Assembly: GCF_035268745.1 (NCBI RefSeq)
Contig: NZ_DATFKH010000120.1
Location: forward strand, 21,161 to 85,160
Source of the DNA: Marinobacter sp.
GTDB lineage: Bacteria; Pseudomonadota; Gammaproteobacteria; Pseudomonadales; Oleiphilaceae
Reading direction: 5' to 3'
DNA: 64,000 bases
The notes beneath the pieces were generated by a model. It was not told the DNA's origin. It did no database searches and saw nothing but the letters and a program-made list of their open reading frames with translations. Shown here one piece after another: positions 1 through 64,000 of this stretch (position 1 is the first letter of the stretch; every line of letters starts with the position of its first letter). The position numbers and the translations under genes are program-made.

Positions 1-20
1 GACCAGGGATTACGAAAACA

Positions 21-2846
21 ATGAAAGCACCTGAATTTCCAGACAACGAAGCTGAACGACAGGCCGCGCTCGACCAGACCGGATTGCTTGTTACCGGGGC
101 TGAGGAGCGGTTTGATCGTCTGACCCGAATGGCCAGAATCGCCTTTCGGGTGCCCATTGCCCTTGTCAGCCTCATTGACCGGGAGCGACAGTGGTTCAAA
201 TCCAGGCAGGGACTGGGAGCCGAGGAAACGCCGCGCGACCTGTCTTTCTGCGGCCATGCCATTCACCAGCCAGACCTGTTCATCATTGAAAACGCACTGG
301 AAGATGAGCGCTTCAGAGACAACCCGCTGGTTCAAGAAGAGCCCCGGATCCGCTTTTATGCCGGGGCCCCGCTGCACACTTCAGAGGGATTCAGGCTGGG
401 CACGCTCTGTATCATCGACCGCGAGCCACGAACGCTAGACGACGAAGAAAAACAGCTACTGCGGGAAACCGCGGACTGCGTCGAACGCGAGATCAACCTT
501 CAGGCAGCTTCCGGTTTTTACCAGGAACTTCTGAAAAGCGAGCATCGGTCCAGGGCAGTCATTGCGGGCACAAGGGTCGGCACCTGGGAATGGAATGTCC
601 AGACCGGCGAAACCGTTTTCAACCAGCGCTGGGCTGAAATCTGCGGTTACCGGCTTGCCGAGCTGGAGCCGGTCAATATCCAGACCTGGCTCGACCTTGC
701 CCATCCGGACGATCTGGCCGAATCCGGACGGTTACTGCAGGCTCATTTCAGAGGTGAGCTGCCGCAGTATGATTTCCGCTGCCGGATGCAGCACAAGGAC
801 GGTCACTGGGTATGGGTGCACGACCGTGGCCAGGTATTCGAATGGACCGAAACCGGCGAGCCACTGATGATGTTTGGCACCCACGCTGATATCTCGAAAG
901 AAATGAACAACCTGAACCGGATTCAGGAGCAGAACAACGTGCTCGGAATCCTCAACCAAGTGGCTCTTGACCCGGAAACCGACGACGATGCCCGCATTGA
1001 AAATGCCCTCAGCCTCGCGTCCCGGTATCTTGAACTGCCCACTGGCATCGTCAGCGAAATTACCGGCAGCGTGTATTCAGTGCGCTGGTTTGTCGCACCC
1101 GAGAGTTCCGGAATCGCCAGAGGTCTCAGTTTCCGTCTTGCAGAGACATACTGCTCGCTGTTGCTGGAAAAAGGTGACTGCCTTGCGATCACAGAAATGG
1201 CCAGTTCCCATTTCCGCTATCGCAAGTGCTACCAGACCTTTCAGCTGGAAAGCTATCTGGCTGCCCCGATTGTGGTTCGTGGCGGGCTCTTCGGTACCCT
1301 GAATTTTTCCTCGGCCCAACCCCGCACAAAAAGCTTTTCCGACACCGAAATTACATTTGTCACCCTGCTCGCCCGCTGGATTGGCGGTATTCTCGAACGC
1401 CGGCATGGGGTTCAGATGCTGACCAAACTGGTGGAACAGACACCGGGCATGCTCTATCAGTTCCGGCAATGGCCCGACGGCCGTTCGGCCTTTCCCTACT
1501 CAAGCCCGCACATCCGGGACATTTACGGTGTTGACAGCGACACGGTAAGGGAAGACGCGTCCGAGGCGTTCCGGAAAATTTATCCGGATGACCTCCCGAA
1601 TGTCGCCGGGAGCATTGAGCGGTCAGCGCAAACACTGTCGGTGTGGAGTTGTCAGTATCGCGTCAATCGCGGGAATTCCCGCTGGCGCTGGGTCGAAGGC
1701 AGAGCCACCCCCGAAGCCATGCCGGATGACAGCGTTATCTGGCATGGCTATATTGCCGACATAGACGACAGCAAACGAACGGAAATCGCCCTGCAGCAAA
1801 GTGAAGCCCAGCTAAGAAGGCTTTATGAGCTTTCACCCATCGGTATCGCTCTGACCGAATTCCGCACCGGAAACTTTCTTGATGTGAACGAGGCATTGCT
1901 GAAGCCCACGGGATACCATCGGGACGATCTGATGGCGATGGACTTCTGGCAGCTTCTGCCGGGCGACACCGAAAGCCGGCAGCAGGAAATCATCCGGAGC
2001 CTGAAATCGGAAAAGCGTTTTGGCCCCTATGAAATGGCGATCAGAAGAGCTGACGGCTGCAATTACCCGGCCGTCATGCAGGGGGTAAAAATCTATGATG
2101 CCTCCGGAAGGTCCCTGGTCTGGACGCTGATCGAGGACATTTCAGAACGCAAGAAAGTGGACCGGATGAAAAATGAATTCATCGCCACCGTGAGCCACGA
2201 ACTTCGCACCCCACTCACCTCCATCGCCGGATCCCTCGGCCTTCTTGCCGGAGGATCTCTGGGGCAACTTCCGAGGCAGGTTGACCAGTTAGTCTCGATT
2301 GCCTACCGGAACAGCAAGCAACTGAATCAACTGGTTGACGAGCTGCTGGATATGGAAAAACTGATTTCCGGAAAAATGACAATGAACCTGATGCGGGAAT
2401 CCCTGGTTCCGATTATTCAGGATTCCATTGAACAGCTTGAATCCTATGCTCTGGAGCAGGAAATTACCGTCAACTTTGAACATCCAGCGGAGGACTTCCT
2501 TGCCAGCATCGACCGCGCGCGCCTGAAGCAGGCCTTGAATAACCTGCTCTCCAATGCCATCAAGTTTTCGCCGGACAAGGGTGAGGTTGAGGTCAGAATG
2601 GAGAAAGTTAGGAACTGCATTCGAATTCTTGTTACCGATCATGGCACGGGCATCCCCGAGAATTTCCGGGCTCGCATCTTCCAGAAATTCGCCCAGGCCG
2701 ACAGCTCGGACACCCGGGGAAAACGGGGAACCGGCCTGGGCCTCGCCATCACCCGGGAAATCATGTCCCAGATGGGTGGCCAGGTAAGCTTCGAATCGGT
2801 CGAGGGTGAGGGCGCAACCTTCTGGCTTGATCTGGACCAGGCCTGA
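21..2846 (+). CDS. Cytoplasmic GAF-PAS-GAF-PAS-PAS sensor histidine kinase
   Basis: 941 aa. N-terminal GAF (RFYAGAPL..GTLCIID), PAS repeats, H-box SHELRTPLTSI, HATPase G-boxes DHGTGIP and GTGLGL. No TM segment seen. Confidence 0.9.
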   Translation: MKAPEFPDNEAERQAALDQTGLLVTGAEERFDRLTRMARIAFRVPIALVSLIDRERQWFKSRQGLGAEETPRDLSFCGHAIHQPDLFIIENALEDERFRDNPLVQEEPRIRFYAGAPLHTSEGFRLGTLCIIDREPRTLDDEEKQLLRETADCVEREINLQAASGFYQELLKSEHRSRAVIAGTRVGTWEWNVQTGETVFNQRWAEICGYRLAELEPVNIQTWLDLAHPDDLAESGRLLQAHFRGELPQYDFRCRMQHKDGHWVWVHDRGQVFEWTETGEPLMMFGTHADISKEMNNLNRIQEQNNVLGILNQVALDPETDDDARIENALSLASRYLELPTGIVSEITGSVYSVRWFVAPESSGIARGLSFRLAETYCSLLLEKGDCLAITEMASSHFRYRKCYQTFQLESYLAAPIVVRGGLFGTLNFSSAQPRTKSFSDTEITFVTLLARWIGGILERRHGVQMLTKLVEQTPGMLYQFRQWPDGRSAFPYSSPHIRDIYGVDSDTVREDASEAFRKIYPDDLPNVAGSIERSAQTLSVWSCQYRVNRGNSRWRWVEGRATPEAMPDDSVIWHGYIADIDDSKRTEIALQQSEAQLRRLYELSPIGIALTEFRTGNFLDVNEALLKPTGYHRDDLMAMDFWQLLPGDTESRQQEIIRSLKSEKRFGPYEMAIRRADGCNYPAVMQGVKIYDASGRSLVWTLIEDISERKKVDRMKNEFIATVSHELRTPLTSIAGSLGLLAGGSLGQLPRQVDQLVSIAYRNSKQLNQLVDELLDMEKLISGKMTMNLMRESLVPIIQDSIEQLESYALEQEITVNFEHPAEDFLASIDRARLKQALNNLLSNAIKFSPDKGEVEVRMEKVRNCIRILVTDHGTGIPENFRARIFQKFAQADSSDTRGKRGTGLGLAITREIMSQMGGQVSFESVEGEGATFWLDLDQA

Positions 2847-2863
2847 GGGCGGGTGAGGTACCA

Positions 2864-2888
2864 GGCCCGGCGATCCCTTCGCCGGGCC
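2864..2888. terminator. GC-rich hairpin between convergent kinase and acnA
   Basis: Perfect 10-bp inverted repeat GGCCCGGCGA-tccct-TCGCCGGGCC. No U-tract. Confidence 0.45.
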
Positions 2889-2940
2889 CCGGTTCAGGCG
2901 CCAGCCGGGAACCGTCCCGGGCAGGCCTTCGTGCAGCCTT

Positions 2941-5700
2941 TCACGCAGACTTGAGCATTTCCCGCACCACATAGTGCAGGATGCCGCCATGCCTGAAGTA
3001 GACCGCCTCGTTGGCGGTATCGATCCGTGATTTCAGCTCACAGGTTTCGGTCCCGCCGTCCGGATAGGTCACCGTCATCCTGACAGTCTGGCCCGGCCTG
3101 ATCTCACCGGACAGCCCTTCGATGCTGATGGTTTCCTCCCCGGTCAGCTTCAGACTCTTGCGGTCGGTGCCTTCCGGGAACTGCAGCGGCATCACGCCCA
3201 TGCCGATCAGGTTGGAGCGATGGATGCGCTCGTAGGACTCGGCCACCACCGCTCTCACACCCAGCAGCCGGGTCCCCTTGGCCGCCCAGTCACGACTGGA
3301 ACCGGTACCGTATTCCTTGCCGGCAACCACCACCAGCGGCGTGTTTTTTTCCTGGTACTTCATGGCCGCATCGTAAATGGGCATCTGTTCACCGGTAGGC
3401 ACAAACCGGGTGAAACCACCCTCGACGCCGTCCAGCATTTCGTTCTTGATGCGCACGTTGGCAAAGGTGCCGCGCATCATCACTTCATGGTTGCCCCGGC
3501 GTGAACCGTAGGAGTTGAAATCCTTGGGCTCGACGCCGTTTTCCTGCAGGTACTTGCCCGCCGGTGAATCGGCTTTGAAAGAACCGGCCGGAGAGATGTG
3601 GTCGGTAGTGACCGAATCCCCGAGTATCGCCAGAATATGGGCATCCTTGACGTCTTCGATCGGATCCGGCTCTTCCTTCAGGCCCTTGAAGAAGGGCGGA
3701 TGCTGGATGTAGGTGGACTTGTCGGACCATTCGTAGACCTTGCTTTCCGGCACCTTGATGGCCTGCCAGGTTTCATCGCCATCGAATACCTCGGCATATT
3801 CCTTGTGGAACATGTCGGTTTTGACCTTTTCGACCGCTGCCGCAATTTCCTGCTGGCTCGGCCAGAGGTCTTTCAGGTAGACCGGGTTGCCTTCCTTATC
3901 GGTTCCCAGCGGGTCTTTCGACAGATCCAGACGAACATTGCCCGCCAGCGCGAACGCCACCACCAGGGGCGGTGACGCCAGCCAGTTGGTTTTCACGCTG
4001 GGGTGTACCCGGCCCTCGAAGTTACGGTTGCCGGACAGCACCGAGGCAACCGTCAGGTTGCCGTCGTCAATCGCCTTTTCAACTTCATCCGGCAGCGGGC
4101 CGGAGTTACCGATACAGGTGGTGCAGCCATAACCGACCAGATTGAAGCCGAGCTTGTCCAGGGCATCCTGGAAGCCACCGACCCGCAGGTAATCCGTCAC
4201 TACCTTCGACCCTGGCGCAAGCGATGTCTTTACCCATGGCTTGGCATCCAGACCCTTGTCAACGGCTTTCTGGGCGATAAGGCCTGCCGCCATCATCACG
4301 CTGGGGTTTGAGGTATTGGTACAGGATGTGATTGCGGCGATCACCACAGCACCCGGGTCCAGCCGGGTTTTATGGCCTTTCATTTCCAGCGGCTGACTGG
4401 ACGCATGCTCGTAGCTTTTCTCGATGCCGACTGCCGTCTGACCGCCCTCGGATGATAACTCGCCCTCTCCCGCGGTGGCCGGACCCTCTGCGGTTTCCAT
4501 CAGCAACTCGAAAGAAGATTTCATGTCTTTCAGGGCAACCCGGTCCTGCGGACGCTTGGGCCCGGCAAGACTGGCCTCCACTTGCCCCATGTCGAGTTCC
4601 AGGGAATCGGTATACAGTGGTTCATGACCCGGCTCGCGCCAAAGGCCCTGGGCCCTGGCGTAGGCTTCGACCAGCTCAAGCTGTTCTTCTTCACGCCCGG
4701 TCAGGCGCATATAATCGATGGTCTGGTCGTCCACCGGGAAGAAGCCGCAGGTGGCCCCGTACTCCGGCGCCATATTGGCGAGGGTTGCCCGGTCGGCCAC
4801 CGGCATTTCTTTCAGGCCGTCGCCATAGAATTCAACAAATTTGCCCACCACGCCTTTCTTGCGCAGCATTTCAGTGACCGTGAGCACCAGATCAGTCGCG
4901 GTAATTCCTTCCCGCAGTTTGCCGGTCATCTTGAAACCCACGACTTCCGGAATCAGCATCGACACCGGCTGCCCCAGCATGGCGGCTTCGGCCTCGATGC
5001 CACCAACGCCCCAGCCCAGAATTCCCAGGCCGTTGATCATGGTGGTGTGGGAATCGGTGCCCACCAGCGTGTCCGGGTAGGCGATGTGCTTGCCGTCGAT
5101 TTCTTTCTGCCACACGGTCTTGCCCAGATATTCCAGGTTAACCTGGTGGCAGATACCGGTGCCCGGCGGCACCACCCGGAAGTTATCGAAAGCCTGCTGG
5201 CCCCAGCGCAGGAACTCGTAGCGCTCTTCGTTGCGATCCATCTCGATGTCGACGTTGTCGCGAAATGAACTGGGATCGCCGAATTTATCCACCATGACCG
5301 AGTGATCAATGACCAGGTCCACCGGCGACAGCGGGTTGATCATGGCGGGGTCTTTACCGGCTTCCCTGACGGCCGCACGCATCGCGGCAAGATCAACCAC
5401 ACCGGGTACACCGGTAAAATCCTGCATCAGCACCCGGGCCGGACGAAACTGGATTTCAGTCTCGGAGTGCCGGTCTTTCAGCCACTGCACCATGGCATCA
5501 ATGTGCTTGCGCTCGACGGTGGTGTCGTCTTCGTTGCGCAAAAGATTTTCCATCAGGACCTTGAGCGAGAACGGAAGCCGGTCCAGGTCACCCAGAGTTT
5601 TGGCGGCTTTTGGCAAGCTGTAGTAGTGAAAGGTCTTGCCCCCCGCATCCAGGCTGGAAAGGGTATTCAGGCTGTCTTTGCTGAGATTGCTACCGGACAT
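2941..5700 (-). CDS. acnA: Aconitate hydratase A
   Basis: 919 aa with [42 protein letters not shown] (Fe-S cysteines) and [10 protein letters not shown]. Confidence 0.98.
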
Positions 5701-5911
5701 TGTATTGCCTCCTTTTCGTCTTTATCCGCGCGCTACGGAATGCCGGCAGGCGAAAACTTCGTGCGCCCGAATCGACAAGCGTTCCGTAAAGTCCCCAAGG
5801 ATGACGGTTTGAAACCAGAATTTGAAGTCAGAGTTAACTATTGCACTGATTGCGCAGAGTTCAAGCGCTGGCCCTGACCCAGTCAATTTTTAATCAACCT
5901 CTGGTGAAGGG

Positions 5912-7441
5912 TCAATCAATCCGGTACTGGTTTACCAGTCTGTCGACGTCGCCAACCACACGTTCGATTTCAACCGACATGTCCTGTACGCCACTGGCCT
6001 CCTCAGCTACCCGGACATTGCGGGTCGCCACAGAATGGATGCTCTCGTTGATCTGGACCGACGTTGCCGACTGCTGTTCACAGGCCGAGGCAATCTGCTG
6101 ATTCATGTTACTGACAGCACCGATCGCCTCTTCGATCCGGCTGATTGCCTCGGCGGCATCGCTGATCGCGCGGTTTGATTCGGCCGAGCGGCTCTGCCCC
6201 ATTTCCATGGCCGCGCGGGTAGCCTCTGAAAGCTCTTTCAGTTCGCCCACGGTGGTGCGGATTTCATCCGTCAATTCCTGGGTCCGCCGTGACAGCGACC
6301 GCACTTCGTCCGCCACAACAGCAAATCCTCTGCCGTGCTCCCCGGCGCGCGCAGCCTCAATCGCAGCGTTAAGCGCCAGCAGATTGGTCTGGTCTGAAAT
6401 GTCATTGATGGACCCGGTTACCCGGGAAATGGATTCCACTTTTTCAGCGAGCTGGCTGACCATCCGGCCACTGTCGACCAGTGCCTGATTGGTCGCCTCG
6501 GTCATGGTGCGGGCACTGGCCATGGCCTTGCTGCCAGCAGCAGAAGCCGTGGAGGCATCTGCAGAAGATTCAGACGCCACCTGGGCGTTCTGCGCCACCT
6601 CCTGAACACTGGCTGACATCTGGTTGGAAGCCGTTGCTACCTGATCAGCCTGCTGTTGCTGCTGTTCCACATATTCCCGGGTGTTTGTGCTTGCTACCGC
6701 AAGGCGACCGGCATTTTCGCTGAGGATGCCGGAGAAATGGCGAAGCTCCCTGATCAGCGCACCGGACTGCTCCATCATCTGGTTAAAGGAGCGCGCACTT
6801 GTGCTCTGATCAGTCTCCGGCAGACGCCCTCGCAGGTCCTTGTCGTGGTCAAAGGCGTGCACAATGGTAATCATTTTCAGCGACTGATTCCGCTCTGCGC
6901 TCATCTGGACGGCGAAAAACACCAGAATACCGGCTTCAAACACCACGAAGGCAGCATGCAGAAATGCAATCCCCCAGCTGGCGCCATGATTGAAGATGAT
7001 CACTGGCATCTCGCCAATCTGGGTCTCCATCATCTGCAGACCGGTGAACAGAAAATGGTGAACCGCGATCGTGGCAGCGGCCACCAGAACCGGCAGCCAG
7101 TCCCGGTAGATAATCACCAGCGCCAGCACCGCAAAGATGTGAAAATGCATTTCAATCCGGCCCATCTGGGCCTGGATCATGACCGCAGAGAACAGCATCA
7201 GGCAAGTCGCAAAGACGATCGAGCAGGCGCGCGTGCCACGAAGGAAAAAATAACCGGCCAGCGCCATGGCACCGACAACCACCGAGGCCAGGATCGAAAA
7301 CAGGAAGGTATCAAACCCCAGGGGCACCAGTAATCCGACAACGGGAATATGAACCAGCAGGATAACAAGCATCTGGCGGTCGACCGCCAGTACCTGCTGG
7401 CGGGTAAGCTCATCGCTGCGAAAACTTTCGGTGGCGGCCAT
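5912..7441 (-). CDS. Methyl-accepting chemotaxis protein with multi-TM N-terminal sensor
   Basis: MCP signature [32 protein letters not shown]. Hydrophobic N-terminal ~190 aa contains EMHFHIF..YRDW..VHH. Confidence 0.93.
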
Positions 7442-7522
7442 ATCTGTCCTTAACGTTCATGGTTACTGATTGCTTGTCGGCCAGTTGCGGAATTCATTAA
7501 CCGGAACCGGTATTAATTCTCA

Positions 7523-9370
7523 TCAGGCCTGCCGGTCACCGTATAGCTGGGCGTAAAGCCCCTGCTTGGCAATCAGCTCGTCATGGTGGCCTTCTTCACT
7601 GATATAGCCGTCTTCAAACACATAGACCCGATCGGCCTGTTTCACCGCGCTCAGGCGGTGGGCGATGATCAGGGTGGTGCGCTGGCGCAGGAATGCCTCC
7701 AGGTCCTCGTGAAGCTGATACTCGGTTTCCGCATCAAGCGCCGACGTGGCTTCGTCCAGAATGACCACTGACGGGTCAGACAGCACCATTCGTGCGATTG
7801 CCAGGCGCTGGCGCTGGCCGCCGGAAAGCCGGACGCCCTGGCGACCGATCATGGTGTCCAGACCGTCCGGCATTTCCGCCACAGTCCGGTCCAGCTGGGC
7901 AATGCTCAGAGCCTGCCACAGGGCGTCATCGTCACGCTTGCGCCCAAGCGTCAGGTTCTGGCGCACGGTATCATTGAAAAGGGCGGGGTGCTGCAACACC
8001 GTAGCAACATTTTCCCGCAGACGCGGCAGACCAATCCGCTGCACCGGCACGCCGCCAAGCAGAATTTCGCCCTGCTGCGGCGTATACAGCCCCAGTATCA
8101 CCTGAACCAGCGTCGACTTGCCGCCTCCGCTGGCACCTACCACAGCCACTTTCTCTCCGGCCATCACGTGCAGATCAATGCCCCGGAGAATCGGTTCGTC
8201 GCCGTAGCTGAAATGAATATTCCTGAGTTCCAGATCCACCGTGTGCCGATCACGGAATGGATCTTCCAGAGCGGGATAACGCGGTTCCTCTTTCAGTGCC
8301 AGCAGGCGGTTAATCCGGGCCAGCGCGGCGTTGGCGGCAAACCAGGCATACTGCATGGTGAGCATCTCCTGCACCGGCGTCAGCATGAACCAGAGATAAC
8401 CGAAGATAGCGAACATCATGCCGATGCTCAGGTCACTGAGCAGCACCGTGACCATGGCCGCCGCCCGAAAGGTATCGACACCGAACTGGAACAGGGCAAA
8501 ACTGGCGCGGCTGGCTGCGTCGCTGCGCCACTCGAACTGAATGGCATGATCCCGCACGACTCTGGCGCGGGATACCAGATGTTGCAGATAATGGCCTTCC
8601 CGGTTGGCAGCGCGAAGCTGGTGAATAGCGTCCAGGGTTTCCGTCAGATCCCCCTGGAAATCCTCGTAGGCGCTGTTTTCCTGGCGTTTGAGATCCTTCA
8701 CCCGCTTGCTGATCAGCATGGTAGCGAAGATCACCAGAGGATTGAACAGGAGAATCAGCAGGCCCAGCTGCCAGTGCACCCACAACAGCACACAGGCGGT
8801 ACCGGCCACGGTCAGACTGGCCACGACGAAACGGCTGATGGTGGTACCGAGAAACTGGTCGATGGTGTCCAGGTCGGTAATGAAATGGCTGGTAATACCA
8901 CCAGAGCCGCGGGTTTCATATTCCGACATGGCCACCCGCCGCAGGCGACCCAGAAGCTTCGAGCGGATACGGAAGACAACATCCTTGGAGATTTTCGAGA
9001 ACTCGCGGGATTGAGCCACGTTGAACCCGAGTGCCAGCAACCGCAGCAGAAAGGCGGCCAGCACCATGGCACCGATATAGACCAGGGGCAGATGCCACGA
9101 TTCCGGCAACAGCGACTGCATGACCGGCAGTACCGGCCCCGGCTCATCCAGCAGGACCTCATCCACCAGCACCGGCAGCAACAACGGAATCGGCACACTG
9201 ACGACTGTGGCCATGATCGCCAGCAGGTTGGCCCTGACCAGACGCGGCCTGTGCTTCAGCGCCAGCGACAGAATGTCCTTCCAGGCGTAGGGACGGTCTG
9301 GTGCACTGGCAACTTCCCCGGAACGGTCTTCTGTGGCCGAAAACTCGCCTTGCTCTTTTACCTGTTGCAA
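7523..9370 (-). CDS. ABC exporter, fused permease/ATP-binding (MdlB/MsbA-like)
   Basis: TM domain followed by Walker A GASGGGKST, signature LSGGQRQR and Walker B ILDEATSALD. TTG start with GAGGGG RBS. Confidence 0.92.
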   Translation of the reverse strand: MQQVKEQGEFSATEDRSGEVASAPDRPYAWKDILSLALKHRPRLVRANLLAIMATVVSVPIPLLLPVLVDEVLLDEPGPVLPVMQSLLPESWHLPLVYIGAMVLAAFLLRLLALGFNVAQSREFSKISKDVVFRIRSKLLGRLRRVAMSEYETRGSGGITSHFITDLDTIDQFLGTTISRFVVASLTVAGTACVLLWVHWQLGLLILLFNPLVIFATMLISKRVKDLKRQENSAYEDFQGDLTETLDAIHQLRAANREGHYLQHLVSRARVVRDHAIQFEWRSDAASRASFALFQFGVDTFRAAAMVTVLLSDLSIGMMFAIFGYLWFMLTPVQEMLTMQYAWFAANAALARINRLLALKEEPRYPALEDPFRDRHTVDLELRNIHFSYGDEPILRGIDLHVMAGEKVAVVGASGGGKSTLVQVILGLYTPQQGEILLGGVPVQRIGLPRLRENVATVLQHPALFNDTVRQNLTLGRKRDDDALWQALSIAQLDRTVAEMPDGLDTMIGRQGVRLSGGQRQRLAIARMVLSDPSVVILDEATSALDAETEYQLHEDLEAFLRQRTTLIIAHRLSAVKQADRVYVFEDGYISEEGHHDELIAKQGLYAQLYGDRQA

Positions 9371-9534
9371 ATCGCCCCCTCAAAACCCGAATCTCCGGGA
9401 CATACGATACTCTGCCGCTGGCAGCCCAACATTATCGGCTCACTTTTCCCTGCCGCCAGAGCGCTGGTGGCCGGGTCCGCCATCTGCCATCATTACAGCC
9501 TGTCATCCTGTGACCCCTCGGAACCGGACCTATT

Positions 9535-10986
9535 GTGAGACACGACTGCCATTATCACCCGGGCGAACCCGCAAAATGGCATTGTGGCGAATGCCAGATG
9601 CACTACTGTTCCCGCTGCATGCCCGATGCGAACCACCGCAGACAGCATGCGCTGTGCCCACAGTGTAACCGGGTCATGCGTTACCTGGGTGCAGCCACGG
9701 AAGCCGTGCCTTTCTGGAACCGGATTGGCGCATTTTTCCGCTATCCCTTCCATACCGATCCGATGCTGGTCATCGCCATCTGCACCCTGGTTCCGCTGCT
9801 GATCACCGGCAACATTGTCGGGCTTATTGTCTCGCTGGTACTGGTGCTGGCGTTACTGAAATATACCTATGCGGTAATCCGCCATACCGCCGAAGGCCAT
9901 ATGAAGCCCCCGCCCCTGGCGGTAGCCTTCACCGGCAGCGGGTTCGATATCGTGATCCTGCAGCTGCTGGTATTCATCCTGATGGGGGCTCTGGTCGGCG
10001 CCGCCGGGATGCTGGGCGGACCAGTGCTGATGCTGGTAATGCTGGCTCTGGTTGTCCTGGCATTACCGGCCAGCGTGATGGTGCTGGCCATGGAACACTC
10101 CGTTGCCGCCGCGGTAAACCCGCTGAACCTGGCGGTGCTGATTTCCCGCATCGGCAGCCGCTATTTTCTGCTTTATGGCTACCTGATACTGTTATCCGTG
10201 GCCTCCGGCGCTGCCCAGGAATTCGCCTTCAACCATTTTGCCCCTCACCTGGCCAATATTCTTGCCGGCTTCCTGAACAGCACCTTTACCCTGATGCTGT
10301 TTCACATGTTGGGCTATCTGCTGTTCCAGTACCAGGAAGAGCTGGGCTTCGCCAGCGATCATCAGGACCAGGAAAAGCCGGGGGAAAGCCAGGGCCGGGA
10401 CCGCACCCGCCGCTTTGACGCCGACATCGACATGAACCTGAAGGATGGCAACTACGACCGGGTCGAGTCCATGCTGAAGGAGAGTCTGAAGCGGGAGCCG
10501 GCCAACGCCTGCCGGCTGCAGCAGCTGCACTCCCTGCTTACAGCCCGTGATGACCGCCAGGAGCTGTACCGCTACCACCCGCGCCTGCTCGCCATGCTGG
10601 CGGACAGCAATGACGGCGACACCATGGCCGGTCTGCTGGCAACCATCGAGAGCATCCAGCCCGGCTTTAAACCGGATGACCCGGAATTGACGCTGCGCTG
10701 CGCAAAAGTCCTCTATAACCGCGGCCAGTTCAAACCTGCCCTGAAACTGCTACAGGACTTTCACAAGCGCTTTCCCGGCAGCGAATGCCTGCCCCATGCC
10801 TACCTGACAATGGCCCAGGCGCTGGCTAACGGGCTTGGCCAATGGGAAAAAGCCACGGCGTTTCTCAGTTTTGTCAAAAAGCGCTGCGCCAACCACCCGC
10901 TGCATGAACAGATTGATGTGTATCTGCAGCAGGCGCGGAACCGGGAGCCTCTGAAAGGACCCCGGGCATCGTTCAACGTCGAGTAG
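9535..10986 (+). CDS. B-box-like Zn finger + multi-TM (DUF4013-like) + TPR protein
   Basis: N-terminus CHYHP..A..HCGECQMHYCSRC...CPQC, then several TM helices, then a helical TPR-like C-terminus. GTG start. Confidence 0.75.
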   Translation: MRHDCHYHPGEPAKWHCGECQMHYCSRCMPDANHRRQHALCPQCNRVMRYLGAATEAVPFWNRIGAFFRYPFHTDPMLVIAICTLVPLLITGNIVGLIVSLVLVLALLKYTYAVIRHTAEGHMKPPPLAVAFTGSGFDIVILQLLVFILMGALVGAAGMLGGPVLMLVMLALVVLALPASVMVLAMEHSVAAAVNPLNLAVLISRIGSRYFLLYGYLILLSVASGAAQEFAFNHFAPHLANILAGFLNSTFTLMLFHMLGYLLFQYQEELGFASDHQDQEKPGESQGRDRTRRFDADIDMNLKDGNYDRVESMLKESLKREPANACRLQQLHSLLTARDDRQELYRYHPRLLAMLADSNDGDTMAGLLATIESIQPGFKPDDPELTLRCAKVLYNRGQFKPALKLLQDFHKRFPGSECLPHAYLTMAQALANGLGQWEKATAFLSFVKKRCANHPLHEQIDVYLQQARNREPLKGPRASFNVE

Positions 10987-11061
10987 CCCGGCGTCCCGTC
11001 TGGTCAGTTTGCTGAGCTACCGGGCATCCGAGGGGCCTGTCGGTCGGGACACTGGCCACTT

Positions 11062-12513
11062 TCAAGCCCCGTTTGCCAGTAACTGGCGATAGTGTCGGGC
11101 CTTCGGGGTTACCTGGCGCTTATCGAATTCTTGCGCCAGCAGCCGGCAGGCTTCGTCCGCCAGGCTCTTGTCGCCGGCACTGCGAAGGCGTTCGAAAGCT
11201 CGCTCGGCGGATTTCAGATCGTCGTTACGCAGGCAGGTGAACAGCACCCGGTTGTGATCCTCCGCCGCCAGTGGAAAGTGGCTTTCTCCCAGCTTCATGT
11301 ATTCGGCCCAGACTTCAATCGTGCGCTCTGGCTGGCGTGCGTTCAGCTTTTCATTCATCAGCTTGCGGGCGTATTCGCGATAGGCAGCCCGGTCCGGCCG
11401 GAGCTTGGCCAGCTGGTAGAGGTGCTCGAGCACAACGATCCGGTCGGGATAGTGCTCCCGCAATGCTGCAAACTGCCGCTCGGCAAGATCGAACTCCATA
11501 CTGCCGAGGCTCGCCATGGCCCGGGCATAACCGGCGGTGAAGCGCTCGTCCTGCTCGTCTTCTTCCGGTTGGTAAAATTCCTCCTTGACCTGGAGCCAGC
11601 TTTTGCCCAACAGCCAGACCAGCCCAGCCCCGGCCACCAGTCCGCCCGCATGGGCCATGTAGGCGATGCCGGTGGCCCCGGCGAACCAGTAGTCATAAAC
11701 CTCCTTACCCAGCCATACCGGCAGCATCGCCAGTGCCGGCGCGCGGAAGTAGTTGAAATAGACCCCGACAAAATAGAAAAAGCGGATTTTCTGCAAACCG
11801 TAGATGGCCACGTACATGCCCATCAGACCGGAGATGGAACCGGACGCGCCCACCAGCGGCACGGTGCTGCCAGCAGAAAACGCCGCGAATACCAGGCCGG
11901 AGATGGCGCCACACGCCAGGTACGCCAGCAGAAAGCGGGCAGCACCCAGCGCTTTCTCTACGGTGAAACCGAGCAGAAACAGAAACACCAGGTTGCCGAT
12001 AATGTGGCCCCAGCCACCGTGAAGAAACTGATAGGTCACCAGGGTGTAAACTGACAGTTCGGCAGGCACCAGTCCCAACTGGTTGGCGCTCAGGCGGTTG
12101 ACATATCGCTGCTGGATCTCGCTGCGCTGGGCCAACCATGCCCGGCGTTGGTCTGAAGCCCAGATCAGGCCCCGGTTTTCCAGCAGGTACTGATAGAATT
12201 CGTTATCGAACAGAAGGGTGGCCGCAATCCAGACCTGTTCGCCCTGTTCCTGCAGGGTATTGAAGCCCTCCAACCGGGAAACCAGTTCTTCCCTGCCTTC
12301 CAGCCGAATCTGGCGTTGCAGATAATCCTCGTAGGCCGGTGCCTCCAGTACCTGCAGGTCCGCATTCAGATAGGCTTCCAGCGCCTTGTTGGCGAGCCGG
12401 TCATCGTCGCCCTGGTAAAACACAAAGACCAGAAAACAGGCCATGACCAGGCTCAGTGTCATCCAGGGCGGGCGTTTCCAGTTGACAGGAGTTTCCGCAG
12501 GGATAATCAGCAT
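11062..12513 (-). CDS. Rhomboid family intramembrane serine protease with C-terminal TPR-like domain
   Basis: FLHGGWGHIIGN, catalytic GASGS, second catalytic His in AYMAHAGG. Soluble helical tail. Confidence 0.9.
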   Translation of the reverse strand: MLIIPAETPVNWKRPPWMTLSLVMACFLVFVFYQGDDDRLANKALEAYLNADLQVLEAPAYEDYLQRQIRLEGREELVSRLEGFNTLQEQGEQVWIAATLLFDNEFYQYLLENRGLIWASDQRRAWLAQRSEIQQRYVNRLSANQLGLVPAELSVYTLVTYQFLHGGWGHIIGNLVFLFLLGFTVEKALGAARFLLAYLACGAISGLVFAAFSAGSTVPLVGASGSISGLMGMYVAIYGLQKIRFFYFVGVYFNYFRAPALAMLPVWLGKEVYDYWFAGATGIAYMAHAGGLVAGAGLVWLLGKSWLQVKEEFYQPEEDEQDERFTAGYARAMASLGSMEFDLAERQFAALREHYPDRIVVLEHLYQLAKLRPDRAAYREYARKLMNEKLNARQPERTIEVWAEYMKLGESHFPLAAEDHNRVLFTCLRNDDLKSAERAFERLRSAGDKSLADEACRLLAQEFDKRQVTPKARHYRQLLANGA

Positions 12514-12515
12514 GG

Positions 12516-12541
12516 ATTGTCACAATTCATCATTATTCGCC
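12516..12541 (+). promoter_or_regulatory. Putative response-regulator direct-repeat box (copy A)
   Basis: ATTGTC-acaa-TTCATC-atta-TTCGCC with a 10-bp period. 20/26 identical to copy B at 17645-17670 (minus strand). Confidence 0.5.
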
Positions 12542-12748
12542 TCGCCAGACCTGCTTTTTACCACAGCATGGCCTGTTTTTCGCGGTGTAATAAATCTGCA
12601 GCGAAATCGTAGGACGATCAGGGCGCTGATACTGTGAACGCAGCCGCACCGACGCCATTCGACCTGTCGCTTATGGTAATTGCCCCCACCGGCATCAATA
12701 ATACCGGGGGCAAAAGCAACAAAGGCCTGAAAATCAGAGGAATCAACC

Positions 12749-13183
12749 ATGACTGTACTTGTACTCGACCACACCAGGCTGATGGCCCAGAACACTTTTG
12801 CCGCCGCGGGCGGAGGCCCGGATGATTGCCCCGGGCGACCGCACCGCAAGCGCTTCCACTTCGGCTTCAATCAGCACCGGCTGAACCCGGACGATCAGGC
12901 ACTGCTGCGCCAGCACGCGGTCTGGCTGAAGCACAACCCCGGCGCCTGCCTGCACATTCACGGCCATTCCGATGGCTTCGGTGTAAGCGAATACAACCAG
13001 TTTCTGTCGCGGCTCAGAGCCAGTAGCGCTGCCAGGCTTATGCTCAGTGAAGGCGCACGGGAAACCCAGATTGTCATCAGTGGATGGGGCAGCGACCGGC
13101 CCCTTGCCAGGCTGGAGGATCACGCCGCCAACCGGCGCCTGGAGCTGGAGTATATCACCATGGATATGGCACAGGCCCTGTAA
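12749..13183 (+). CDS. Stand-alone OmpA/Pal-like peptidoglycan-binding domain protein (possible PdsO equivalent)
   Basis: FHFGFN..L, GHSD..G..EYNQFLSRLRA, GWG..RP, NRRLE. AGAGGA RBS. No signal peptide. Confidence 0.82.
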   Translation: MTVLVLDHTRLMAQNTFAAAGGGPDDCPGRPHRKRFHFGFNQHRLNPDDQALLRQHAVWLKHNPGACLHIHGHSDGFGVSEYNQFLSRLRASSAARLMLSEGARETQIVISGWGSDRPLARLEDHAANRRLELEYITMDMAQAL

Positions 13184-13201
13184 TCCGCCCCTGGGCGGGG
13201 A

Positions 13202-13606
13202 CTAGCCGTAAACCTGGAACACGTTCCAGAACAGCAGCAACGACAATACCAGAATGGCCAGCCAGGTCAGCAGGATGCCCACCATGCGTGCCATGTGTGG
13301 GCCACCACGGCCATTGATCATGCCAAACGCGTGGAGCAGGCGCCCCGCCACAAATGCCATCCCGGTCCAGTAGACCAGCGTGCCCGGCACGCCATTGAGC
13401 TCGGCGATGGCCAGCATGATCAGGCCGACTGGTGCATATTCGACCAGGTTGGCGTGAGCCCGCACCGCGGCCTGAAAATCGATATCATCGCTTACTCCCA
13501 GCCCCTGCCTGAACTTCAGGCGATAGCGGGAAACAAGAAAAGAAAGAACAAGTAGTAACAGCCCCAGAACGGCGGCGAAAACTGCAGAAACAGGTACGAT
13601 CATCAT
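13202..13606 (-). CDS. MAPEG family membrane protein (YecN-like)
   Basis: VRAHANLVEYAP and GRLLHAFG motifs. About 4 TM helices. Confidence 0.88.
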   Translation of the reverse strand: MMIVPVSAVFAAVLGLLLLVLSFLVSRYRLKFRQGLGVSDDIDFQAAVRAHANLVEYAPVGLIMLAIAELNGVPGTLVYWTGMAFVAGRLLHAFGMINGRGGPHMARMVGILLTWLAILVLSLLLFWNVFQVYG

Positions 13607-13848
13607 CAGGCCTTCTTGATTGCGCTAACCACGGCAAGTAACAGCACTGCACCCACCGTCGCGGTGACCAGTTCCCCCACCGCGCCCTGGGCCGCAAGCC
13701 CGAGCAGACGGAACACAAACCCTCCCAGGATTGAACCCACAATACCGATACCGATATTGGCCATGACGCCAAAACCGCGACCTTTCATGATCAGTCCCGC
13801 CAGCCAGCCGGCAATACCACCAATAATCAGAAACAGAATCAGATTCAT
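13606..13848 (-). CDS. GlsB/YeaQ/YmgE (transglycosylase-associated) membrane protein
   Basis: 80 aa, IIGGIAGWLAGLIMKG..G...NI.IGIVGS...ATVGAVLLL. Confidence 0.9.
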   Translation of the reverse strand: MNLILFLIIGGIAGWLAGLIMKGRGFGVMANIGIGIVGSILGGFVFRLLGLAAQGAVGELVTATVGAVLLLAVVSAIKKA

Positions 13849-13925
13849 AACCTACCCCTTTGAGTTATGCGGCAAGACTGCCCGTTTTCATGACCCGCTT
13901 CAAGCATTTCCCGCCCGGTTGGCGG

Positions 13926-14639
13926 TCAGTCACGAATCGGGGCCAGGGTGGCAATCGTCGCCGCCATGGTGTCGTGGCACTCCCTGATCAGCCCGGGAAT
14001 ATCATCCCGGGTAAGGCCGGCGGTTTCCACCGGGGGCAACACCCTGATGGCAACCGGTTCCCGCCGGCCGGACCAGCCGATCACCTTATCCTGATACTGG
14101 CTGACGCACACCATGGTGATGGGTGCCCCGGCCTCCACCGCGGTGTAAAAAGCACCTTTCTTGAAACTCTGCAGGCCCCGCCCCCGGCTGCGGGTGCCTT
14201 CCGGGAACACCCACAGGCTTTTGCGCTCCCGGCTGATGGCATGGGCCGCGGCTCGCATGGCCACAACGGCCCGGTCGGAGCGGCTGCGATCCAGCATCAC
14301 ATTGCCGCCAAGCCAGAAAACCTGGCCGAAAAAAGGCACCCACACCAGAGCCTTTTTACCCACCGTTACGGTTCGCGGCGGCAGCAGCCCGCCCAGCATG
14401 AACAGGTCATCGTTGTGCTGGTGATTGGCGATAACCACGGTCGGGCGGTCGACCGGAATATTTTCCCGGCCGCTGACCGTGCATTTCATCCCCAGCAGGG
14501 CACAACCGACTTTGGCGATTGCCCAGGCCAGATAACGGTTATTATCAGGGTTAAAAGGCCGCGCCAGATAGAAAAGCAGGGCGAAAAGACAAATAATGAG
14601 GACACTCATCCAGGCCAGAAATTTTCTCAGCAATCCCAT
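13926..14639 (-). CDS. plsC: 1-acyl-sn-glycerol-3-phosphate acyltransferase
   Basis: NHQHNDD (HX4D), FPEGTRS, FKKGAF. Confidence 0.92.
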   Translation of the reverse strand: MGLLRKFLAWMSVLIICLFALLFYLARPFNPDNNRYLAWAIAKVGCALLGMKCTVSGRENIPVDRPTVVIANHQHNDDLFMLGGLLPPRTVTVGKKALVWVPFFGQVFWLGGNVMLDRSRSDRAVVAMRAAAHAISRERKSLWVFPEGTRSRGRGLQSFKKGAFYTAVEAGAPITMVCVSQYQDKVIGWSGRREPVAIRVLPPVETAGLTRDDIPGLIRECHDTMAATIATLAPIRD

Positions 14640-14672
14640 CCAGATAACCCTGATCTAGTTACCAAGCTGAAA

Positions 14673-14796
14673 GAAAGTAGGCGGACACGTCCATTCAGGA
14701 CCGTATGCAGCAGGGATGCTGCATCCGAGCCTACATGGATGTATTCACGGCGTGTCCTGAATGGACGTGTCCGCCTACTTTCCTACTCATTAGTAA
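14673..14796. repeat. REP/REPIN-like inverted-repeat element
   Basis: Perfect 29-bp arms 14673-14701 (GAAAGTAGGCGGACACGTCCATTCAGGAC) and 14754-14782. Internal hairpin ATGCAGCA-ggga-TGCTGCAT. The right flank recurs at 39164. Confidence 0.8.
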
Positions 14797-14808
14797 TGGC
14801 GCACAGGT

Positions 14809-15408
14809 TCAGCTTTCGACAACTGCCGCCAGCTCGCTGCCAATGGCCTCTGCGTATACTACGTAGCGTAGCGGTCCGTTGGCCTCAATGCTATTGAAGG
14901 GATAGCAGGTTACCAGCAGCAATGAATCGCGGGGCAGCATGGACTCGTTGATCCGGTGGTAACGGCTGTCCACCACCCGGGTACTGCTGATCCGGAAGCT
15001 CCGCCACTGACCGCCACGGCTCTGGAGCTTCAGCGTAGCGCCGGTTTCAAGATGCTCCAGGCTTCGGAAATGGGTATCCCGATGACCGGCAATCACTGTT
15101 GGCCCGGCGTTCTGGTCGCCGCCAACAACCTGGCCAGGGCCAAAGGCCAGACTTTCACCATGGGCTCCATCCAGCACGATCAACGACTGCCGGCTTCCGT
15201 CCCCGTCCTCGTCGGGTTGCAGGACGAGGCGGGCCACCGGCCAGGTGTCCGCCCAGGGCCAGGGGCGAACCTGCATCTGGCGGGCCTGGCTCTCCGCCCA
15301 GGCCAGCTCGAGCAATTCCTGGGCGACCAGTGCCTTGAACGGAATCCAGAGGCCAAACGCCAGTATTGCAAAGGACAAGACGGTAGTGAGCATGCACAGG
15401 TATTTCAT
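14809..15408 (-). CDS. Class GN (marine proteobacterial) sortase
   Basis: Catalytic IAGHRDTHF, LVTCYPF and LRYVV. N-terminal TM. Probable start at 15408 overlaps the target gene stop (TGATG). Confidence 0.9.
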   Translation of the reverse strand: MKYLCMLTTVLSFAILAFGLWIPFKALVAQELLELAWAESQARQMQVRPWPWADTWPVARLVLQPDEDGDGSRQSLIVLDGAHGESLAFGPGQVVGGDQNAGPTVIAGHRDTHFRSLEHLETGATLKLQSRGGQWRSFRISSTRVVDSRYHRINESMLPRDSLLLVTCYPFNSIEANGPLRYVVYAEAIGSELAAVVES

Positions 15409-17534
15409 CACAGCGCCCGCCATTTCAGCAGGCCAATCGCTGCACTGAACATCAGCCCCAGCAGACCCAGCGCCTGGAACAATGGCGCCAGGGTGGCGGT
15501 CTGCGGATAACGCAGCATTCCTGAGGCCAGCCCGGCAGGCAGCAATGTCGGGACGCTGTCAGCAGCCATAGCTGCCGATTCCGGTCGGGACGGCGTTCGG
15601 TCCACGGCCAGAAAACTGGTGTAGGGCGTGATCAGGTCATGCTCCAGGCCCAGGGCCGTGACCCTTGTGGCGATATCGCCCCGGGCCGGCGCTTGCGGAT
15701 CTTTGCCAAGCGTGTGGGCATCCAGCAGGGCATCAATCTGCTGTCGCGCCCATACCCGGTGCAGCCCTTTGCCGCTGGCGGCCTGTTCCAGACTGAGCGA
15801 TTGTTGCCAGGTACTGCCGTCAGGCAGTATTCCTGACACCTGCAGATCCCCCTGCGGGGCCTGACCACGAACCACCTGACTCAGTGGCTCGCCGCGGAAC
15901 AGATCCCCGATCCGGTGCGGCCGGGCACTCTGTTGCGCTGACGCATCCGGCCACTCCATGCGGATATTGGTTAACACCGCCGACTGCATCTTGCCGAACA
16001 GCTCAGCAAGACGGCGCTCCAGATCCGACCTGCTGTTGATGGCGGTGTGGGTGCCACGGCCAAAACGCGCCGCCTCGCGCATGAAGTGCATGTTGGGCGC
16101 CGAACCGATGCCCACGGTAAACAGGCGGGTGTCCCCCAATTGCTGCTCGATACGCTGGAACAGCGCCGATTCGTTACCCACCGAACCGTCGGTGATAAAC
16201 ACCACCTGACGCAAGCGCTGAACACCGTCCGGCGTTTGCGATACGGCCCCGGACTTCCGCTGATTCAGGGCAGCATCCAGCGCCGAAGCCATTTCCGTGC
16301 CGCCCTCTGCCTCCAGACTGCGGACATAGCGACGGGCCCGGGCCAGATTATTACCACTGGCAGGCACCGGATCGATAAACAGTGAGGCGGTCTGGCTGTT
16401 GAACTGGATAACGTTGAACAGATCGTCCGGCCCCAGCGTGTCCAGCCCCCGCAGCAGCGACTGTTTTGCCTGAGCTATGGATTCCCCCGCCATGGAGCCA
16501 GAGGTATCGATCACAAACACCAGTTCCCGGGCCATCTGCTGATCGGATTCCAGTCCCGGGATCATCATCGCCAACAGGTAGCTCTCGCCCTGCCACTGCT
16601 GCTGGAAAACCGCGGCGGAAGGCGTCATTCCCCGTGCTGGCGCCCAGCGAACCACCAGATCCCGATCCATGGCGAAGCTTCCTGCGCTGGTGGTTACCGC
16701 CACCGAATTACCATTCCAGTTACTGGCCAGCTGATGGCCGGGGCTGCTGACCCGGCTGACCGGCAGGCCGGCCCTGATGCTCATGGTGATGGTCGCCTGA
16801 TGGCTGCCAGCGGCCACATCCTCGGGCAAGACCGTATGGGGGCTGATGCGGTCGGCGTCCGGCACTGCGGTGGTCGGGCTTGCCCAGCCACCCTGCCAGG
16901 CCGTCGCGCCATCGCGAACAACCTTGCCCGGCATATAGCGGGGCGTCAGGGTCGTTGGCAGGCGTAGCTCGAATTCCCCGGACTGATAACGCACAGGCTG
17001 CTGATAGCTGAGATCAATGGCAATCGACTCTCCCGGTGGAATGTTCGCCAGATGCGTGGTGAACAGGTTGGGCCGCTGCTGATCGACTCTCGCCACCTTC
17101 CGGCCTTCGCTTCTGGCTTTGGCGTATTGCTGTCTGGCCACCTCCTTTTCCCGGATTTCTCCCCGGATAAGGCGCTCGCCCGCCATCATGGTCAGGCCGT
17201 AGACACTGGCTTTTGCCGGCAGAGGAAAAACATAGACGGCTTCCCGCCATTGCCGGCCCGGATTGCGGAAAGTCTGGCTCAGGCGCACATCCGCCACCAG
17301 CCCGGTCACCTCGACCTGATAGTCGGTGCTTACCAGCGTTGCCGATTCCAGCCCGGGACCCGGTGAGTCCAGAAACCTCAGCTCACCGGCGCCTGCAGAG
17401 GCTTCGGCATACATGGGCTGGACAAACAGAAACAGCAACACCGCCAGCCACAGCGAGATGTCCTCCATTATCCGGCGGACACGCCTGGCCGGGATGGGTG
17501 ATACAGGTCGGGACAGCGAACAGGTTGGCAGCAT
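15408..17534 (-). CDS. Marine proteobacterial sortase target protein (VIT + vWA, LPXTG-like tail)
   Basis: VIT domain (EAVYVFPLP), vWA MIDAS motif FVIDTSGSM and FITDG. C-terminal YPQTAT + TM + KWR. Confidence 0.9.
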   Translation of the reverse strand: MLPTCSLSRPVSPIPARRVRRIMEDISLWLAVLLFLFVQPMYAEASAGAGELRFLDSPGPGLESATLVSTDYQVEVTGLVADVRLSQTFRNPGRQWREAVYVFPLPAKASVYGLTMMAGERLIRGEIREKEVARQQYAKARSEGRKVARVDQQRPNLFTTHLANIPPGESIAIDLSYQQPVRYQSGEFELRLPTTLTPRYMPGKVVRDGATAWQGGWASPTTAVPDADRISPHTVLPEDVAAGSHQATITMSIRAGLPVSRVSSPGHQLASNWNGNSVAVTTSAGSFAMDRDLVVRWAPARGMTPSAAVFQQQWQGESYLLAMMIPGLESDQQMARELVFVIDTSGSMAGESIAQAKQSLLRGLDTLGPDDLFNVIQFNSQTASLFIDPVPASGNNLARARRYVRSLEAEGGTEMASALDAALNQRKSGAVSQTPDGVQRLRQVVFITDGSVGNESALFQRIEQQLGDTRLFTVGIGSAPNMHFMREAARFGRGTHTAINSRSDLERRLAELFGKMQSAVLTNIRMEWPDASAQQSARPHRIGDLFRGEPLSQVVRGQAPQGDLQVSGILPDGSTWQQSLSLEQAASGKGLHRVWARQQIDALLDAHTLGKDPQAPARGDIATRVTALGLEHDLITPYTSFLAVDRTPSRPESAAMAADSVPTLLPAGLASGMLRYPQTATLAPLFQALGLLGLMFSAAIGLLKWRAL

Positions 17535-17644
17535 GATTCCATTTCCTTTCCAGCGTGAAAACCAGCGCCCGGGTGCAAGAGCGGCTGGTCACTATTGAAA
17601 CCTCCGGAAAGGACCATCCGGTGCCGGAAAGCGGCGGATTAGCC

Positions 17645-17670
17645 GATGAAAAATGATGAATTGTGGCGAG
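17645..17670 (-). promoter_or_regulatory. Putative response-regulator direct-repeat box (copy B)
   Basis: Minus strand CTCGCC-acaa-TTCATC-attt-TTCATC, between the divergent target gene and pdsR. Confidence 0.55.
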
Positions 17671-17765
17671 GGGGTGCCGCACCCTTGTTCTGCAGCAGTA
17701 CCGTGGTTAAATGGAGGCTTCCATCCCCGCTCAGGGGCAAGAGTCCAACAGACTGGCTCAAGGTT

Positions 17766-18467
17766 ATGAAACGTCACCTCGTGCTCATTGAAGATGAACC
17801 TGCCATTCGCGAGAACTACCGCGATGCGTTTGAACGCCGTGGTTATCGGGTGTCGGCCTACAGCAACCGCAACAGCGCGTTTCAGGCACTGCGGGCAGGC
17901 CTGCCGGATCTGGCAATCATTGATGTTGGCCTGGGCGACGAGCCTGAGGGCGGATTTACCCTGTGCCAGGACCTGCGCGTACTGTCGCCAACCCTGCCAA
18001 TCATCTTCCTGACCGCCCGGGACAGCGATATCGATTCAGTCCACGGGCTGAGACTGGGCGCGGACGATTATGTCACCAAAGACATGAGCATGGATCACCT
18101 GCTGGCGCGGGTAACCGCCCTGCTCCGCCGGGCCGACGCCTGGTCGGAAGCACTCAGACAGCCGGACGAAGTACTGAACCGCGGCCGCCTGACGCTGAAC
18201 GTGGACCGTATGACGGCCCAGTGGGACAGCCACGCCATCGAACTGACCGTCACCGAATTCTGGATGCTGCACTCACTGGTTCAGCACCCGGGCCATGTGC
18301 GCAGCCGCGACCAGCTGATGGACGCCGCCAGCACAGTGCTGGACAATAATACCGTCACCTCCCACATCAAACGCATCCGCAGAAAGTTTCAGGACGTGGA
18401 CAGTGCCTTTGACGGCATTCACACAGCCTATGGCATGGGTTACCGCTGGAACGCCCATGAGGCCTGA
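17766..18467 (+). CDS. pdsR: Sortase-system OmpR-family response regulator PdsR
   Basis: MKRHLVLIEDE.AIRENY, receiver + wHTH, TVTSHIKRIRRKF..YGMGYRW. Start set at the in-frame ATG 17766. Confidence 0.85.
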   Translation: MKRHLVLIEDEPAIRENYRDAFERRGYRVSAYSNRNSAFQALRAGLPDLAIIDVGLGDEPEGGFTLCQDLRVLSPTLPIIFLTARDSDIDSVHGLRLGADDYVTKDMSMDHLLARVTALLRRADAWSEALRQPDEVLNRGRLTLNVDRMTAQWDSHAIELTVTEFWMLHSLVQHPGHVRSRDQLMDAASTVLDNNTVTSHIKRIRRKFQDVDSAFDGIHTAYGMGYRWNAHEA

Positions 18468-18470
18468 TTC

Positions 18471-20492
18471 GTGACCCTGAAACGCCAGTTGGTCATTGCC
18501 AGCGTGCTGATGCTGGTCATTCCCTGGGCCGGCCTGCAGTTCGTTCTGGAGCTGGACACTGCCCTGCGGCAGCAGGCGGCTACGCAACTGGAGCAACAGG
18601 CCGGCAGAGTGGCCAGCCTGATCGACGTTCCGGCAATTGATGAATCACGACCAGGTGGTAAACCGGTAACCTACGCCCCCACCCTTGACCGCTCGCTGGA
18701 ACCCGATGGCTACGGCTCCGACTGGCCCGAGTATGACGAAGAGCACAGCAGCCAGCCCTGGCAGGGCACTGGCACATTGCCCGATAATGCCACTCTGAAA
18801 TGGAGGGTGGCCGTGCAGGAAAACAATCTTTATCTGCTGGTCCGGATCAATAATCGCATGCAGGGTTTTTACCAACCGTCCCGGCCGGAGCAGCCGTTTG
18901 ATCAACTGCTAATCTCTATTGAGCAACCACAGGATGTCATCGAACGGCTTGTGCCGCGCCTAAGCCACGGCAGGATCAATGGGCTTGTACCAGGGAGGAG
19001 TAATGCGCTGGACTACAGATTTCGCGGAGCGTGGCAATTACCCGACAATAACGGCCACCAGCTTGAACTGCGACTGCCACGGCCGGAACAAGGCGCTGGA
19101 TTCGGCTTTCAATTGATGGGCCCGGTTGAGGAAAGCGAAAGCAGAACCAGCCGGCAACAGCCGCTGTTCGAATACCCTGATAGCCGGCTGATCAGCCGTC
19201 AGGCCCCACTGGAACAGCGGTTGGAACAGCTGATTGCACCCGGGCAGAGCGCCTGGGTTCTGCAACCGGAAGGCTGGGTGATCGCCCGGCAGACCCAACC
19301 CTCGAACCTCCGGAGACCGGCTTTCGACAGCCTGACGCCCGCCCAGATTCTCGAGCGCATCAGTCTCAACGCCCTGCGGGCACTGGTGCGGGCCTATCAG
19401 CCCGAACCGATCCTGGTCGATAGCGACGCCCACCAGTTCAGCGGTAGTGAACTGCCCGACCGCGGCCTGGTGCGCCACGGCAACGGCGATCTCTATCTGC
19501 TGACCACCGAAACCCTGGCCAGCGGCCACACGCTGGTGCTGGAGGAATCCCTGGATCAGATGCTGACCCTGTCCGGCAGCACCCTGGGTTCGGTGATTGC
19601 CCGCAGCGCCCTGCTTCTGATCGTGCTGACGCTGGCACTGCTGGGCTATGCCAGCTGGTTGTCCTGGCGTATCACCCGGCTGCAGCGAGCGGTCAGCGCC
19701 AGCATTGATGACGACGGCCGCCTGCTGCGAACCCTGCCACCGGTGACAGCGAAGGACGAACTTGGCGACCTGTCCCGCCAGTTCAGTCATCTTACCGAGC
19801 GGCTGCACGGCTACACCCACTATCTCGAAAGCTTCTCCCGCCGACTGTCCCACGAACTGAAAACCCCCATCGCCGTCGTGCGCTCGTCCCTGGAGAACCT
19901 CAGTCAGAGCGCCAGCGACGAAGACCGGGCAAACTATCTGGCCCGGGCCAGGACCGCGACCGACCGCCTGAGCCAGATTCTTCATGGCATGAGCGAGGCG
20001 GCACGGCTGGAACAGAGCCTGGACCATGCCGAAAAGGAAAGCTTTGATCTGGCCGATGTCTGCGTCCAGACCACCGCGGCTTATCAGTCACTGGCACCGG
20101 ATTTCCGGGTTCGCTATCAGGGTCCGCAGCAAGGGGTTCGATACCACGGCTCGCCGGAGCTGCTGGTGCAGTTGCTGGACAAACTGGTGGACAACGCCCG
20201 GGATTTCACACCGCAAGGCGGCCTGATCGAGATCAGCCTGCGCCGGGAGTCGCAATATCTGCTGCTGAGTGTGTTCAACCAGGGCTCCGCGCTGCCCGAA
20301 GAACTGGCCCAGGACATTTTCAGCCCCTTTGTATCGGTCCGCTCCCCGGGCCAGGAAGGACATCTTGGCCAGGGACTGCTGATCGCCCGGCTGATCGCCG
20401 AACACCATCGCGGGCGAATCCAGGCCGGCAATGAAAACGGAGGTGTCCGGTTCACCGTCGCGCTGCCCAAGGAACCTCTGACCAACTCCTGA
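18471..20492 (+). CDS. pdsS: Sortase-system sensor histidine kinase PdsS
   Basis: TM, large periplasmic domain, TM, HAMP, H-box LSHELKTPIAVVRSSLENL, GHLGQGL. Confidence 0.85.
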   Translation: MTLKRQLVIASVLMLVIPWAGLQFVLELDTALRQQAATQLEQQAGRVASLIDVPAIDESRPGGKPVTYAPTLDRSLEPDGYGSDWPEYDEEHSSQPWQGTGTLPDNATLKWRVAVQENNLYLLVRINNRMQGFYQPSRPEQPFDQLLISIEQPQDVIERLVPRLSHGRINGLVPGRSNALDYRFRGAWQLPDNNGHQLELRLPRPEQGAGFGFQLMGPVEESESRTSRQQPLFEYPDSRLISRQAPLEQRLEQLIAPGQSAWVLQPEGWVIARQTQPSNLRRPAFDSLTPAQILERISLNALRALVRAYQPEPILVDSDAHQFSGSELPDRGLVRHGNGDLYLLTTETLASGHTLVLEESLDQMLTLSGSTLGSVIARSALLLIVLTLALLGYASWLSWRITRLQRAVSASIDDDGRLLRTLPPVTAKDELGDLSRQFSHLTERLHGYTHYLESFSRRLSHELKTPIAVVRSSLENLSQSASDEDRANYLARARTATDRLSQILHGMSEAARLEQSLDHAEKESFDLADVCVQTTAAYQSLAPDFRVRYQGPQQGVRYHGSPELLVQLLDKLVDNARDFTPQGGLIEISLRRESQYLLLSVFNQGSALPEELAQDIFSPFVSVRSPGQEGHLGQGLLIARLIAEHHRGRIQAGNENGGVRFTVALPKEPLTNS

Positions 20493-20585
20493 ACCGTCGC
20501 CTGACCCCGGCGGTGGAAACCTGCGAATCCGTCAACAACCCCCTGGATGATCTGTCCCGGTGTATCGGCCGGGCGTCAGACCAGG

Positions 20586-21362
20586 CTAACTGAACGTGCC
20601 CGCAAACTGACGGTAGAACTGTTGGGCGGTCCGGCCATTGCGAACACCCTTGGCAGTGGCAAACCGGATCGCCTCCTGATGCAGGGCAGCACGGTTCCGG
20701 ATCTCCGGAAACAGTGCATCCACCGCCTGCAGATAGATGTCCTGGGGAAACGGATAGAACGACAGCTGGAGACCAAACCGGTCCGCCAGTGATACCTGCT
20801 CCTCAATGGCCTCAGCCGGATGAAGTTCGCCATCACGGACCTGGCTCTGCAGGTTGTCCGCCATGAACTCCGGCATCAGGTGGCGGCGGTTGGATGTGGC
20901 ATAGACCCGGACGTTTTCCGGCGGCAGTTCCAGTGAACCTTCCAGTACACTCTTCAGGGCCTTATAACCGGACTCGCCGGCATCAAAGGAAAGGTCGTCG
21001 CAGAAAATCACAAACCGGAATCGCAGATCGCACAGATCATCGACAATTTCCGGCAGGTTGACCAGGTCATCCTTGTCCACCTCGATCATGCGCAGTCCCT
21101 GATCCCTGTAGCGATTCAGCAGCGCCTTGATCAGCGAGGACTTGCCGGTGCCCCGGGAGCCCCAGAGCAGGGCATTGTTGGAGGGCTCACCGGCAAGAAA
21201 CCGCTCGGTGTTGCGGCCCAGCGCCTGCCGCTGGCGATCAATACCCTTCAGACTCTCCCACTGCACCGGATCGAGCCGGCGAATGCCCCGCAGAACACCA
21301 CGGTGTCGGCGCCAGACTGCGGCGTGGGTCGATTCCCAGTCGATAGTTCCAGGTTCGCCCAT
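20586..21362 (-). CDS. DUF815 family AAA+ ATPase
   Basis: Walker A WGSRGTGKSS, FCDDLSF, YKALKSVLEGS, ATSNRRHL. Start moved to ATG 21362, just after the upstream stop. Confidence 0.88.
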   Translation of the reverse strand: MGEPGTIDWESTHAAVWRRHRGVLRGIRRLDPVQWESLKGIDRQRQALGRNTERFLAGEPSNNALLWGSRGTGKSSLIKALLNRYRDQGLRMIEVDKDDLVNLPEIVDDLCDLRFRFVIFCDDLSFDAGESGYKALKSVLEGSLELPPENVRVYATSNRRHLMPEFMADNLQSQVRDGELHPAEAIEEQVSLADRFGLQLSFYPFPQDIYLQAVDALFPEIRNRAALHQEAIRFATAKGVRNGRTAQQFYRQFAGTFS

Positions 21363-21366
21363 GGCT

Positions 21367-22092
21367 TCAGCTCCCGCTCTTTGTTGCCAGATACACGGTG
21401 TTGGTGGACTCCCGATTCTGGAAAGGATTGTAGAAAGACACCACGCGGGCCTCCACACCCACAAACAGCCCTCTAAGCGTCTTTATAAAAGGTTCGTCCG
21501 GCGGATCGTTGGACCACATGGCGAATACCCCGCCAGGTTCAAGAAAGCGCGCCATCCTGCCAAGGCTTTCAGTGGTGTAGAAACTGGCGTTGGACTGGTT
21601 CAGCAGTGCCCGGGGTGAGTGATCGATATCCAGCAAAATCGCATTGAACAGACGCCCTGGCAACTCCGGATCAAACCCGCCATCTGAAATCGCAAAATCA
21701 AAAAAACTGCCCAGCACATAGCGGCAGCGCGAATCTTCATTCAACACCTTTCCCAGGGGCACCTTCTCCTGCTGGTGCCAGTGAATCACCGTATCCAGAG
21801 CATCCACGACCAGAAGCTCATTTACCCGGTCGTGACCCAGCGCCGCTTCGGCGGTATAGCCGAGGCCAAGGCCGCCCACCACCACATCCAGCGACTCGCC
21901 CTCCGCCCGCTCAATAGCGAGATCCGCCAGCGCTATTTCGGCATCCACGAACATGCTGGACATCAGAAACTCATCACCCAGCTTCACCTCAAAAATATCC
22001 CGCTCACCCAACGCCGGAATACGGCGGCGCCGGAGGGTGATCTCACCCAGCGCCGAAGGCTGGCTGTCTATTTCCTCGAACATCAGACCCAT
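21367..22092 (-). CDS. Spermidine-synthase-like SAM-dependent methyltransferase
   Basis: VVVGGLGLGYTA SAM motif, ILLDIDHSP. Confidence 0.8.
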   Translation of the reverse strand: MGLMFEEIDSQPSALGEITLRRRRIPALGERDIFEVKLGDEFLMSSMFVDAEIALADLAIERAEGESLDVVVGGLGLGYTAEAALGHDRVNELLVVDALDTVIHWHQQEKVPLGKVLNEDSRCRYVLGSFFDFAISDGGFDPELPGRLFNAILLDIDHSPRALLNQSNASFYTTESLGRMARFLEPGGVFAMWSNDPPDEPFIKTLRGLFVGVEARVVSFYNPFQNRESTNTVYLATKSGS

Positions 22093-22309
22093 GGGATTTC
22101 TCCGAATTTCCGTGGGCGGATTCTAGCAGCCTGATGCCCGATAACAGAACAAAACCTCCTTTAACTTGAAGCCAACGAAAAAAATCCGGAAACTTCTTCG
22201 GTCACCACGCGACGGTGGCGCTTATTCCGGAAGTCAGCCATTCCATGCCCCCCATGAAACAGGATTTCCGGACACCTCGAAAACCGATAAAGAAGACGGG
22301 ACGTCACCC

Positions 22310-22843
22310 ATGACCATTATCAAGAACACCCTTATCGCGGCAACGGCTGCAGCATCAGTTCTGGCGGCGGGATCAGCCGCCGCGGAAAACCGGATCATGA
22401 TGGGTTTTAACCCTTTCCAGGGAATCTTGGACAATGTTGGTAACGCTGTATCGAATAGTGGCGCGTCTAGCAGCGTCTCTGCGCCATCCTATATGGTCGG
22501 CATGCGGACAAGCGATCAACTGATGCCTTACGCTTTCCTGTCGATTGTTGACACCGGGGTCCAGGGAGCAGATACCATTTTCTCCCTGGGCGGCGGCGCC
22601 AGGTACTATCTGGACAATGTTTCCCAGAATATCCGGCCCTTCGCCGGAGCCGCAATTGGTATTGTCGATAGGGAAGATACCGGTTTTGGCGTTGGCGCAT
22701 TTTTTGGCGCTGAAGCCATGATCACCGAGTCGTTTTCGGTGAGCGGCCAGATTGGCGCCGAGATTGCGGACAGTGGCCGCGCGAATAGCAGCACCGCTAT
22801 TTCCCTGGGCACAGCCAACGTCATGTTCAATCTGTACTTCTGA
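22310..22843 (+). CDS. Small outer-membrane beta-barrel protein
   Basis: Signal peptide MTIIKNTLIAATAAASVLAAGSAAA, alternating beta strands, terminal NLYF. Confidence 0.8.
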   Translation: MTIIKNTLIAATAAASVLAAGSAAAENRIMMGFNPFQGILDNVGNAVSNSGASSSVSAPSYMVGMRTSDQLMPYAFLSIVDTGVQGADTIFSLGGGARYYLDNVSQNIRPFAGAAIGIVDREDTGFGVGAFFGAEAMITESFSVSGQIGAEIADSGRANSSTAISLGTANVMFNLYF

Positions 22844-22861
22844 TCTGAATAATGCCTGTGG

Positions 22862-22886
22862 CAGCGCTGCTTTCGCGGCAGCGCTG
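22862..22886. terminator. Hairpin after the beta-barrel gene
   Basis: CAGCGCTGC-tttcgcg-GCAGCGCTG, 9-bp stem. Confidence 0.4.
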
Positions 22887-22909
22887 AAATTGCCTGGAAG
22901 GGAATTTCT

Positions 22910-25801
22910 CTGAACACAATTTTCCACGCCCTCAGCGCCACTCTGGCCCTTCTGTTGCTGTCGTTGCCCGCCTGGCCGGCGGACCATCAGACCGTATCCG
23001 TGGGCGTCGTTGCCGATAACACGCCCTACTCCAATATCGAAGGTCGCACCCCGTCGGGGTTCTCGATCGACGTTCTCCGGGAAGTGGCCAGCCACGCCGC
23101 TCTGGACCTGGACGTTCGTGCCGGTACCTGGCCGGAGATCTTTGCGGCGTTCCAGCGCGGTGACATCGATGTCATCGAAGGCATCTCCTATAGCGACGAG
23201 CGGGCCCGGACCATTCGGTTCACCGAGCCCTATCACATCCGCCAGACCTATGTGATGCATGATCCGGCAAACCCGATAACCGACGTTGGCTCCCTGGAGG
23301 CGCTCGCCAATGCCAGCATCGGGGTGGTCGGGGATGTCTACTACGCGCGCGCTCTCGCCGACGCTGACGTTGAGCTCAACAGCTATGACTCGATACCCAG
23401 TCTGGTGCGGGCCCTCGCCTTCGGCTGGGTGGATGCTATCTTCGGGCCGGAACTGACCCTTGAATACTACGCCCACCAGGCCGGCTTCCGGTTTCTGGAC
23501 ATTGTCGGCCCCGCACCCCTGGGGGCGCTGGCCCGGGAAGACTTTCGCCTGGGTGTGCTGAAAGGCAACGATGCGTTGTTTGAAAAGATAAGTGAGGGGC
23601 TGCAAGCCGTTCCCGACGCCCGCATTACTGAACTGTTCGAGCGTTGGCGCGAATACGGCGGCGCCAGCATGGCCGAATCCCGTGGATTCAGTCTCAGTGC
23701 TGTCCACCAGCGTTACATCAGCGAAATTGGCCCGGTCAGGGTCGGCTTTATGACGGACTACGCCCCCTTCAGTTTCCAGGATGCAGGAGCGATTCAGGGT
23801 CTGGCCGTTGATGTGATGGACCGGATATCCGATCTCACCGGTCTGCATGTTGTACCTGTGGCAGGGCAATGGTCCGAACTGCACCCCATGTTTCTGGCGG
23901 GTAAAATCGATGTCATGGCCAACATGTCGCAGACCGCTGCGCGGCAGGAGTACACTCGTTTTACCAGGCCCTATCACATTATTCCCAACGTCGCTTTCAC
24001 CCTTGATAAAAACCTGCAGTTCAATTCCCCGGCAGACCTGAAAGGGCTCAAGGTGGCCATCGGCGCGGGCATCTACTACGAGAGTGCATTTCGCGACCAA
24101 CTGGGCGATAGCGTGTTTGCTTTCACCTCCCAGCGCGCCATGTTTCAGGCCCTGGCCGAAGGTTCCGTGGACGTTGCCCTGGCCGCGCTGTCCAATGGCA
24201 ACTATTGGGTCAGGGAATTGCAGATTCCGGGGGTTATCATCGCCGGCGAAACAGATCTCGGCGGCATGTCCGGCGAAGACCTGCGTTTTGGTGTTCGCCC
24301 TGCCCTTGAACCACTCGCCGCCCTGATGGATGCCGCGCTGGGTGCGATCAGCCCGACAGAAATGCGTACCATAGAAGACCGGTGGCTCGGTGCCTCTGCC
24401 ATTCGCAGCCCGATCCCTGAGGTCAGGTCAGTGACCTTTACCGATGCCGAACAGGCGTGGCTGGATGAGCGTAACCAGCAGCTGAAGCTCTGTGTTGATC
24501 CGGACTGGCTTCCCCTCGAGGCGCTCAATGAAGACAACCAACACACCGGGATTGCCGCTGACACCTTCGCCCTGTTCTCCGAGCGTTCCGGCGTAGCCTT
24601 CCCCCCATTCGTCGCGGAAACCTGGGCCGACTCGGTCGAAGCCGCCAGAAATCGCCGGTGCGACCTGTTCTCCATGGCTATGGAAACACCGGAACGACTT
24701 GAATACATGAGTTTCACCAGGCCTTACCTCCGGGTTCCAGGGGTGCTGATAGGCCGGGTCGAGACCCCATTTATCAGGCGGCTCGACGATATGGGGAGTC
24801 AGCCGGTTGGCATTGTCGAGGGGTACGCCTTGCTGGAACTGTTGAGGACTACCCACCCCGGCCTCAACCTGGTAACGGTTGGCAACGAAAAAGAAGGGCT
24901 GCGAATGGTTCAGGAACGGGAACTGGCAGGCTTTATAAGTACCTTTTCCTCGGCCAGCTATCACCTGCAGGAGCTGGGACTGGCAGACCTGAAAGTGCTG
25001 GGCAGAATCCCGGCGGACTGGTCCCTGGCAGTTGCCACCCGGAATGACCAGCCGGAACTGTTCAGCATTATGCAAAAACTGGTCGCCAGCCTGACCAAAG
25101 CAGAACGTAACACCATCGAGCAGCAATGGGCCGGCGTCATCCAGCCCGAACCCGTGGTGGATTACCGGCTGGCATTCCAGCTGACGCTCGGGGCCATGGT
25201 CATCCTCGGCCTGCTGTTTTACTGGAACCGCAAGCTCGGTAGGCTGAACCGGCAACTTGCGGCGGCCAATGATCGCCTTGCCTTCCTCAGCGTCACTGAC
25301 GACCTGACCCAGATCGGAAACCGCAGTTATTTTGACCAGGAATTCGGCAAAAGCTTTCGCTGGTGCCAGCGAAACCATACGGGGTTTGCGGTTGCCATGG
25401 TAGATGCGGACCACTTCAAGATAATCAACGACACCTACGGCCACGATGCGGGTGACCAGTGCCTGATTGCGCTGGCCGGTATCATGCGCGATCATTTCCG
25501 CCGGGACACCGACCACCTTACCCGCTTCGGCGGTGAGGAATTCGTCATTTTTACCAGCTTCGATGACCGCGGCGAACTGGTTTCGCGACTCGAGGGTTTC
25601 CGCGCCGGCCTGGCCCGGCAGAACATCAGCTACAACGGGCAGCAGATCAGGTTTACCATCAGTATTGGCCTGGCCATCGGGACTCCCGACAAGGATACCG
25701 CTCCGGCCGAATTCCTTCGTCTGGCCGACAACGCGCTCTATGTGGCCAAACAGAACGGCCGTAATCGCCTCGAAATCCTCACCACCAGGAACAGCAATTA
25801 A
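22910..25801 (+). CDS. Diguanylate cyclase with three tandem periplasmic family-3 SBP domains
   Basis: Three SBP repeats, TM, GGEEF with intact RxxD I-site (RDTD). Start placed at in-frame CTG 22910 to complete the signal peptide; the ORF track starts at TTG 22955. Confidence 0.88.
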   Translation: MNTIFHALSATLALLLLSLPAWPADHQTVSVGVVADNTPYSNIEGRTPSGFSIDVLREVASHAALDLDVRAGTWPEIFAAFQRGDIDVIEGISYSDERARTIRFTEPYHIRQTYVMHDPANPITDVGSLEALANASIGVVGDVYYARALADADVELNSYDSIPSLVRALAFGWVDAIFGPELTLEYYAHQAGFRFLDIVGPAPLGALAREDFRLGVLKGNDALFEKISEGLQAVPDARITELFERWREYGGASMAESRGFSLSAVHQRYISEIGPVRVGFMTDYAPFSFQDAGAIQGLAVDVMDRISDLTGLHVVPVAGQWSELHPMFLAGKIDVMANMSQTAARQEYTRFTRPYHIIPNVAFTLDKNLQFNSPADLKGLKVAIGAGIYYESAFRDQLGDSVFAFTSQRAMFQALAEGSVDVALAALSNGNYWVRELQIPGVIIAGETDLGGMSGEDLRFGVRPALEPLAALMDAALGAISPTEMRTIEDRWLGASAIRSPIPEVRSVTFTDAEQAWLDERNQQLKLCVDPDWLPLEALNEDNQHTGIAADTFALFSERSGVAFPPFVAETWADSVEAARNRRCDLFSMAMETPERLEYMSFTRPYLRVPGVLIGRVETPFIRRLDDMGSQPVGIVEGYALLELLRTTHPGLNLVTVGNEKEGLRMVQERELAGFISTFSSASYHLQELGLADLKVLGRIPADWSLAVATRNDQPELFSIMQKLVASLTKAERNTIEQQWAGVIQPEPVVDYRLAFQLTLGAMVILGLLFYWNRKLGRLNRQLAAANDRLAFLSVTDDLTQIGNRSYFDQEFGKSFRWCQRNHTGFAVAMVDADHFKIINDTYGHDAGDQCLIALAGIMRDHFRRDTDHLTRFGGEEFVIFTSFDDRGELVSRLEGFRAGLARQNISYNGQQIRFTISIGLAIGTPDKDTAPAEFLRLADNALYVAKQNGRNRLEILTTRNSN

Positions 25802-25894
25802 CTGGCGGCCGGACCGCGTAATGCTATGCTTCGGTAATACTGATGGATAAACAAAGTGAGCGGATCAGTAAGTCAAGTACAAAAGGAGGTTAAC

Positions 25895-26866
25895 ATGGCC
25901 AATATTTACCCGGACAACTCCCGCTCGATCGGCAAAACCCCGCTGGTGCAGCTTAATCGGGTCAACGACGGAGCTACCATCTGGGCCAAGATTGAAGGTC
26001 GCAATCCGGCCTACTCGGTGAAATGCCGGATCGGTGCAGCCATGATCTGGGATGCGGAGGAACGCGGTCTACTCAGATCCGATATGACCATCGTTGAGCC
26101 CACCAGCGGCAACACCGGCATCGCCCTGGCCTTTGTAGCTGCCGCGCGGGGCTACAGACTGTTGCTGACCATGCCCTCCTCGATGAGTCTGGAGCGGCGC
26201 AAGGTACTGAAAGCCCTGGGGGCCGAACTGGTCCTTACGGAACCAGCCAAAGGCATGAAGGGTGCGATCGCCAGGGCCGAGGAGATTGTTGCCCAGGATC
26301 CGGACCGGCACTTCATGCCGCAGCAGTTTGAGAACCCCGCCAATCCCCGTATCCACGAAGACACCACCGGCCCGGAGATCTGGAACGATACCGACGGCGC
26401 TGTGGATATCTTTGTCTCCGGTGTGGGTACCGGCGGAACTCTTACCGGTGTCACCCGCTACATCCGCAACACCCGGGGCAAGGCCATCACCACCATCGCC
26501 GTGGAACCTGAGGACTCTCCCATCATTACCCAGGCTCGTGGTGGTCAGGAACTGACGCCCGCTCCCCATAAAATCCAGGGCATCGGCGCCGGCTTTATTC
26601 CGGGCAACCTGGACATGGAGCTGGTAGACAGGGTCGAGACAGTGAGCAACCAGGCGGCCATGGACATGGCCCACCGGCTGATGCAGGAGGAAGGCATTAT
26701 GTGTGGTATTTCCTGCGGCGCGGCGGTTGTTGCAGCGGTAAGAATCGGCAAGCTACCGGAGTTCAAGGGCAGGAACATCGTCGTGGTACTGCCGGATTCC
26801 GCCGAGCGCTACCTTTCGTCCGCACTGTTTACCGACCGTTTCGGCGAACTGGAAAACGTGCAGTAG
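25895..26866 (+). CDS. cysK: Cysteine synthase A
   Basis: [13 protein letters not shown] lysine, [33 protein letters not shown] before ATG 25895. Confidence 0.95.
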
Positions 26867-26906
26867 AGCTGTACCATGGATTCATTATCACAGAGCGGAA
26901 CCTGAC

Positions 26907-27167
26907 ATGAGCGATCTTAAAACCCGGTTCGACGAGGCCGTAAAATACATCCAGAACGCCGAGGGCGACTTCCAGCCGTCCAACGAGATGAAGCTGGAAT
27001 TCTACGGCCTTTACAAACAGGCAACCTCGGGCGATGTTACCGGCAAACGCCCGGGCATGATGGATTTTGTCAATCGCGCCAAATACGACGCCTGGGAAAA
27101 GCTAAAAGGTACCTCATCGGAGGAGGCCATGCAGCTGTACATCGACAAGCTCAATCAACTTAAATAA
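26907..27167 (+). CDS. Acyl-CoA-binding protein
   Basis: KLEFYGLYKQAT.GD..RPG..DF..RAKYDAW. Confidence 0.92.
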   Translation: MSDLKTRFDEAVKYIQNAEGDFQPSNEMKLEFYGLYKQATSGDVTGKRPGMMDFVNRAKYDAWEKLKGTSSEEAMQLYIDKLNQLK

Positions 27168-27197
27168 GCCACCAAAAGGGTCCTGGCCGAGTGTCCC

Positions 27198-27689
27198 TCA
27201 CTTCTCTGGCGGCACGGGCTCATAACGAATGCCGGTGATAACAGTCTGTCTGAAGCCCTCCGGGGTACGGACACGGACTTCGTCGTCCACCCGCTTTCCC
27301 AGCAGCGCCCGGGCCATTGGTGCATCGATGCTCAGGTAGCCGCGGGACAGGTCAAACTCGTCCGGGCCTACCAGGCGATAGGTATGAACCGAGCCATCGT
27401 CATTCTCAATGGTGACCCAGGCGCCAAAGAACACCCGGTTGCGGTCCTCCGGCAAGCGGTCCACAACCGTGATTTCCTCCAGGCGTTTACTGAGAAAGCG
27501 TACCCGCCGGTCAATTTCACGCAGTTGCTTCTTGCCATAGATGTATTCGGCGTTTTCCGATCGATCTCCCTGCGCCGCTGCTTCCCTCACCGCCTGGGTT
27601 ACCTCCGGCCGCTTTTCTTTCCACAGGAAACGGAGCTCCTCCCGCAGCGCCTGCTCACCGGCCGCGGTGATGTAGCGTGTTCTGGCCAT
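27198..27689 (-). CDS. greB: Transcription elongation factor GreB
   Basis: YIT..G..L..EL..LW..RP.VT, GDRSENAEYIYGKKQLREIDRRVRFL. Confidence 0.96.
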   Translation of the reverse strand: MARTRYITAAGEQALREELRFLWKEKRPEVTQAVREAAAQGDRSENAEYIYGKKQLREIDRRVRFLSKRLEEITVVDRLPEDRNRVFFGAWVTIENDDGSVHTYRLVGPDEFDLSRGYLSIDAPMARALLGKRVDDEVRVRTPEGFRQTVITGIRYEPVPPEK

Positions 27690-27738
27690 AATCTGCCCAC
27701 CCTTCGGAGGTTGGAGGTCCGCAATAACATTCGGACAT

Positions 27739-27763
27739 AAAAAAACCCCGTAAATACGGGGTT
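27739..27763 (-). terminator. Rho-independent terminator upstream of greB
   Basis: Minus strand AACCCCGU-AUUU-ACGGGGUU, ending in a 7-U tract (27745-27739). Confidence 0.8.
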
Positions 27764-27818
27764 AAACTAGCGTTGTGCTGGAGGAGGATGCAAGGGAAAA
27801 CCACTTCTTCAATCTTAC
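27739..27818 (-). ncRNA. Candidate small RNA with CU-rich anti-SD seed
   Basis: CATAAT -10 at 27830-27825, internal CAUCCUCCUCCAG, intrinsic terminator. No known family recognised. Confidence 0.4.
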
Positions 27819-27972
27819 CCTTTCATTATGCACAACCCACCTTACCGGCGAGTTGCGTTATGGTTACGTTTTGGACAGGGTCGGTATTAGGTTGTTCGCT
27901 CTAGAGTTCTACCGTAGATTCCGTGGCAATAAAGTGATTCCGGAACTTTTGTGCATTCTGACGGGGACAACC

Positions 27973-28260
27973 ATGATAACTCAACAACTTCTTGATACAG
28001 CCCTCAAAGGGCTTGACCGGCTCGGCTTCCGGCTTGACCAGTATGGCATCACCGGCAAGCTCAATCGTCACAACCTGACGGCATTTATTGCGCAGGAACA
28101 AAAACACCTTGAAGGCGAGTGGGACAGTATCCAGGTCAGATTCGATCGTCGTCGTTCGCAGGTCGAGGGCGTGCTGGCCGCCTTTGAGGCCCGGACTGAT
28201 CCTCTGGTGAAGCCCCTGATCAGCCGATTCAATCAGTTGCGTGGCGCATCCGGTAACTGA
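27973..28260 (+). CDS. Hypothetical helical protein, 95 aa
   Basis: GGGGA RBS before ATG 27973, coherent amphipathic sequence. Function unknown. Confidence 0.6.
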   Translation: MITQQLLDTALKGLDRLGFRLDQYGITGKLNRHNLTAFIAQEQKHLEGEWDSIQVRFDRRRSQVEGVLAAFEARTDPLVKPLISRFNQLRGASGN

Positions 28261-29714
28261 TGGGATGCGTCCGCTGCAGACTCTGCCGCAGGTAGAGTCT
28301 GGGTATCTTTCAGCCGTTTCGGACTGACCGTGTAGGCGGGCATGCTGATAGTCACCTTCAGGCCCGGAGACTCCGCACCCTCGAAGTGATCACTCAGCCG
28401 GATGCTGCCCTGGTGTATTTCCGCCACGGCACTGACCAGACTCAGACCCAGCCCGTTACCCGGCATCGAACGGCTCTTGGCCACCCGGTAGAAGCGCTGG
28501 AACACCTGATCTTTCTCGCTGTCGGGAATGCCGATACCACTGTCACCCACCTCAAAAACGGCCTGATCTCCCTCTTTGCGGACTTCCACTGTGATCAGCC
28601 CATGTTCGGGTGTGTATTTAATGGCGTTATCAATCAGGTTGCTGACCATCTGGAACAGTAAATCCCGGTCGCCCTCAATCGACACGGTGCTGTCCACAGA
28701 CTGCTCAAACCGCTGATCCTTGTCCTCGGCGACCGCCTCGTAGAGTTCACAGGCGTCGGTTACCAGTTCTCCCAGTAAAACCGGCTTCATGTCGGCGGTA
28801 TTTCCGCGGGTTTCCAGCCGCGCGATGCGCAACAGGGCATTGAAGGTGGCCAGCAACTGGTCTGCTTCTGATACGGCCCTGGCGGCCTGTTCCCGGGCTT
28901 CGTCGTTATCCACCGACATCAGAGTATTTTCAAGCTGGTTGCGGAGCCGGGTGAGAGGCGTTCTCAGATCGTGAGCAATGCTGTCAGACACATGCCGGAT
29001 ACCCTCCATCAGATACACAATCCGGTCCAGCATCTGGTTCAGGTTTTCCGCCAGCTGGTCAAAATCATCATCGGTTCCGCGGGTAGGAATCCGCAGGGAC
29101 AGGTGGCCGTTCATAATGCGTCGGGAGGTATTATTGATCACCTCGATACGGCGTGTGGTACTGCGACTCATCAGAAAGCCACCCAGCAGGGCGAGGCCGA
29201 GGGTAATTCCCATCCCCCAGTTAATGGCGCCTTCGATAAGCCGTTTGAGATTGGTGAGCTCATCCACATCCCGGCCGACGAGCAGGCGAAGGCCGCCCTG
29301 AACCTCGAAAATTCGTGCCCGGGCCAGCCGTTCAGGGCCTGTCCAGCCTACCGATTCATCCAGCGTAAAGTTGATCCAGCCACTTTCCGAGCGCGATTCC
29401 TCGGGCCAGGTCTGGATATTGCCTGCAAGTTTGAGGAAATCATCGGTGGTGAGCAGGTATATCGATTTCGCATTGGGATCCCGCGCTACCCGTTCCCGGA
29501 TAATGGATATCAGCCCGTTGATGCCGCTGCCCCGGTATTGTTCGGCAAGCCCTGCAATTTCAGCCTCAATGGTTTCGTCAGTCTGGGCGGTCATGAACCC
29601 CGCCGTGCGCCAGTATATAAACGCCAGCAACAGGAATACCGAGGTGGCGAACACCACCATGTAAAGCAGCGCCAGCTGAAACGATGAGGTCCGGAGCTGG
29701 CTAAGCAGTTTCAC
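28233..29714 (-). CDS. Sensor histidine kinase (HAMP-HisKA-HATPase)
   Basis: IAHDLRTPLTRL, NLIDNAIKY, GNGLGLSLV. GTG start at 29714 overlaps the regulator stop. Confidence 0.9.
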   Translation of the reverse strand: MKLLSQLRTSSFQLALLYMVVFATSVFLLLAFIYWRTAGFMTAQTDETIEAEIAGLAEQYRGSGINGLISIIRERVARDPNAKSIYLLTTDDFLKLAGNIQTWPEESRSESGWINFTLDESVGWTGPERLARARIFEVQGGLRLLVGRDVDELTNLKRLIEGAINWGMGITLGLALLGGFLMSRSTTRRIEVINNTSRRIMNGHLSLRIPTRGTDDDFDQLAENLNQMLDRIVYLMEGIRHVSDSIAHDLRTPLTRLRNQLENTLMSVDNDEAREQAARAVSEADQLLATFNALLRIARLETRGNTADMKPVLLGELVTDACELYEAVAEDKDQRFEQSVDSTVSIEGDRDLLFQMVSNLIDNAIKYTPEHGLITVEVRKEGDQAVFEVGDSGIGIPDSEKDQVFQRFYRVAKSRSMPGNGLGLSLVSAVAEIHQGSIRLSDHFEGAESPGLKVTISMPAYTVSPKRLKDTQTLPAAESAADASHQLPDAPRN

Positions 29715-30381
29715 GAAGCATGTACCCGGCGCCGCGAATGGTCTGCAGCAGGGGTGTCTCGAACTCTTTATCGATCTTTGCCCGCAGCCGGCTGATATGA
29801 ACATCAATGACGTTGGTCTGGGGATCGAAATGGTAGTCCCAGACTTTTTCCAGCAACATGGTGCGGGTGACCACCTGCCCGGCGTTGCGCATCAGATATT
29901 CAAGCAGCCGGAACTCACGGGGCTGGACGTCGATGTTATGTCCGGCTCGCCTGACGGTGCGGGCCAGCAGATCCATTTCCAGGTCTGCCACATGCAGAAC
30001 CGTTTCGGTTTCCGAAGACTGGCGGTTGCGACGCACCAGCGACTCGATCCGGGCAAGCAGTTCGGTAAACGAGAATGGCTTGGTCAGGTAATCATCACCA
30101 CCACCGCGCAGGCCCTCCACCCGGTCGTCTACATCACCCAGAGCACTGAGGATCAGCACTGGCACCTGGTTGCCAGTTGCCCTTACGGTTTTGACAATCG
30201 CCAGCCCGTCCATTCCCGGAAGCATCCGGTCGACAATCATGATGTCGTAGTCTTCGCTGGCAGCCATAATCATGCCTTCTTTGCCATCCGCCGCGTGATC
30301 CACAACAAAATCGGATTCTTTCAGACCTTTGACAAGGTAATTTGCGACATCTTGATCGTCTTCAATGACCAGCGCTTTCAC
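29701..30381 (-). CDS. OmpR-family response regulator (CusR/CopR-like)
   Basis: IEDD, DRMLPGMDG, DDYLTKPF, FDPQTNVIDVHISRLR, TIRGAGY. Confidence 0.92.
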   Translation of the reverse strand: MKALVIEDDQDVANYLVKGLKESDFVVDHAADGKEGMIMAASEDYDIMIVDRMLPGMDGLAIVKTVRATGNQVPVLILSALGDVDDRVEGLRGGGDDYLTKPFSFTELLARIESLVRRNRQSSETETVLHVADLEMDLLARTVRRAGHNIDVQPREFRLLEYLMRNAGQVVTRTMLLEKVWDYHFDPQTNVIDVHISRLRAKIDKEFETPLLQTIRGAGYMLRETA

Positions 30382-30541
30382 CAGTAGACCTCCTGATAGC
30401 GGATTTCATTAACAACCTAGAGTACGAGGATGTCGCAACGGCGGCCAGTTACGATCCTGTAAGAGGCTGTCTTCGTTGACAACATTGACAGTCGTCAGAC
30501 CAGATTACCGATCCGTTTGCTTGTGGCCTGATTATACAACC

Positions 30542-30577
30542 AAAAACGCCACCGACCCGACCCGGGTGGTGGCGTTT
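30542..30577 (-). terminator. rpoH terminator
   Basis: Stem AAACGCCACC/GGTGGCGTTT with a U-run on the minus strand. Confidence 0.7.
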
Positions 30578-30604
30578 CCAGATGGTGTCAGGACTCAGGG
30601 CGGG

Positions 30605-31474
30605 TCAGGCCGCTTCGCCTTCCACCATCATCGCGGCCCGAATCTTCTTCATGGCATTCTTCTCAAGCTGGCGAATACGCTCAGCCGAAACCCCGTATCG
30701 GTCCGCCAGTTCATGAAGCGTCGATTTGCTATCGGACAACCAGCGTTCGCGCAGAATATCCTGACTCCGCTCGTCCAGGTGGCCCAGCGCTTCCATCAAA
30801 CGACCATTGGAATCACTGGTCCAGTCTGCCTGCTCAAGCTGCGTGGCCGGATTACTGCGATGATCTTCAAGGAAGTGGGCCGGTGCCTGATACGCGTTAT
30901 CGTCGTCATCGTCCTGCGGGCCATCAAATGCAGTGTCGTGGGAAGCCAGACGGCCTTCCATTTCACGTACGACCCGTGGTTCTACGCCCAGATCACCCGC
31001 CACAGCGTTCAGCTCATCGTGACTGAGCCAGGCCAGCCGCTTTTTCTGGCTGCGCAGATTGAAGAACAGTTTACGCTGGGATTTGGTGGTGGCAACTTTC
31101 ACAATGCGCCAGTTGCGCAGAATGAATTCATGAATTTCAGCCTTGATCCAGTGCACTGCAAAAGAAACCAGCCGGACACCGTATTCCGGGTTAAAGCGCT
31201 TGACCGCCTTCATCAGGCCAACGTTGCCTTCCTGGATCAGATCGGCCTGGTTCAAACCGTAACCGGCATAGCTGCGGGCTATGTGAATCACGAACCGGAG
31301 GTGAGACAGTATCAGCTCCCGTGCCGCGTCAACATCACCCTCATAATGTAACCGCTCTGAAAGTTTGCGCTCTTCCTCGACAGACAGGACCGGAATCCTG
31401 GCCGCAGCCTGAATATAGGATTCAAGGTTAGCGCCCGGGACCAATCTGTCTAGAACCTGTAAGTTCGTACTCAT
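30605..31474 (-). CDS. rpoH: RNA polymerase sigma-32 factor
   Basis: [14 protein letters not shown], RpoH box [19 protein letters not shown]. Start ATG 31474. Confidence 0.97.
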
Positions 31475-31518
31475 ATTTCCCCTCCGGCATAACGACCGGT
31501 CAGTATAGCAATTAAAAC

Positions 31519-31545
31519 TTTGACCACCAAACCCTGGTAAAGTTC
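31519..31545 (-). promoter_or_regulatory. Sigma-E/AlgU promoter of rpoH
   Basis: Minus strand GAACTT-N16-TCAAA, 45 nt upstream of the rpoH start. Confidence 0.8.
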
Positions 31546-31666
31546 CCTGAAACCACGCTAAACGTTTACAACTCAGACCTTTGCGGTATTCAATCATCTC
31601 GCTCTATCAATTTAACCTACGCCTGACTTCCGAGGTCTGACCATACGGTATTACCGAAAGCCGGGA

Positions 31667-32692
31667 TCACCCGCCAGCAATTTCGCCAGGGTCGATATCA
31701 TCAAGGTGGCGCTTCACCGCAACCCAGGCGCCCAGCCACCCCAGCAGCATCGCTGCGATGATCAACGCCAGAGTTGCGCCGGGAGACAGACCACTGAGGG
31801 TAAAATCGCTGCGGTAGAGCCCCGCAAGGCGCTCCACCGGCCCACTCAGCCACCACAGCGATGCTTGCAGCAGCACCCAGGCCACCAGGCCACCGCCGAG
31901 TCCGAACCAGGCACCCGTATAGAGAAAAGGTCGACGGACGAACGCATCCGTGCCACCCACCAGTTTGGCCACCAGGATTTCCTCACGCCGGTTCTCGATC
32001 GACAGCCGCACCGTGTTACCGATCACCAGAACCACCGCGGCCGACAACAGGATAGCCAGAGCCCAGGCTGCCCGACTCAGCAGCTGGGTCATGGCGTTGA
32101 GTCGCTGCAGCCAGCCCAGATCCACCTGCACCTGGTCAACACCGTCCATCCTTTCAATCAGGGCCACCAGGGTCTGGACACCGTTCGCCGTACGCGAACT
32201 TTGGCCGGGAGTTACCAGCAGGGTATGGGGCAGTGGATTATCATCGAGATAATCCAGCTCATCCTGCAGACCCGAAGAGGAGCGGAATTCATCCAGCGCG
32301 GTATCGCGGTCGATCAGCTCAACCTCGGCCACCCGGCTATCACTGTCCAGGTTCTGCTGGAGGATTTCAGCCTGCTCCAGCGTTACCCCCTCCGCCAGGT
32401 AAGCGGTTATCCGTGCCGAACTTTCCCAGCCGGAACTGACCCCCTGAAGACTGGCCAGCAGCAGCATCAGCGCCACCGGCAGTGCCAGCGCCACGCCCAT
32501 CACTGTCCATGTCATCAGGGTGGCAAAGGGAGCCTGCCAGAGCCGGTGGGCACTGTCGCGCGCCACCTTGCGATGGTGACTGAAATAGCTGCTGGCCTGC
32601 TGTCTCAGCGCCGATCGGGTGGTTCTGGCACCCCTGCTCCTGGCGTCTCTGGCCCGCGGCGGCTCTTTCCGGCGATTCGGAGACTCAGTCAT
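31667..32692 (-). CDS. ftsX: Cell division permease FtsX
   Basis: NPLPHTL, IGNTVRLSIENRREEI.V.KLVGGT..FVRRPFLY. ATG overlaps the ftsE stop. Confidence 0.93.
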   Translation of the reverse strand: MTESPNRRKEPPRARDARSRGARTTRSALRQQASSYFSHHRKVARDSAHRLWQAPFATLMTWTVMGVALALPVALMLLLASLQGVSSGWESSARITAYLAEGVTLEQAEILQQNLDSDSRVAEVELIDRDTALDEFRSSSGLQDELDYLDDNPLPHTLLVTPGQSSRTANGVQTLVALIERMDGVDQVQVDLGWLQRLNAMTQLLSRAAWALAILLSAAVVLVIGNTVRLSIENRREEILVAKLVGGTDAFVRRPFLYTGAWFGLGGGLVAWVLLQASLWWLSGPVERLAGLYRSDFTLSGLSPGATLALIIAAMLLGWLGAWVAVKRHLDDIDPGEIAGG

Positions 32693-33359
32693 GGCCGCCC
32701 CCACCGCTGGATACCAGCCGGCCCTGATCAAGCATCAGGGTTCTGCGGCCAAGATTGTTGATCAGGGCGATATCATGGGAGGCAATCAGAACCGTTACGC
32801 CCACCTGACTGAATTCGGCAAACAGGCCCATGATGTCGGCAGACAACTGGGGGTCCAGATTACCGGTGGGCTCATCCGCCAGCAGAACCGGAGGTTTGTT
32901 CACGACGGCACGGGCGATGCCAACCCGCTGTTGCTCCCCCCCCGATAACTGCAACGGGTTCATTTTCTCTTTGCTCAGCAATCCCACCTTGTCCAGCGCG
33001 GCCCGCACCCGGCGGCCAATGTCCCGGGCAGGTACGCCCATGACCTCAAGCGGCATGGCGACGTTGTCAAAAACGCTGCGGTCGAACAGTAACTGATGGT
33101 TCTGGAATACCACGCCGATGTGGCGCCGGATATAAGGCACCTGACGACGCGGGAGACGGTTAAGGACCTGGCCGCCAACGACCACCTCGCCCGCGCTGGG
33201 TCTCTCCATCACCATGATCAGTTTGAGCAGGGTGCTCTTGCCGGCACCGGAGTGACCGGTCAGAAACGCGAGCTCACCCCGTTCCAGGCCGAAATTGACC
33301 TGCCTCAGCGCTGTATGGTCACTGTCATAGCGCTTGGTGACCTGCCGGAATTCGATCAT
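32685..33359 (-). CDS. ftsE: Cell division ATP-binding protein FtsE
   Basis: [27 protein letters not shown]. Lies between ftsY and ftsX. Confidence 0.96.
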
Positions 33360-33365
33360 TGCGGC

Positions 33366-34517
33366 TCAGGCCTCAGGGGTTTCATCAAACAGCGCGTCAA
33401 CAAAGGTTCGCGCGTCAAAACTGCGAAGGTCATCCATCTGCTCACCGACACCGATATAGCGGATGGGCAACTGCAACTGCCGGGCGATGGCGAAGACAAT
33501 ACCGCCCTTGGCGGTGCCATCAAGCTTGGTCAGGGTGATGCCGGTGACGCCAACCGCCTGCTGGAACACCCGGGCCTGACTCAGGGCATTCTGGCCTGTG
33601 CCTGCGTCCAGCACCAGCATGACTTCGTGCGGCGCTGTGGCATCGAGTTTCTTCATTACCCGGACCACCTTTTCCAGCTCAGTCATGAGGTTGTCCTTGT
33701 TCTGCAACCTGCCGGCGGTGTCAGCAATCACCACATCGACACCACGGGACTGGGCCGACTGAACCGCGTCAAAGATCACCGATGCACTGTCGGCCCCGGT
33801 GTGCTGCGCGATAACCGGCACCTTGTTACGCTCACCCCAGACCTGCAGCTGTTCCACGGCAGCGGCGCGGAAGGTGTCGCCTGCTGCCAGCATGACTGAC
33901 TTGCCATCCTGCTGGAACAGTTTGGTGAGCTTGCCAATAGTGGTGGTTTTGCCGACACCGTTTACACCGACCATCAGCATCACGTAGGGCTTTTTACCAA
34001 TGTTGAGATCCAGAGGGTGGCTCACCTCTGCCAGCAGCTGATGCAGCTGATCCCGCAGTGCCGTGCGCAGGGCATCGCCATCCTTGAGCTGGTTGCGCTG
34101 CATTTTGTCAGTAAGGGATTCAATGATTTCAGTGGTGGCGGTTACGCCCACGTCCGCCATTAACAGCGTGGTTTCAATCTCTTCCAGAAGATCGGCGTCG
34201 ATTTTTTTGCCCCGGGAAAAAAGATCGGAAAAGCCACCCGTAAGATTCGCCCGGGTTTTGCCCAGTCCTCTGCGGACCCGTTCGAATACACTGACCGCCG
34301 GCGCTTCTGGTTCAGGTTCAGGCTCAGGCACCGCTGCCTCGGGCTCTGCCGGTTCAGGCCCGGTCTGCGGCGTTGCCTCGGGCTTTGGTTCCGGCTTTTT
34401 CCGGGGCACGGCTTTCGGGCGCGGGGACGGCGGCCGGTTGCCAACCACGTCCAGCACAAACACGAGAACAAGAAGGGCCAAAAGCCCGATGGAAATCCAG
34501 TCTGCCGTCATAGTCAT
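33366..34517 (-). CDS. ftsY: Signal recognition particle receptor FtsY
   Basis: GVNGVGKTTTIGKL, DTFRAAA, DTAGRL, TKLDGTAKGG. Confidence 0.97.
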   Translation of the reverse strand: MTMTADWISIGLLALLVLVFVLDVVGNRPPSPRPKAVPRKKPEPKPEATPQTGPEPAEPEAAVPEPEPEPEAPAVSVFERVRRGLGKTRANLTGGFSDLFSRGKKIDADLLEEIETTLLMADVGVTATTEIIESLTDKMQRNQLKDGDALRTALRDQLHQLLAEVSHPLDLNIGKKPYVMLMVGVNGVGKTTTIGKLTKLFQQDGKSVMLAAGDTFRAAAVEQLQVWGERNKVPVIAQHTGADSASVIFDAVQSAQSRGVDVVIADTAGRLQNKDNLMTELEKVVRVMKKLDATAPHEVMLVLDAGTGQNALSQARVFQQAVGVTGITLTKLDGTAKGGIVFAIARQLQLPIRYIGVGEQMDDLRSFDARTFVDALFDETPEA

Positions 34518-34666
34518 ACCATTGATCTTGAAATTCGCGGGGTAGCGGAAAGGCGCTATTCTAGCAGACTGTCCGGTGGAAGTGACGGGTCATCGGAAGC
34601 GCCGTAACATGTGGCACCGATACCCGGCTTTTCCAACGGATTCCTTTTGCGCAGGCGCACACAAGC

Positions 34667-35281
34667 ATGGCACCAAAACGCACAAACCGACCCTCCGCGG
34701 GCGGCGAGCTGAGCATTATCGGCGGCGACTGGCGCAGCCGGAAACTCCGCTTTCCCGATGCCGGCGGCGTCCGCCCGACCCCCGCCCGCACCCGCGAAAC
34801 TCTCTTTAACTGGCTCGCCGGTGCAATCCCGGGCAGTCACTGCCTGGACCTGTTCAGCGGCTCCGGCGCCCTGGGCCTCGAGGCTCTGTCCCGGGGGGCG
34901 GCGTCGGTAACACTGGTGGAGCAAAACCGGGCGTTGGCGGAGGCCCTGGGCCACAATCTGGCATTGCTGAAATCGCGGGACGGGCAGGTGATCTGCCAGA
35001 GTGTGGAGCAGTTTCTGGCCCGTTCCCCGAGCCGGCCCTTTGACATCATTTTCATGGACCCACCTTTCCGGCAGGGCTGGCCTGAACACCTGTTGCCAGT
35101 GCTGGAGCGCTGTGGCTGGGTTACCGCAGGGGGCTGGGTCTACGCCGAATACGAGAGCGAAAAGGCCAGCCTGTCGCCCCCTCCCGGCTGGCAACTACAC
35201 CGCGAGAAAGCTGCCGGCCAGGTCAGGTACTGTCTGTTCCGGGCAGGTACAAAAACCCCGTCGGAGCAGGGTTATCAGTAA
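34667..35281 (+). CDS. rsmD: 16S rRNA m2G966 methyltransferase
   Basis: IIGGDWRSRKL, RPT..R.RETLFNW, DLFSGSGALGLEALSRG, DPPF. Confidence 0.94.
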   Translation: MAPKRTNRPSAGGELSIIGGDWRSRKLRFPDAGGVRPTPARTRETLFNWLAGAIPGSHCLDLFSGSGALGLEALSRGAASVTLVEQNRALAEALGHNLALLKSRDGQVICQSVEQFLARSPSRPFDIIFMDPPFRQGWPEHLLPVLERCGWVTAGGWVYAEYESEKASLSPPPGWQLHREKAAGQVRYCLFRAGTKTPSEQGYQ

Positions 35282-35282
35282 T

Positions 35283-36461
35283 TCAGGCTGAGGGCCGAAG
35301 CGAGTAGGCGCGCAGGTGCTTGGCAAAATCCTCGAGATAGCGGATACCGCTGGCTTCGGCGTCGCGACACCACTGCATCAATGCCTGGAGTTTATCCTGC
35401 GGTTTCAGGCCCCGGCGGCGCCAAAGCGCCTGCAGTTCGGTGCTCATCTGATAGATCTTGCGTAAGGCCTGGTTACTCTCCAGTGCCGTCTCGAGATGTT
35501 CCTTGTCAGCGGGCTTGATCAGGGTGATTTCTCGTGACAGCAAATGCTTGATCTTGCTGTACCGGGGCAGGATCTCGGCGTCCATCAGCGCTTTCTGCTG
35601 ACGCAGCACCGGCTCCATTACCCGCTTGCGATACTGACGCATGATATCGAAACGGTTGTTGGCGATGGCCTGAACGGTTTCGACATCGACCTCCATTTTG
35701 CCCGGCACACAGTGGGCAATCGGACGATAGCCCTTGGGGGTGGCCAGCCCGAACAACTGAAACAGGCGGATGTAACCCCAGCCGATATCCACTTCATACC
35801 AGCGGCGGGACAATTTGGAGGAGTTCGGATAGGTGTGGTGGTTGTTATGCAGCTCTTCACCACCAATCAAAATTCCCAGTGGCCAGATATTCCGCGCATT
35901 GTCGGCGCACTCAAAGTTGCGGTAGCCCATGAAGTGGCCGATACCATTGACCACACCCGCCGCCCAGACCGGAATCCAGATCATCTGCACAGCCCAGATC
36001 CAGATACCATTGACACCGAACAGCACCAGGTCAATTGCCGCCATCAGCCAGATTCCCAGCATCTGGTAGCGGCTGTACACGTTGCGCTCGACCCAGTCCT
36101 CGGGAGTGCGCTGACCGTAACGCTGCAGGGTTTCTTCGGTGCCGGCCTGTTCATAAAGCTCGGCACCCTGCAACAGCACCTTGCGGATACCCAGAACCAC
36201 GGGACTGTGAGGGTCTTCCTCGGTTTCACACTTGGCGTGATGCTTGCGGTGGATTGCCGTCCACTGCTTGGTGTTGGTGGCCGTTGTCAGCCAGATCCAG
36301 AACCGGAAAAAATGCGCCAGAACCGGGTGCAGATCCAGGGAATTATGAGCAGAATGGCGATGCAGGTAGAGCGTAACACTGACGATGGTAATGTGCGTCA
36401 GCACCAGCATGACCAGAATCAGCTGCATCACCGAAAGGTCCAGAAGACCGTTGTACCACAT
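35283..36461 (-). CDS. desA: DesA-type fatty acid desaturase
   Basis: His boxes HRHSAH, HRKHH and HNNHH. C-terminal extension typical of DesA. Confidence 0.9.
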
Positions 36462-36541
36462 GTAAATTCCCTCTGCTTACAATCGCCGGGTTGGAAGGTA
36501 TTCCCTCAGGTCACCAGGGCAGGCCATACTCCAACCACTTT

Positions 36542-36559
36542 AGCGTACAGTTGTTCACT
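36542..36559. promoter_or_regulatory. FabR/DesT-type operator upstream of desA
   Basis: AGCGTACA-gt-TGTTCACT, an 18-bp imperfect palindrome matching the FabR/DesT consensus. Confidence 0.7.
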
Positions 36560-36637
36560 ATAACAACAGCGTCAGGGGACGGTTTTTTTGGCTGCTTACC
36601 CAAACCTGTGTTCATTGATAGCGTTGGAGCCAATGCC

Positions 36638-37462
36638 TTGCCCGAGTTACCAGAAGTAGAAACCACCCGCCGTGGCATCGCCCCTTTCTGCGAGGGCCAG
36701 ACCATTACCGGCATTGCTGTGCGGGATGGCCGGTTGCGCTGGCCGGTGCCGGATAACCTCCCGGAGCTGCTGGAGGGTGGCATCATCACAGAGGTGGACC
36801 GGCGCGCAAAATACCTTTTGATCCGGGTCTCCGGTACGGCGGTCAGCGGCACCCTGATCGTGCACCTGGGGATGTCCGGGAGCCTGCGGGTCATCACTGA
36901 CACCAGCGAACCCTTGCGCCACGATCATATCGAACTGACATTGCTGTCCGGCGTCAAACTCCGCTTTAACGATCCGCGGCGGTTTGGCTGCTGGCTGTGG
37001 TCAGAAACACCCGACTCCCACCGGCTCCTGGCCAGCCTGGGCCCCGAGCCACTGGCACCGGAGTTCAACGGTCCGCTGCTTTACCGCCAGTCCCGCGGCA
37101 AGCAGACACCGGTCAAGTCTTTCATTATGGACAACCACATTGTGGTCGGGGTGGGCAACATTTACGCCAATGAAGCTCTCTTCAAGGCCGGGATACACCC
37201 AAAGCGCGCGGCCGGTCGAATCAGTCTGAGCCGCTATCACCGGCTGGCGACTGAAATCCGGGAAACGCTTTCAATGGCCATTCTGATGGGTGGCACTACG
37301 CTCAGGGATTTCGTAAACAGTGACGGCAAGCCCGGTTATTTTGCCCAGTCCCTGCTAGTTTATGGACATGGCGGAGAGGCCTGCCAGGAATGCGGCATGA
37401 CCCTGAAAGAGATCCGGATGAACCAGCGGACCACCGTTTACTGCGGTCAGTGTCAGCGCTAA
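36638..37462 (+). CDS. mutM: Formamidopyrimidine-DNA glycosylase
   Basis: (M)PELPEVET at TTG 36638, [16 protein letters not shown]-terminal Zn finger. Confidence 0.96.
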
Positions 37463-37610
37463 TTTCCTGCCGGGCAGATCAGCCAGACCTGACACCGGAC
37501 AAATAATGCAACAGAAAAATCGTTTGAAAATACGTAAATATGATTCATAGTTGACACAATGGCTGTTGTGCTGTTGTCACTCCGGCCAACATGTTCAGGA
37601 GAAACTAGCA

Positions 37611-37946
37611 ATGAACGGTAAGATTTCCCACATCGTAATTACAGCCCTGGCGGTCTGCCTGCTGAGCTTTTCCTCGGCCGGGCATGCTCAGGCCATCGAC
37701 GAAAAGCCTACCGCGCTTGCCATGACAGGGGACGCCCTGTTTGCCCGCCCGCTTCTGCTGGCAACCACTGTGGTTGGCAGCGTGGTTTATGTTGTGTCAC
37801 TGCCGTTTTCGCTGCTTGGTGGTAATGCCGCGGAAGCAGGTGAAACCCTGGTGCTGGGTCCGGCAAAAGCCACGTTCGTTCGCTGTCTGGGCTGCACCCG
37901 CGTTGGTCGGAAACAGGAAACAGTTGAGCAGTATTCCGACAACTGA
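37611..37946 (+). CDS. Small conserved exported/membrane hypothetical protein
   Basis: AGGAG RBS, signal peptide, hydrophobic hairpin, RCLGC near the C-terminus. Confidence 0.7.
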   Translation: MNGKISHIVITALAVCLLSFSSAGHAQAIDEKPTALAMTGDALFARPLLLATTVVGSVVYVVSLPFSLLGGNAAEAGETLVLGPAKATFVRCLGCTRVGRKQETVEQYSDN

Positions 37947-38017
37947 TCCGCAAGTTTTCCGGTTGCCATCCGGCCTGTTCTGCGGCAGCCTGACGGTTCA
38001 TTCGCTTCAGGCTGCCC

Positions 38018-38713
38018 GTGTTTATGGTGAACTGGCACTCGCTTCAAACGGTGTTCCTCGATATGGACGGAACCCTGCTGGACCTGCATTTCGATAATCA
38101 TTTCTGGCTCGAACACCTGCCCCGGCGATACGCCGAACATAATAACCTGAGCCCCCAGCAGGCCCGCGAATTCATTATTCCGATGATCATGTCAGAGCGC
38201 GGCTCGCTCAACTGGTACTGCACCGATTACTGGAGCAACCGGCTGTCACTGGATATTACCGGTCTGAAAGCTGAAATTGGCGAACGCATCGGCTATCGGC
38301 CCCATGTCACCGGATTTCTCGACGCCCTGCGCAATTCCGGCCTGCGCTCGGTCATTGTTACCAACTGCCACCCCGACCCGTTGCATCTGAAGCTGGAACG
38401 TACCGGTCTGGCCCAACGCGTTGATGGCATCATCTCCAGCCATGAACTCGGCAAACCCAAAGAAGATCCCACCTTCTGGCGCGATCTGGCCGAATTCGAG
38501 CCTTACCGGCCAAATGCCACCCTGATGGTGGACGACAGCTTCCCGGTGCTGGAAAGTGCCCGCCGTGCCGGTATTGGCCAGTGCCTGGCCATACTGGCTC
38601 CGGACAGCCAGCAGCCCGCGAATCAGCAACATCCGGAGATTCCCTGCATTCATCATTTTGATGAAATCACACCGGCACTGATGCAACGCACCCCTCTGCC
38701 ATCAGGAGCCTGA
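38018..38713 (+). CDS. yrfG: GMP/IMP nucleotidase (HAD)
   Basis: LDMDGTLLDLHFDNHFW. Precedes hslR-hslO. Confidence 0.9.
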   Translation: MFMVNWHSLQTVFLDMDGTLLDLHFDNHFWLEHLPRRYAEHNNLSPQQAREFIIPMIMSERGSLNWYCTDYWSNRLSLDITGLKAEIGERIGYRPHVTGFLDALRNSGLRSVIVTNCHPDPLHLKLERTGLAQRVDGIISSHELGKPKEDPTFWRDLAEFEPYRPNATLMVDDSFPVLESARRAGIGQCLAILAPDSQQPANQQHPEIPCIHHFDEITPALMQRTPLPSGA

Positions 38714-38754
38714 GACCGTTATACTGTGATCAGACCTTCATCAGGTGAGGAGAA

Positions 38755-39162
38755 ATGACGGCCACAACCAATGACGACAACCGGGTACGGCTGGACAAAT
38801 GGCTCTGGGCCGCCAGGTTCTACAAAACCCGGAACCTGGCCAAACAGGCTATTGAAGGTGGCAAGGTCCACTACAACAGCCAGCGGACCAAGCCGGGAAA
38901 ACTGGTAGAACCCGGTGCCAGAGTGACGCTTCGGCTTGGCTGGCAGGAGCGCATCATCGTTGTCGATGACATCAGTGACCGGCGCCGGAGTGCCCCCGAG
39001 GCACAGACGCTCTATCACGAAACCCAGGACAGCGTGGAACGCCGCGAAGACCTTGCCTGGCAACGAAAAACCATGCAGGCGGCCCAATTACCCCCTGCCC
39101 GTCGGCCATCGAAGAAGGATCGCCGGGACATCCAGCGTTTCCGTGAACAGAACGGACTCTGA
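38755..39162 (+). CDS. hslR: Ribosome-associated heat shock protein Hsp15
   Basis: RLDKWLWAARFYKTR..A, RPSKKDRR. Confidence 0.95.
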   Translation: MTATTNDDNRVRLDKWLWAARFYKTRNLAKQAIEGGKVHYNSQRTKPGKLVEPGARVTLRLGWQERIIVVDDISDRRRSAPEAQTLYHETQDSVERREDLAWQRKTMQAAQLPPARRPSKKDRRDIQRFREQNGL

Positions 39163-39192
39163 CTGTCCGCCTACTTTCCTACTCATTAGTAA
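39153..39192 (-). repeat. Single GTAG-type REP-like unit
   Basis: 39164-39192 is identical (29/29) to 14768-14796. Minus strand reads GTAGG-CGGAC-N7-GTCCG. Confidence 0.75.
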
Positions 39193-39204
39193 GGAGAAAA
39201 AACC

Positions 39205-40059
39205 ATGGCATCCGGGGACCAGTTCCAGCGATTTCTGTTCGAACACAGCCAGGTGCGGGGTGCCTGGGTCAGGCTTGACGAAAGCTATGCCCAGATTGGC
39301 GCCCAGGCCCCCTATCCGGAGTCCGTCCGACGGGTTCTGGGGGAATCCCTGGCCGCCAGCGTATTGATGAGCAGCACGCTGAAATTCGAGGGTACGCTGT
39401 CACTCCAGGCAAAGGGCGAAGGCCCGGTCAGCACCCTGATGGCGGAGTGCAGCCATGACCGCTTCATCCGTGGCATTGCCCGTTTTGACGAGCATGCCGT
39501 CAGTGATGAAAACTTCCAGGCAATGCTGGGCGAAGGCACCATGGCCATTACCATTTCACCGGAAAAGGGACAACGCTATCAGGGTGTGGTGCCGCGGGAA
39601 GAGCCCGATCTCGCGGGTTGTCTGAAGGACTACTTTGAACGCTCGGAGCAGATTCCCACCAGCTTTTTCCTGTTTGCCGATGAACACGGCAGCGCTGGCC
39701 TGATGCTGCAGAAGCTGCCGGGCACCAGTGGAGAGGACAGAGACCTCTGGGACCGCCTCAACCATCTGGCCAGCACTGTCCAGCCCGGGGAAATGCTCAC
39801 TCTCGACAGCCAGACCCTGCTTCACCGGCTGTTCCACGAGGAAACGGTTCGGCTTTATGACGCCGAGCCCGTCGCCTTCCGCTGCAGCTGCTCGCGGGAC
39901 CGGACCCTTGCTGCCCTGGAAGCGATTGGCAAGGATGAATGCTATGACATTCTGCAGGAACAGGGCTCGATCGAAATGGACTGTCAGTTCTGTCATGCTC
40001 ACTATCGCTTCGATAGAAACGACATTGATCACCTTTTCACCGGGCATACGTTACACTGA
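39205..40059 (+). CDS. hslO: Redox-regulated chaperone Hsp33
   Basis: GLMLQKLP, C-terminal CSCSR...CQFC Zn motif. Confidence 0.96.
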   Translation: MASGDQFQRFLFEHSQVRGAWVRLDESYAQIGAQAPYPESVRRVLGESLAASVLMSSTLKFEGTLSLQAKGEGPVSTLMAECSHDRFIRGIARFDEHAVSDENFQAMLGEGTMAITISPEKGQRYQGVVPREEPDLAGCLKDYFERSEQIPTSFFLFADEHGSAGLMLQKLPGTSGEDRDLWDRLNHLASTVQPGEMLTLDSQTLLHRLFHEETVRLYDAEPVAFRCSCSRDRTLAALEAIGKDECYDILQEQGSIEMDCQFCHAHYRFDRNDIDHLFTGHTLH

Positions 40060-40194
40060 GCCTTGTTAAAACTGGTCTGAAAAGCTCAAAACCCGGTCGC
40101 AGAGCGGCTTTCAGCGCATTCGTTTTTTACCGGCGACTCTGGCATAATGTCGCGCCTGAACGATCACGCGTACACCCCCGAGGGCGAGGTTGAA

Positions 40195-41727
40195 GTGAAA
40201 AATAGCTATCATGATCTGAGTGCAGCACCACTGGTTGAGCTGGCACTTGCAAGAGGTGAAGGAAAGCTGGCGGCGAACGGCTCACTGGTTGTTGAAACCG
40301 GCGCACGTACCGGTCGCTCGCCCATGGACCGCTTCATTGTCAAAGAGCCCAGTACCTCTGACGATATTCATTGGGGCCCGATCAACCGCCCGTTCGATGC
40401 GGAAAAATTCGATGCACTCTGGGAGCGGGTCGAGGCGTACATTGCCGAGCAGGACAGTTTTGTCTCCTGTGTGCATGTCGGCTCGGACCCCGAGCATTAC
40501 CTGCCGGTCAAAATGACCACCGAGACCGCCTGGCAGAACCTGTTTGGTCGCAATCTTTTTATTGTGCCTGACAGCTATAACCCGGCCGACAAGCAGGAAT
40601 GGCAGATTCTCAATGCCGCCAACTTCGAGTGCAAACCGGAGCGGGATGGCACCAACAGTGAGGGCTGCGTGATTATCAACTTCGCCAAACGCAAGGTGCT
40701 GCTGGCAGGCATGCGCTACGCCGGCGAAATGAAAAAGGCCATGTTCTCGGTGCAGAATTTCCTGCTGCCGGAGAAAGACGTGCTGCCGATGCACTGCTCC
40801 GCCAATGTCGGCGAAGACGGCGAAACCTGCCTGTTCTTTGGCCTGTCCGGCACCGGCAAAACCACGCTCTCGGCCGACCCTGCCCGCTTCCTGATCGGTG
40901 ACGACGAGCACGGCTGGGGCCCTGGCACAGTGTTCAATATCGAAGGCGGTTGCTACGCCAAGTGCATCGATCTGAGCCAGAAAAACGAGCCCATTATCTG
41001 GGATGCCATCCGTTTTGGCGCCATCGTCGAAAACGTAATGGTGGATCCCAAAACCCGCGAACCGGATTACACCAACGTCAGCCTCACTGAAAATTCCCGC
41101 GTCGCCTACCCGCTGGAGCACGTAGAAAAGCGTGTTCCGGAAAACCGCGCCGGAGAGCCATCTCACATTGTCTTCCTGACCTGTGACATGACCGGTGTAC
41201 TGCCTCCGGTATCCATTCTGAGCAAGGAAGCCGCAGCCTATCATTTCCTCAGCGGCTACACGGCACTGGTAGGCTCAACCGAAATGGGATCATCGTCCAA
41301 GCTGAAGGCTACTTTCTCGACGTGTTTTGGCGCGCCTTTCTTTCCCCGCCCGGCGGGCGTTTACGCCGAGCTGCTGATGAAGCGCATGGACGAGTTCGGC
41401 AGCAAGGTATTCCTGGTCAACACTGGCTGGACCGGTGGTCCCCACGGCACTGGCGAACGCTTCAGCATTCCCACCACCCGTGCGGTCATTGCCGCTATCC
41501 AGGATGGCGATCTTGACGACGCCGAAACCGAGCACCTGCCGACACTGAACCTGGATGTCCCCAAATCCGTGGAGGGGGTCGACAGCAAGCTGCTGAATCC
41601 GCGCAATACCTGGGCCAGCGAAGCCGACTACGATGCCAAAGCGGCGGAGTTGATCGGCCAGTTCGTCGAAAATTTCCGCAAATTTGATGTCTCCGATGCC
41701 ATTGTGAAGGCGGGCCCGAAAGGCTGA
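40195..41727 (+). CDS. pckA: Phosphoenolpyruvate carboxykinase (ATP)
   Basis: [37 protein letters not shown] 40195 preferred because ATG 40147 overlaps a TGGCATAAT extended -10. Confidence 0.96.
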
Positions 41728-41752
41728 TCTGTAAGCATCAGCCAAAGCCTGG

Positions 41753-41788
41753 AAAAGCGCCCTGTCTTCATCGGCACGGCGCTTTTTT
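41753..41788. terminator. Probably bidirectional terminator after pckA
   Basis: AAAAGCGCC...GGCGCTTTTTT between convergent genes. Confidence 0.75.
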
Positions 41789-41801
41789 CCGGCCTGCAGC
41801 A

Positions 41802-42773
41802 TCAGTCGGCCACAGGACACTGGATAAGGGGGCAGGAAAATCCCTCTGACGGAGTCTCCTGAGAGCTCCCGGAAACCGGCAGATCATCGGGATAGCTTCT
41901 CAGACCAACCTGATTGGCACAGGCGAGCGCAACCCCGGCCTGAGGTCCACAACCGGCCCGGGCCAGCGCATGAGCCAGATTATTCCAGCCGGACGCCAGC
42001 CCGGGGAATTTTCTCACGGTATCCGCATAATACCCGACAGCCTCAACCCATTCCTGCTTGGCAAAAGCAATATTACCCATGCCGAGGCGGGCAGCAGGCT
42101 CCTCCGGCCATTGCTCTGCGGCGGCCTGGTAGGCAGCAAAGGCCGCTGCGCTCTGGCTGGTCAGTTCCAGATCATGAGCGGCTTCCAGATAGGGCAGGGG
42201 CTGTGCGGTAGCGGGGAAGTCACCCGGAGGCAGAATAACGGCAGACCATTGCCCCGCTCGATCCCAGGTGCGGTAGAACACATTCACGGACTGGCGGTTG
42301 GCCCGACGGGTGTCGGTGTGCAGTACCAGCTCTTCTGCTGCCGGGTCGTAGCCGATCACGACCGCAAAATGCCACTGGGGAAACCAGTCAAATCCGAGAT
42401 TCTGCATTACCAGAACCGGATGACCAGCGTCGATTTCGGCCAGAATAGCAGCAAGATCGGCTGCCAGCGGATACACCAGCAGACCGTATTGGCGGGCAGC
42501 AGCGACCAGTTCAACCTTGAGGCTGCCTTGCCGTTCCGGCAGATAAACCCGGGGCACCAGCTGTTCCGGTGTTACCGCAACGTCCTGGCTGGTGAGCATT
42601 GAGGCAAGGGCGGCCGGGCCGCACTGATAACGCTGTTGGGGAAAGAAAGGAACAGCCAGCCGAACCGGTGCCTCGCCGCCCTCATTATCGGCACCACCGG
42701 TCCTGTCCGGCCAGGGCGGAATGCTGGCGCAGCCGGCCATCAGCAGAACCAGGGCGCCGGTCAGCGCCCTCAT
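41802..42773 (-). CDS. PA2778-family C39-like cysteine peptidase lipoprotein with TPR
   Basis: Lipobox LMAG-C, QCGPAAL, WHFAVVIGYD, TPR tail (WNNLAHAL). Confidence 0.85.
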   Translation of the reverse strand: MRALTGALVLLMAGCASIPPWPDRTGGADNEGGEAPVRLAVPFFPQQRYQCGPAALASMLTSQDVAVTPEQLVPRVYLPERQGSLKVELVAAARQYGLLVYPLAADLAAILAEIDAGHPVLVMQNLGFDWFPQWHFAVVIGYDPAAEELVLHTDTRRANRQSVNVFYRTWDRAGQWSAVILPPGDFPATAQPLPYLEAAHDLELTSQSAAAFAAYQAAAEQWPEEPAARLGMGNIAFAKQEWVEAVGYYADTVRKFPGLASGWNNLAHALARAGCGPQAGVALACANQVGLRSYPDDLPVSGSSQETPSEGFSCPLIQCPVAD

Positions 42774-42792
42774 TGACACGGTCAAAGCCTGG

Positions 42793-43200
42793 CTAGCGAA
42801 TACAGTTGACGAAGCTGAAGATATTGGTGGCGCAGAGCATGTCCGTGATAATAAATACCAGCAGGAAAAGCACGATGACACCCACCACGTCCTGACCAAC
42901 CGGCGCCTCCGCCAGCTGATTATTGAAATCCGCCAGCTCCGACGGCGTCAGGCTCTGGATGCGGTTTTCCAGCTCTGACTGATCCACACCCATGGTGCTG
43001 AGCGCTTCCTTCACATCCTGACGTTCCAGCATGGACATCAGTGACTGGCGATCCACTTCGGCCCTTTGTTCGCTCAGCACCTCACCCGTGCCAACGACAC
43101 CCGCAACCGTCGTGCTCGACCAGGTCGTGGCAAGAGCCATGGCGAGGATCATGAACAGGGAAATCTGACGCAGGTAAACTCTGATCGACTGCATTGACAC
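42793..43200 (-). CDS. PA2779-family exported protein
   Basis: Signal peptide, helical middle, C-terminal TM IVLFLLVFIITDMLC..IF.F..C. Confidence 0.85.
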   Translation of the reverse strand: MSMQSIRVYLRQISLFMILAMALATTWSSTTVAGVVGTGEVLSEQRAEVDRQSLMSMLERQDVKEALSTMGVDQSELENRIQSLTPSELADFNNQLAEAPVGQDVVGVIVLFLLVFIITDMLCATNIFSFVNCIR

Positions 43201-43458
43201 TACCTCCTGGATCGGACTGTTTGACGGAATGATTCTTCACCCTCCCGTCAGATTATCAGAGAAGCCGCTCGGAATCTGTTACTTGCAGGAGAGGCAAGCC
43301 TGCCAACTGCCAACCTTTTGCTGATCTGCAAACATTATCGCTCACCTCGCTGAATTCACTTGGGGTCGGGGTTTGCGCATTTGACCGCGACCCGCTATAG
43401 CTTTCCGGTGCCGGCGCCTCTAACGCGCCCTCACCCTTAGCCACCCGGAGAGATAGCT

Positions 43459-43731
43459 ATGCGCAAACCCGAACTGGCCGCTGCTGTGGCCGACCAGACC
43501 GGATTGACCCGCGACAAGGCCAGCGAAGTAATCACCATATTCACTGATGAGATCTCGGCGGCTGCGGCCCGTGGCGAAGACGTCACACTGACTGGTTTCG
43601 GCACCTTCAGCATTCGTCAGCGGGAGCCCAGAGAGGGCCGTAATCCGCAGACTGGTGCAAGCATTCGCATTCCTGCAAGCAAGACGGTCGGTTTCAAGCC
43701 AGGCAAGGCGCTGAAAGCTGCTGTCCGTTGA
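43459..43731 (+). CDS. Histone-like DNA-binding protein HU
   Basis: MRKPELAAAVA, GFGTF, GRNPQTG, FKPGKALK. Subunit not assignable. Confidence 0.95.
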   Translation: MRKPELAAAVADQTGLTRDKASEVITIFTDEISAAAARGEDVTLTGFGTFSIRQREPREGRNPQTGASIRIPASKTVGFKPGKALKAAVR

Positions 43732-43745
43732 GGCTGACGGGGATT

Positions 43746-45041
43746 TCACCCCGGTTCAGAGGACCAGGCCGTCTCTCCGCCGCAAAGGGTAAGGCGAACC
43801 CTTCCGGGCAATGACTCTGCGGGAAAGGGGTGATGGAGGCCGGCCGAGCAAAGATTGCTGGCCGATGGGGTCCAGGCCATGCCGGTGTCGAATGCGCAAA
43901 GATCGGCAGCGGCCCCCGGCGTGATCGCTGCGCTGCGCCCGATCACCGAGGCAGGCCCCTCGGTCAGCGCTTTCAGCAATTGCTGCCGGGTCAGTTCACC
44001 ACGTTGCACCAACAACAACCCCATGGACAGCGTGGTTTCAATCGTGGACAGGCCGGGCTCGGTGGCTGCCACGGGCGCCTGTTTGGCAGCAGAATCATGG
44101 GGCTGGTGCTGACTGGTTATGGCGTCAATCACCCCGTCGCGCACACCGGCAACCAGCGCCTGGCGATCGGTCTCACCTCTGAGGGGCGGCCGAACGTAGT
44201 AACGGCTGTCAAAACCCGAGAGCGCCTTATCGGTGAACACAAGCTGATGCATGGCCACGTCAGCGGTTACGGCAATGCCGCGACGGCGGGCTTCCATCAG
44301 CATTTCAACGCTACGGGCACAGGACAACTGACTGAGATGCAGGCGCACCCCCGTTTCCTCAGCCAGCAACAGCATTTCCATCACTGCTGTCGTTTCCGCG
44401 ACTTCAGGAATACCTATAAGCCCGAGCCGGGACGCCACCGGTCCGTCATGGGCATAGCCGTCCGCAGCCAGCGCCCGGTTCTCGGGGCTGAACATCACGG
44501 TTAACCCGAACGTTTGCGCGTAGGCCATACAGCGTCTCAGCACCCGGGCATTGCTCACCGTGCGACTACCGTTGCCCATCGCCACACAGCCCGCCGCCGA
44601 CAGGCCTGCCATATCACTGAGAAGCTCACCCTCCAGCCCCCGGGTGATCGCACCTACCGGCAGTATGCGGACCGCTGACCGCTTGCCGGCTACATCAAGG
44701 ATCAGATTGGTCACGGCCCCGGAATCATTTACCGGCGAGGTTTCAGGCGAGGCGCACAGTGTGGTGAACCCACCGTGGGCCGCAGCCCGGCTTTCGCTGG
44801 CAATATTGCCCTTCTGGCCATTACCCGGCTCTCTCAGATTGCAACAGAGGTCGACGAAACCCGGGCTGATAAGGCAGCCGCTGACATCGATGAACCGATC
44901 AGCGCTGGATCCGGAATCCGGGTCGGTTACCGACTCAATCCGTCCGTCACGGATAACCAGTGTCGCCGGTTCATCAGTCGTCGCAAGACGACCGCCAACC
45001 AGCGCCAGGCTGGAGGATGGGTCCCCGGTGGTAGTCCTCAC
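43746..45041 (-). CDS. pyrC: Dihydroorotase-like protein PyrC' (probably inactive ATCase scaffold)
   Basis: Amidohydrolase fold, but [10 protein letters not shown] replaces the metal-binding HxH. Directly downstream of pyrB. Confidence 0.85.
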
Positions 45042-46051
45042 GGCACTCTCCTCTGGGCCGCCTGGCGGTTGCGGTCGGCCATCTGGCCACCCATGGCCAT
45101 GGACATCACCGCCATTCGAATCGCTATGCCGTTGGTGACCTGGTCGAGGATCACCGACTGCGGGCCGTCGGCCACCGCAGATTCAATTTCCACGCCACGG
45201 TTTATCGGGCCCGGGTGCATAACGATGCATTCCGGATGAGCCAGTGCCAGCTTTTCCCGGCCCAGACCATAAAGCCGATAGAACTCGCGCTCGCTGGGCA
45301 ACAGCGCCCCTTCCATGCGCTCCTTCTGCAACCGCAGCATGATCACCACATCAACACCCCTAATGCCTCTCGCCATATCGTACTCGACAGTGCAGCCAAG
45401 ACTTTCAACATCCGTGGGCAACAGGGTGGCTGGCGCAATCACCCGGACCTCGGCAGCGCCCAGCACCCGCAACGCCCCGATCTGGGAGCGCGCCACCCGG
45501 GAATGCAGAACGTCGCCGACGATCGCCACTTTAAGGCCCTCAAAGCTGCCTTTATGCTGACGTATCGTCTGCATATCCAGCATCGCCTGGGTCGGATGCG
45601 CGTGCCGGCCATCACCGGCATTGATAATGGCTACGCCGGGGGTCACGCTCTCGGCAATGAAGTGTGGTGCGCCGCTCTGGGAATGGCGAACCACGAACAT
45701 GTCACTGGCCATGGCCTCGAGATTCAGCAGTGTGTCTGACAGCGACTCGCCTTTTGACGTTGCCGAGGTATTGATATCGAGGTTGAGCACGTCGGCTGAC
45801 AGCCGTTTGGCGGCAAGCTCAAAGGTGCTGCGGGTACGGGTACTGGATTCAAAGAACAGGTTGACGACCGTGCGTCCACGCAGCAGCGGGACTTTCTTGA
45901 TGCTGCGCTCGCCCACTTCGATAAAAGAGTCTGCGGTATCAAGGATGTCAGTGAGCAGCGCCCGGTCAAGGCCATCCAGCGTCAGAAAATGGCGTAACTG
46001 ACCGTCCTCGGTCAGTTGCAGTGATGTGATCGGAGGATCCTGTGCCGTCAT
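45038..46051 (-). CDS. pyrB: Aspartate carbamoyltransferase catalytic subunit
   Basis: [28 protein letters not shown]. Confidence 0.97.
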
Positions 46052-46081
46052 TGAGTGCCCGCTGGTGTCATTGTTTCTGGT

Positions 46082-46591
46082 TTATTCACCGGTTTCCCTG
46101 AGTTCGAGATATAACGGCTCCGGGCCACGCAGCTTGACCCGCTGGTTCGGCGCCAGGGCCAGTACCTGACCGGTGACGTCGGGCTGGACCGGCAGTTCGC
46201 GCGCGCCAAGGTCAACCAGAGTCGCCAGAATGATACTGGATGGACGACCGTAATCGAAAATTTCATTCATCGCCGCCCGAATCGTGCGTCCGCTCATCAG
46301 CACATCGTCGATCAGAACGATATCGCGACCCTCGGTATCGAATGGCAGGCTGGATGGCATGACTTTCGGGTTCAGGCCGACGCGACTGAAATCATCCCGG
46401 TAGAACGAGATATCCAGCTCGCCGAGCAGTGCCGGCAAGCCCAGGCGCTCATTTAGCTGTTCCGCCAGCCAGACACCGCCGGTACGGATACCGATCATGA
46501 CCGGCGCGACGACTCCCCGATGCTCCAGCACTTCGCGAAGGCCGGCTTCCATCCGTTCCAGAAGCTGATCTACATCAGGCAATTGGGTCAT
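46082..46591 (-). CDS. pyrR: PyrR regulator / uracil phosphoribosyltransferase
   Basis: LDISFYRDD, LIDDVLMSGRTIRAA, RELP. Confidence 0.93.
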   Translation of the reverse strand: MTQLPDVDQLLERMEAGLREVLEHRGVVAPVMIGIRTGGVWLAEQLNERLGLPALLGELDISFYRDDFSRVGLNPKVMPSSLPFDTEGRDIVLIDDVLMSGRTIRAAMNEIFDYGRPSSIILATLVDLGARELPVQPDVTGQVLALAPNQRVKLRGPEPLYLELRETGE

Positions 46592-47061
46592 TGAATTGCT
46601 CCCGGTCGGGTGTCCTGCGATTGCTGGTTGAACCAGGTTTCAAGAATCAGTACGGCGGCCCGGTCGTCGACTCCGTGTTTACCGTAGTTCCGACTGCCGC
46701 CTGCTGCCATCACGTCGCCCTTCGCTGCAAAGCTGGTCAGGCGCTCGTCCACCATCTCCACCGCTACATGAAAGCGGCCGTGAAGGCGCTTGCCAAACTT
46801 GCGGGCCCGCGCGCACATATCATTTTCAGTGCCATCCATATTAAGCGGTAGCCCCACCACTACCAGATCCGGCTGCCACTCCTGCAACAGCGTTCCGATC
46901 TGCTGCCAGTCCGGCAAACCGTCGCTGGCCGGCAGCATGGCTAAGGCCTGGCCGGTACCGAGCATTTCCTGGCCACTGGCCACCCCGATCCGGCGGGTTC
47001 CGAAATCAAACGCCAGCACCCGCCTTTGCCCTTGCGGCACCGGTTGCCCGCCCTCAGGCAT
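46588..47061 (-). CDS. yqgF: YqgF/RuvX-like pre-16S rRNA nuclease
   Basis: LAFDFGTRRIGVA, VVGLPLNMDG, DERLTS. Start ATG 47061. Confidence 0.92.
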   Translation of the reverse strand: MPEGGQPVPQGQRRVLAFDFGTRRIGVASGQEMLGTGQALAMLPASDGLPDWQQIGTLLQEWQPDLVVVGLPLNMDGTENDMCARARKFGKRLHGRFHVAVEMVDERLTSFAAKGDVMAAGGSRNYGKHGVDDRAAVLILETWFNQQSQDTRPGAIQ

Positions 47062-47620
47062 GACCCACCGAATCACTGAGCTGATTGATATCGATCCCGA
47101 TGGTCCTGAGCACCGCCTGATATCTGTCGGCCGGCGATGTATTGAAGAGAATATCAGCAGAGGCCTGGCAGTTAAGCCAGGCACTGCTGGATAATTCTTC
47201 TTCCAGCTGGCCTTCACTCCAGCCAGCATAACCCAGGCATACCAGGTAATGCTCCGGGCCCAGGCCATAACCGATATCCGCCAGCACATCGCGGGAAGTG
47301 GTCAACCAGATACCCGGAGTGACTTCGGCGGTGTTCTGCCAGCTCCTGTCGGGTGTGTGCAGAACAAAACCGCGCTCCTGCTGGACTGGTCCGCCGCCGT
47401 ATACCGGTACATTAAGTTCGCCGCCCTCCATATCCAGCTGTTCCAGTATTTCACCCAGATGGATATCCAGCGGCTGATTGACCATCAGACCCAAAGCCCC
47501 TTCTCCGGAGTGCTCACAGATATAGATCACCGCCCGGTGAAACCGGGGATCCTGAAGATAGGGCGACGCCACCAGAAAGTGATTGCGCAGACTGTTGGGC
47601 GATTCCTTTGAAGCCGTCAT
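47054..47620 (-). CDS. algH: YqgE/AlgH family protein
   Basis: GGPVQQERGFVLH, LGYAGWSEGQLEEE. Confidence 0.92.
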   Translation of the reverse strand: MTASKESPNSLRNHFLVASPYLQDPRFHRAVIYICEHSGEGALGLMVNQPLDIHLGEILEQLDMEGGELNVPVYGGGPVQQERGFVLHTPDRSWQNTAEVTPGIWLTTSRDVLADIGYGLGPEHYLVCLGYAGWSEGQLEEELSSSAWLNCQASADILFNTSPADRYQAVLRTIGIDINQLSDSVGHA

Positions 47621-48483
47621 CCCGAACTCAACCCCTGTTGACCGAATACCCAGGTACGGATAATTTCAAGTTCATCGACATTCTCCCTCAGTGAATCCGG
47701 GAACGGCGCAAACGGCGCGGCCATTCTGACAATCCGGATGGCGGCATCGTCCAGCACGGTACTGCCGGAAGATTCCAGAATCGCCAGTTCCTTCACTGTG
47801 CCGTCTTTTCGCAGCGAAACCAGAATCCGCGCATTCCCGTAAAGATTCGATTGCCGGGCTTCCGATGGATAATTGATATTACCCACCCGCACCACTTTAT
47901 CGACCCAGTTGCGCACATAGGCGGCGTTGGTTGATCTCAGTGTAGACGCTGCAGTCACGCGCATCACCCGCGGCTTCCGGGCATAAGCCTGGCGCTGCTG
48001 GTCAAATCTCGCTTCCAGGCTGGCAATTTCCAGGCTGCGCTCCATCAGAGTCTGTTTTTCCCGCACCGGGAGCGGTTCTTCAATCTCCGCTTCGGCCGTC
48101 TCGGGCTCTGCAGCACTGCGTCGGGCACTGGCTTGCGTGGCCACTACCGACGACTCCTGACGGGCAACAGGCTCGGTCCGGGCAGGCGGCTGCGGCTGGA
48201 CTGGCTCAATCTCATTGCGGCTGACATCCGATGCCTGCGGCGACGTCATCTCCATCGGCTCTGCTTCCGTGCCACTGCCCTTCTGACTGGTCTGCGCCAG
48301 AAAATCAGCTTGTTCCGGATCGGTCTCATCATCAGCCTGGGACAGGGTAATTTCCATGGTCTGCGCTGAAGATCGGGGCGGCTCAGGGGCGAAAGTAATG
48401 CCCAGCACGATGATCGCGTGAAGTGCCAGCGCGATAAAAAGCGTGAATGAAAACCGATCGAAGTCGCTGACCTGAACTGCCAT
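47617..48483 (-). CDS. tonB: TonB-family energy transducer (TonB3-like position)
   Basis: N-terminal TM with ALALHA, Pro-rich linker, TonB C-domain (ESSG...LD.AA..IV..AAPF). Confidence 0.85.
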   Translation of the reverse strand: MAVQVSDFDRFSFTLFIALALHAIIVLGITFAPEPPRSSAQTMEITLSQADDETDPEQADFLAQTSQKGSGTEAEPMEMTSPQASDVSRNEIEPVQPQPPARTEPVARQESSVVATQASARRSAAEPETAEAEIEEPLPVREKQTLMERSLEIASLEARFDQQRQAYARKPRVMRVTAASTLRSTNAAYVRNWVDKVVRVGNINYPSEARQSNLYGNARILVSLRKDGTVKELAILESSGSTVLDDAAIRIVRMAAPFAPFPDSLRENVDELEIIRTWVFGQQGLSSG

Positions 48484-49448
48484 TACTGCCTGTTACCCCT
48501 TTTTCCAAGATGCCGTTCAATGGCATCCATCAGCAGATCCGAGATATTGATTCCAAACGCCAGATCCAGTTCCCGGATGCAGGTGGGACTGGTGACGTTA
48601 ATTTCCGTCAGGAAATCACCGATCACATCGAGACCCACCAGGATAAGTCCCTTCTGCTTTATCACCGGCGCTACCCGTTCGCAGATCTCGCGATCTCTTG
48701 CCGTCAGCTCGCGGCCTTCACCGCGTCCACCGACCGCCAGGTTACCGCGATTCTCGCCATCAGAGGGAATACGGGCAAGGGCGTAAGGCACTGGCTCACC
48801 GTCAATCAGCAGGATTCGTTTGTCACCCTGCCGAATTTCCGGCACATACCTCTGGGCCATGGCCTGATGCGCGCCGTTATTGGTCAGCGTCTCTATGATC
48901 ACGCCCAGATTGGCATCGTTTTCCTTGATTCGGAAGATCGAACTGCCACCCATGCCATCAACCGGCTTCATGATCACGTCTTTGTGCTCGGCATAGAACT
49001 CGCGCAGGCGCTGGGACGAACGCGTCACTATCAGCGGCGGCGTGAGGTCGTCAAACTGGGTGGCAAAGAGCTTTTCGTTGCAGTCCCTCAGGGTCGCGGC
49101 CGGATTCACAACCAGAGCACCCTGCTGCTCGGCAGCCTCCAGAATGTATGTGGCCATCAGGAATTCGCGGTCTACCGGCGGATCCTGGCGCATCAGAATG
49201 ACGTCCAGATCACCCAGAGCGCAATCCCGCGATTCCCCGTATTCAAACCACCTTAACGGATCCATATGTACCGTCAGATCCCGGGTCCGCGCCCGCGCCT
49301 GTGCGCCTTTGAGGTAAAGATCGGAAATCTCCATGTACTCGATGGACCAGCCCCGTTCCTGGGCGGCCACAAGCATGGCCAGAGAGCTGTCCTTTTTGAA
49401 GTGGATTTTCTCGATGGGGTCCATCACGATGCCAAGCCGGACTTTCAT
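48483..49448 (-). CDS. gshB: Glutathione synthetase
   Basis: GIVMDPI...KKDSS, MRQDPP, NEKL, GNLAVGG, EINVTSPT. Start ATG 49448. Confidence 0.96.
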   Translation of the reverse strand: MKVRLGIVMDPIEKIHFKKDSSLAMLVAAQERGWSIEYMEISDLYLKGAQARARTRDLTVHMDPLRWFEYGESRDCALGDLDVILMRQDPPVDREFLMATYILEAAEQQGALVVNPAATLRDCNEKLFATQFDDLTPPLIVTRSSQRLREFYAEHKDVIMKPVDGMGGSSIFRIKENDANLGVIIETLTNNGAHQAMAQRYVPEIRQGDKRILLIDGEPVPYALARIPSDGENRGNLAVGGRGEGRELTARDREICERVAPVIKQKGLILVGLDVIGDFLTEINVTSPTCIRELDLAFGINISDLLMDAIERHLGKRGNRQ

Positions 49449-49694
49449 AGTGCCTCGTCTGATATAAAGGTAAAAAAAACCGGAACCGCTATGCAGAGCT
49501 CCCCTCACAATAAGTGCTATGCTGTGGTCACCGCTGGTATTGTACCCGCGCAAGTACATTTGGTCACAAAGTTCTACTATTTATACTGGCACTAATACTC
49601 TATAAATAAGCGTGGCTTATAGGACAACGTTCACGATTGTGTTAAAAAGCCCGGTCTGAAAATAACGATACGCAGAGCGCAAGGCTGTTGGACA

Positions 49695-50087
49695 ATGGAT
49701 GATAACTTCGAAAATCTGAAGATCATGGTGATCGACGACAGCAAAACCATTCGTCGAACTGCCGAAACCCTGTTGAAAAAAGTTGGTTGCGAAGTGATTA
49801 CCGCAACCGATGGCTTTGATGCCCTGGCCAAGATAGCGGACTCCCAGCCCAACATCATATTCGTTGATATCATGATGCCCAGGCTGGACGGCTATCAGAC
49901 CTGCGCGCTGATCAAGAACAACTCCTCCTTCAGAAAGACCCCCGTGATCATGCTGTCCAGCAAGGATGGTCTTTTTGACAAGGCGAAAGGACGCATTGTC
50001 GGGTCGGACCAGTACCTGACCAAGCCCTTCAGCAAAGATGAGCTGCTTAACACTATTCGCCAGTATGTTCCCACCGCGGAACAGTAA
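49695..50087 (+). CDS. pilG: Twitching motility response regulator PilG
   Basis: MVIDDSKTIRRTAETLL, SSKDGLFDKAKGRIVGS. Confidence 0.95.
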   Translation: MDDNFENLKIMVIDDSKTIRRTAETLLKKVGCEVITATDGFDALAKIADSQPNIIFVDIMMPRLDGYQTCALIKNNSSFRKTPVIMLSSKDGLFDKAKGRIVGSDQYLTKPFSKDELLNTIRQYVPTAEQ

Positions 50088-50119
50088 CCCAGATCCAGCA
50101 CTGACCTATTGAGGACACC

Positions 50120-50482
50120 ATGGCCCGCATTCTGATTGTTGATGATTCTCCGACTGAGGTTAAGAAAATCTCGACCATTCTGGAAAAACACAAGCATGAG
50201 GTGCTGACAGCAGATAACGGAGCCGACGGCGTTGCAAAAGCGCGGGCTGAAACACCGGATCTGGTACTGATGGATGTGGTGATGCCCGGCCTGAATGGCT
50301 TTCAGGCTACCCGGCAACTGACCCGGGCTCCGGAAACGGCCTCAATCCCGGTGGTGATTGTCACTACCAAGGATCAGGAAACGGATCGTGTATGGGGCAC
50401 TCGTCAAGGCGCCAAGGGATACCTGGTAAAGCCTGTTAACGAAGATGACCTGATAAAAACCATTAACAGCCTTAATGGCTGA
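50120..50482 (+). CDS. pilH: Twitching motility response regulator PilH
   Basis: MARILIVDDSPTE, NGFQATRQL, TTKDQETDRVWG.RQGA. Confidence 0.95.
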   Translation: MARILIVDDSPTEVKKISTILEKHKHEVLTADNGADGVAKARAETPDLVLMDVVMPGLNGFQATRQLTRAPETASIPVVIVTTKDQETDRVWGTRQGAKGYLVKPVNEDDLIKTINSLNG

Positions 50483-50496
50483 TTCCCAGACGTGGA

Positions 50497-51048
50497 GTGA
50501 GCATGTCTGCCGAGGCCGCCCCTTTTGCCATTCTGACCGATATCGCCCGGCGCAGCCGTGCAATCGCTGCCGGTCTGCCGGAGCAGCAGCAAGCCGTTGA
50601 ACTCTGGAACGGAATCGGCTTTGTCCTTGGCGGTGAACTCTATGCTGCGCCCATGGGCGAAGTCATCGAAATCCTCCATGTCCCCCGCTATACCCACATA
50701 CCGGGGGTCCGTTCTTTCATGCTGGGTGCCGCCAACGTTCGCGGCCGACTGCTTCCCCTGATTGATCTCGCCGGTTTTTTTGAGGTGCCCAGCTCATCAC
50801 GCAACTATCGTGATCGCCGGGTACTGGTTGTGGAACAGGGAGACGTGTTCAGCGGCCTGGTGGTGGACAGTGTATCCGGGATGCAGTATTTCGCCGTCGA
50901 CAGCCATGTGGCATCGCCACAGGGTGTTCCGGCAAGCGTACAGCCGTTTGTCAACGGCGGCTATGAACGTAACGAAGAAGTCTGGAAAGTGTTTTCCGCC
51001 GCCGATCTGCTCGACGACCAACGCTTTCTGAATGTAGCGCAATGGTAG
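50497..51048 (+). CDS. pilI: CheW-like protein PilI
   Basis: GAANVRGRLLPLIDL. Position in the pil-chp operon. Confidence 0.92.
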   Translation: MSMSAEAAPFAILTDIARRSRAIAAGLPEQQQAVELWNGIGFVLGGELYAAPMGEVIEILHVPRYTHIPGVRSFMLGAANVRGRLLPLIDLAGFFEVPSSSRNYRDRRVLVVEQGDVFSGLVVDSVSGMQYFAVDSHVASPQGVPASVQPFVNGGYERNEEVWKVFSAADLLDDQRFLNVAQW

Positions 51049-51142
51049 GGGGAATGACAGCAGCTACCCCCAGCTTTCTGCCGAGCGCCCGCAGGAACCG
51101 ACTTACGACTATCAAGATGAAGAAAAGGCCGGGAGCCAGACA

Positions 51143-53218
51143 ATGAAAAATAGAGCCGGAAAACTCGGTATGGGGCAGGGAGGCAACAAGCTTGTTGCCT
51201 TCCTGATCGTCACACTGATTGCATTGACCGCCCTGCTCGTTGCAGTACTGTTCATCCTTAACCGGGACAGTCAGCACGATCAGCAATACATCGCTCATAC
51301 GGCAGAACTGCGGGTGCTATCCCAGGAAATCGCAAAGAACGCGACGGAGGCCGCCGACGGTACTGCCTCTGCCTTCGACGCACTCAGGCGCTCAAGGGAC
51401 GAGTTTGGTCGGCTCTGGGGCTACCTGATTAACGGCAACCCGGACACCGACCTGCCACCGAGCGAGCTCGCCCAGAACAGCGACGTCCAGCAGACCTGGG
51501 AGACAGTCCGTGACAATGCCGACAGCATCCTGTCAACTCGCGACACGGTGCTCGGCCTTCACGACGTGGCGCAGACGCTGAACGAAACCATTCCCCAGCT
51601 TCAGGTGGAATACGACGACATCGTCCAGATTCTTCTGGAGAATAACGCACCCGCCGAACAGATTGCCCTGGCACAGCGCCAGTCCCTGCTGGCAGAGCGG
51701 ATCGTGCGTTCAGTCAACAATGTATTGTCCGGTGACGAAGACGCGGTGATTGCCGCTGACCGTTTCGGTCGCGACGCCAACCTTTTCGGCCGGGTATTCA
51801 ATGGCCAGGTGAACGGCGATCCGGCAATGGGCATTTCCCGGGTTACTGACGACGACGCCCGCTACGGCCTGGAAGCCGTTGGGGAACTGTTCGAGTTCGT
51901 GTCCCAGAACGTGGACGCCATTCTTGAAGCCTCTCCCGACCTGTTCAGGGTGCGTACTGCCGCCAGCGATATCTTCCAGGACTCGCAGGTTCTGCTGGAC
52001 GAGCTGTCAGTGCTTGCCGACAGGTTTACCGGCCAGGTCGGTTCCCGCTTCATCAATCCGACCCTTGCTTTCTTTATTCTGGCAGCAATGATCGGCATTG
52101 TTGCGATAATCGGTGTCGTGCTCTACCGCGAAGCCCAGGAACGCCTGGCCAAGACCCAGGAACAGAACGAACAGAACCAGAATGCGATTCTGCGCCTGCT
52201 GGACGAGCTGGCCGACCTGGCTGATGGTGACCTGACAACGGAGGCCACGGTTACCGAGGACTTTACCGGTGCCATCGCCGATTCCATCAACTACGCGATC
52301 GACCAGATGCGCGGACTGGTGCAGGCGATCCGTGGTACTGCCGTGCGGGTGGCATCAGCTGCCCAGGAGACCCAGGCCACAGCCAAGCACCTCGCCGACG
52401 CTTCCGAACACCAGGCCCAGGAAATTGCCGGCGCTTCTGCGGCGGTTAACGAAATGGCGGTATCCATCGACCAGGTGTCTTCCAACGCCGCTGAATCCTC
52501 CGCGGTTGCCGAAAGGTCCGTTGCGATTGCCAAGAAAGGCGCGGAAGTGGTGCAGAATACCATCCGCGGCATGGACAACATCCGCGAGCAGATCCAGGAA
52601 ACCTCCAAACGGATCAAGCGTCTGGGTGAATCCTCCCAGGAAATCGGCGACATTGTATCGCTGATCAACGACATTGCCGACCAGACCAACATCCTGTCCC
52701 TGAACGCGGCAATCCAGGCCTCCATGGCCGGTGACGCCGGCCGGGGCTTCGCGGTGGTTGCGGACGAGGTACAGCGCCTTGCGGAACGTTCCTCGGCCGC
52801 CACCAAGCAGATTGAAGCGCTGGTTAAAACCATCCAGTCGGACACCAACGAAGCCGTTATCTCCATGGAACACACCACTGCCGAGGTTGTCCGTGGTGCC
52901 CGCCTGGCGCAGGACGCCGGTATCGCGCTCGAGGAAATCGAGAACGTATCCATGTCGCTGGCGGAACTGATCCAGAACATCTCCAACGCCGCGCGTCAGC
53001 AGTCGTCTTCTGCGGCTCATATTTCCAACACCATGAACGTCATCCAGGAAATCACCTCGCAGACGTCCTCCGGTACCAACGCTACGGCGAAGTCTATCGG
53101 TAATCTCGCCGAGATGGCTTCCGAGCTGCGGTCCTCGGTTGCCGGTTTCACGCTGCCGGACGCGGACACGACTGATCAGGAAGAAGAGGAAGACGACGAC
53201 GTTCCGGTGGTTAGCTGA
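51143..53218 (+). CDS. pilJ: Methyl-accepting chemotaxis protein PilJ
   Basis: Two periplasmic PilJ domains, DFTGAIADSINY, DQTNILSLNAAIQA. Confidence 0.95.
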   Translation: MKNRAGKLGMGQGGNKLVAFLIVTLIALTALLVAVLFILNRDSQHDQQYIAHTAELRVLSQEIAKNATEAADGTASAFDALRRSRDEFGRLWGYLINGNPDTDLPPSELAQNSDVQQTWETVRDNADSILSTRDTVLGLHDVAQTLNETIPQLQVEYDDIVQILLENNAPAEQIALAQRQSLLAERIVRSVNNVLSGDEDAVIAADRFGRDANLFGRVFNGQVNGDPAMGISRVTDDDARYGLEAVGELFEFVSQNVDAILEASPDLFRVRTAASDIFQDSQVLLDELSVLADRFTGQVGSRFINPTLAFFILAAMIGIVAIIGVVLYREAQERLAKTQEQNEQNQNAILRLLDELADLADGDLTTEATVTEDFTGAIADSINYAIDQMRGLVQAIRGTAVRVASAAQETQATAKHLADASEHQAQEIAGASAAVNEMAVSIDQVSSNAAESSAVAERSVAIAKKGAEVVQNTIRGMDNIREQIQETSKRIKRLGESSQEIGDIVSLINDIADQTNILSLNAAIQASMAGDAGRGFAVVADEVQRLAERSSAATKQIEALVKTIQSDTNEAVISMEHTTAEVVRGARLAQDAGIALEEIENVSMSLAELIQNISNAARQQSSSAAHISNTMNVIQEITSQTSSGTNATAKSIGNLAEMASELRSSVAGFTLPDADTTDQEEEEDDDVPVVS

Positions 53219-53245
53219 CATTGAACCCGAGGCCGCTGGCAGTTT

Positions 53246-54145
53246 ATGGCTGAGACCCGCGACGACCTGTCGACCGCTGACGGTATCTGGTCCCTGCGCC
53301 GACTCCCGGAGATGGACGAGGCGCAGTTCAGCCAGTGGCAGACTCTGCTGGAGCACCGGACCGGCATGGCGCTGACCGAGAGCCGCAAGTCGTTTCTCGA
53401 AACCAATCTCGGGATACGCATGCGGGAAATAGGCTGCAACAGTTACCAGGCCTATTACGAACAGATTGTTTCTGGTCCCGACGCCATCGTTGAGTGGGCC
53501 ACGCTGGTTGACAGGTTGACTGTTCAGGAGACGCGCTTCTTCCGGGACGAGGATGCGTTCCGGCTGGTATCGGATTACGTGATGACCCGGCCCCGGGAAA
53601 CGCTCAGGAAACGTCCGCTGGAGGCGTGGAGCGTGGGTTGCTCGACGGGAGAGGAGGCCTACACCCTGGCCATGATCCTGAATCAATGCATGGAAGCTCT
53701 GGCGCTGAAACCTCTGTTTGGCGTCACCGGGTCCGACATCAGCAAACCGGCCATCACCAAGGCCAGGTCGGGGCTGTTCAGCGCCAGAAAGCTGACCAGC
53801 ATAGACAAGACCATGAAAAACCGGTATTTCCGCCCGGCACAACGGAATACTGTCGAGATTGTTGCAAGCATCCGGGATCGGGTGTGTTTTACCCATCTGA
53901 ACGTGCTGGACCTCAAGCACGCGCCGATGCACGGAGTGAACATTATTTTCTGCCAGAATCTGCTGATTTACTTTCGGCGCTGGCGCCGCAGAGAGATTGT
54001 AAAACGGCTTGCAGAAAGACTGGCGCCCGGGGGGCTGCTGGTGCTGGGGCAAGGGGAACTGACCGACTGGCATCCCCCTGGCTTGCAGAGGGTGCCCTCG
54101 GAACATGTGCTGGCGTGGATCAAACGCCAGCCTGACGAAGAATAA
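53246..54145 (+). CDS. pilK: CheR-type methyltransferase PilK
   Basis: TVQETRFFRD, WSVGCSTGEEAYTLA, IFCQNLLIYF. Confidence 0.92.
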   Translation: MAETRDDLSTADGIWSLRRLPEMDEAQFSQWQTLLEHRTGMALTESRKSFLETNLGIRMREIGCNSYQAYYEQIVSGPDAIVEWATLVDRLTVQETRFFRDEDAFRLVSDYVMTRPRETLRKRPLEAWSVGCSTGEEAYTLAMILNQCMEALALKPLFGVTGSDISKPAITKARSGLFSARKLTSIDKTMKNRYFRPAQRNTVEIVASIRDRVCFTHLNVLDLKHAPMHGVNIIFCQNLLIYFRRWRRREIVKRLAERLAPGGLLVLGQGELTDWHPPGLQRVPSEHVLAWIKRQPDEE

Positions 54146-54150
54146 CCGGA

Positions 54151-57100
54151 GTGGTTATGGGCAATCACCATGACAGCATCGCCCTGGACTGGGTTCGCGG
54201 CGAAATACAGGACACGCTGACCCAGAGCCAGCAGGCCCTGGAAACGTTCGTCGACAACAGGGACGATAAGGCACGGTTGCGCTTCTGCCTGAACTATCTT
54301 CACCAGGTTCACGGCACCCTGCAGATGGTTGAGCTTTATGGCGCAGCTCTGCTGACCGAGGAAATGGAGAAGCTGACCCAGGCGATCCTCAACAACAACC
54401 TGACCAACACCGACGATGCGGTGGAAGTATTGATGCAGGCAATCCTGCAGCTTCCCCAGTACCTTGAGCATCTGACCAGCAGCGAGGACGATTTCCCGCT
54501 CATTCTGCTACCGTTGCTGAATGACCTCAGGGCCGTTCGTGGTGAGCCACTGCTGTCAGATACATCGGTGTTCAAGCCGGATCTTTCCCCGGCCCAAAAG
54601 GGTGCTCCGGCCAATGTATCCCAACGTCTTCAGGACCCCAAGGTTCGGGGCCACCTCCGCAAGCTGCGGCAGATGTTCCAGTTTGCGCTTGCGGGCGTGG
54701 TACGCGAGGCCGATCTGGATGCGCATTTCGATTACATGCAGAAGGTTATCGACCGGCTGATCCGGCTCTGCAGGAACACGCCCCGCGGCGAACTCTGGAA
54801 GGCGGCAGGCGGGTTTGTCGAGACCCTTCAGGAGCGGGTCAATCCGGTCAATGCAGCTGTGAAATCACTCTTGCGTGAGCTGGATGCGGATATCCGCAAC
54901 CTGACCGATGACCGCAATGATATTCTCCGGCAGGCCGCGCCAGAAGCCCTGCTGAAACACCTGCTCTATTATGTTGCCCGCGCCAGGGAGCTTGATACCA
55001 GCCGGGTAAAAGCGCTACGCGAGGCCTATGGCCTGTCCCATGCGCTGCCATCGGACGACGATGTCAACATTGCCCAGGAGCGCGCTTCGGGTCCCGGTCG
55101 GGATGCTATTCATTCCGTGGTCAATGCACTGAATGAAGAACTGGCCAGGCTCAAGGACCAGCTCGACCTGTTTGTCCGGTCCAGTAGCCGACAGAACGAG
55201 GAACTGGACGAACTGCTGCCCGGCCTGCGTCAGATTGCCAACACCCTGGCGGTACTGGGTCTTGGCATTCCGCGCAAGGTGGTTACCGAGCAGATCGAAC
55301 TGGTGGAAAAACTTTCCAGCCAGCAGGATGTGGTCGACGATGGCACCATGATGGACATTGCCGGCGCGCTGCTTTATATCGAAGCCAGTCTGGCCGGCCT
55401 CGACAGCGACCGCAAACCGGATAGCGGCCAGGCCGGCAAAGACTCGGATCCTGTCAATCCTGCCTCCCGCGAGCTGGGGCAAGCCAGCAGTGCTCTGCTG
55501 CGCGAATCCCGTAACACCCTGGAGCAGGTGAAATCCGCCGTCATCAATTTCATCGCCTCGCAATGGGAAGCCCGCGAAATTGAACATGTTCCCGGCCTTT
55601 TACACAGCATCCGCGGCGGCCTGGCGCTGATCCCGCTGGACCGTGTTGCTGACATGCTTGCCTCCGCCGAGCGCTATGTGACGGATGTGCTGCTGGGCGG
55701 GAAACAGATCCCCGACTGGAAACAGCTCGACACTCTGGCTGATGCCATAACCAGCATTGAGTATTATCTTGAACGTGTGGCGGATGGTATTGGTGACAAC
55801 GAAAGCGTGCTCAGACTGGCCGAGTCCAGCTTGCGGGAACTGGGCTTCCCGGTCGGTGAGGAGCCCACATGGGAACATCCGTCAGATATCGCAGACCTGC
55901 CTACCATCAGCCCGGAGGCGCCCGTCGAAGCCGGAAATGGCTCGGCCAAAGCCTCCGATACCGAATTGCTGGATGATGAAATTCTCGGCATATTTATAGA
56001 GGAAGCCGAGGAGGTACTTGAAACCATTGATGAATTCTACCCGCGCCTGCGCCAGAGCCCGGATGACCGCGAGGCGCTGACAGAGGTCAGACGCGCATTC
56101 CATACTCTCAAAGGCAGTGGTCGCCTGGTGGGAGCCTCCAGCATTGGCGAACTGGCCTGGTCCGTTGAAAACCTGCTGAACCGGGTAATTGACCAGACGC
56201 TCAAGCCTACCGATGACATGTTCAGACTGATCGACCAGGTTCACTCCCGCATTCCGTCGCTGATTCAGGAATTCCGCAACGGCGAGTCGACTGGCGATGT
56301 CCAGGCCCTGATCGAACGCGCCGAAGCCCTCTCGACCACACGCAAAACAGACAGTGAAGGCGCGGCGGTACAACCTGCTGCCGATGACGCCCGGGAACCG
56401 GACAGCGACAGTGAAGACGAGCTGATTGATGATGAAATCCTGGAGATTTTCAACGAAGAAGCCGGCGAGGTCCTGGAAACTATCCGGCAATACCTGCCGG
56501 CCCTGTTAAGGAATCATGAAGACCGCACTGCCCTGTCCGAACTGCGGCGGGCATTTCACACCCTGAAGGGCAGTGGCCGCATGGTGGGCGCGCTTGTTGT
56601 TGGTGAGCTTTCCTGGTCGGTTGAAAATATGCTCAACCACGTGATCGACGGCACCCTGTTCATGAACGACGACATTGCCGCCGTGCTGGACGAGGTCTCG
56701 GCCGAGCTGCCCGGGCTGGTTGAGGATTTCGAAAAACAGCGGCCGCCATCCACCGACACAGCGGCTCTGGAGGCAAGAGCCCATGCCCTGGCGAGCGGAG
56801 ATATCCCCGATACCAGTGCGATGCCGGAATCCGGACCGGACCAGGCCACGCCGGTGGCGGATAGCACGAGTGGCAGACCAGAGCCGGCGGCTGAAACGGC
56901 GGAACCGATTGATCCGGTACTGCTGGAGATTTTCGAGAGCGAGACCGAAGCCCATTTACAGACCCTCAAAGACTTTCTCGAGGCTACCGGTGACAAGTCC
57001 AGTGTTGCCTATACCGATGATCTGTCCCGGGCACTGCATACCCTGAAGGGTAGCGCCCAGACCGCGGGCATTGGTCCGATTGCCAGGGTCATTACGCCGC

Positions 57101-60100
57101 TGGAACGGTTTGTCAAGGAGGCCCGGGCCCAGAACCACAGGGCCGACCGTGACGTCATCAAGCTGATTGAACAGGCCTGCAGCTTTATCACCGAGGGACT
57201 CGGTCAGATCGCCGAAAATCCTCAGTCGGAACTTCCCGGAACCGATGCATTCCTGCACAAGCTCGAAGCGGTGGCCAATGCCACGCTGCAAAGCGCCACA
57301 TCGGAGCACGATGAGGCCCGGCCCCGCACCAGTCCGCAGCTGGTTCAGCTGTTTCTGAACGAAGGGCTGGATATCCTGCTCGACGCCGATCGCATTCTGG
57401 ATGAATGGGCAGCCCAACCTGACAGGACCAGGCCCCGCGACATTCTCAGAGAAGAACTGAGCCGGCTCACCGACGGCGCCCGAAAAGCCCAGCTACCCGA
57501 TGTGGCAGAGCTTTCCGAGACAATTCTCCGGGCCTATGAGCGCACCGCATCAAGCGCATTGCAGCCCGATGAAGACTATTTCTTCATTGTCCGGGCGGCC
57601 CATGAGCACCTGATCAACATGATGGATCAGGTCGCTGCCGGGCTGGCAACAGAGTTCAGCAAACCCCTGATTGAAGACCTGGACTCCCTGGCAACGGGGC
57701 AGCCGGCTGCGCCGGAACCTGCCAATAAGCTCGATCCGGAGTCCAGCGATGCCCCCGGGGCGACTGACCACAGCCCCGCTAGCGAGGTCGGGCTGCCCGG
57801 AGATAGCGTTGCAGCAGACAGCAAAGTACCGCCATTGCCTGAAACAGATGAGGAAATGGATGACGAACTCGCCGCCATATTCCTTGAGGAAGCCCGTGAG
57901 CTGATCGACAGTACGGCTGATTCCCTGCAAAGCTGGAGTGAACACACCGGCAACACCGAACTTTTGCAGCTTTTGCAACGGAACCTGCACACCCTGAAAG
58001 GCGGCGCCCGGCTGGCCGATATCTCCCCTGTTGGCGACCTCTCCCATGAGCTGGAAAGCCTGTTCGAAGGCCTCACCGAAAACCGCCTGCCGGTGACCAG
58101 CTCACTGTCGGATCTGCTTTTCCGCTGCCACGATCGTCTCGCGGGTATGGTGGAAGCTCTTGAACAGCAGGAGGCTCCCCGCCCGGCACCGGATCTGATC
58201 AGTGACATCCGCGCCTACATGGACAGCGTAACCGGAGCCGGGCCAGTCACCGGTGTCAGCACTCAGTATGGTGTTTCAGACGACCAGCAACTGCCCATAC
58301 CCGATAGCGGAGAGACCGCGCCGGAACCGGACTATCACGATCCAGCACAGTCAGAATCACCGGCAGAACCAGACCGGGACGAACTGAAAGCCGCGGACCT
58401 GTCCCACCTGGACCCGGAACTGGTAGAGATTTTCCTCGAAGAAGCTTACGAGCTGATCAATTCAACCGGCAGCTTGCTTCAGACCTGGACCGAAAACCCG
58501 TCCGACCGGAATGTCGCAGCTGAATTGCAGCGGGATGTTCACACCCTCAAGGGCGGTGCGCGAATGGCGGGAATTAACGCCATTGGTGATCTGACCCATG
58601 TGCTCGAAGACCTGTTCGAAAAAGTGGCTCAGGGCCAGCTGGACGCCAGTGCGGGCATGAATAACCTGTTGTTTGCCTGTCACGACCGGCTGGCACAGAT
58701 GGTAGAGGAAGTGGCCACTGGCAGGCCCTGCCCGCCAGCCCACGAACTGGTGCACAGGATAAAGGCCATTCTGGCGGGGCAATCCGTTGATGCGGAAGGA
58801 CCGGAACAGACTCCCACACTGGCAGGAGCCATGCCGGATCCCTCCGCCAATGACCTGGTCGGTATCTTCCTTGACGAAGGACTGGAAATTCATGAGGCCA
58901 TTGGTGAATGTCTGGCCCAGTGGCGCGATGACCCTCACGAACTGCAGGGCGTCACCCAGCTCCAGCAGGAACTGCGTACGCTCAGAGGCGGTGCCCGGCT
59001 GTCGGACCTGGACCCGGTTGCTGAACTGGCCGGGGTCTGGGCCGACGCACTGGACCCGCTGATCGCAGGTGTCGGCAACCAGAACGACCTGCTGCAACTG
59101 AGCGAACAGGCCCAGACCACACTCCGTCACATGCTCACCAGCATTGAAGAAGGCAACAAACCGGTGAGCAATGTGGAGCTGACCAGGGCCTTTGAAAGCT
59201 CTCACAGAACGGCTGAGGCCGTCGACTCCCCGGGGCTGGAACAGACGGCCGAGAGTGAAGCCGTTGATGCGGAAGTGCTGGAAATCTTCCTCGAGGAAGC
59301 GGACGAGATTCTCGAACAGCTCGAGCAGCTGCTCAGCGACTGGTATAAGGATCTGTCGAACAGCCATTTCAATCTGGAAGCCCAGCGTGCCCTGCATACG
59401 CTGAAAGGGGGCGCACGCCTGTCGCAGTTGTTTGCCCTGGGTGACAAGGCCCATGAGATGGAAACCCGGCTGATTGATCTGGGCGGGAACAAGCCGGATG
59501 AGGACAGCTGGAGATCCATCCAGGCCGACCATGAGGGTATAACCGCCCTGGTCAACGACATCCGTCAGCGTTTCGAGAGTACCGGCACGGTGCCACCCAT
59601 AGCCGATGCGGAGGCCGCCCCGGCTTCTGCCGCGCCCGTTCCCGGGCCTGAGGCGAAAACACCCGCTGCCAGCGCACCAGCACACCAGGCCGATAAAGCA
59701 GCGGCCCCGGCCCCCAAACCATCATCAAAGAAGGCGCCCGCGGAACGGACCCGGGCTCGGGCTGGAGCCCAGCGCACGCCTCAGGAAACCATCCGGGTAT
59801 CCGCTCCGCTGCTCGACGAAATGGTTAACCTGGCCGGTGAAACCAGTATTACCCGTGCCCGCCTTGAGCAGCAAACCAGCGATTTCAGTCACAACCTTGA
59901 CGAAATGACCGCCACCATCGAGCGGGTTCGTGAGCAGCTGCGCCGCATGGAGATCGAGACCGAAACCCAGATTCTGTTCCGTGCCGAGAAAGAACACGGG
60001 CCGGATTACGGCGACGACTTTGATCCACTGGAGATGGACCGCTATTCGGCCATTCAACAGCTATCCCGGGCCCTGACCGAGTCAACGTCTGACCTGGCCG

Positions 60101-61614
60101 ACCTCAGGGAAACCCTGTCTGACCGGGTAAGAGACACCGAAACCCTGTTGGTGCAGCAGTCACGGATCAATACCGAACTGCAGGAAGGTCTGATGAAGAC
60201 CCGGATGATTCCATTTGCCTCCATGGTGCCAAGACTGCGCCGGATTGTGCGTCAGATCAGCGGTGAACTGGAGAAAAAGGTCGAGTTCGACGTTCGCAAC
60301 CCCGAAGGTGAAATGGATCGCAACATTCTCGAGCGCATGGTGGCGCCGCTTGAGCACATGCTGCGAAATGCCCTCGACCATGGCATCGAGAAACCTGCAG
60401 ATCGCAGAAAATCCGGTAAACCTGAAACCGGCGAGGTGACGCTGTCGCTGAACCGTGAGGGTGGCGACGTGGTGCTGCGGATGATTGATGACGGCGCCGG
60501 TATTCCCGCCAACGTCATCCGCGACAAGGCTATCCGCCAGGGCATGCTGGATCAGAACGAGGAACTGAGCGAGCGGGAAATCCTGCAGTTTATACTGCAG
60601 CCCGGCTTCTCTACCGCCCAGCAGGTCACCCAGATTTCCGGCCGCGGTGTCGGCATGGATGTCGTTGCCAGTGAGATCAAGCAACTGGGCGGCAGCCTGG
60701 ATATTGACTCCACCGTCGGCAAGGGCACTGTCTTTACCGTTCGCCTGCCATTCACGGTATCGGTCAACCGGGCACTGATGGTCTCTACCGGCGAGGATTT
60801 CTACGCCATCCCGCTGAACACCATCGAAGGTATCGTGCGGGTCAGCAGCTATGAGCTGGAAGAGTATTACAAGCCTGAAGCCCCGCTTTACGAATACGCA
60901 GGTCAGAATTACCGGCTGCAGTATCTCGGCAGCCTGCTTAACAGTGACAATCACCCGAAACTTCAGGGTCAGGCCCTGCCACTGCCGGTAATACTGGTTC
61001 GTGGTGCAGAGCAGCCGATGGCCCTCCAGGTAGACAGCCTGATGGGCAGTCGCGAAATCGTGGTCAAATCCCTGGGCCCGCAGTTCGCTACCGTCCGGGG
61101 CGTGTCCGGCGCCACTATTCTGGGTGACGGCAACGTGGTGGTGATCCTTGACCTGCCAGCGATGATCCGCTCCGATATCCTGTCCGAGCGTCAGCGCCTG
61201 GCCAGCCTGGAAGATGCCAAAGAAGCCAGCCGCAAGGCAGGGCAGGTTACGACCGTCATGGTTGTGGACGACTCGGTAACCGTACGCAAAGTGACTTCGC
61301 GTCTGCTTGAGCGCAATGGAATGGAGGTGGTGACCGCCAAAGACGGCCTGGATGCGGTTGCCCAGCTGCAGGGCAACCGGCCGGACATCATTCTTCTGGA
61401 CATCGAAATGCCCCGGATGGACGGTTTTGAAGTCGCAAGCTTCGTCAGACATGATGACGCTCTGAGGGAAACACCCATATGCATGATTACCTCCCGTACC
61501 GGTGAAAAACACCGGGAACGGGCACTGTCCATTGGTGTTAATGAATACCTTGGCAAACCCTTCCAGGAATCGGAGCTGCTCCAAACCATCAAGCGGCTGA
61601 CCGGTAACCAGTAA
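54151..61614 (+). CDS. chpA: Multi-Hpt hybrid histidine kinase ChpA
   Basis: 2487 aa. Six HTLKG Hpt motifs, CheA core (LEHMLRNALDHG, SGRGVGMDVV), CheW and receiver domains. Confidence 0.95.
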   Translation: MVMGNHHDSIALDWVRGEIQDTLTQSQQALETFVDNRDDKARLRFCLNYLHQVHGTLQMVELYGAALLTEEMEKLTQAILNNNLTNTDDAVEVLMQAILQLPQYLEHLTSSEDDFPLILLPLLNDLRAVRGEPLLSDTSVFKPDLSPAQKGAPANVSQRLQDPKVRGHLRKLRQMFQFALAGVVREADLDAHFDYMQKVIDRLIRLCRNTPRGELWKAAGGFVETLQERVNPVNAAVKSLLRELDADIRNLTDDRNDILRQAAPEALLKHLLYYVARARELDTSRVKALREAYGLSHALPSDDDVNIAQERASGPGRDAIHSVVNALNEELARLKDQLDLFVRSSSRQNEELDELLPGLRQIANTLAVLGLGIPRKVVTEQIELVEKLSSQQDVVDDGTMMDIAGALLYIEASLAGLDSDRKPDSGQAGKDSDPVNPASRELGQASSALLRESRNTLEQVKSAVINFIASQWEAREIEHVPGLLHSIRGGLALIPLDRVADMLASAERYVTDVLLGGKQIPDWKQLDTLADAITSIEYYLERVADGIGDNESVLRLAESSLRELGFPVGEEPTWEHPSDIADLPTISPEAPVEAGNGSAKASDTELLDDEILGIFIEEAEEVLETIDEFYPRLRQSPDDREALTEVRRAFHTLKGSGRLVGASSIGELAWSVENLLNRVIDQTLKPTDDMFRLIDQVHSRIPSLIQEFRNGESTGDVQALIERAEALSTTRKTDSEGAAVQPAADDAREPDSDSEDELIDDEILEIFNEEAGEVLETIRQYLPALLRNHEDRTALSELRRAFHTLKGSGRMVGALVVGELSWSVENMLNHVIDGTLFMNDDIAAVLDEVSAELPGLVEDFEKQRPPSTDTAALEARAHALASGDIPDTSAMPESGPDQATPVADSTSGRPEPAAETAEPIDPVLLEIFESETEAHLQTLKDFLEATGDKSSVAYTDDLSRALHTLKGSAQTAGIGPIARVITPLERFVKEARAQNHRADRDVIKLIEQACSFITEGLGQIAENPQSELPGTDAFLHKLEAVANATLQSATSEHDEARPRTSPQLVQLFLNEGLDILLDADRILDEWAAQPDRTRPRDILREELSRLTDGARKAQLPDVAELSETILRAYERTASSALQPDEDYFFIVRAAHEHLINMMDQVAAGLATEFSKPLIEDLDSLATGQPAAPEPANKLDPESSDAPGATDHSPASEVGLPGDSVAADSKVPPLPETDEEMDDELAAIFLEEARELIDSTADSLQSWSEHTGNTELLQLLQRNLHTLKGGARLADISPVGDLSHELESLFEGLTENRLPVTSSLSDLLFRCHDRLAGMVEALEQQEAPRPAPDLISDIRAYMDSVTGAGPVTGVSTQYGVSDDQQLPIPDSGETAPEPDYHDPAQSESPAEPDRDELKAADLSHLDPELVEIFLEEAYELINSTGSLLQTWTENPSDRNVAAELQRDVHTLKGGARMAGINAIGDLTHVLEDLFEKVAQGQLDASAGMNNLLFACHDRLAQMVEEVATGRPCPPAHELVHRIKAILAGQSVDAEGPEQTPTLAGAMPDPSANDLVGIFLDEGLEIHEAIGECLAQWRDDPHELQGVTQLQQELRTLRGGARLSDLDPVAELAGVWADALDPLIAGVGNQNDLLQLSEQAQTTLRHMLTSIEEGNKPVSNVELTRAFESSHRTAEAVDSPGLEQTAESEAVDAEVLEIFLEEADEILEQLEQLLSDWYKDLSNSHFNLEAQRALHTLKGGARLSQLFALGDKAHEMETRLIDLGGNKPDEDSWRSIQADHEGITALVNDIRQRFESTGTVPPIADAEAAPASAAPVPGPEAKTPAASAPAHQADKAAAPAPKPSSKKAPAERTRARAGAQRTPQETIRVSAPLLDEMVNLAGETSITRARLEQQTSDFSHNLDEMTATIERVREQLRRMEIETETQILFRAEKEHGPDYGDDFDPLEMDRYSAIQQLSRALTESTSDLADLRETLSDRVRDTETLLVQQSRINTELQEGLMKTRMIPFASMVPRLRRIVRQISGELEKKVEFDVRNPEGEMDRNILERMVAPLEHMLRNALDHGIEKPADRRKSGKPETGEVTLSLNREGGDVVLRMIDDGAGIPANVIRDKAIRQGMLDQNEELSEREILQFILQPGFSTAQQVTQISGRGVGMDVVASEIKQLGGSLDIDSTVGKGTVFTVRLPFTVSVNRALMVSTGEDFYAIPLNTIEGIVRVSSYELEEYYKPEAPLYEYAGQNYRLQYLGSLLNSDNHPKLQGQALPLPVILVRGAEQPMALQVDSLMGSREIVVKSLGPQFATVRGVSGATILGDGNVVVILDLPAMIRSDILSERQRLASLEDAKEASRKAGQVTTVMVVDDSVTVRKVTSRLLERNGMEVVTAKDGLDAVAQLQGNRPDIILLDIEMPRMDGFEVASFVRHDDALRETPICMITSRTGEKHRERALSIGVNEYLGKPFQESELLQTIKRLTGNQ

Positions 61615-62666
61615 TGGCCAGCGCGTCAGAACGACCACAGGTGGGAATTGTTTCTGACATTATCCTGCAACGTCATCGTCTCCAGGACGCCACGAACCGG
61701 TTCGGCCTGGAGATCTGTTTTTCCGGTGATCCGGCGAAGCTGATGGCATACCCGGACTTTCCGGATGCCAGCCTCTGGCTGATTACGCTGGAAGATGAGG
61801 CGGATCACCCCCAACTTTTCGACCACATTCTGGAAAATACCGAAGCGCCGGTTCTGTTCGGACTTGATACCGCACCCAGTGCCGGCTCCACCGACTATTT
61901 TCGCTGGGAACGGCGATTGCTGGACAAACTGGAGCAATCGCTGGGTCATCTGGAAAAGCTGGATTCCGCCGCTACCATCGAGAAACTGGCCGAGGAGTCT
62001 GCCCGAACAACCGGTGCACCAGCCTTACCCTGCTGGATCCCCCCGGCCGCACCCAGTTCCATTGCCGACGAGATCTGGATCCTGGGAGCGTCGCTTGGAG
62101 GGCCCGCAGCCGTCAAGACCTTCCTCGACAACCTGCCGGCGGATCTGCCAGTGGGATTTGTCTATGCTCAGCACATTGATGGCAATTTTACCCGGGTTCT
62201 GACCCGGGTTCTGGGCCGCCATGCCCATTATCAGCTAAAAACAGCCGAATCCGGCTACCGTATCCGCAATGGCGACGTGGTGCTTATGCCAGTCGAGCAT
62301 GAGTGGACGCTCGACAGCGACGGCGCACTGGAGCAGCGGGACAAGCCCTGGCCGGGACCCTACGGACCTTCCATCGACCAGGTTCTGCTGAATCTGGGTG
62401 ACCACTATAGCGACAGGTGCAACGCCATTTTTTTCTCGGGAATGGGAAATGATGGCGCCATTGCCGCCCCGTTATTGAAGGCCTATGGCGGCCGGGTCTG
62501 GGTTCAGGAAAGCACCAGTTGCGACAACAGTTCCATGCCCGACTCTGTCGCCGCTACCGGATGCGCCGGATTCTGCGGAACACCAGAGCAACTTGCCCGG
62601 GAACTGGTCAACACCATTGAAAAATCCTGCTTGCTGAAAAGCCGCGAGCAACCGGATTCCGCCTGA
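61614..62666 (+). CDS. chpB: CheB-type methylesterase ChpB
   Basis: GASLGGP, AQHID, SGMGNDG catalytic triad. Confidence 0.9.
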   Translation: MASASERPQVGIVSDIILQRHRLQDATNRFGLEICFSGDPAKLMAYPDFPDASLWLITLEDEADHPQLFDHILENTEAPVLFGLDTAPSAGSTDYFRWERRLLDKLEQSLGHLEKLDSAATIEKLAEESARTTGAPALPCWIPPAAPSSIADEIWILGASLGGPAAVKTFLDNLPADLPVGFVYAQHIDGNFTRVLTRVLGRHAHYQLKTAESGYRIRNGDVVLMPVEHEWTLDSDGALEQRDKPWPGPYGPSIDQVLLNLGDHYSDRCNAIFFSGMGNDGAIAAPLLKAYGGRVWVQESTSCDNSSMPDSVAATGCAGFCGTPEQLARELVNTIEKSCLLKSREQPDSA

Positions 62667-62677
62667 GGAACGATGTA

Positions 62678-63142
62678 ATGAAAGACGATACCGAGACTCT
62701 CTCCTGCGTCATGATCCCGATGAACGACCGACAGTTGTTGCTGCCGAACGTTTCCATCGCCGAGGTAGTGGATTACGCCGGTACCCCGGCGCCAGCCAAC
62801 GCCCCCGGCTGGCTGGCAGGAACGCTTAACTGGCGCGGCCTGAGCCTGCCTATAATCTCCTACGACGGGGCCAACGGCGGCAAGGTCACCTTACCTGCTG
62901 GCAGTCGTGGCCGGATCGTTATCCTGAATACCATTGGTGACCATCACAGCAGGGTTCCGTTTATGGCGCTGGTAACTCAGGGCATTCCGAGTCAGACCCG
63001 GCTTGGCGCGAGTCAGATCAGGCAGATTGAGGGGGAGACCGGTTCAGCCGACCTGATGAGAGTCCAGGCAGACGGCGAAACCGCTTTTATACCGGACCTG
63101 GCTTTCCTGGAATCCCTCGCTGCAGAAGCCCCACAAAAATAA
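62678..63142 (+). CDS. chpC: CheW-like protein ChpC
   Basis: LLLPNVSIAEV, WLAG.L.WRG..LP.ISY. Confidence 0.88.
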   Translation: MKDDTETLSCVMIPMNDRQLLLPNVSIAEVVDYAGTPAPANAPGWLAGTLNWRGLSLPIISYDGANGGKVTLPAGSRGRIVILNTIGDHHSRVPFMALVTQGIPSQTRLGASQIRQIEGETGSADLMRVQADGETAFIPDLAFLESLAAEAPQK

Positions 63143-63175
63143 CCCATGGCCCCGTCGTGGGCACTGGTGAGGGTG

Positions 63176-63196
63176 AATGTTATAATGTTCTACATT
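63176..63196 (+). promoter_or_regulatory. zur promoter: extended -10 overlapping a partial Zur box
   Basis: TGTTATAAT at 63178-63186 inside AATGT-N11-ACATT. The left half matches the Zur consensus AATGTTATA; the right half matches poorly. Confidence 0.45.
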
Positions 63197-63212
63197 TGCC
63201 AGGAACCCGCCA

Positions 63213-63701
63213 ATGTCAGCCAGCGCACTTCCCTACCGCCAGCATAATCACGACGCCTGCATTGCCGACGCCCTGGCGGACGCAAAGTCCATCTGCCAGC
63301 GCCATAACGCCCGGCTGACTGCAGCGCGGGAGCGGGTACTGGAACTGATCTGGCAATCCCACCGCCCGCTGGGCGCCTACGATGTACTGGCAATGCTGGC
63401 CAGGGACGGGCATAACGCAGCACCACCAACGGTCTATCGGGCTCTGGATTTCCTCCAGCAGTATGGACTGGTCCATCGCATTGCGTCCCTGAACGCCTTT
63501 GTCGGCTGTTCCCACGCTGGCATCCGCCACCAGGGCATGTTCCTGATCTGTCATCGCTGCAGTAACGTGCTGGAACTTGCGGCCCCGGCGGTTTCCGAAG
63601 TCATTGACGACGCCGCCTCCGACGTCCGCTTCCGGCCCGATAATGTTACGGTGGAAGTGTCCGGTCTCTGTCCGGCCTGTGCGGATGCAGCCCATGAGTG
63701 A
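63213..63701 (+). CDS. zur: Zinc uptake regulator (Fur family)
   Basis: LGAYDVL, APPTVYRALDFL, VHRIASLNAFVGC, CxxC pairs. Confidence 0.92.
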   Translation: MSASALPYRQHNHDACIADALADAKSICQRHNARLTAARERVLELIWQSHRPLGAYDVLAMLARDGHNAAPPTVYRALDFLQQYGLVHRIASLNAFVGCSHAGIRHQGMFLICHRCSNVLELAAPAVSEVIDDAASDVRFRPDNVTVEVSGLCPACADAAHE

Positions 63702-64000
63702 AGCCCTCGCAACCCTGCAGCAACTGACCGTAGCGTTTGATGGACGCGCCATTGTCGATCGCGTTGACCTGGCCATTTACCGGGGCGACATTATTACCGT
63801 AATCGGCCCCAATGGCGCCGGTAAAACCACCCTGATCAAGGCGATTCTCGGTATCCAGAAACACCAGCAGGGTTCCCTGATATTGCAAACCGGACTGACC
63901 ATTGGTTACGTGCCGCAGCATCTGACGCTTGAGCCAACCCTGCCACTGAGTGTCCGTCGGTTCATGCTACTCAGCGGGCAACCACTCGCTGGCTGTATTG
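63694..64000 (+). CDS. znuC: Zinc ABC transporter ATP-binding protein (truncated by window edge)
   Basis: My translation from ATG 63694: MSEALATLQQL...IGPNGAGKTTL...IGYVPQHL. Overlaps the zur stop. Confidence 0.9.
   Translation, partial: MSEALATLQQLTVAFDGRAIVDRVDLAIYRGDIITVIGPNGAGKTTLIKAILGIQKHQQGSLILQTGLTIGYVPQHLTLEPTLPLSVRRFMLLSGQPLAGCI

Follow-up and report, generated by a model that had tools for sequence, protein, structure and literature searches.

The closest described counterpart of the locus analysed here is the PghKR two-component system of Shewanella. In S. oneidensis, PghKR corresponds to SO2192/SO2193 (PdsS/PdsR), encoded with pdsO-SO2195-SO2196, and S. algae also has pdsS/pdsR. 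PghKR is an autoinduced sensor of peptidoglycan damage that activates the pdsO-target-sortase operon (bioRxiv 10.1101/2023.05.05.539549; PMC13712847; PMC11580497); its activation by peptidoglycan-targeting antibiotics, with induction of the target operon, has been shown only in Shewanella (10.1101/2023.05.05.539549; PMC13712847). The regulon includes the OmpA-like protein PdsO (PMC11580497), and creD is PghR-dependent in Shewanella (PMC13712847; PMC11580497). The sensor PdsS differs from the CreC type by a large periplasmic CBM9-like domain (10.1101/2023.05.05.539549). PghKR/PdsRS has only recently been recognised as a peptidoglycan-damage sensor governing beta-lactam resistance/tolerance in Shewanella.

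Regulators of the OmpR/PhoB family usually recognise phased direct repeats, and in the CreBC/BlrAB systems the cre/blr tag is the direct repeat TTCAC-N6-TTCAC. YqgP/GluP-type rhomboids of Bacillus subtilis, which join a rhomboid core to a C-terminal TPR domain, serve in the quality control or regulated proteolysis of membrane proteins.

Here we analyse a stretch of 64,000 nucleotides from Marinobacter sp. (the window), in which an initial annotation had proposed an extended envelope sorting and proteolysis module around a Gram-negative sortase. Our analysis points to a genus-specific extension of a known regulon, not to one 11-kb module.

Results

Composition of the locus

Searches with Pfam/TIGR profiles recovered every gene of the initial annotation at its coordinates within 9535-20492. 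The locus contains the following features:

9535..10986, + strand: Zn-finger/DUF4013-like/TPR membrane protein (Pfam; TPR_19 above cut-off)
11062..12513, - strand: rhomboid intramembrane serine protease with TPR-like C-terminal tail (PF01694)
12518..12539, - strand: box copy 1, candidate tandem operator CGAATAATGATGAATTGTGACA (PWM 36.7 bits; ends 5 nt before the rhomboid ATG)
12560..12565, - strand: conserved element TGTGGT(AAAAA) (consensus of 20 genus sequences)
12680..12713, + strand: conserved hairpin in the leader of the OmpA-like gene (alignment fold)
12749..13183, + strand: OmpA_C-like protein, 144 aa (PF00691)
13202..13606, - strand: MAPEG-family membrane protein (PF01124)
13606..13848, - strand: YeaQ/GlsB (Transgly_assoc) small membrane protein (PF04226)
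13926..14639, - strand: PlsC-type 1-acylglycerol-3-phosphate acyltransferase (PF01553 and TIGR00530)
14659..14796, no strand: dispersed MITE/REP-like element with 43-nt inverted arms, between plsC and the sortase gene
14809..15423, - strand: class GN (marine/proteobacterial) sortase (TIGR03784)
15408..17534, - strand: VIT-vWA sortase target (TIGR03788)
17647..17668, + strand: box copy 2, candidate tandem operator TGAAAAATGATGAATTGTGGCG (PWM 33.0 bits)
17683..17712, + strand: putative pdsR promoter (conserved blocks in 22 genus sequences)
17766..18467, + strand: PdsR, OmpR/PhoB-family response regulator (TIGR03787)
18471..20492, + strand: PdsS sensor kinase (TIGR03785, below cut-off)

The PlsC acyltransferase gene was absent from the initial annotation. 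The MITE/REP-like element has 64 arm copies genome-wide, and an Rfam search of 9000-21000 gave chance-level matches only.

The sortase scores 191.8 bits against TIGR03784 (cut-off 158.25), which places it in class GN. The target reaches 749 bits against TIGR03788 (cut-off 552) and carries the C-terminal sorting signal LRYPQTAT (YPQTAT at 15492-15509), with a hydrophobic helix and then a basic tail behind it, an arrangement conserved across the genus in the C-termini of the 27 orthologs compared. PdsR matches TIGR03787 with 384 bits (cut-off 335.7), the nearest other family being CreB at 178 bits. PdsS scores 541 bits against TIGR03785, below the cut-off of 612; its kinase part matches well, and its periplasmic part shows partial homology, to profile positions 29-236 only (77 bits), with no Pfam match. 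The periplasmic sensor domain of PdsS thus appears to have diverged. Judged by these profile matches, PdsR is the ortholog of Shewanella PghR and PdsS is homologous to PghK. This core had initially been called known but functionally obscure. It is indeed known, as the PghKR damage sensor of Shewanella, and it is no longer obscure, since the damage response postulated for PdsR has been shown experimentally there for the core system (10.1101/2023.05.05.539549; PMC13712847; PMC11580497).

The target gene and pdsR are separated by a divergent control region of 231 bp, with box copy 2 near its middle, approximately 113 nt from each ATG. The putative pdsR promoter would comprise a -35-like CCTTGTTCT, a 12-nt gap and an extended -10-like TGGTTAAAT.

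A tandem box marks three loci

The box shared by this control region and the rhomboid gene, GAAWAATGATGAATTGTG, occurs at 12521-12538 (-) and 17648-17665 (+), i.e. two matches in the window versus 0.04 expected from shuffles. In the 3.4 Mb genome its 14-mer core is exact at these two places only, with a one-mismatch copy on another contig. The box is a tandem repeat with 10-bp phasing, of consensus CAATTRTGAT-GAATTRTGRC and half-site close to GAAWTRTGRC. A genome-wide PWM scan returned three sites at 33-37 bits, while the next best, at 17.7 bits, is at the level of the reversed-genome control. These three sites lie in the target gene/pdsR interval, 5 nt upstream of the rhomboid ATG and, on another contig outside the window, upstream of a gene for a BtuE-type glutathione peroxidase. 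The shared box reported by the initial annotation is therefore real: it exceeds the shuffled expectation, and its three genomic sites stand above the 17-bit noise. Two further candidates, C38:21278 (before an Rrf2-type regulator) and C186:1129, score at control level and were discarded.

The peroxidase box was not part of the initial annotation. A peroxidase gene beside the sortase is no general rule, being found in G038 (locus L051) only and at none of 22 other loci outside the genus.

Across 41 relatives we counted 60 strict box matches, compared with 2 in the reversed control. The box stands upstream of pdsR at all 22 genus loci examined and at four (L051-L054) that belong to other families of this order; its form at pdsR in other families is CAATTGTGATSAATTGTG. 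More broadly, a related tandem box is present -55 to -155 from the pdsR start at 19 of 29 loci from other families (2 and 4 in the controls), and the other ten upstream regions hold no significant box. At the rhomboid gene, the box keeps its fixed distance of 5 nt from the ATG in 21/21 PdsR-positive genus genomes inspected, a count that takes in variants with one to three mismatches. The motif is thus conserved in orthologous promoters of both genes, a check that had been proposed at the outset. The 10-bp-phased repeats found at pdsR, both within the genus and in further families, are those of an OmpR/PhoB-type site, and the box is predicted to be such an operator.

The box follows PdsR

The strict box is present in every PdsR-positive Marinobacter genome (143/143) and absent from seven of the eight PdsR-negative ones; it is lost or decayed where PdsRS has been lost. 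The eighth PdsR-negative genome (G717), a 690-contig assembly, has kept the box, and its lack of PdsR is probably an assembly gap. The seven genomes with neither PdsR nor box belong to one clade where placed. In this clade, whose genomes measure 3.0-3.7 Mb, the rhomboid box has decayed to differing degrees, the fixed spacing is gone and the peroxidase ortholog is absent. Because PdsRS was lost in a single evolutionary event that coincides with deletion of the rhomboid upstream region, box decay and peroxidase loss could partly reflect rearrangement or genome reduction. Two other genomes (G006 and G021) have independently lost the sortase and target and kept PdsRS; both retain the rhomboid box, plus a box-like site upstream of the peroxidase gene.

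Of 12 PdsR-positive genomes, 5-6 also have a box-like tandem before creD, centred -66 to -84 from its start (other strand, 0/12), which fits a PdsR operator, creD being PghR-dependent in Shewanella. These sites could instead be CreB's: no paralog is closer than CreB, and its cre tag, too, consists of TTCAC-type direct repeats.

The rhomboid and its partner form an older gene pair

The rhomboid belongs to the superfamily defined by PF01694 (91.4 bits, cut-off 22.6, E 8e-26), and the motifs GASG (GASGS), HxxxN and AHxGG (AHAGG) are readable in its translation; the C-terminal tail gives a weak TPR_14 match. It is neither a rhombosortase (TIGR03902, 30 bits versus a cut-off of 84) nor a GlpG (21.6 versus 250), and a PDB sequence search matched no solved rhomboid. 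The protein encoded by the adjacent gene has a B-box-like Cys/His zinc finger at its N-terminus, then a polytopic DUF4013-like core, and TPRs at its C-terminus, the Pfam matches to B-box and DUF4013 being below their cut-offs. Outside Marinobacter, at least 20 of 24 genomes of the order have this gene beside the rhomboid ortholog, and across the order the pair occurs without Pds genes and without the box. The rhomboid and its Zn-finger/TPR partner are an older, separate gene pair.

Position of the rhomboid box

The element TGTGGT(AAAAA) lies 41 nt upstream of the proximal half-site of the rhomboid box and could serve as a distal half-site, or else as an extended -10 (TGnTAAAAA). At its position G006 has TATGAC, which fits a half-site equally well, so that the reading of TGTGGTAAAAA as a definite extended -10 was dropped. 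The only promoter-like element lies upstream of the candidate rhomboid operator, which itself overlaps the region of translation initiation; for this reason repression or attenuation by PdsR~P would be slightly favoured over activation. The direction of control is nevertheless a guess, since activator sites are not typically found as close as 5 nt to an ATG.

Alternatively, the rhomboid box may act at the RNA or translation level, instead of or besides being a DNA operator, which we consider unlikely. An SD-like AGGGA stands 6 nt before the ATGATG of the box, which opens an 8-codon uORF (MMNCDxPC) that ends in a TGA overlapping the rhomboid start (ATGCTGA); as the rhomboid ATG has no SD of its own, the rhomboid would then be translated by termination-reinitiation. 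The 5-nt spacing is fixed and the uORF open in all PdsR-positive genomes, which have no SD within 13 nt of the rhomboid ATG, whereas beyond the genus the orthologs carry a normal SD 6-9 nt ahead of it and some PdsR-less genomes have regained an SD-like sequence nearby. Against this, the same box occurs 60-170 nt upstream of the pdsR and peroxidase starts, where the open frame is of no constant length: in this genome it runs to 38 codons at pdsR but 13 at the peroxidase gene, and in L031 to 17 at pdsR. The uORF peptide is conserved no further than the box itself, the +1-frame TGA follows automatically from conserved Met-Leu-Ile codons, and a 10-bp tandem repeat is the signature of a DNA site.

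The remaining neighbours

It is rather improbable that the whole 11-kb block, from the B-box gene through PdsRS, is one PdsR-controlled envelope sorting/proteolysis module, as initially proposed. In its favour, about 20 Marinobacter species share the gene order, the PdsR-less clade has lost the OmpA-like and YeaQ genes along with PdsRS, and in Shewanella the OmpA-like PdsO belongs to the regulon (PMC11580497). However, the OmpA-like, MAPEG, YeaQ and PlsC genes adjoin the sortase only in Marinobacter. Rhomboid, B-box, MAPEG, YeaQ and PlsC genes are found near PdsR at none of 20 loci from other gammaproteobacterial families, nor beside the sortase at three further loci from other families of the same order as the window. 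Conversely, four genes of the block persist without PdsRS in the PdsR-less clade: those for the rhomboid, the B-box protein and PlsC, and that for MAPEG, which still adjoins the rhomboid there. Presence of YeaQ varies by species: it is missing from the locus in G006, in that clade and in G019, which also lacks PlsC there. Moreover, no box lies near the B-box, OmpA-like, MAPEG, YeaQ or PlsC genes, the genome-wide PWM scan included. The proposed link of the rhomboid/B-box/OmpA block to PdsR through the shared box is thus supported for the rhomboid but not for the B-box and OmpA-like genes.

The OmpA-like protein matches PF00691 (54.7 bits, E 1e-14) and is not PdsO (TIGR03789, 29.9 bits versus a cut-off of 152); the best PdsO match anywhere in the genome reaches 63.6 bits, and none of the 41 relatives exceeds the cut-off. 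Nor is it Pal (68 versus 125 bits), having OmpA_C without an export or lipoprotein signal. When N-termini were compared across species, a signal peptide was recognisable in G008 only, and a hidden N-terminal signal peptide was rejected, the in-frame lipobox occurring only in that genome. The upstream "peptide" of the gene shifts frame between species and is therefore conserved DNA or RNA. A leader hairpin shows compensatory changes at 6/10 predicted pairs in the alignment fold and matches no Rfam family; it is not part of the box system, and no second box was found near the gene. The OmpA-like gene is absent in the PdsR-less clade and truncated in G010. OmpA-like, MAPEG, YeaQ and PlsC are probably mere neighbours.

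Discussion

The conserved box suggests that PdsRS in Marinobacter also controls the rhomboid protease and a distant glutathione peroxidase. That another regulator binds the box, or that it is a non-functional relic with the Pds/rhomboid adjacency merely inherited gene order, is very unlikely: its co-occurrence with PdsR has low phylogenetic power because PdsRS was lost only once, but the box is maintained in all 143 PdsR-positive genomes while the flanking intergenic DNA diverged, also precedes pdsR in many other families, occurs at only three loci per genome and decays progressively inside the PdsR-less clade. The reasonably probable reading, taken as a whole, is that the locus represents the PdsRS (PghKR) system of Marinobacter, a two-component system for cell-wall damage with a divergent target-sortase operon, and that its regulon spans three loci.

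By homology with Shewanella, PdsS would sense periplasmic peptidoglycan damage and phosphorylate PdsR, and PdsR~P is predicted to bind the tandem direct-repeat operator with its 10-bp phasing. This operator would mark a regulon of three loci, namely the pdsRS/target-sortase control region, presumably activated and autoinduced as shown in Shewanella, the rhomboid gene and the BtuE-type peroxidase gene. In Marinobacter, the ancient rhomboid/Zn-finger pair would have come to adjoin the Pds locus, with the rhomboid acquiring an operator.

A bolder and doubtful proposal is that PdsR directly couples wall-damage sensing to intramembrane proteolysis, the rhomboid and its Zn-finger/TPR partner (substrate or adaptor) forming a regulated switch, alongside a peroxidase that limits membrane oxidative damage in wall stress. 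Such a switch might set free the cytoplasmic zinc-finger domain or cut envelope proteins, e.g. the sortase target, from their membrane anchor. If true, a proteobacterial rhomboid would for the first time have a role under signal control.

With a conserved candidate operator, members of the regulon can be predicted from sequence throughout the Gammaproteobacteria. Membership of the rhomboid and the glutathione peroxidase would tie wall damage to membrane-protein proteolysis and oxidative protection, and would offer one of the few physiological entry points to a bacterial rhomboid, here with a conserved zinc-finger partner. If PdsR does not bind the box, the finding shrinks to ordinary genus-level gene order around a known system.

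Comparison with known systems

With rhombosortase/GlyGly-CTERM (Haft & Varghese 2011, PMC3237569) the locus shares a rhomboid-family protease near a C-terminal sorting system in a marine gammaproteobacterium; however, TIGR03902 is below cut-off and the nearby sorted protein has a sortase-type PQTAT and not GlyGly-CTERM. The Marinobacter rhomboid resembles the YqgP/GluP type in its rhomboid core followed by a TPR-like tail, and differs in its dedicated Zn-finger/TPR membrane partner, found order-wide, and in matching no solved rhomboid.

CreBC/BlrAB is close in that CreB is the nearest non-Pds family to PdsR, both systems control creD and use phased direct repeats, and the reverse complement of the Marinobacter box has TTCAY-type repeats resembling the cre tag. 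On the other hand, the phasing is 10 bp here and 11 bp there, and the half-site GAAWTRTGRC is longer.

Compared with PghKR, the Marinobacter genome has neither PdsO nor creD, its PdsS falls below the family cut-off with a diverged sensor domain, and its predicted regulon holds a rhomboid protease and a glutathione peroxidase instead. The PghKR papers (10.1101/2023.05.05.539549; PMC13712847; PMC11580497) report no operator motif, and the Marinobacter box is a prediction. In concordance, both systems have an orthologous response regulator, a homologous kinase and a divergent target-sortase operon, with a spacer of 231 bp here and 232 bp in S. oneidensis, and in both the sorting motif is of the PQT(A/S)T type.

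Genes of the locus

We characterized the locus by combining an ORF list with Pfam and NCBIfam scans, and every gene named in the initial annotation, which had proposed a single 11-kb PdsR-controlled envelope module at 9535-20492, was recovered in its place. A PlsC gene, absent from that list, was added.

Table. Genes of the locus (coordinates, strand, product, source)
9535-10986, +, B-box gene: 483-aa membrane protein with Cys/His zinc finger, polytopic core and TPRs (Pfam)
11062-12513, -, rhomboid, 483 aa, with TPR-like tail (ORF list, Pfam/NCBIfam)
12749-13183, +, OmpA_C-like protein (Pfam/NCBIfam)
13202-13606, -, MAPEG (Pfam)
13606-13848, -, YeaQ (Pfam)
13926-14639, -, PlsC acyltransferase (Pfam/NCBIfam)
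14809-15423, -, class GN sortase (NCBIfam)
15408-17534, -, VIT-vWA sortase target (NCBIfam)
17766-18467, +, PdsR (NCBIfam)
18471-20492, +, PdsS (NCBIfam)

The sortase, its target and PdsR meet the NCBI equivalog cut-offs, and PdsS scores under its NCBIfam threshold (541 bits vs 612). The B-box and DUF4013 matches of the 9535-10986 protein lie under the Pfam cut-offs. Assignment of the OmpA-like protein as PdsO is ruled out by its score (29.9 bits vs a cut-off of 152).

A tandem box at three loci of the genome

A repeat search of the window returned an 18-nt pair, 94 % complementary, at 12521-12538 and 17648-17665, which we consider a candidate PdsR operator. The pattern of this box matches the window twice against 0.04 expected, and its exact 14-mer core is confined to these two sites in the 3.4-Mb genome. 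Outside the window, a third copy with one mismatch (contig C52:19498-19519, locus L003:1496-1517) sits 60 nt upstream of a BtuE-type glutathione peroxidase gene, itself divergent from an alaA-like aminotransferase gene. A PWM built from the genus sites finds exactly these three loci in the genome, at 33-37 bits, with the runner-up (17.7 bits) equal to the noise level of a reversed-genome control. The shared DNA box of the initial annotation is real. The complete box consists of direct repeats in tandem, phased at 10 bp; the peroxidase gene's copy and those of other families (CAATTGTGAT-GAATTGTGGC) show this most plainly.

Two weak box-like tandems were recorded at control level in the same genome, at C38:21278 (-; 17.7 bits) and C186:1129 (+; 16.5 bits). 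The gene downstream of one encodes an Rrf2-family regulator and that downstream of the other a 511-aa uncharacterised protein.

Conservation across Marinobacter

About 20 congeneric species keep the order B-box gene, rhomboid, OmpA-like, MAPEG, YeaQ, PlsC, sortase, target, pdsR, pdsS, and the box is kept at pdsR (22 of 22 upstream regions) and at the rhomboid gene, where it lies 5 nt before the ATG in every inspected PdsR-positive genome, counting variants with one to three mismatches. A third strict site is present in the alaA/peroxidase spacer of 15 genomes, in the orientation of the peroxidase. Across 41 relatives, the strict 15-mer gives 60 matches vs 2 in the reversed control. PdsR was found in 143 of 151 Marinobacter genomes; all 143 carry the strict box, which is missing in seven of the eight PdsR-negative ones.

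In two species (G006 and G021) the sortase and target disappeared independently while pdsRS stayed; both still carry the rhomboid tandem box and have a box-like site ahead of the peroxidase gene. In another genome, G693, the pdsR-type and rhomboid-type boxes are just 2.7 kb apart (C1:984297 and 986961), as in G021, which points to another independent loss of sortase and target in a genome that kept PdsRS. The rhomboid box of G010 (L034) is retained with one mismatch (ATTGTGATGAAGTGTGAC). The rhomboid ortholog of G023 (C1:2487118-2488563, L188) contains one in-frame TAA in an otherwise complete genome, possibly a pseudogene or a sequencing error.

Decay of the box in PdsR-negative genomes

One PdsR-negative assembly, G717 (690 contigs), retains the box, the OmpA-like gene and a normal rhomboid upstream region, and a gap in the assembly probably accounts for the missing PdsR. 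In the rhomboid tree, six PdsR-less genomes group as a single well-supported clade (97/95), on which basis the loss of PdsRS is read as one event; the tree omits a seventh PdsR-less genome, G017, an 88 %-complete assembly with no rhomboid found. The locus of this clade consists of PlsC, MAPEG, rhomboid and B-box genes, with the OmpA-like gene, YeaQ, sortase, target and pdsRS all missing. Its rhomboid box has decayed to differing extents and the fixed spacing is gone:

G703 and G738: AGGATGAATTGTGAC plus a 10-nt insertion
G710 and G635: AGGATGAAT only
G652: no remnant

A search of the eight PdsR-negative assemblies for the peroxidase ortholog returned none.

Origin of the rhomboid/B-box pair

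Many other families of the order have full-length rhomboid orthologs (30-42 % identity), and at least 20 of 24 loci with such an ortholog have a B-box-type gene directly beside it, convergent or in tandem. No box, OmpA-like gene, MAPEG or Pds gene was seen at these loci, and their rhomboid genes have ordinary Shine-Dalgarno sequences. Conversely, rhomboid, B-box, MAPEG, YeaQ and PlsC neighbours were found neither at 20 PdsR loci of other families of the class nor at three sortase loci from other families of the order. Since the pair occurs without Pds across the order and Pds without the pair elsewhere, the pair is an older and separate module, recruited in Marinobacter. The link of the rhomboid to the Pds locus through the shared box, which had been proposed from proximity and from that box and is new, is well supported by comparison across genomes.

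Box placement and direction of control

About 18 nt separate the pdsR box from a conserved promoter-like pair downstream of it (CCTTGTTCT ... TGGTTAAAT); the box is roughly midway between both divergent start codons, an arrangement that fits an upstream activator site common to the two operons.

In most genomes an ATTTAAC element follows the peroxidase box after 12-13 nt, and many of these upstream regions have a stronger proximal promoter after this element. Most other Marinobacter have the box about 140-170 nt upstream of the peroxidase, with an extra strong promoter (TTGTAA...TATAAT) containing a TTGTGCACAA palindrome; this segment is lost in the window's genome.

At the rhomboid gene, the stretch from a conserved TGTGGTAAAAA element to the ATG is taken up by the box. 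This element, an extended -10 or else a distal half-site, is exactly 41 nt from the proximal half-site, and the GTGGCAGAA element at pdsR has the identical spacing. The box shares sequence with an SD-like AGGGA and with an 8-codon uORF, the stop codon of which overlaps the rhomboid ATG. Based on this position, we lean towards predicting that PdsR represses or attenuates the rhomboid. The box sequence may also, or instead, have a translational role there.

OmpA-like gene and other neighbours

No box was found near the OmpA-like, MAPEG, YeaQ or PlsC genes, and presence at the locus varies for YeaQ (missing in G006 and G019) and PlsC (missing in G019). The membership of these four genes in the module is not borne out.

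The OmpA-like protein has a peptidoglycan-binding motif (YNxxLSxxRA, NRRLE), and no species compared has a signal peptide save G008, with an in-frame lipobox. There (L050), the ORF runs about 107 codons further upstream in frame to a good lipoprotein signal (…LLATLAGCSS), and the OmpA-like/rhomboid segment is inverted relative to the window. The gene is truncated or degenerate in the PdsRS-positive G010 (L034, 7797-8250). Its leader (12655-12745) contains a conserved TCGACC..TCGCCAATTGCCG, a hairpin (12680-12713) whose stem shows compensatory changes across species, and AACAAGAAAAACC; it matches no Rfam family.

Between plsC and the sortase gene lies a dispersed MITE/REP-like element with 43-nt inverted arms (14659-14796). 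The genome contains 64 copies of the arms, either in a long form that sets them about 90 nt apart or in a short palindromic one, and one copy adjoins the peroxidase box on C52.

The box beyond the genus and the PghKR regulon

PdsR is present in 58 of 400 sampled Gammaproteobacteria. Among 29 upstream regions of pdsR genes in other families, 19 have a same-strand site for the genus PWM above their own 95th shuffle percentile (controls, 2 and 4), mostly at -55 to -155. Of 57 PdsR-positive genomes drawn from other families of the class, 12 were found to have creD, and in 5-6 of the 12 the centre of a box-like tandem falls at -66 to -84 from the creD start. All of these tandems occupy the opposite strand; the same strand shows none. 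In one other-family locus (L051, G038; 8019-9704 and 15473-17015), glutathione peroxidase, glyoxalase and MsrB genes adjoin the sortase, the only peroxidase so placed among the 20 PdsR and three sortase loci compared above. Downstream of pdsS this locus has a PdsO-like OmpA gene, and the spacer that separates this gene from a globin-like one contains a second strict box.

In S. oneidensis, the Pds kinase and regulator (SO2192/SO2193) now go by the name PghKR. Beta-lactams, vancomycin, D-cycloserine, moenomycin and loss of PBP1a all switch the system on; it induces its own expression and drives that of blaA, relV and the pdsO-target-sortase operon (bioRxiv 10.1101/2023.05.05.539549). Shewanella creD is PghR-dependent, creD and phoPQ are listed in the regulon, and the target SO2195 confers tolerance and keeps spheroplasts stable (PMC13712847). 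In S. algae, pdsS G547W raises pds gene expression 100- to 800-fold (PMC11580497). The words EMSA, footprint and consensus are absent from these three texts, which thus report no operator.

Because of this literature, the PdsR-controlled damage response suggested in the initial annotation is right for the core, where it was already established in Shewanella. Of that interpretation, the box and the rhomboid link also stand, and it is not borne out for the OmpA-like, MAPEG, YeaQ and PlsC genes. The new parts are the box and, as predicted regulon members, the rhomboid and the peroxidase. The locus is a genus-specific variant of the known regulon, and the candidate operator renders this variant directly testable.

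Follow-up and report, generated by a model that had tools for sequence, protein, structure and literature searches.

The closest described counterpart of the system considered here is PghKR (SO2192/SO2193) of Shewanella oneidensis, the same pair as PdsSR, a two-component sensor of peptidoglycan damage (bioRxiv 10.1101/2023.05.05.539549; mBio 2026, PMC13712847; PMC11580497). In Shewanella, PghR/PdsR is needed to induce pdsO, the sortase target and the sortase, and PghKR/PdsSR controls resistance and tolerance to beta-lactams (bioRxiv 10.1101/2023.05.05.539549; PMC13712847; PMC11580497). The S. oneidensis pghR gene is itself induced more than 60-fold and creD is reported within the PghR regulon (bioRxiv 10.1101/2023.05.05.539549; PMC13712847), and pdsR is up 18-fold in a pdsS mutant (G547W) of S. 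algae (PMC11580497). No DNA motif, EMSA or footprint for PghR/PdsR is reported in these three sources (bioRxiv 10.1101/2023.05.05.539549; PMC13712847; PMC11580497), and the literature we searched holds no description of a PdsR/PghR operator. The PdsSR/PghKR damage system is already known; the DNA target proposed for it is the new element.

The window, a 64-kb stretch of Marinobacter DNA, carries pdsR (17766–18467, + strand; TIGR03787, 384.9 bits, cut-off 335.7), which corresponds to pghR of Shewanella, and a gene for a pdsS-like histidine kinase (18471–20492, + strand), which corresponds to pghK. The kinase scores 541.1 bits with TIGR03785 (cut-off 612.2), its best match by far, and the top-scoring stretch covers only residues 284–666. 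PdsR is a full-length OmpR-family regulator, with CreB, BaeR, PhoB and OmpR matches over residues 1–230; its nearest named paralogue is CreB, at 178.7 bits under a cut-off of 273. On the opposite strand lie the genes for a VIT-vWA sortase target (15408–17534; TIGR03788, 749.2 bits) and a class GN sortase (14809–15423; TIGR03784, 191.8 bits), both above cut-off and predicted to form an operon (14809–17534, − strand) driven from the box that we call B. Some 5 kb away, the gene for a rhomboid-domain membrane protein of 483 aa (11062–12513, − strand; PF01694, 91 bits) neighbours that of a small OmpA-domain protein of 144 aa (12749–13183, + strand; PF00691), which has no signal peptide and is the predicted target of box A. 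These profile matches uphold the rhomboid, OmpA, sortase-target and PdsR gene calls of an earlier sequence-only reading. The 144-aa protein reaches 29.9 bits with the pdsO profile TIGR03789 (cut-off 152.2), through its C-terminal domain only, and the genome has no canonical pdsO at E ≤ 1e-40; we predict that the small protein is the functional counterpart of PdsO. The locus thus resembles PghKR of Shewanella in its TIGR03787 regulator and in the divergent, adjoining sortase-target/sortase operon, and the predicted regulation is alike too, with the OmpA-like gene, the sortase target and the sortase activated and the regulator's own gene induced. In contrast, pdsO heads the sortase operon in Shewanella, whereas the Marinobacter OmpA-like gene is a separate short form with its own box copy next to the rhomboid gene, and the Marinobacter regulon appears to add an alanine-aminotransferase-like gene.

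Box A (12516–12541, + strand) reads ATTGTCACAATTCATCATTATTCGCC and points at the OmpA-like gene, and box B (17645–17670, − strand) reads CTCGCCACAATTCATCATTTTTCATC and points at the sortase-target gene. Direct reading of the sequence bore out the earlier description of the pair: the two 26-mers share the exact 14-mer CACAATTCATCATT and are identical at 20 of 26 positions. The rough chance estimate of about 1e-3 given for the 14-mer also agrees with dinucleotide-preserving shuffles of the two spacers (235 and 231 nt for A and B), in which a common word of at least 14 nt arose once in 5000. Within the window, matches to the 14-mer with at most two mismatches were confined to boxes A and B (0.40 expected), as were those to the degenerate pattern of the sequence-only reading at the same tolerance (0.09 expected). 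One point of that reading needs correction: the ATG of the rhomboid gene, a start codon kept in all orthologues, lies just 2 nt from the start of box A, so that the box abuts it.

The box was compared among upstream regions by ungapped anchored alignments, as global MAFFT alignments were too gappy to read. Its consensus, TTGCCAYAAT-TSATCAYWWT, consists of two head-to-tail 10-bp units with CAYAATT common to both, and the conserved cores lie at 12517–12537 (TTGTCACAATTCATCATTATT, + strand) for box A and at 17669–17649 (TCGCCACAATTCATCATTTTT, − strand) for box B. Among 129 unique sites, self-similarity of the motif columns peaked at offset 10 (0.52, compared with 0.20–0.32 at other offsets), giving CAYAATT as the unit repeated with a 10-bp period, as expected for the site of an OmpR-family regulator. 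The strongest conservation falls on G/C positions (GCC, C). The sequence-only reading had parsed the box as hexamers separated by N4 with a phase of about 10 bp; the period stands, but the hexamer-N4 partition does not, since conservation runs unbroken over about 20 bp. Its third hexamer is weakly conserved, and the strict pattern G[AG][TC]GAA-N4-GATGAA was found at only 3 of 79 pdsR loci; a Hamming anchor and a weight matrix therefore took its place.

The OmpR sites of ompF and ompC and the pho boxes of PhoB consist of direct repeats in head-to-tail order that recur about every 10 bp and lie over a weak −35 or upstream of it, and the ompF/ompC type of arrangement joins a strong distal site to a weaker proximal element. 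The Marinobacter sites share the head-to-tail repeats of about 10 bp, the position relative to a weak −35 and the strong distal plus weak proximal elements; they differ in half-site sequence (CAYAATT / TTGCCAYAAT), and their main site has its centre near −72 or −51, whereas pho boxes lie over the −35. The cre tag, reportedly described by Avison et al. in 2001, is said to be TTCAC-N6-TTCAC with an 11-bp period and to be bound by CreB. The likeness to this E. coli 'cre tag' (its existence is cited in PMC3962086) lies in CreB being the closest named paralogue of PdsR, in the reported place of creD in the S. oneidensis PghR regulon and in the direct repetition of TTCAY-like words at both sites, but the Marinobacter period is 10 rather than 11, with TTGCC and TTSAT as the conserved words. 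Box identity as a CreB cre tag was ruled out, because offset 11 was at background among the 129 unique sites and PdsR falls under the CreB cut-off.

Conservation extends well beyond the window. Box B is kept upstream of pdsR at 72 of 79 loci in several gammaproteobacterial families, lying about 100 nt from the gene amid unconserved flanks in Marinobacter, Halieaceae, Hahellaceae, Porticoccaceae and others; the remaining 7 loci of the 79 have no recognisable box. Box A is kept at 44 Marinobacter loci. Four other families lack a nearby rhomboid gene, and in them a second box stands upstream of, and points at, OmpA/PdsO-like genes. Class-wide, where pdsO adjoins pdsR, the spacer gave a matrix match at 17 of 25 loci, with tandem ATGGCAA units. 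The joint occurrence of box A and the OmpA-like gene (both at 44 loci, neither at 5) was set aside as evidence, because the five "missing" loci carry degenerate boxes and keep a gap roomy enough for a diverged gene. The exact core TGATSAATTRTGRC averaged 1.28 matches per genome in 80 pdsR-positive genomes and 0.27 in 221 pdsR-negative ones, and at least two matches occurred in 29/80 versus 4/221 (Fisher p = 1.5e-10, a value that ignores phylogenetic relatedness). It is absent from 27 of the 80 pdsR-positive genomes, which may reflect motif drift, given the ATGGCAA variants at more distant loci. One pdsR-less genome of the same genus has neither a core match nor a box at its rhomboid orthologue.

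A weight matrix trained on the pdsR-upstream boxes of other genomes, with the window's own sites excluded, gave 37.2 bits for box A and 35.1 bits for box B, and no other site in the window reached 8 bits. In the whole 3.4-Mb genome four sites exceeded 20 bits, two of them boxes A and B; the next scores were 32.0, 27.7 and 18.5 bits, followed by noise at or below 15. With this matrix a genome holds 3–4 copies, all in promoters. Genome matches at 10–19 bits were mostly intragenic, for example in polA, and were treated as noise. The 27.7-bit site in the moaA/Rrf2 spacer (G000 C38:21276) was rejected as a core regulon member because it is unconserved at 29 other loci of the genus. A third conserved operator-like box lies in the aminotransferase/gpx spacer, upstream of an alanine-aminotransferase-like gene. 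Near gpx, we also observed an inverted version of the AATTGTG half-site. The earlier expectations that the motif be conserved in orthologues and the 14-mer be uncommon in unrelated spacers were thus upheld, the motif tracking pdsR over 301 genomes.

The boxes stand at a constant distance from promoter-like sequence, in keeping with the orientation first proposed for the two copies. The predicted −10 of the OmpA-like gene, TGTAAT (12586–12591, + strand), lies 69 nt from the start of box A; 46/46 loci have a TNNA[ACT]T hexamer at offset 69–70. That of the sortase-target gene, TTCAAT (17594–17599, − strand), lies 70 nt from the start of box B, with a −10-like hexamer at offset 69–70 in 56/58 Marinobacter loci and at 70 in 9/13 loci of other families. 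At the aminotransferase promoter the box occupies about −62 to −37 and the distance to the predicted −10 is 49–50 nt, a difference of 20 bp. The placement upstream of these predicted promoters is fixed and helically phased. For pdsR, we infer a promoter at 17685–17712 (+ strand) with −35 TTGTTC (17685–17690), a 16-nt spacer and TGG-TTAAAT, the −10 at 17707–17712, which would put box B at about −74 to −49; in Marinobacter, 48/59 loci have TTG at +16 and 44/59 have a −10-like hexamer at +38. Neither spacer gave a promoter in a strict scan for the sigma-70 consensus, so that the predicted promoter positions derive solely from conservation. In the anchored alignments a secondary element appears about 41 nt downstream of each box start. 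Near box A it is TTTACCACAGC (12557–12567, + strand), which would overlap the −35 position predicted for the OmpA-like promoter and whose other strand, GCTGTGGTAAA, might serve the rhomboid gene as an extended −10. Near box B it is TTTCCGGCACCGG (17618–17630, − strand), a weaker copy of the genus consensus TTCTGCCAYGG, and it would likewise overlap the −35 position of the predicted sortase-target promoter.

Taken with the published role of PghR, these data suggest that the box is very probably the binding site of PdsR (PghR) in the cell-wall-damage response, and we consider it likely that A and B are operators of this OmpR/PhoB-family regulator upstream of weak, activator-dependent promoters. 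A phosphorylated PdsR dimer would bind the CAYAATT cores of both units, the TTGCC-first orientation placing the box centre near −72. From box B it would activate the sortase-target/sortase operon and from box A the small OmpA-domain gene, with the degenerate second element over the −35 position in an arrangement like that of the hierarchical OmpR sites of ompF and ompC. Positive autoregulation is also probable, given that the predicted start site of pdsR lies about 60 bp downstream of box B. Box A lies between the rhomboid start codon and any possible rhomboid promoter, and bound PdsR may therefore repress the rhomboid gene or leave it unaffected. Binding and promoter positions are predicted from sequence here, and the direction of regulation by analogy with published Shewanella expression data. 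The box's conservation, its specificity in the genome-wide scan, its co-occurrence with pdsR and its fixed spacing support the operator claim of the sequence-only reading; the regulon, however, exceeds the two sites from which it was drawn.

The sequence itself names no binding protein, and the box could instead be the operator of another transcription factor, an OmpR-family or global envelope-stress regulator acting above pdsR and its neighbours. A third conserved site in the aminotransferase/gpx spacer, unrelated to the sortase system, and the inverted half-site there would suit such a factor. We nevertheless regard it as unlikely: the box stays beside pdsR across families despite differing gene orders, and co-occurs with pdsR genome by genome, the pdsR-less genome of the genus has no box, and autoregulation of PghR/PdsR is documented in published work. 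That the likeness of A and B is mere chance, or a functionless remnant of small repeats, might be argued from there being just two copies in the window, identical at 20 of 26 positions. This reading is practically negligible and in effect refuted by the conservation data, since dozens of genomes keep both copies at orthologous positions amid diverging flanks; the shuffles, and the few copies per genome, all in promoters, also speak against it.

A core-promoter feature rather than an activator site, either an UP element or an alternative sigma site such as sigma-54, is brought to mind by the A/T-rich stretch and the TGGCA word in the box, and at the aminotransferase promoter the box occupies the usual position of an UP element. 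Yet conservation is strongest at G/C, unlike an UP element, the distance to the −10 differs between two promoters and the third, and 10-bp direct repeats suit a dimeric winged-helix protein, which together make this explanation very improbable. A sigma-54 promoter (TGGCAC-N5-TTGC; GG and GC 10 nt apart) was rejected on anchored alignments judged by eye: the sequence after TGGCRA is unconserved, and GG and GC either miss the required spacing by one or are not conserved themselves. CRP-palindrome and UP-element readings were rejected on alignments and column analysis.

As an operator of PdsR, the box with its fixed promoter geometry, and a matrix picking 3–4 sites per genome, would allow the direct regulon to be predicted for hundreds of marine gammaproteobacteria and would help to tell which targets, for example blaA, relV, creD and phoPQ in Shewanella, are direct and which indirect. 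Mutant boxes and reporter fusions would be simple reagents for asking how Gram-negative sortase systems switch on. Unexpected regulon members are suggested as well, namely the alanine-aminotransferase-like gene and possibly the rhomboid protease gene. We tentatively raise the possibility that in Marinobacter the box marks a small conserved cell-wall-damage regulon reaching beyond sortase, in which the sortase target, the OmpA-domain protein and the alanine-aminotransferase-like gene are activated and the rhomboid leader is occluded. If so, the aminotransferase would be a possible source of L-Ala/D-Ala for peptidoglycan repair, and a single bound dimer would turn an envelope protease (the rhomboid protein) down and envelope anchors up. 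The OmpA-like protein itself occurs as long lipoprotein forms in a few relatives.

Both 26-mers that the sequence-only reading had proposed as operators for the response regulator PdsR were found in the window, box A at 12516-12541 (+) and box B at 17670-17645 (-), and both contain the exact 14-mer CACAATTCATCATT. Even when up to two mismatches were tolerated, this 14-mer matched nowhere in the 64-kb window besides the two boxes, which were also the sole window matches of the degenerate pattern put forward in that reading. The boxes lie in spacers of 235 and 231 nt, and a word of at least 14 nt common to both spacers arose in 1 of 5000 dinucleotide-preserving shuffles, bearing out the earlier estimate of about 1e-3 or less for a chance match.

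Gene identities were assigned with NCBIfam and Pfam. A rhomboid-domain gene (11062-12513, -) has its ATG 2 nt from box A, and a gene for a 144-aa OmpA-domain protein (OmpA-like gene, 12749-13183, +) starts 207 nt downstream of it. Box B is placed in the spacer separating the sortase-target gene (TIGR03788, 15408-17534, -, 110 nt from the box) from pdsR (TIGR03787, 384.9 bits, above the cut-off; 17766-18467, +, 95 nt from the box), whose product shares at best about 88% identity with those of named Marinobacter genomes. A class GN sortase (TIGR03784) is encoded next to its target, the two reading frames overlapping by 16 nt (15408-15423), which is consistent with translational coupling within one operon; genes for a PlsC-like acyltransferase and a MAPEG-family protein are located between the sortase and OmpA-like genes. 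The PdsS-like kinase (18471-20492) scored 541 bits against TIGR03785, below the cut-off, and its best-scoring stretch covers residues 284-666 only, which indicates that the model no longer fits its periplasmic sensor part, a region that in PghK of Shewanella bears a carbohydrate-binding module required for sensing. A G+C-rich hairpin (TGTGGCGAGGGGGTGCCGCA, 17662-17681) extends into box B from its pdsR side.

PdsSR corresponds to PghKR of Shewanella oneidensis (SO2192/SO2193), a peptidoglycan damage sensor required for induction of pdsO, SO2195 and SO2196, a divergent operon with a 232-bp spacer, and additionally controlling blaA, relV, creD and phoPQ, while pghR itself is induced more than 60-fold (bioRxiv 10.1101/2023.05.05.539549; PMC13712847). 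The pdsS G547W mutation of S. algae raises expression of pdsR 18-fold, the sortase 126-fold, the sortase target 388-fold and pdsO 799-fold (PMC11580497). No DNA motif, EMSA or footprint is reported in those three Shewanella papers, an incomplete sample of the literature; a 2026 paper (PMC13712847) still cites the 2023 preprint (bioRxiv 10.1101/2023.05.05.539549) as the primary description of PghKR.

Motif search in orthologous upstream regions was carried out on 80 PdsR-relative loci, 79 of which had sequence upstream of pdsR (57 from Marinobacter and 22 from other gammaproteobacterial families). Box B was kept in 72 of the 79, as a close match that precedes the start of pdsR by about 100 nt and has the consensus AAAAATGATSAATTRTGGCAA on the pdsR strand; the spacer sequence flanking it showed no conservation. 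The form that the box takes in more distant families, CAATTGTGATCAATTGTGGCAA, makes its tandem-repeat nature plain. A scan of all loci with the weight matrix described below located an equivalent of box A in 44 Marinobacter loci, some 5.1-5.3 kb away from pdsR; its relative orientation is invariant, as is its distance of 2 nt from the rhomboid ATG, and the gene order is constant: rhomboid, box A, OmpA-like, MAPEG, PlsC-like, sortase, target, box B, pdsR, pdsS. One locus each from Oleiphilaceae, Hahellaceae, Halieaceae and Parendozoicomonas carries a second box upstream of and pointing at an OmpA/PdsO-like gene, and no rhomboid gene was detected at these four loci, which ties box A to the OmpA-like gene rather than to the rhomboid gene. 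Where pdsO lies next to pdsR in the class-wide sample, the spacer holds a matrix match in 17/25 loci, composed of tandem ATGGCAA units.

The weight matrix comprised 26 columns and was built from 65 unique orthologous sites, with the window's own sites excluded. With it, box A scored 37.2 bits and box B 35.1 bits, and no other site in the window was as high as 8 bits. Across the whole assembly (3.43 Mb) only four sites exceeded 20 bits, the two boxes included; the next matches scored 32.0 and 27.7 bits, followed by one of 18.5 bits inside polA and noise of at most 15 bits. The exact core TGATSAATTRTGRC was counted in 301 genomes of the same order, where it occurred 1.28 times per genome with pdsR (n = 80) versus 0.27 times per genome without it (n = 221), the latter close to the estimated chance rate of about 0.24; a reversed control pattern gave fewer matches. 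At least two matches were present in 29/80 pdsR-positive versus 4/221 pdsR-negative genomes, and presence of the motif was associated with pdsR at a Fisher p of 1.5e-10, a statistic that ignores kinship among genomes. Of the 31 genomes sampled within the genus, 30 have pdsR. The complete same-genus genome G241 lacks pdsR, the gpx (glutathione peroxidase) orthologue and the OmpA-like gene; its rhomboid orthologue directly follows the MAPEG gene and has no box, and the core motif has no match anywhere in this genome.

Alignment of 129 unique sites pooled from three promoter classes revealed a continuous conserved block, GCCACAATTCATCAYnnTT. The box had been described as three hexamers separated by 4-nt spacers with a 10-bp phase. 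The phase was recovered, column self-similarity having a sharp maximum at offset 10 (0.52 versus 0.20-0.32 elsewhere), and the hexamer-N4 partition was not: the first supposed spacer, ACAA, is as conserved as the central hexamer (1.64 versus 1.67 bits per position), and the third hexamer is weak (0.81 bits). From these columns, the actual unit is a 10-bp repeat with the core CAYAATT, read as TTGCCAYAAT followed by TSATCAYWWT. Repeat structure and geometry place the box in the OmpR/PhoB operator class, and both its period and its repeated words distinguish it from a cre tag.

Promoters were predicted with the -10-like pattern TNNA[ACT]T, offsets being counted from the TTGCC end of the box. Such a hexamer lies 69-70 nt away on the sortase-target side in 56/58 Marinobacter loci, at 70 nt in 9/13 loci of other families, and at 69-70 nt on the OmpA-like side in 46/46 loci, in agreement with the earlier view that the two copies face these genes. 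In the window, the predicted hexamers are TTCAAT (17599-17594, -) for the target and TGTAAT (12586-12591, +) for the OmpA-like gene. Over the predicted -35 position, about 41 nt from the box start, lies another, weaker conserved element with the sequence TTCTGCCAYGG upstream of the target and TTTACCACAGC upstream of the OmpA-like gene. A strict sigma-70 consensus scan found no promoter in either spacer, as expected of activator-dependent promoters, so that these assignments draw on conservation. On the pdsR side, most Marinobacter loci carry, beyond the box, TTG at 16 nt and a hexamer resembling TTAAAT at 38 nt; relative to the pdsR promoter predicted from these, box B would span about -74 to -49. 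Transcription is predicted to start near 12598 (+) for the OmpA-like gene, 17587 (-) for the target and 17719 (+) for pdsR.

We consider it quite probable, from this pattern of conservation and co-occurrence, that PdsR is the protein binding both boxes. Dimers of phosphorylated PdsR would occupy the distal box, a strong site whose centre lies near -72, and probably also the weaker -35-proximal element, an arrangement that we liken to OmpR at ompF and ompC. RNA polymerase would thereby be recruited at both the target/sortase and the OmpA-like promoter, and PdsR bound at box B, about 60 bp from the predicted pdsR start site, would mediate positive autoregulation as well. Conservation, specificity and co-occurrence with pdsR thus favour the proposed operator, and the regulon appears wider than the two sites first named. 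The earlier interpretation holds up once three points are refined, namely the unit of the repeat, the poor conservation of the third hexamer and the size of the regulon, and we regard the operator as useful rather than surprising.

No Shine-Dalgarno sequence precedes the conserved ATG of the rhomboid gene, and box A begins 2 nt upstream (12511-12541). No promoter fits between box A and this ATG, so the transcript must start upstream of or inside the box; an extended -10-like element, TGTGGTAAAAA, on the minus strand is a candidate promoter. The 144-aa OmpA-domain protein has no signal peptide, and its gene has a leader of about 150 nt (12542-13183). In three relatives (L019, L047, L055) the reading frame extends further upstream and adds a lipoprotein signal (LVGC/ISGC) as well as a linker, so that the protein reaches the size of PdsO. 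Ahead of the gene in the window, a vestige of this linker (FDxSPIA-like) can be read in another frame, and the 144-aa form may be a PdsO that has been truncated.

Outside the window, the 32-bit site of this assembly (contig C52, 19496-19521) lies between an alanine-aminotransferase-like gene and gpx, and a box occurs at the orthologous place in 30/30 sampled genomes of the genus (10.6-34.1 bits, L081-L110). A strongly conserved TAGAAT facing the aminotransferase gene is found 49-50 nt from the box in 29 of these genomes, which puts the box two helical turns nearer the -10 than at the target and OmpA-like promoters, whereas the spacing between box and gpx ranges between 42 and 159 nt; the aminotransferase gene is therefore the likely target of this third operator. 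The 27.7-bit site (contig C38, 21276-21301), between an NsrR/Rrf2-type regulator gene and moaA, is present in this genome only, relatives retaining just the half CAATTATGGCAAA, and was rejected as a conserved operator. Most Marinobacter genomes (L082-L110) also carry a conserved palindrome, AAATTGTGCACAATAT, about 20-60 nt upstream of gpx; it contains the AATTGTG word of the box, but arranged as an inverted rather than a direct repeat, suggesting that it is probably the site of another regulator.
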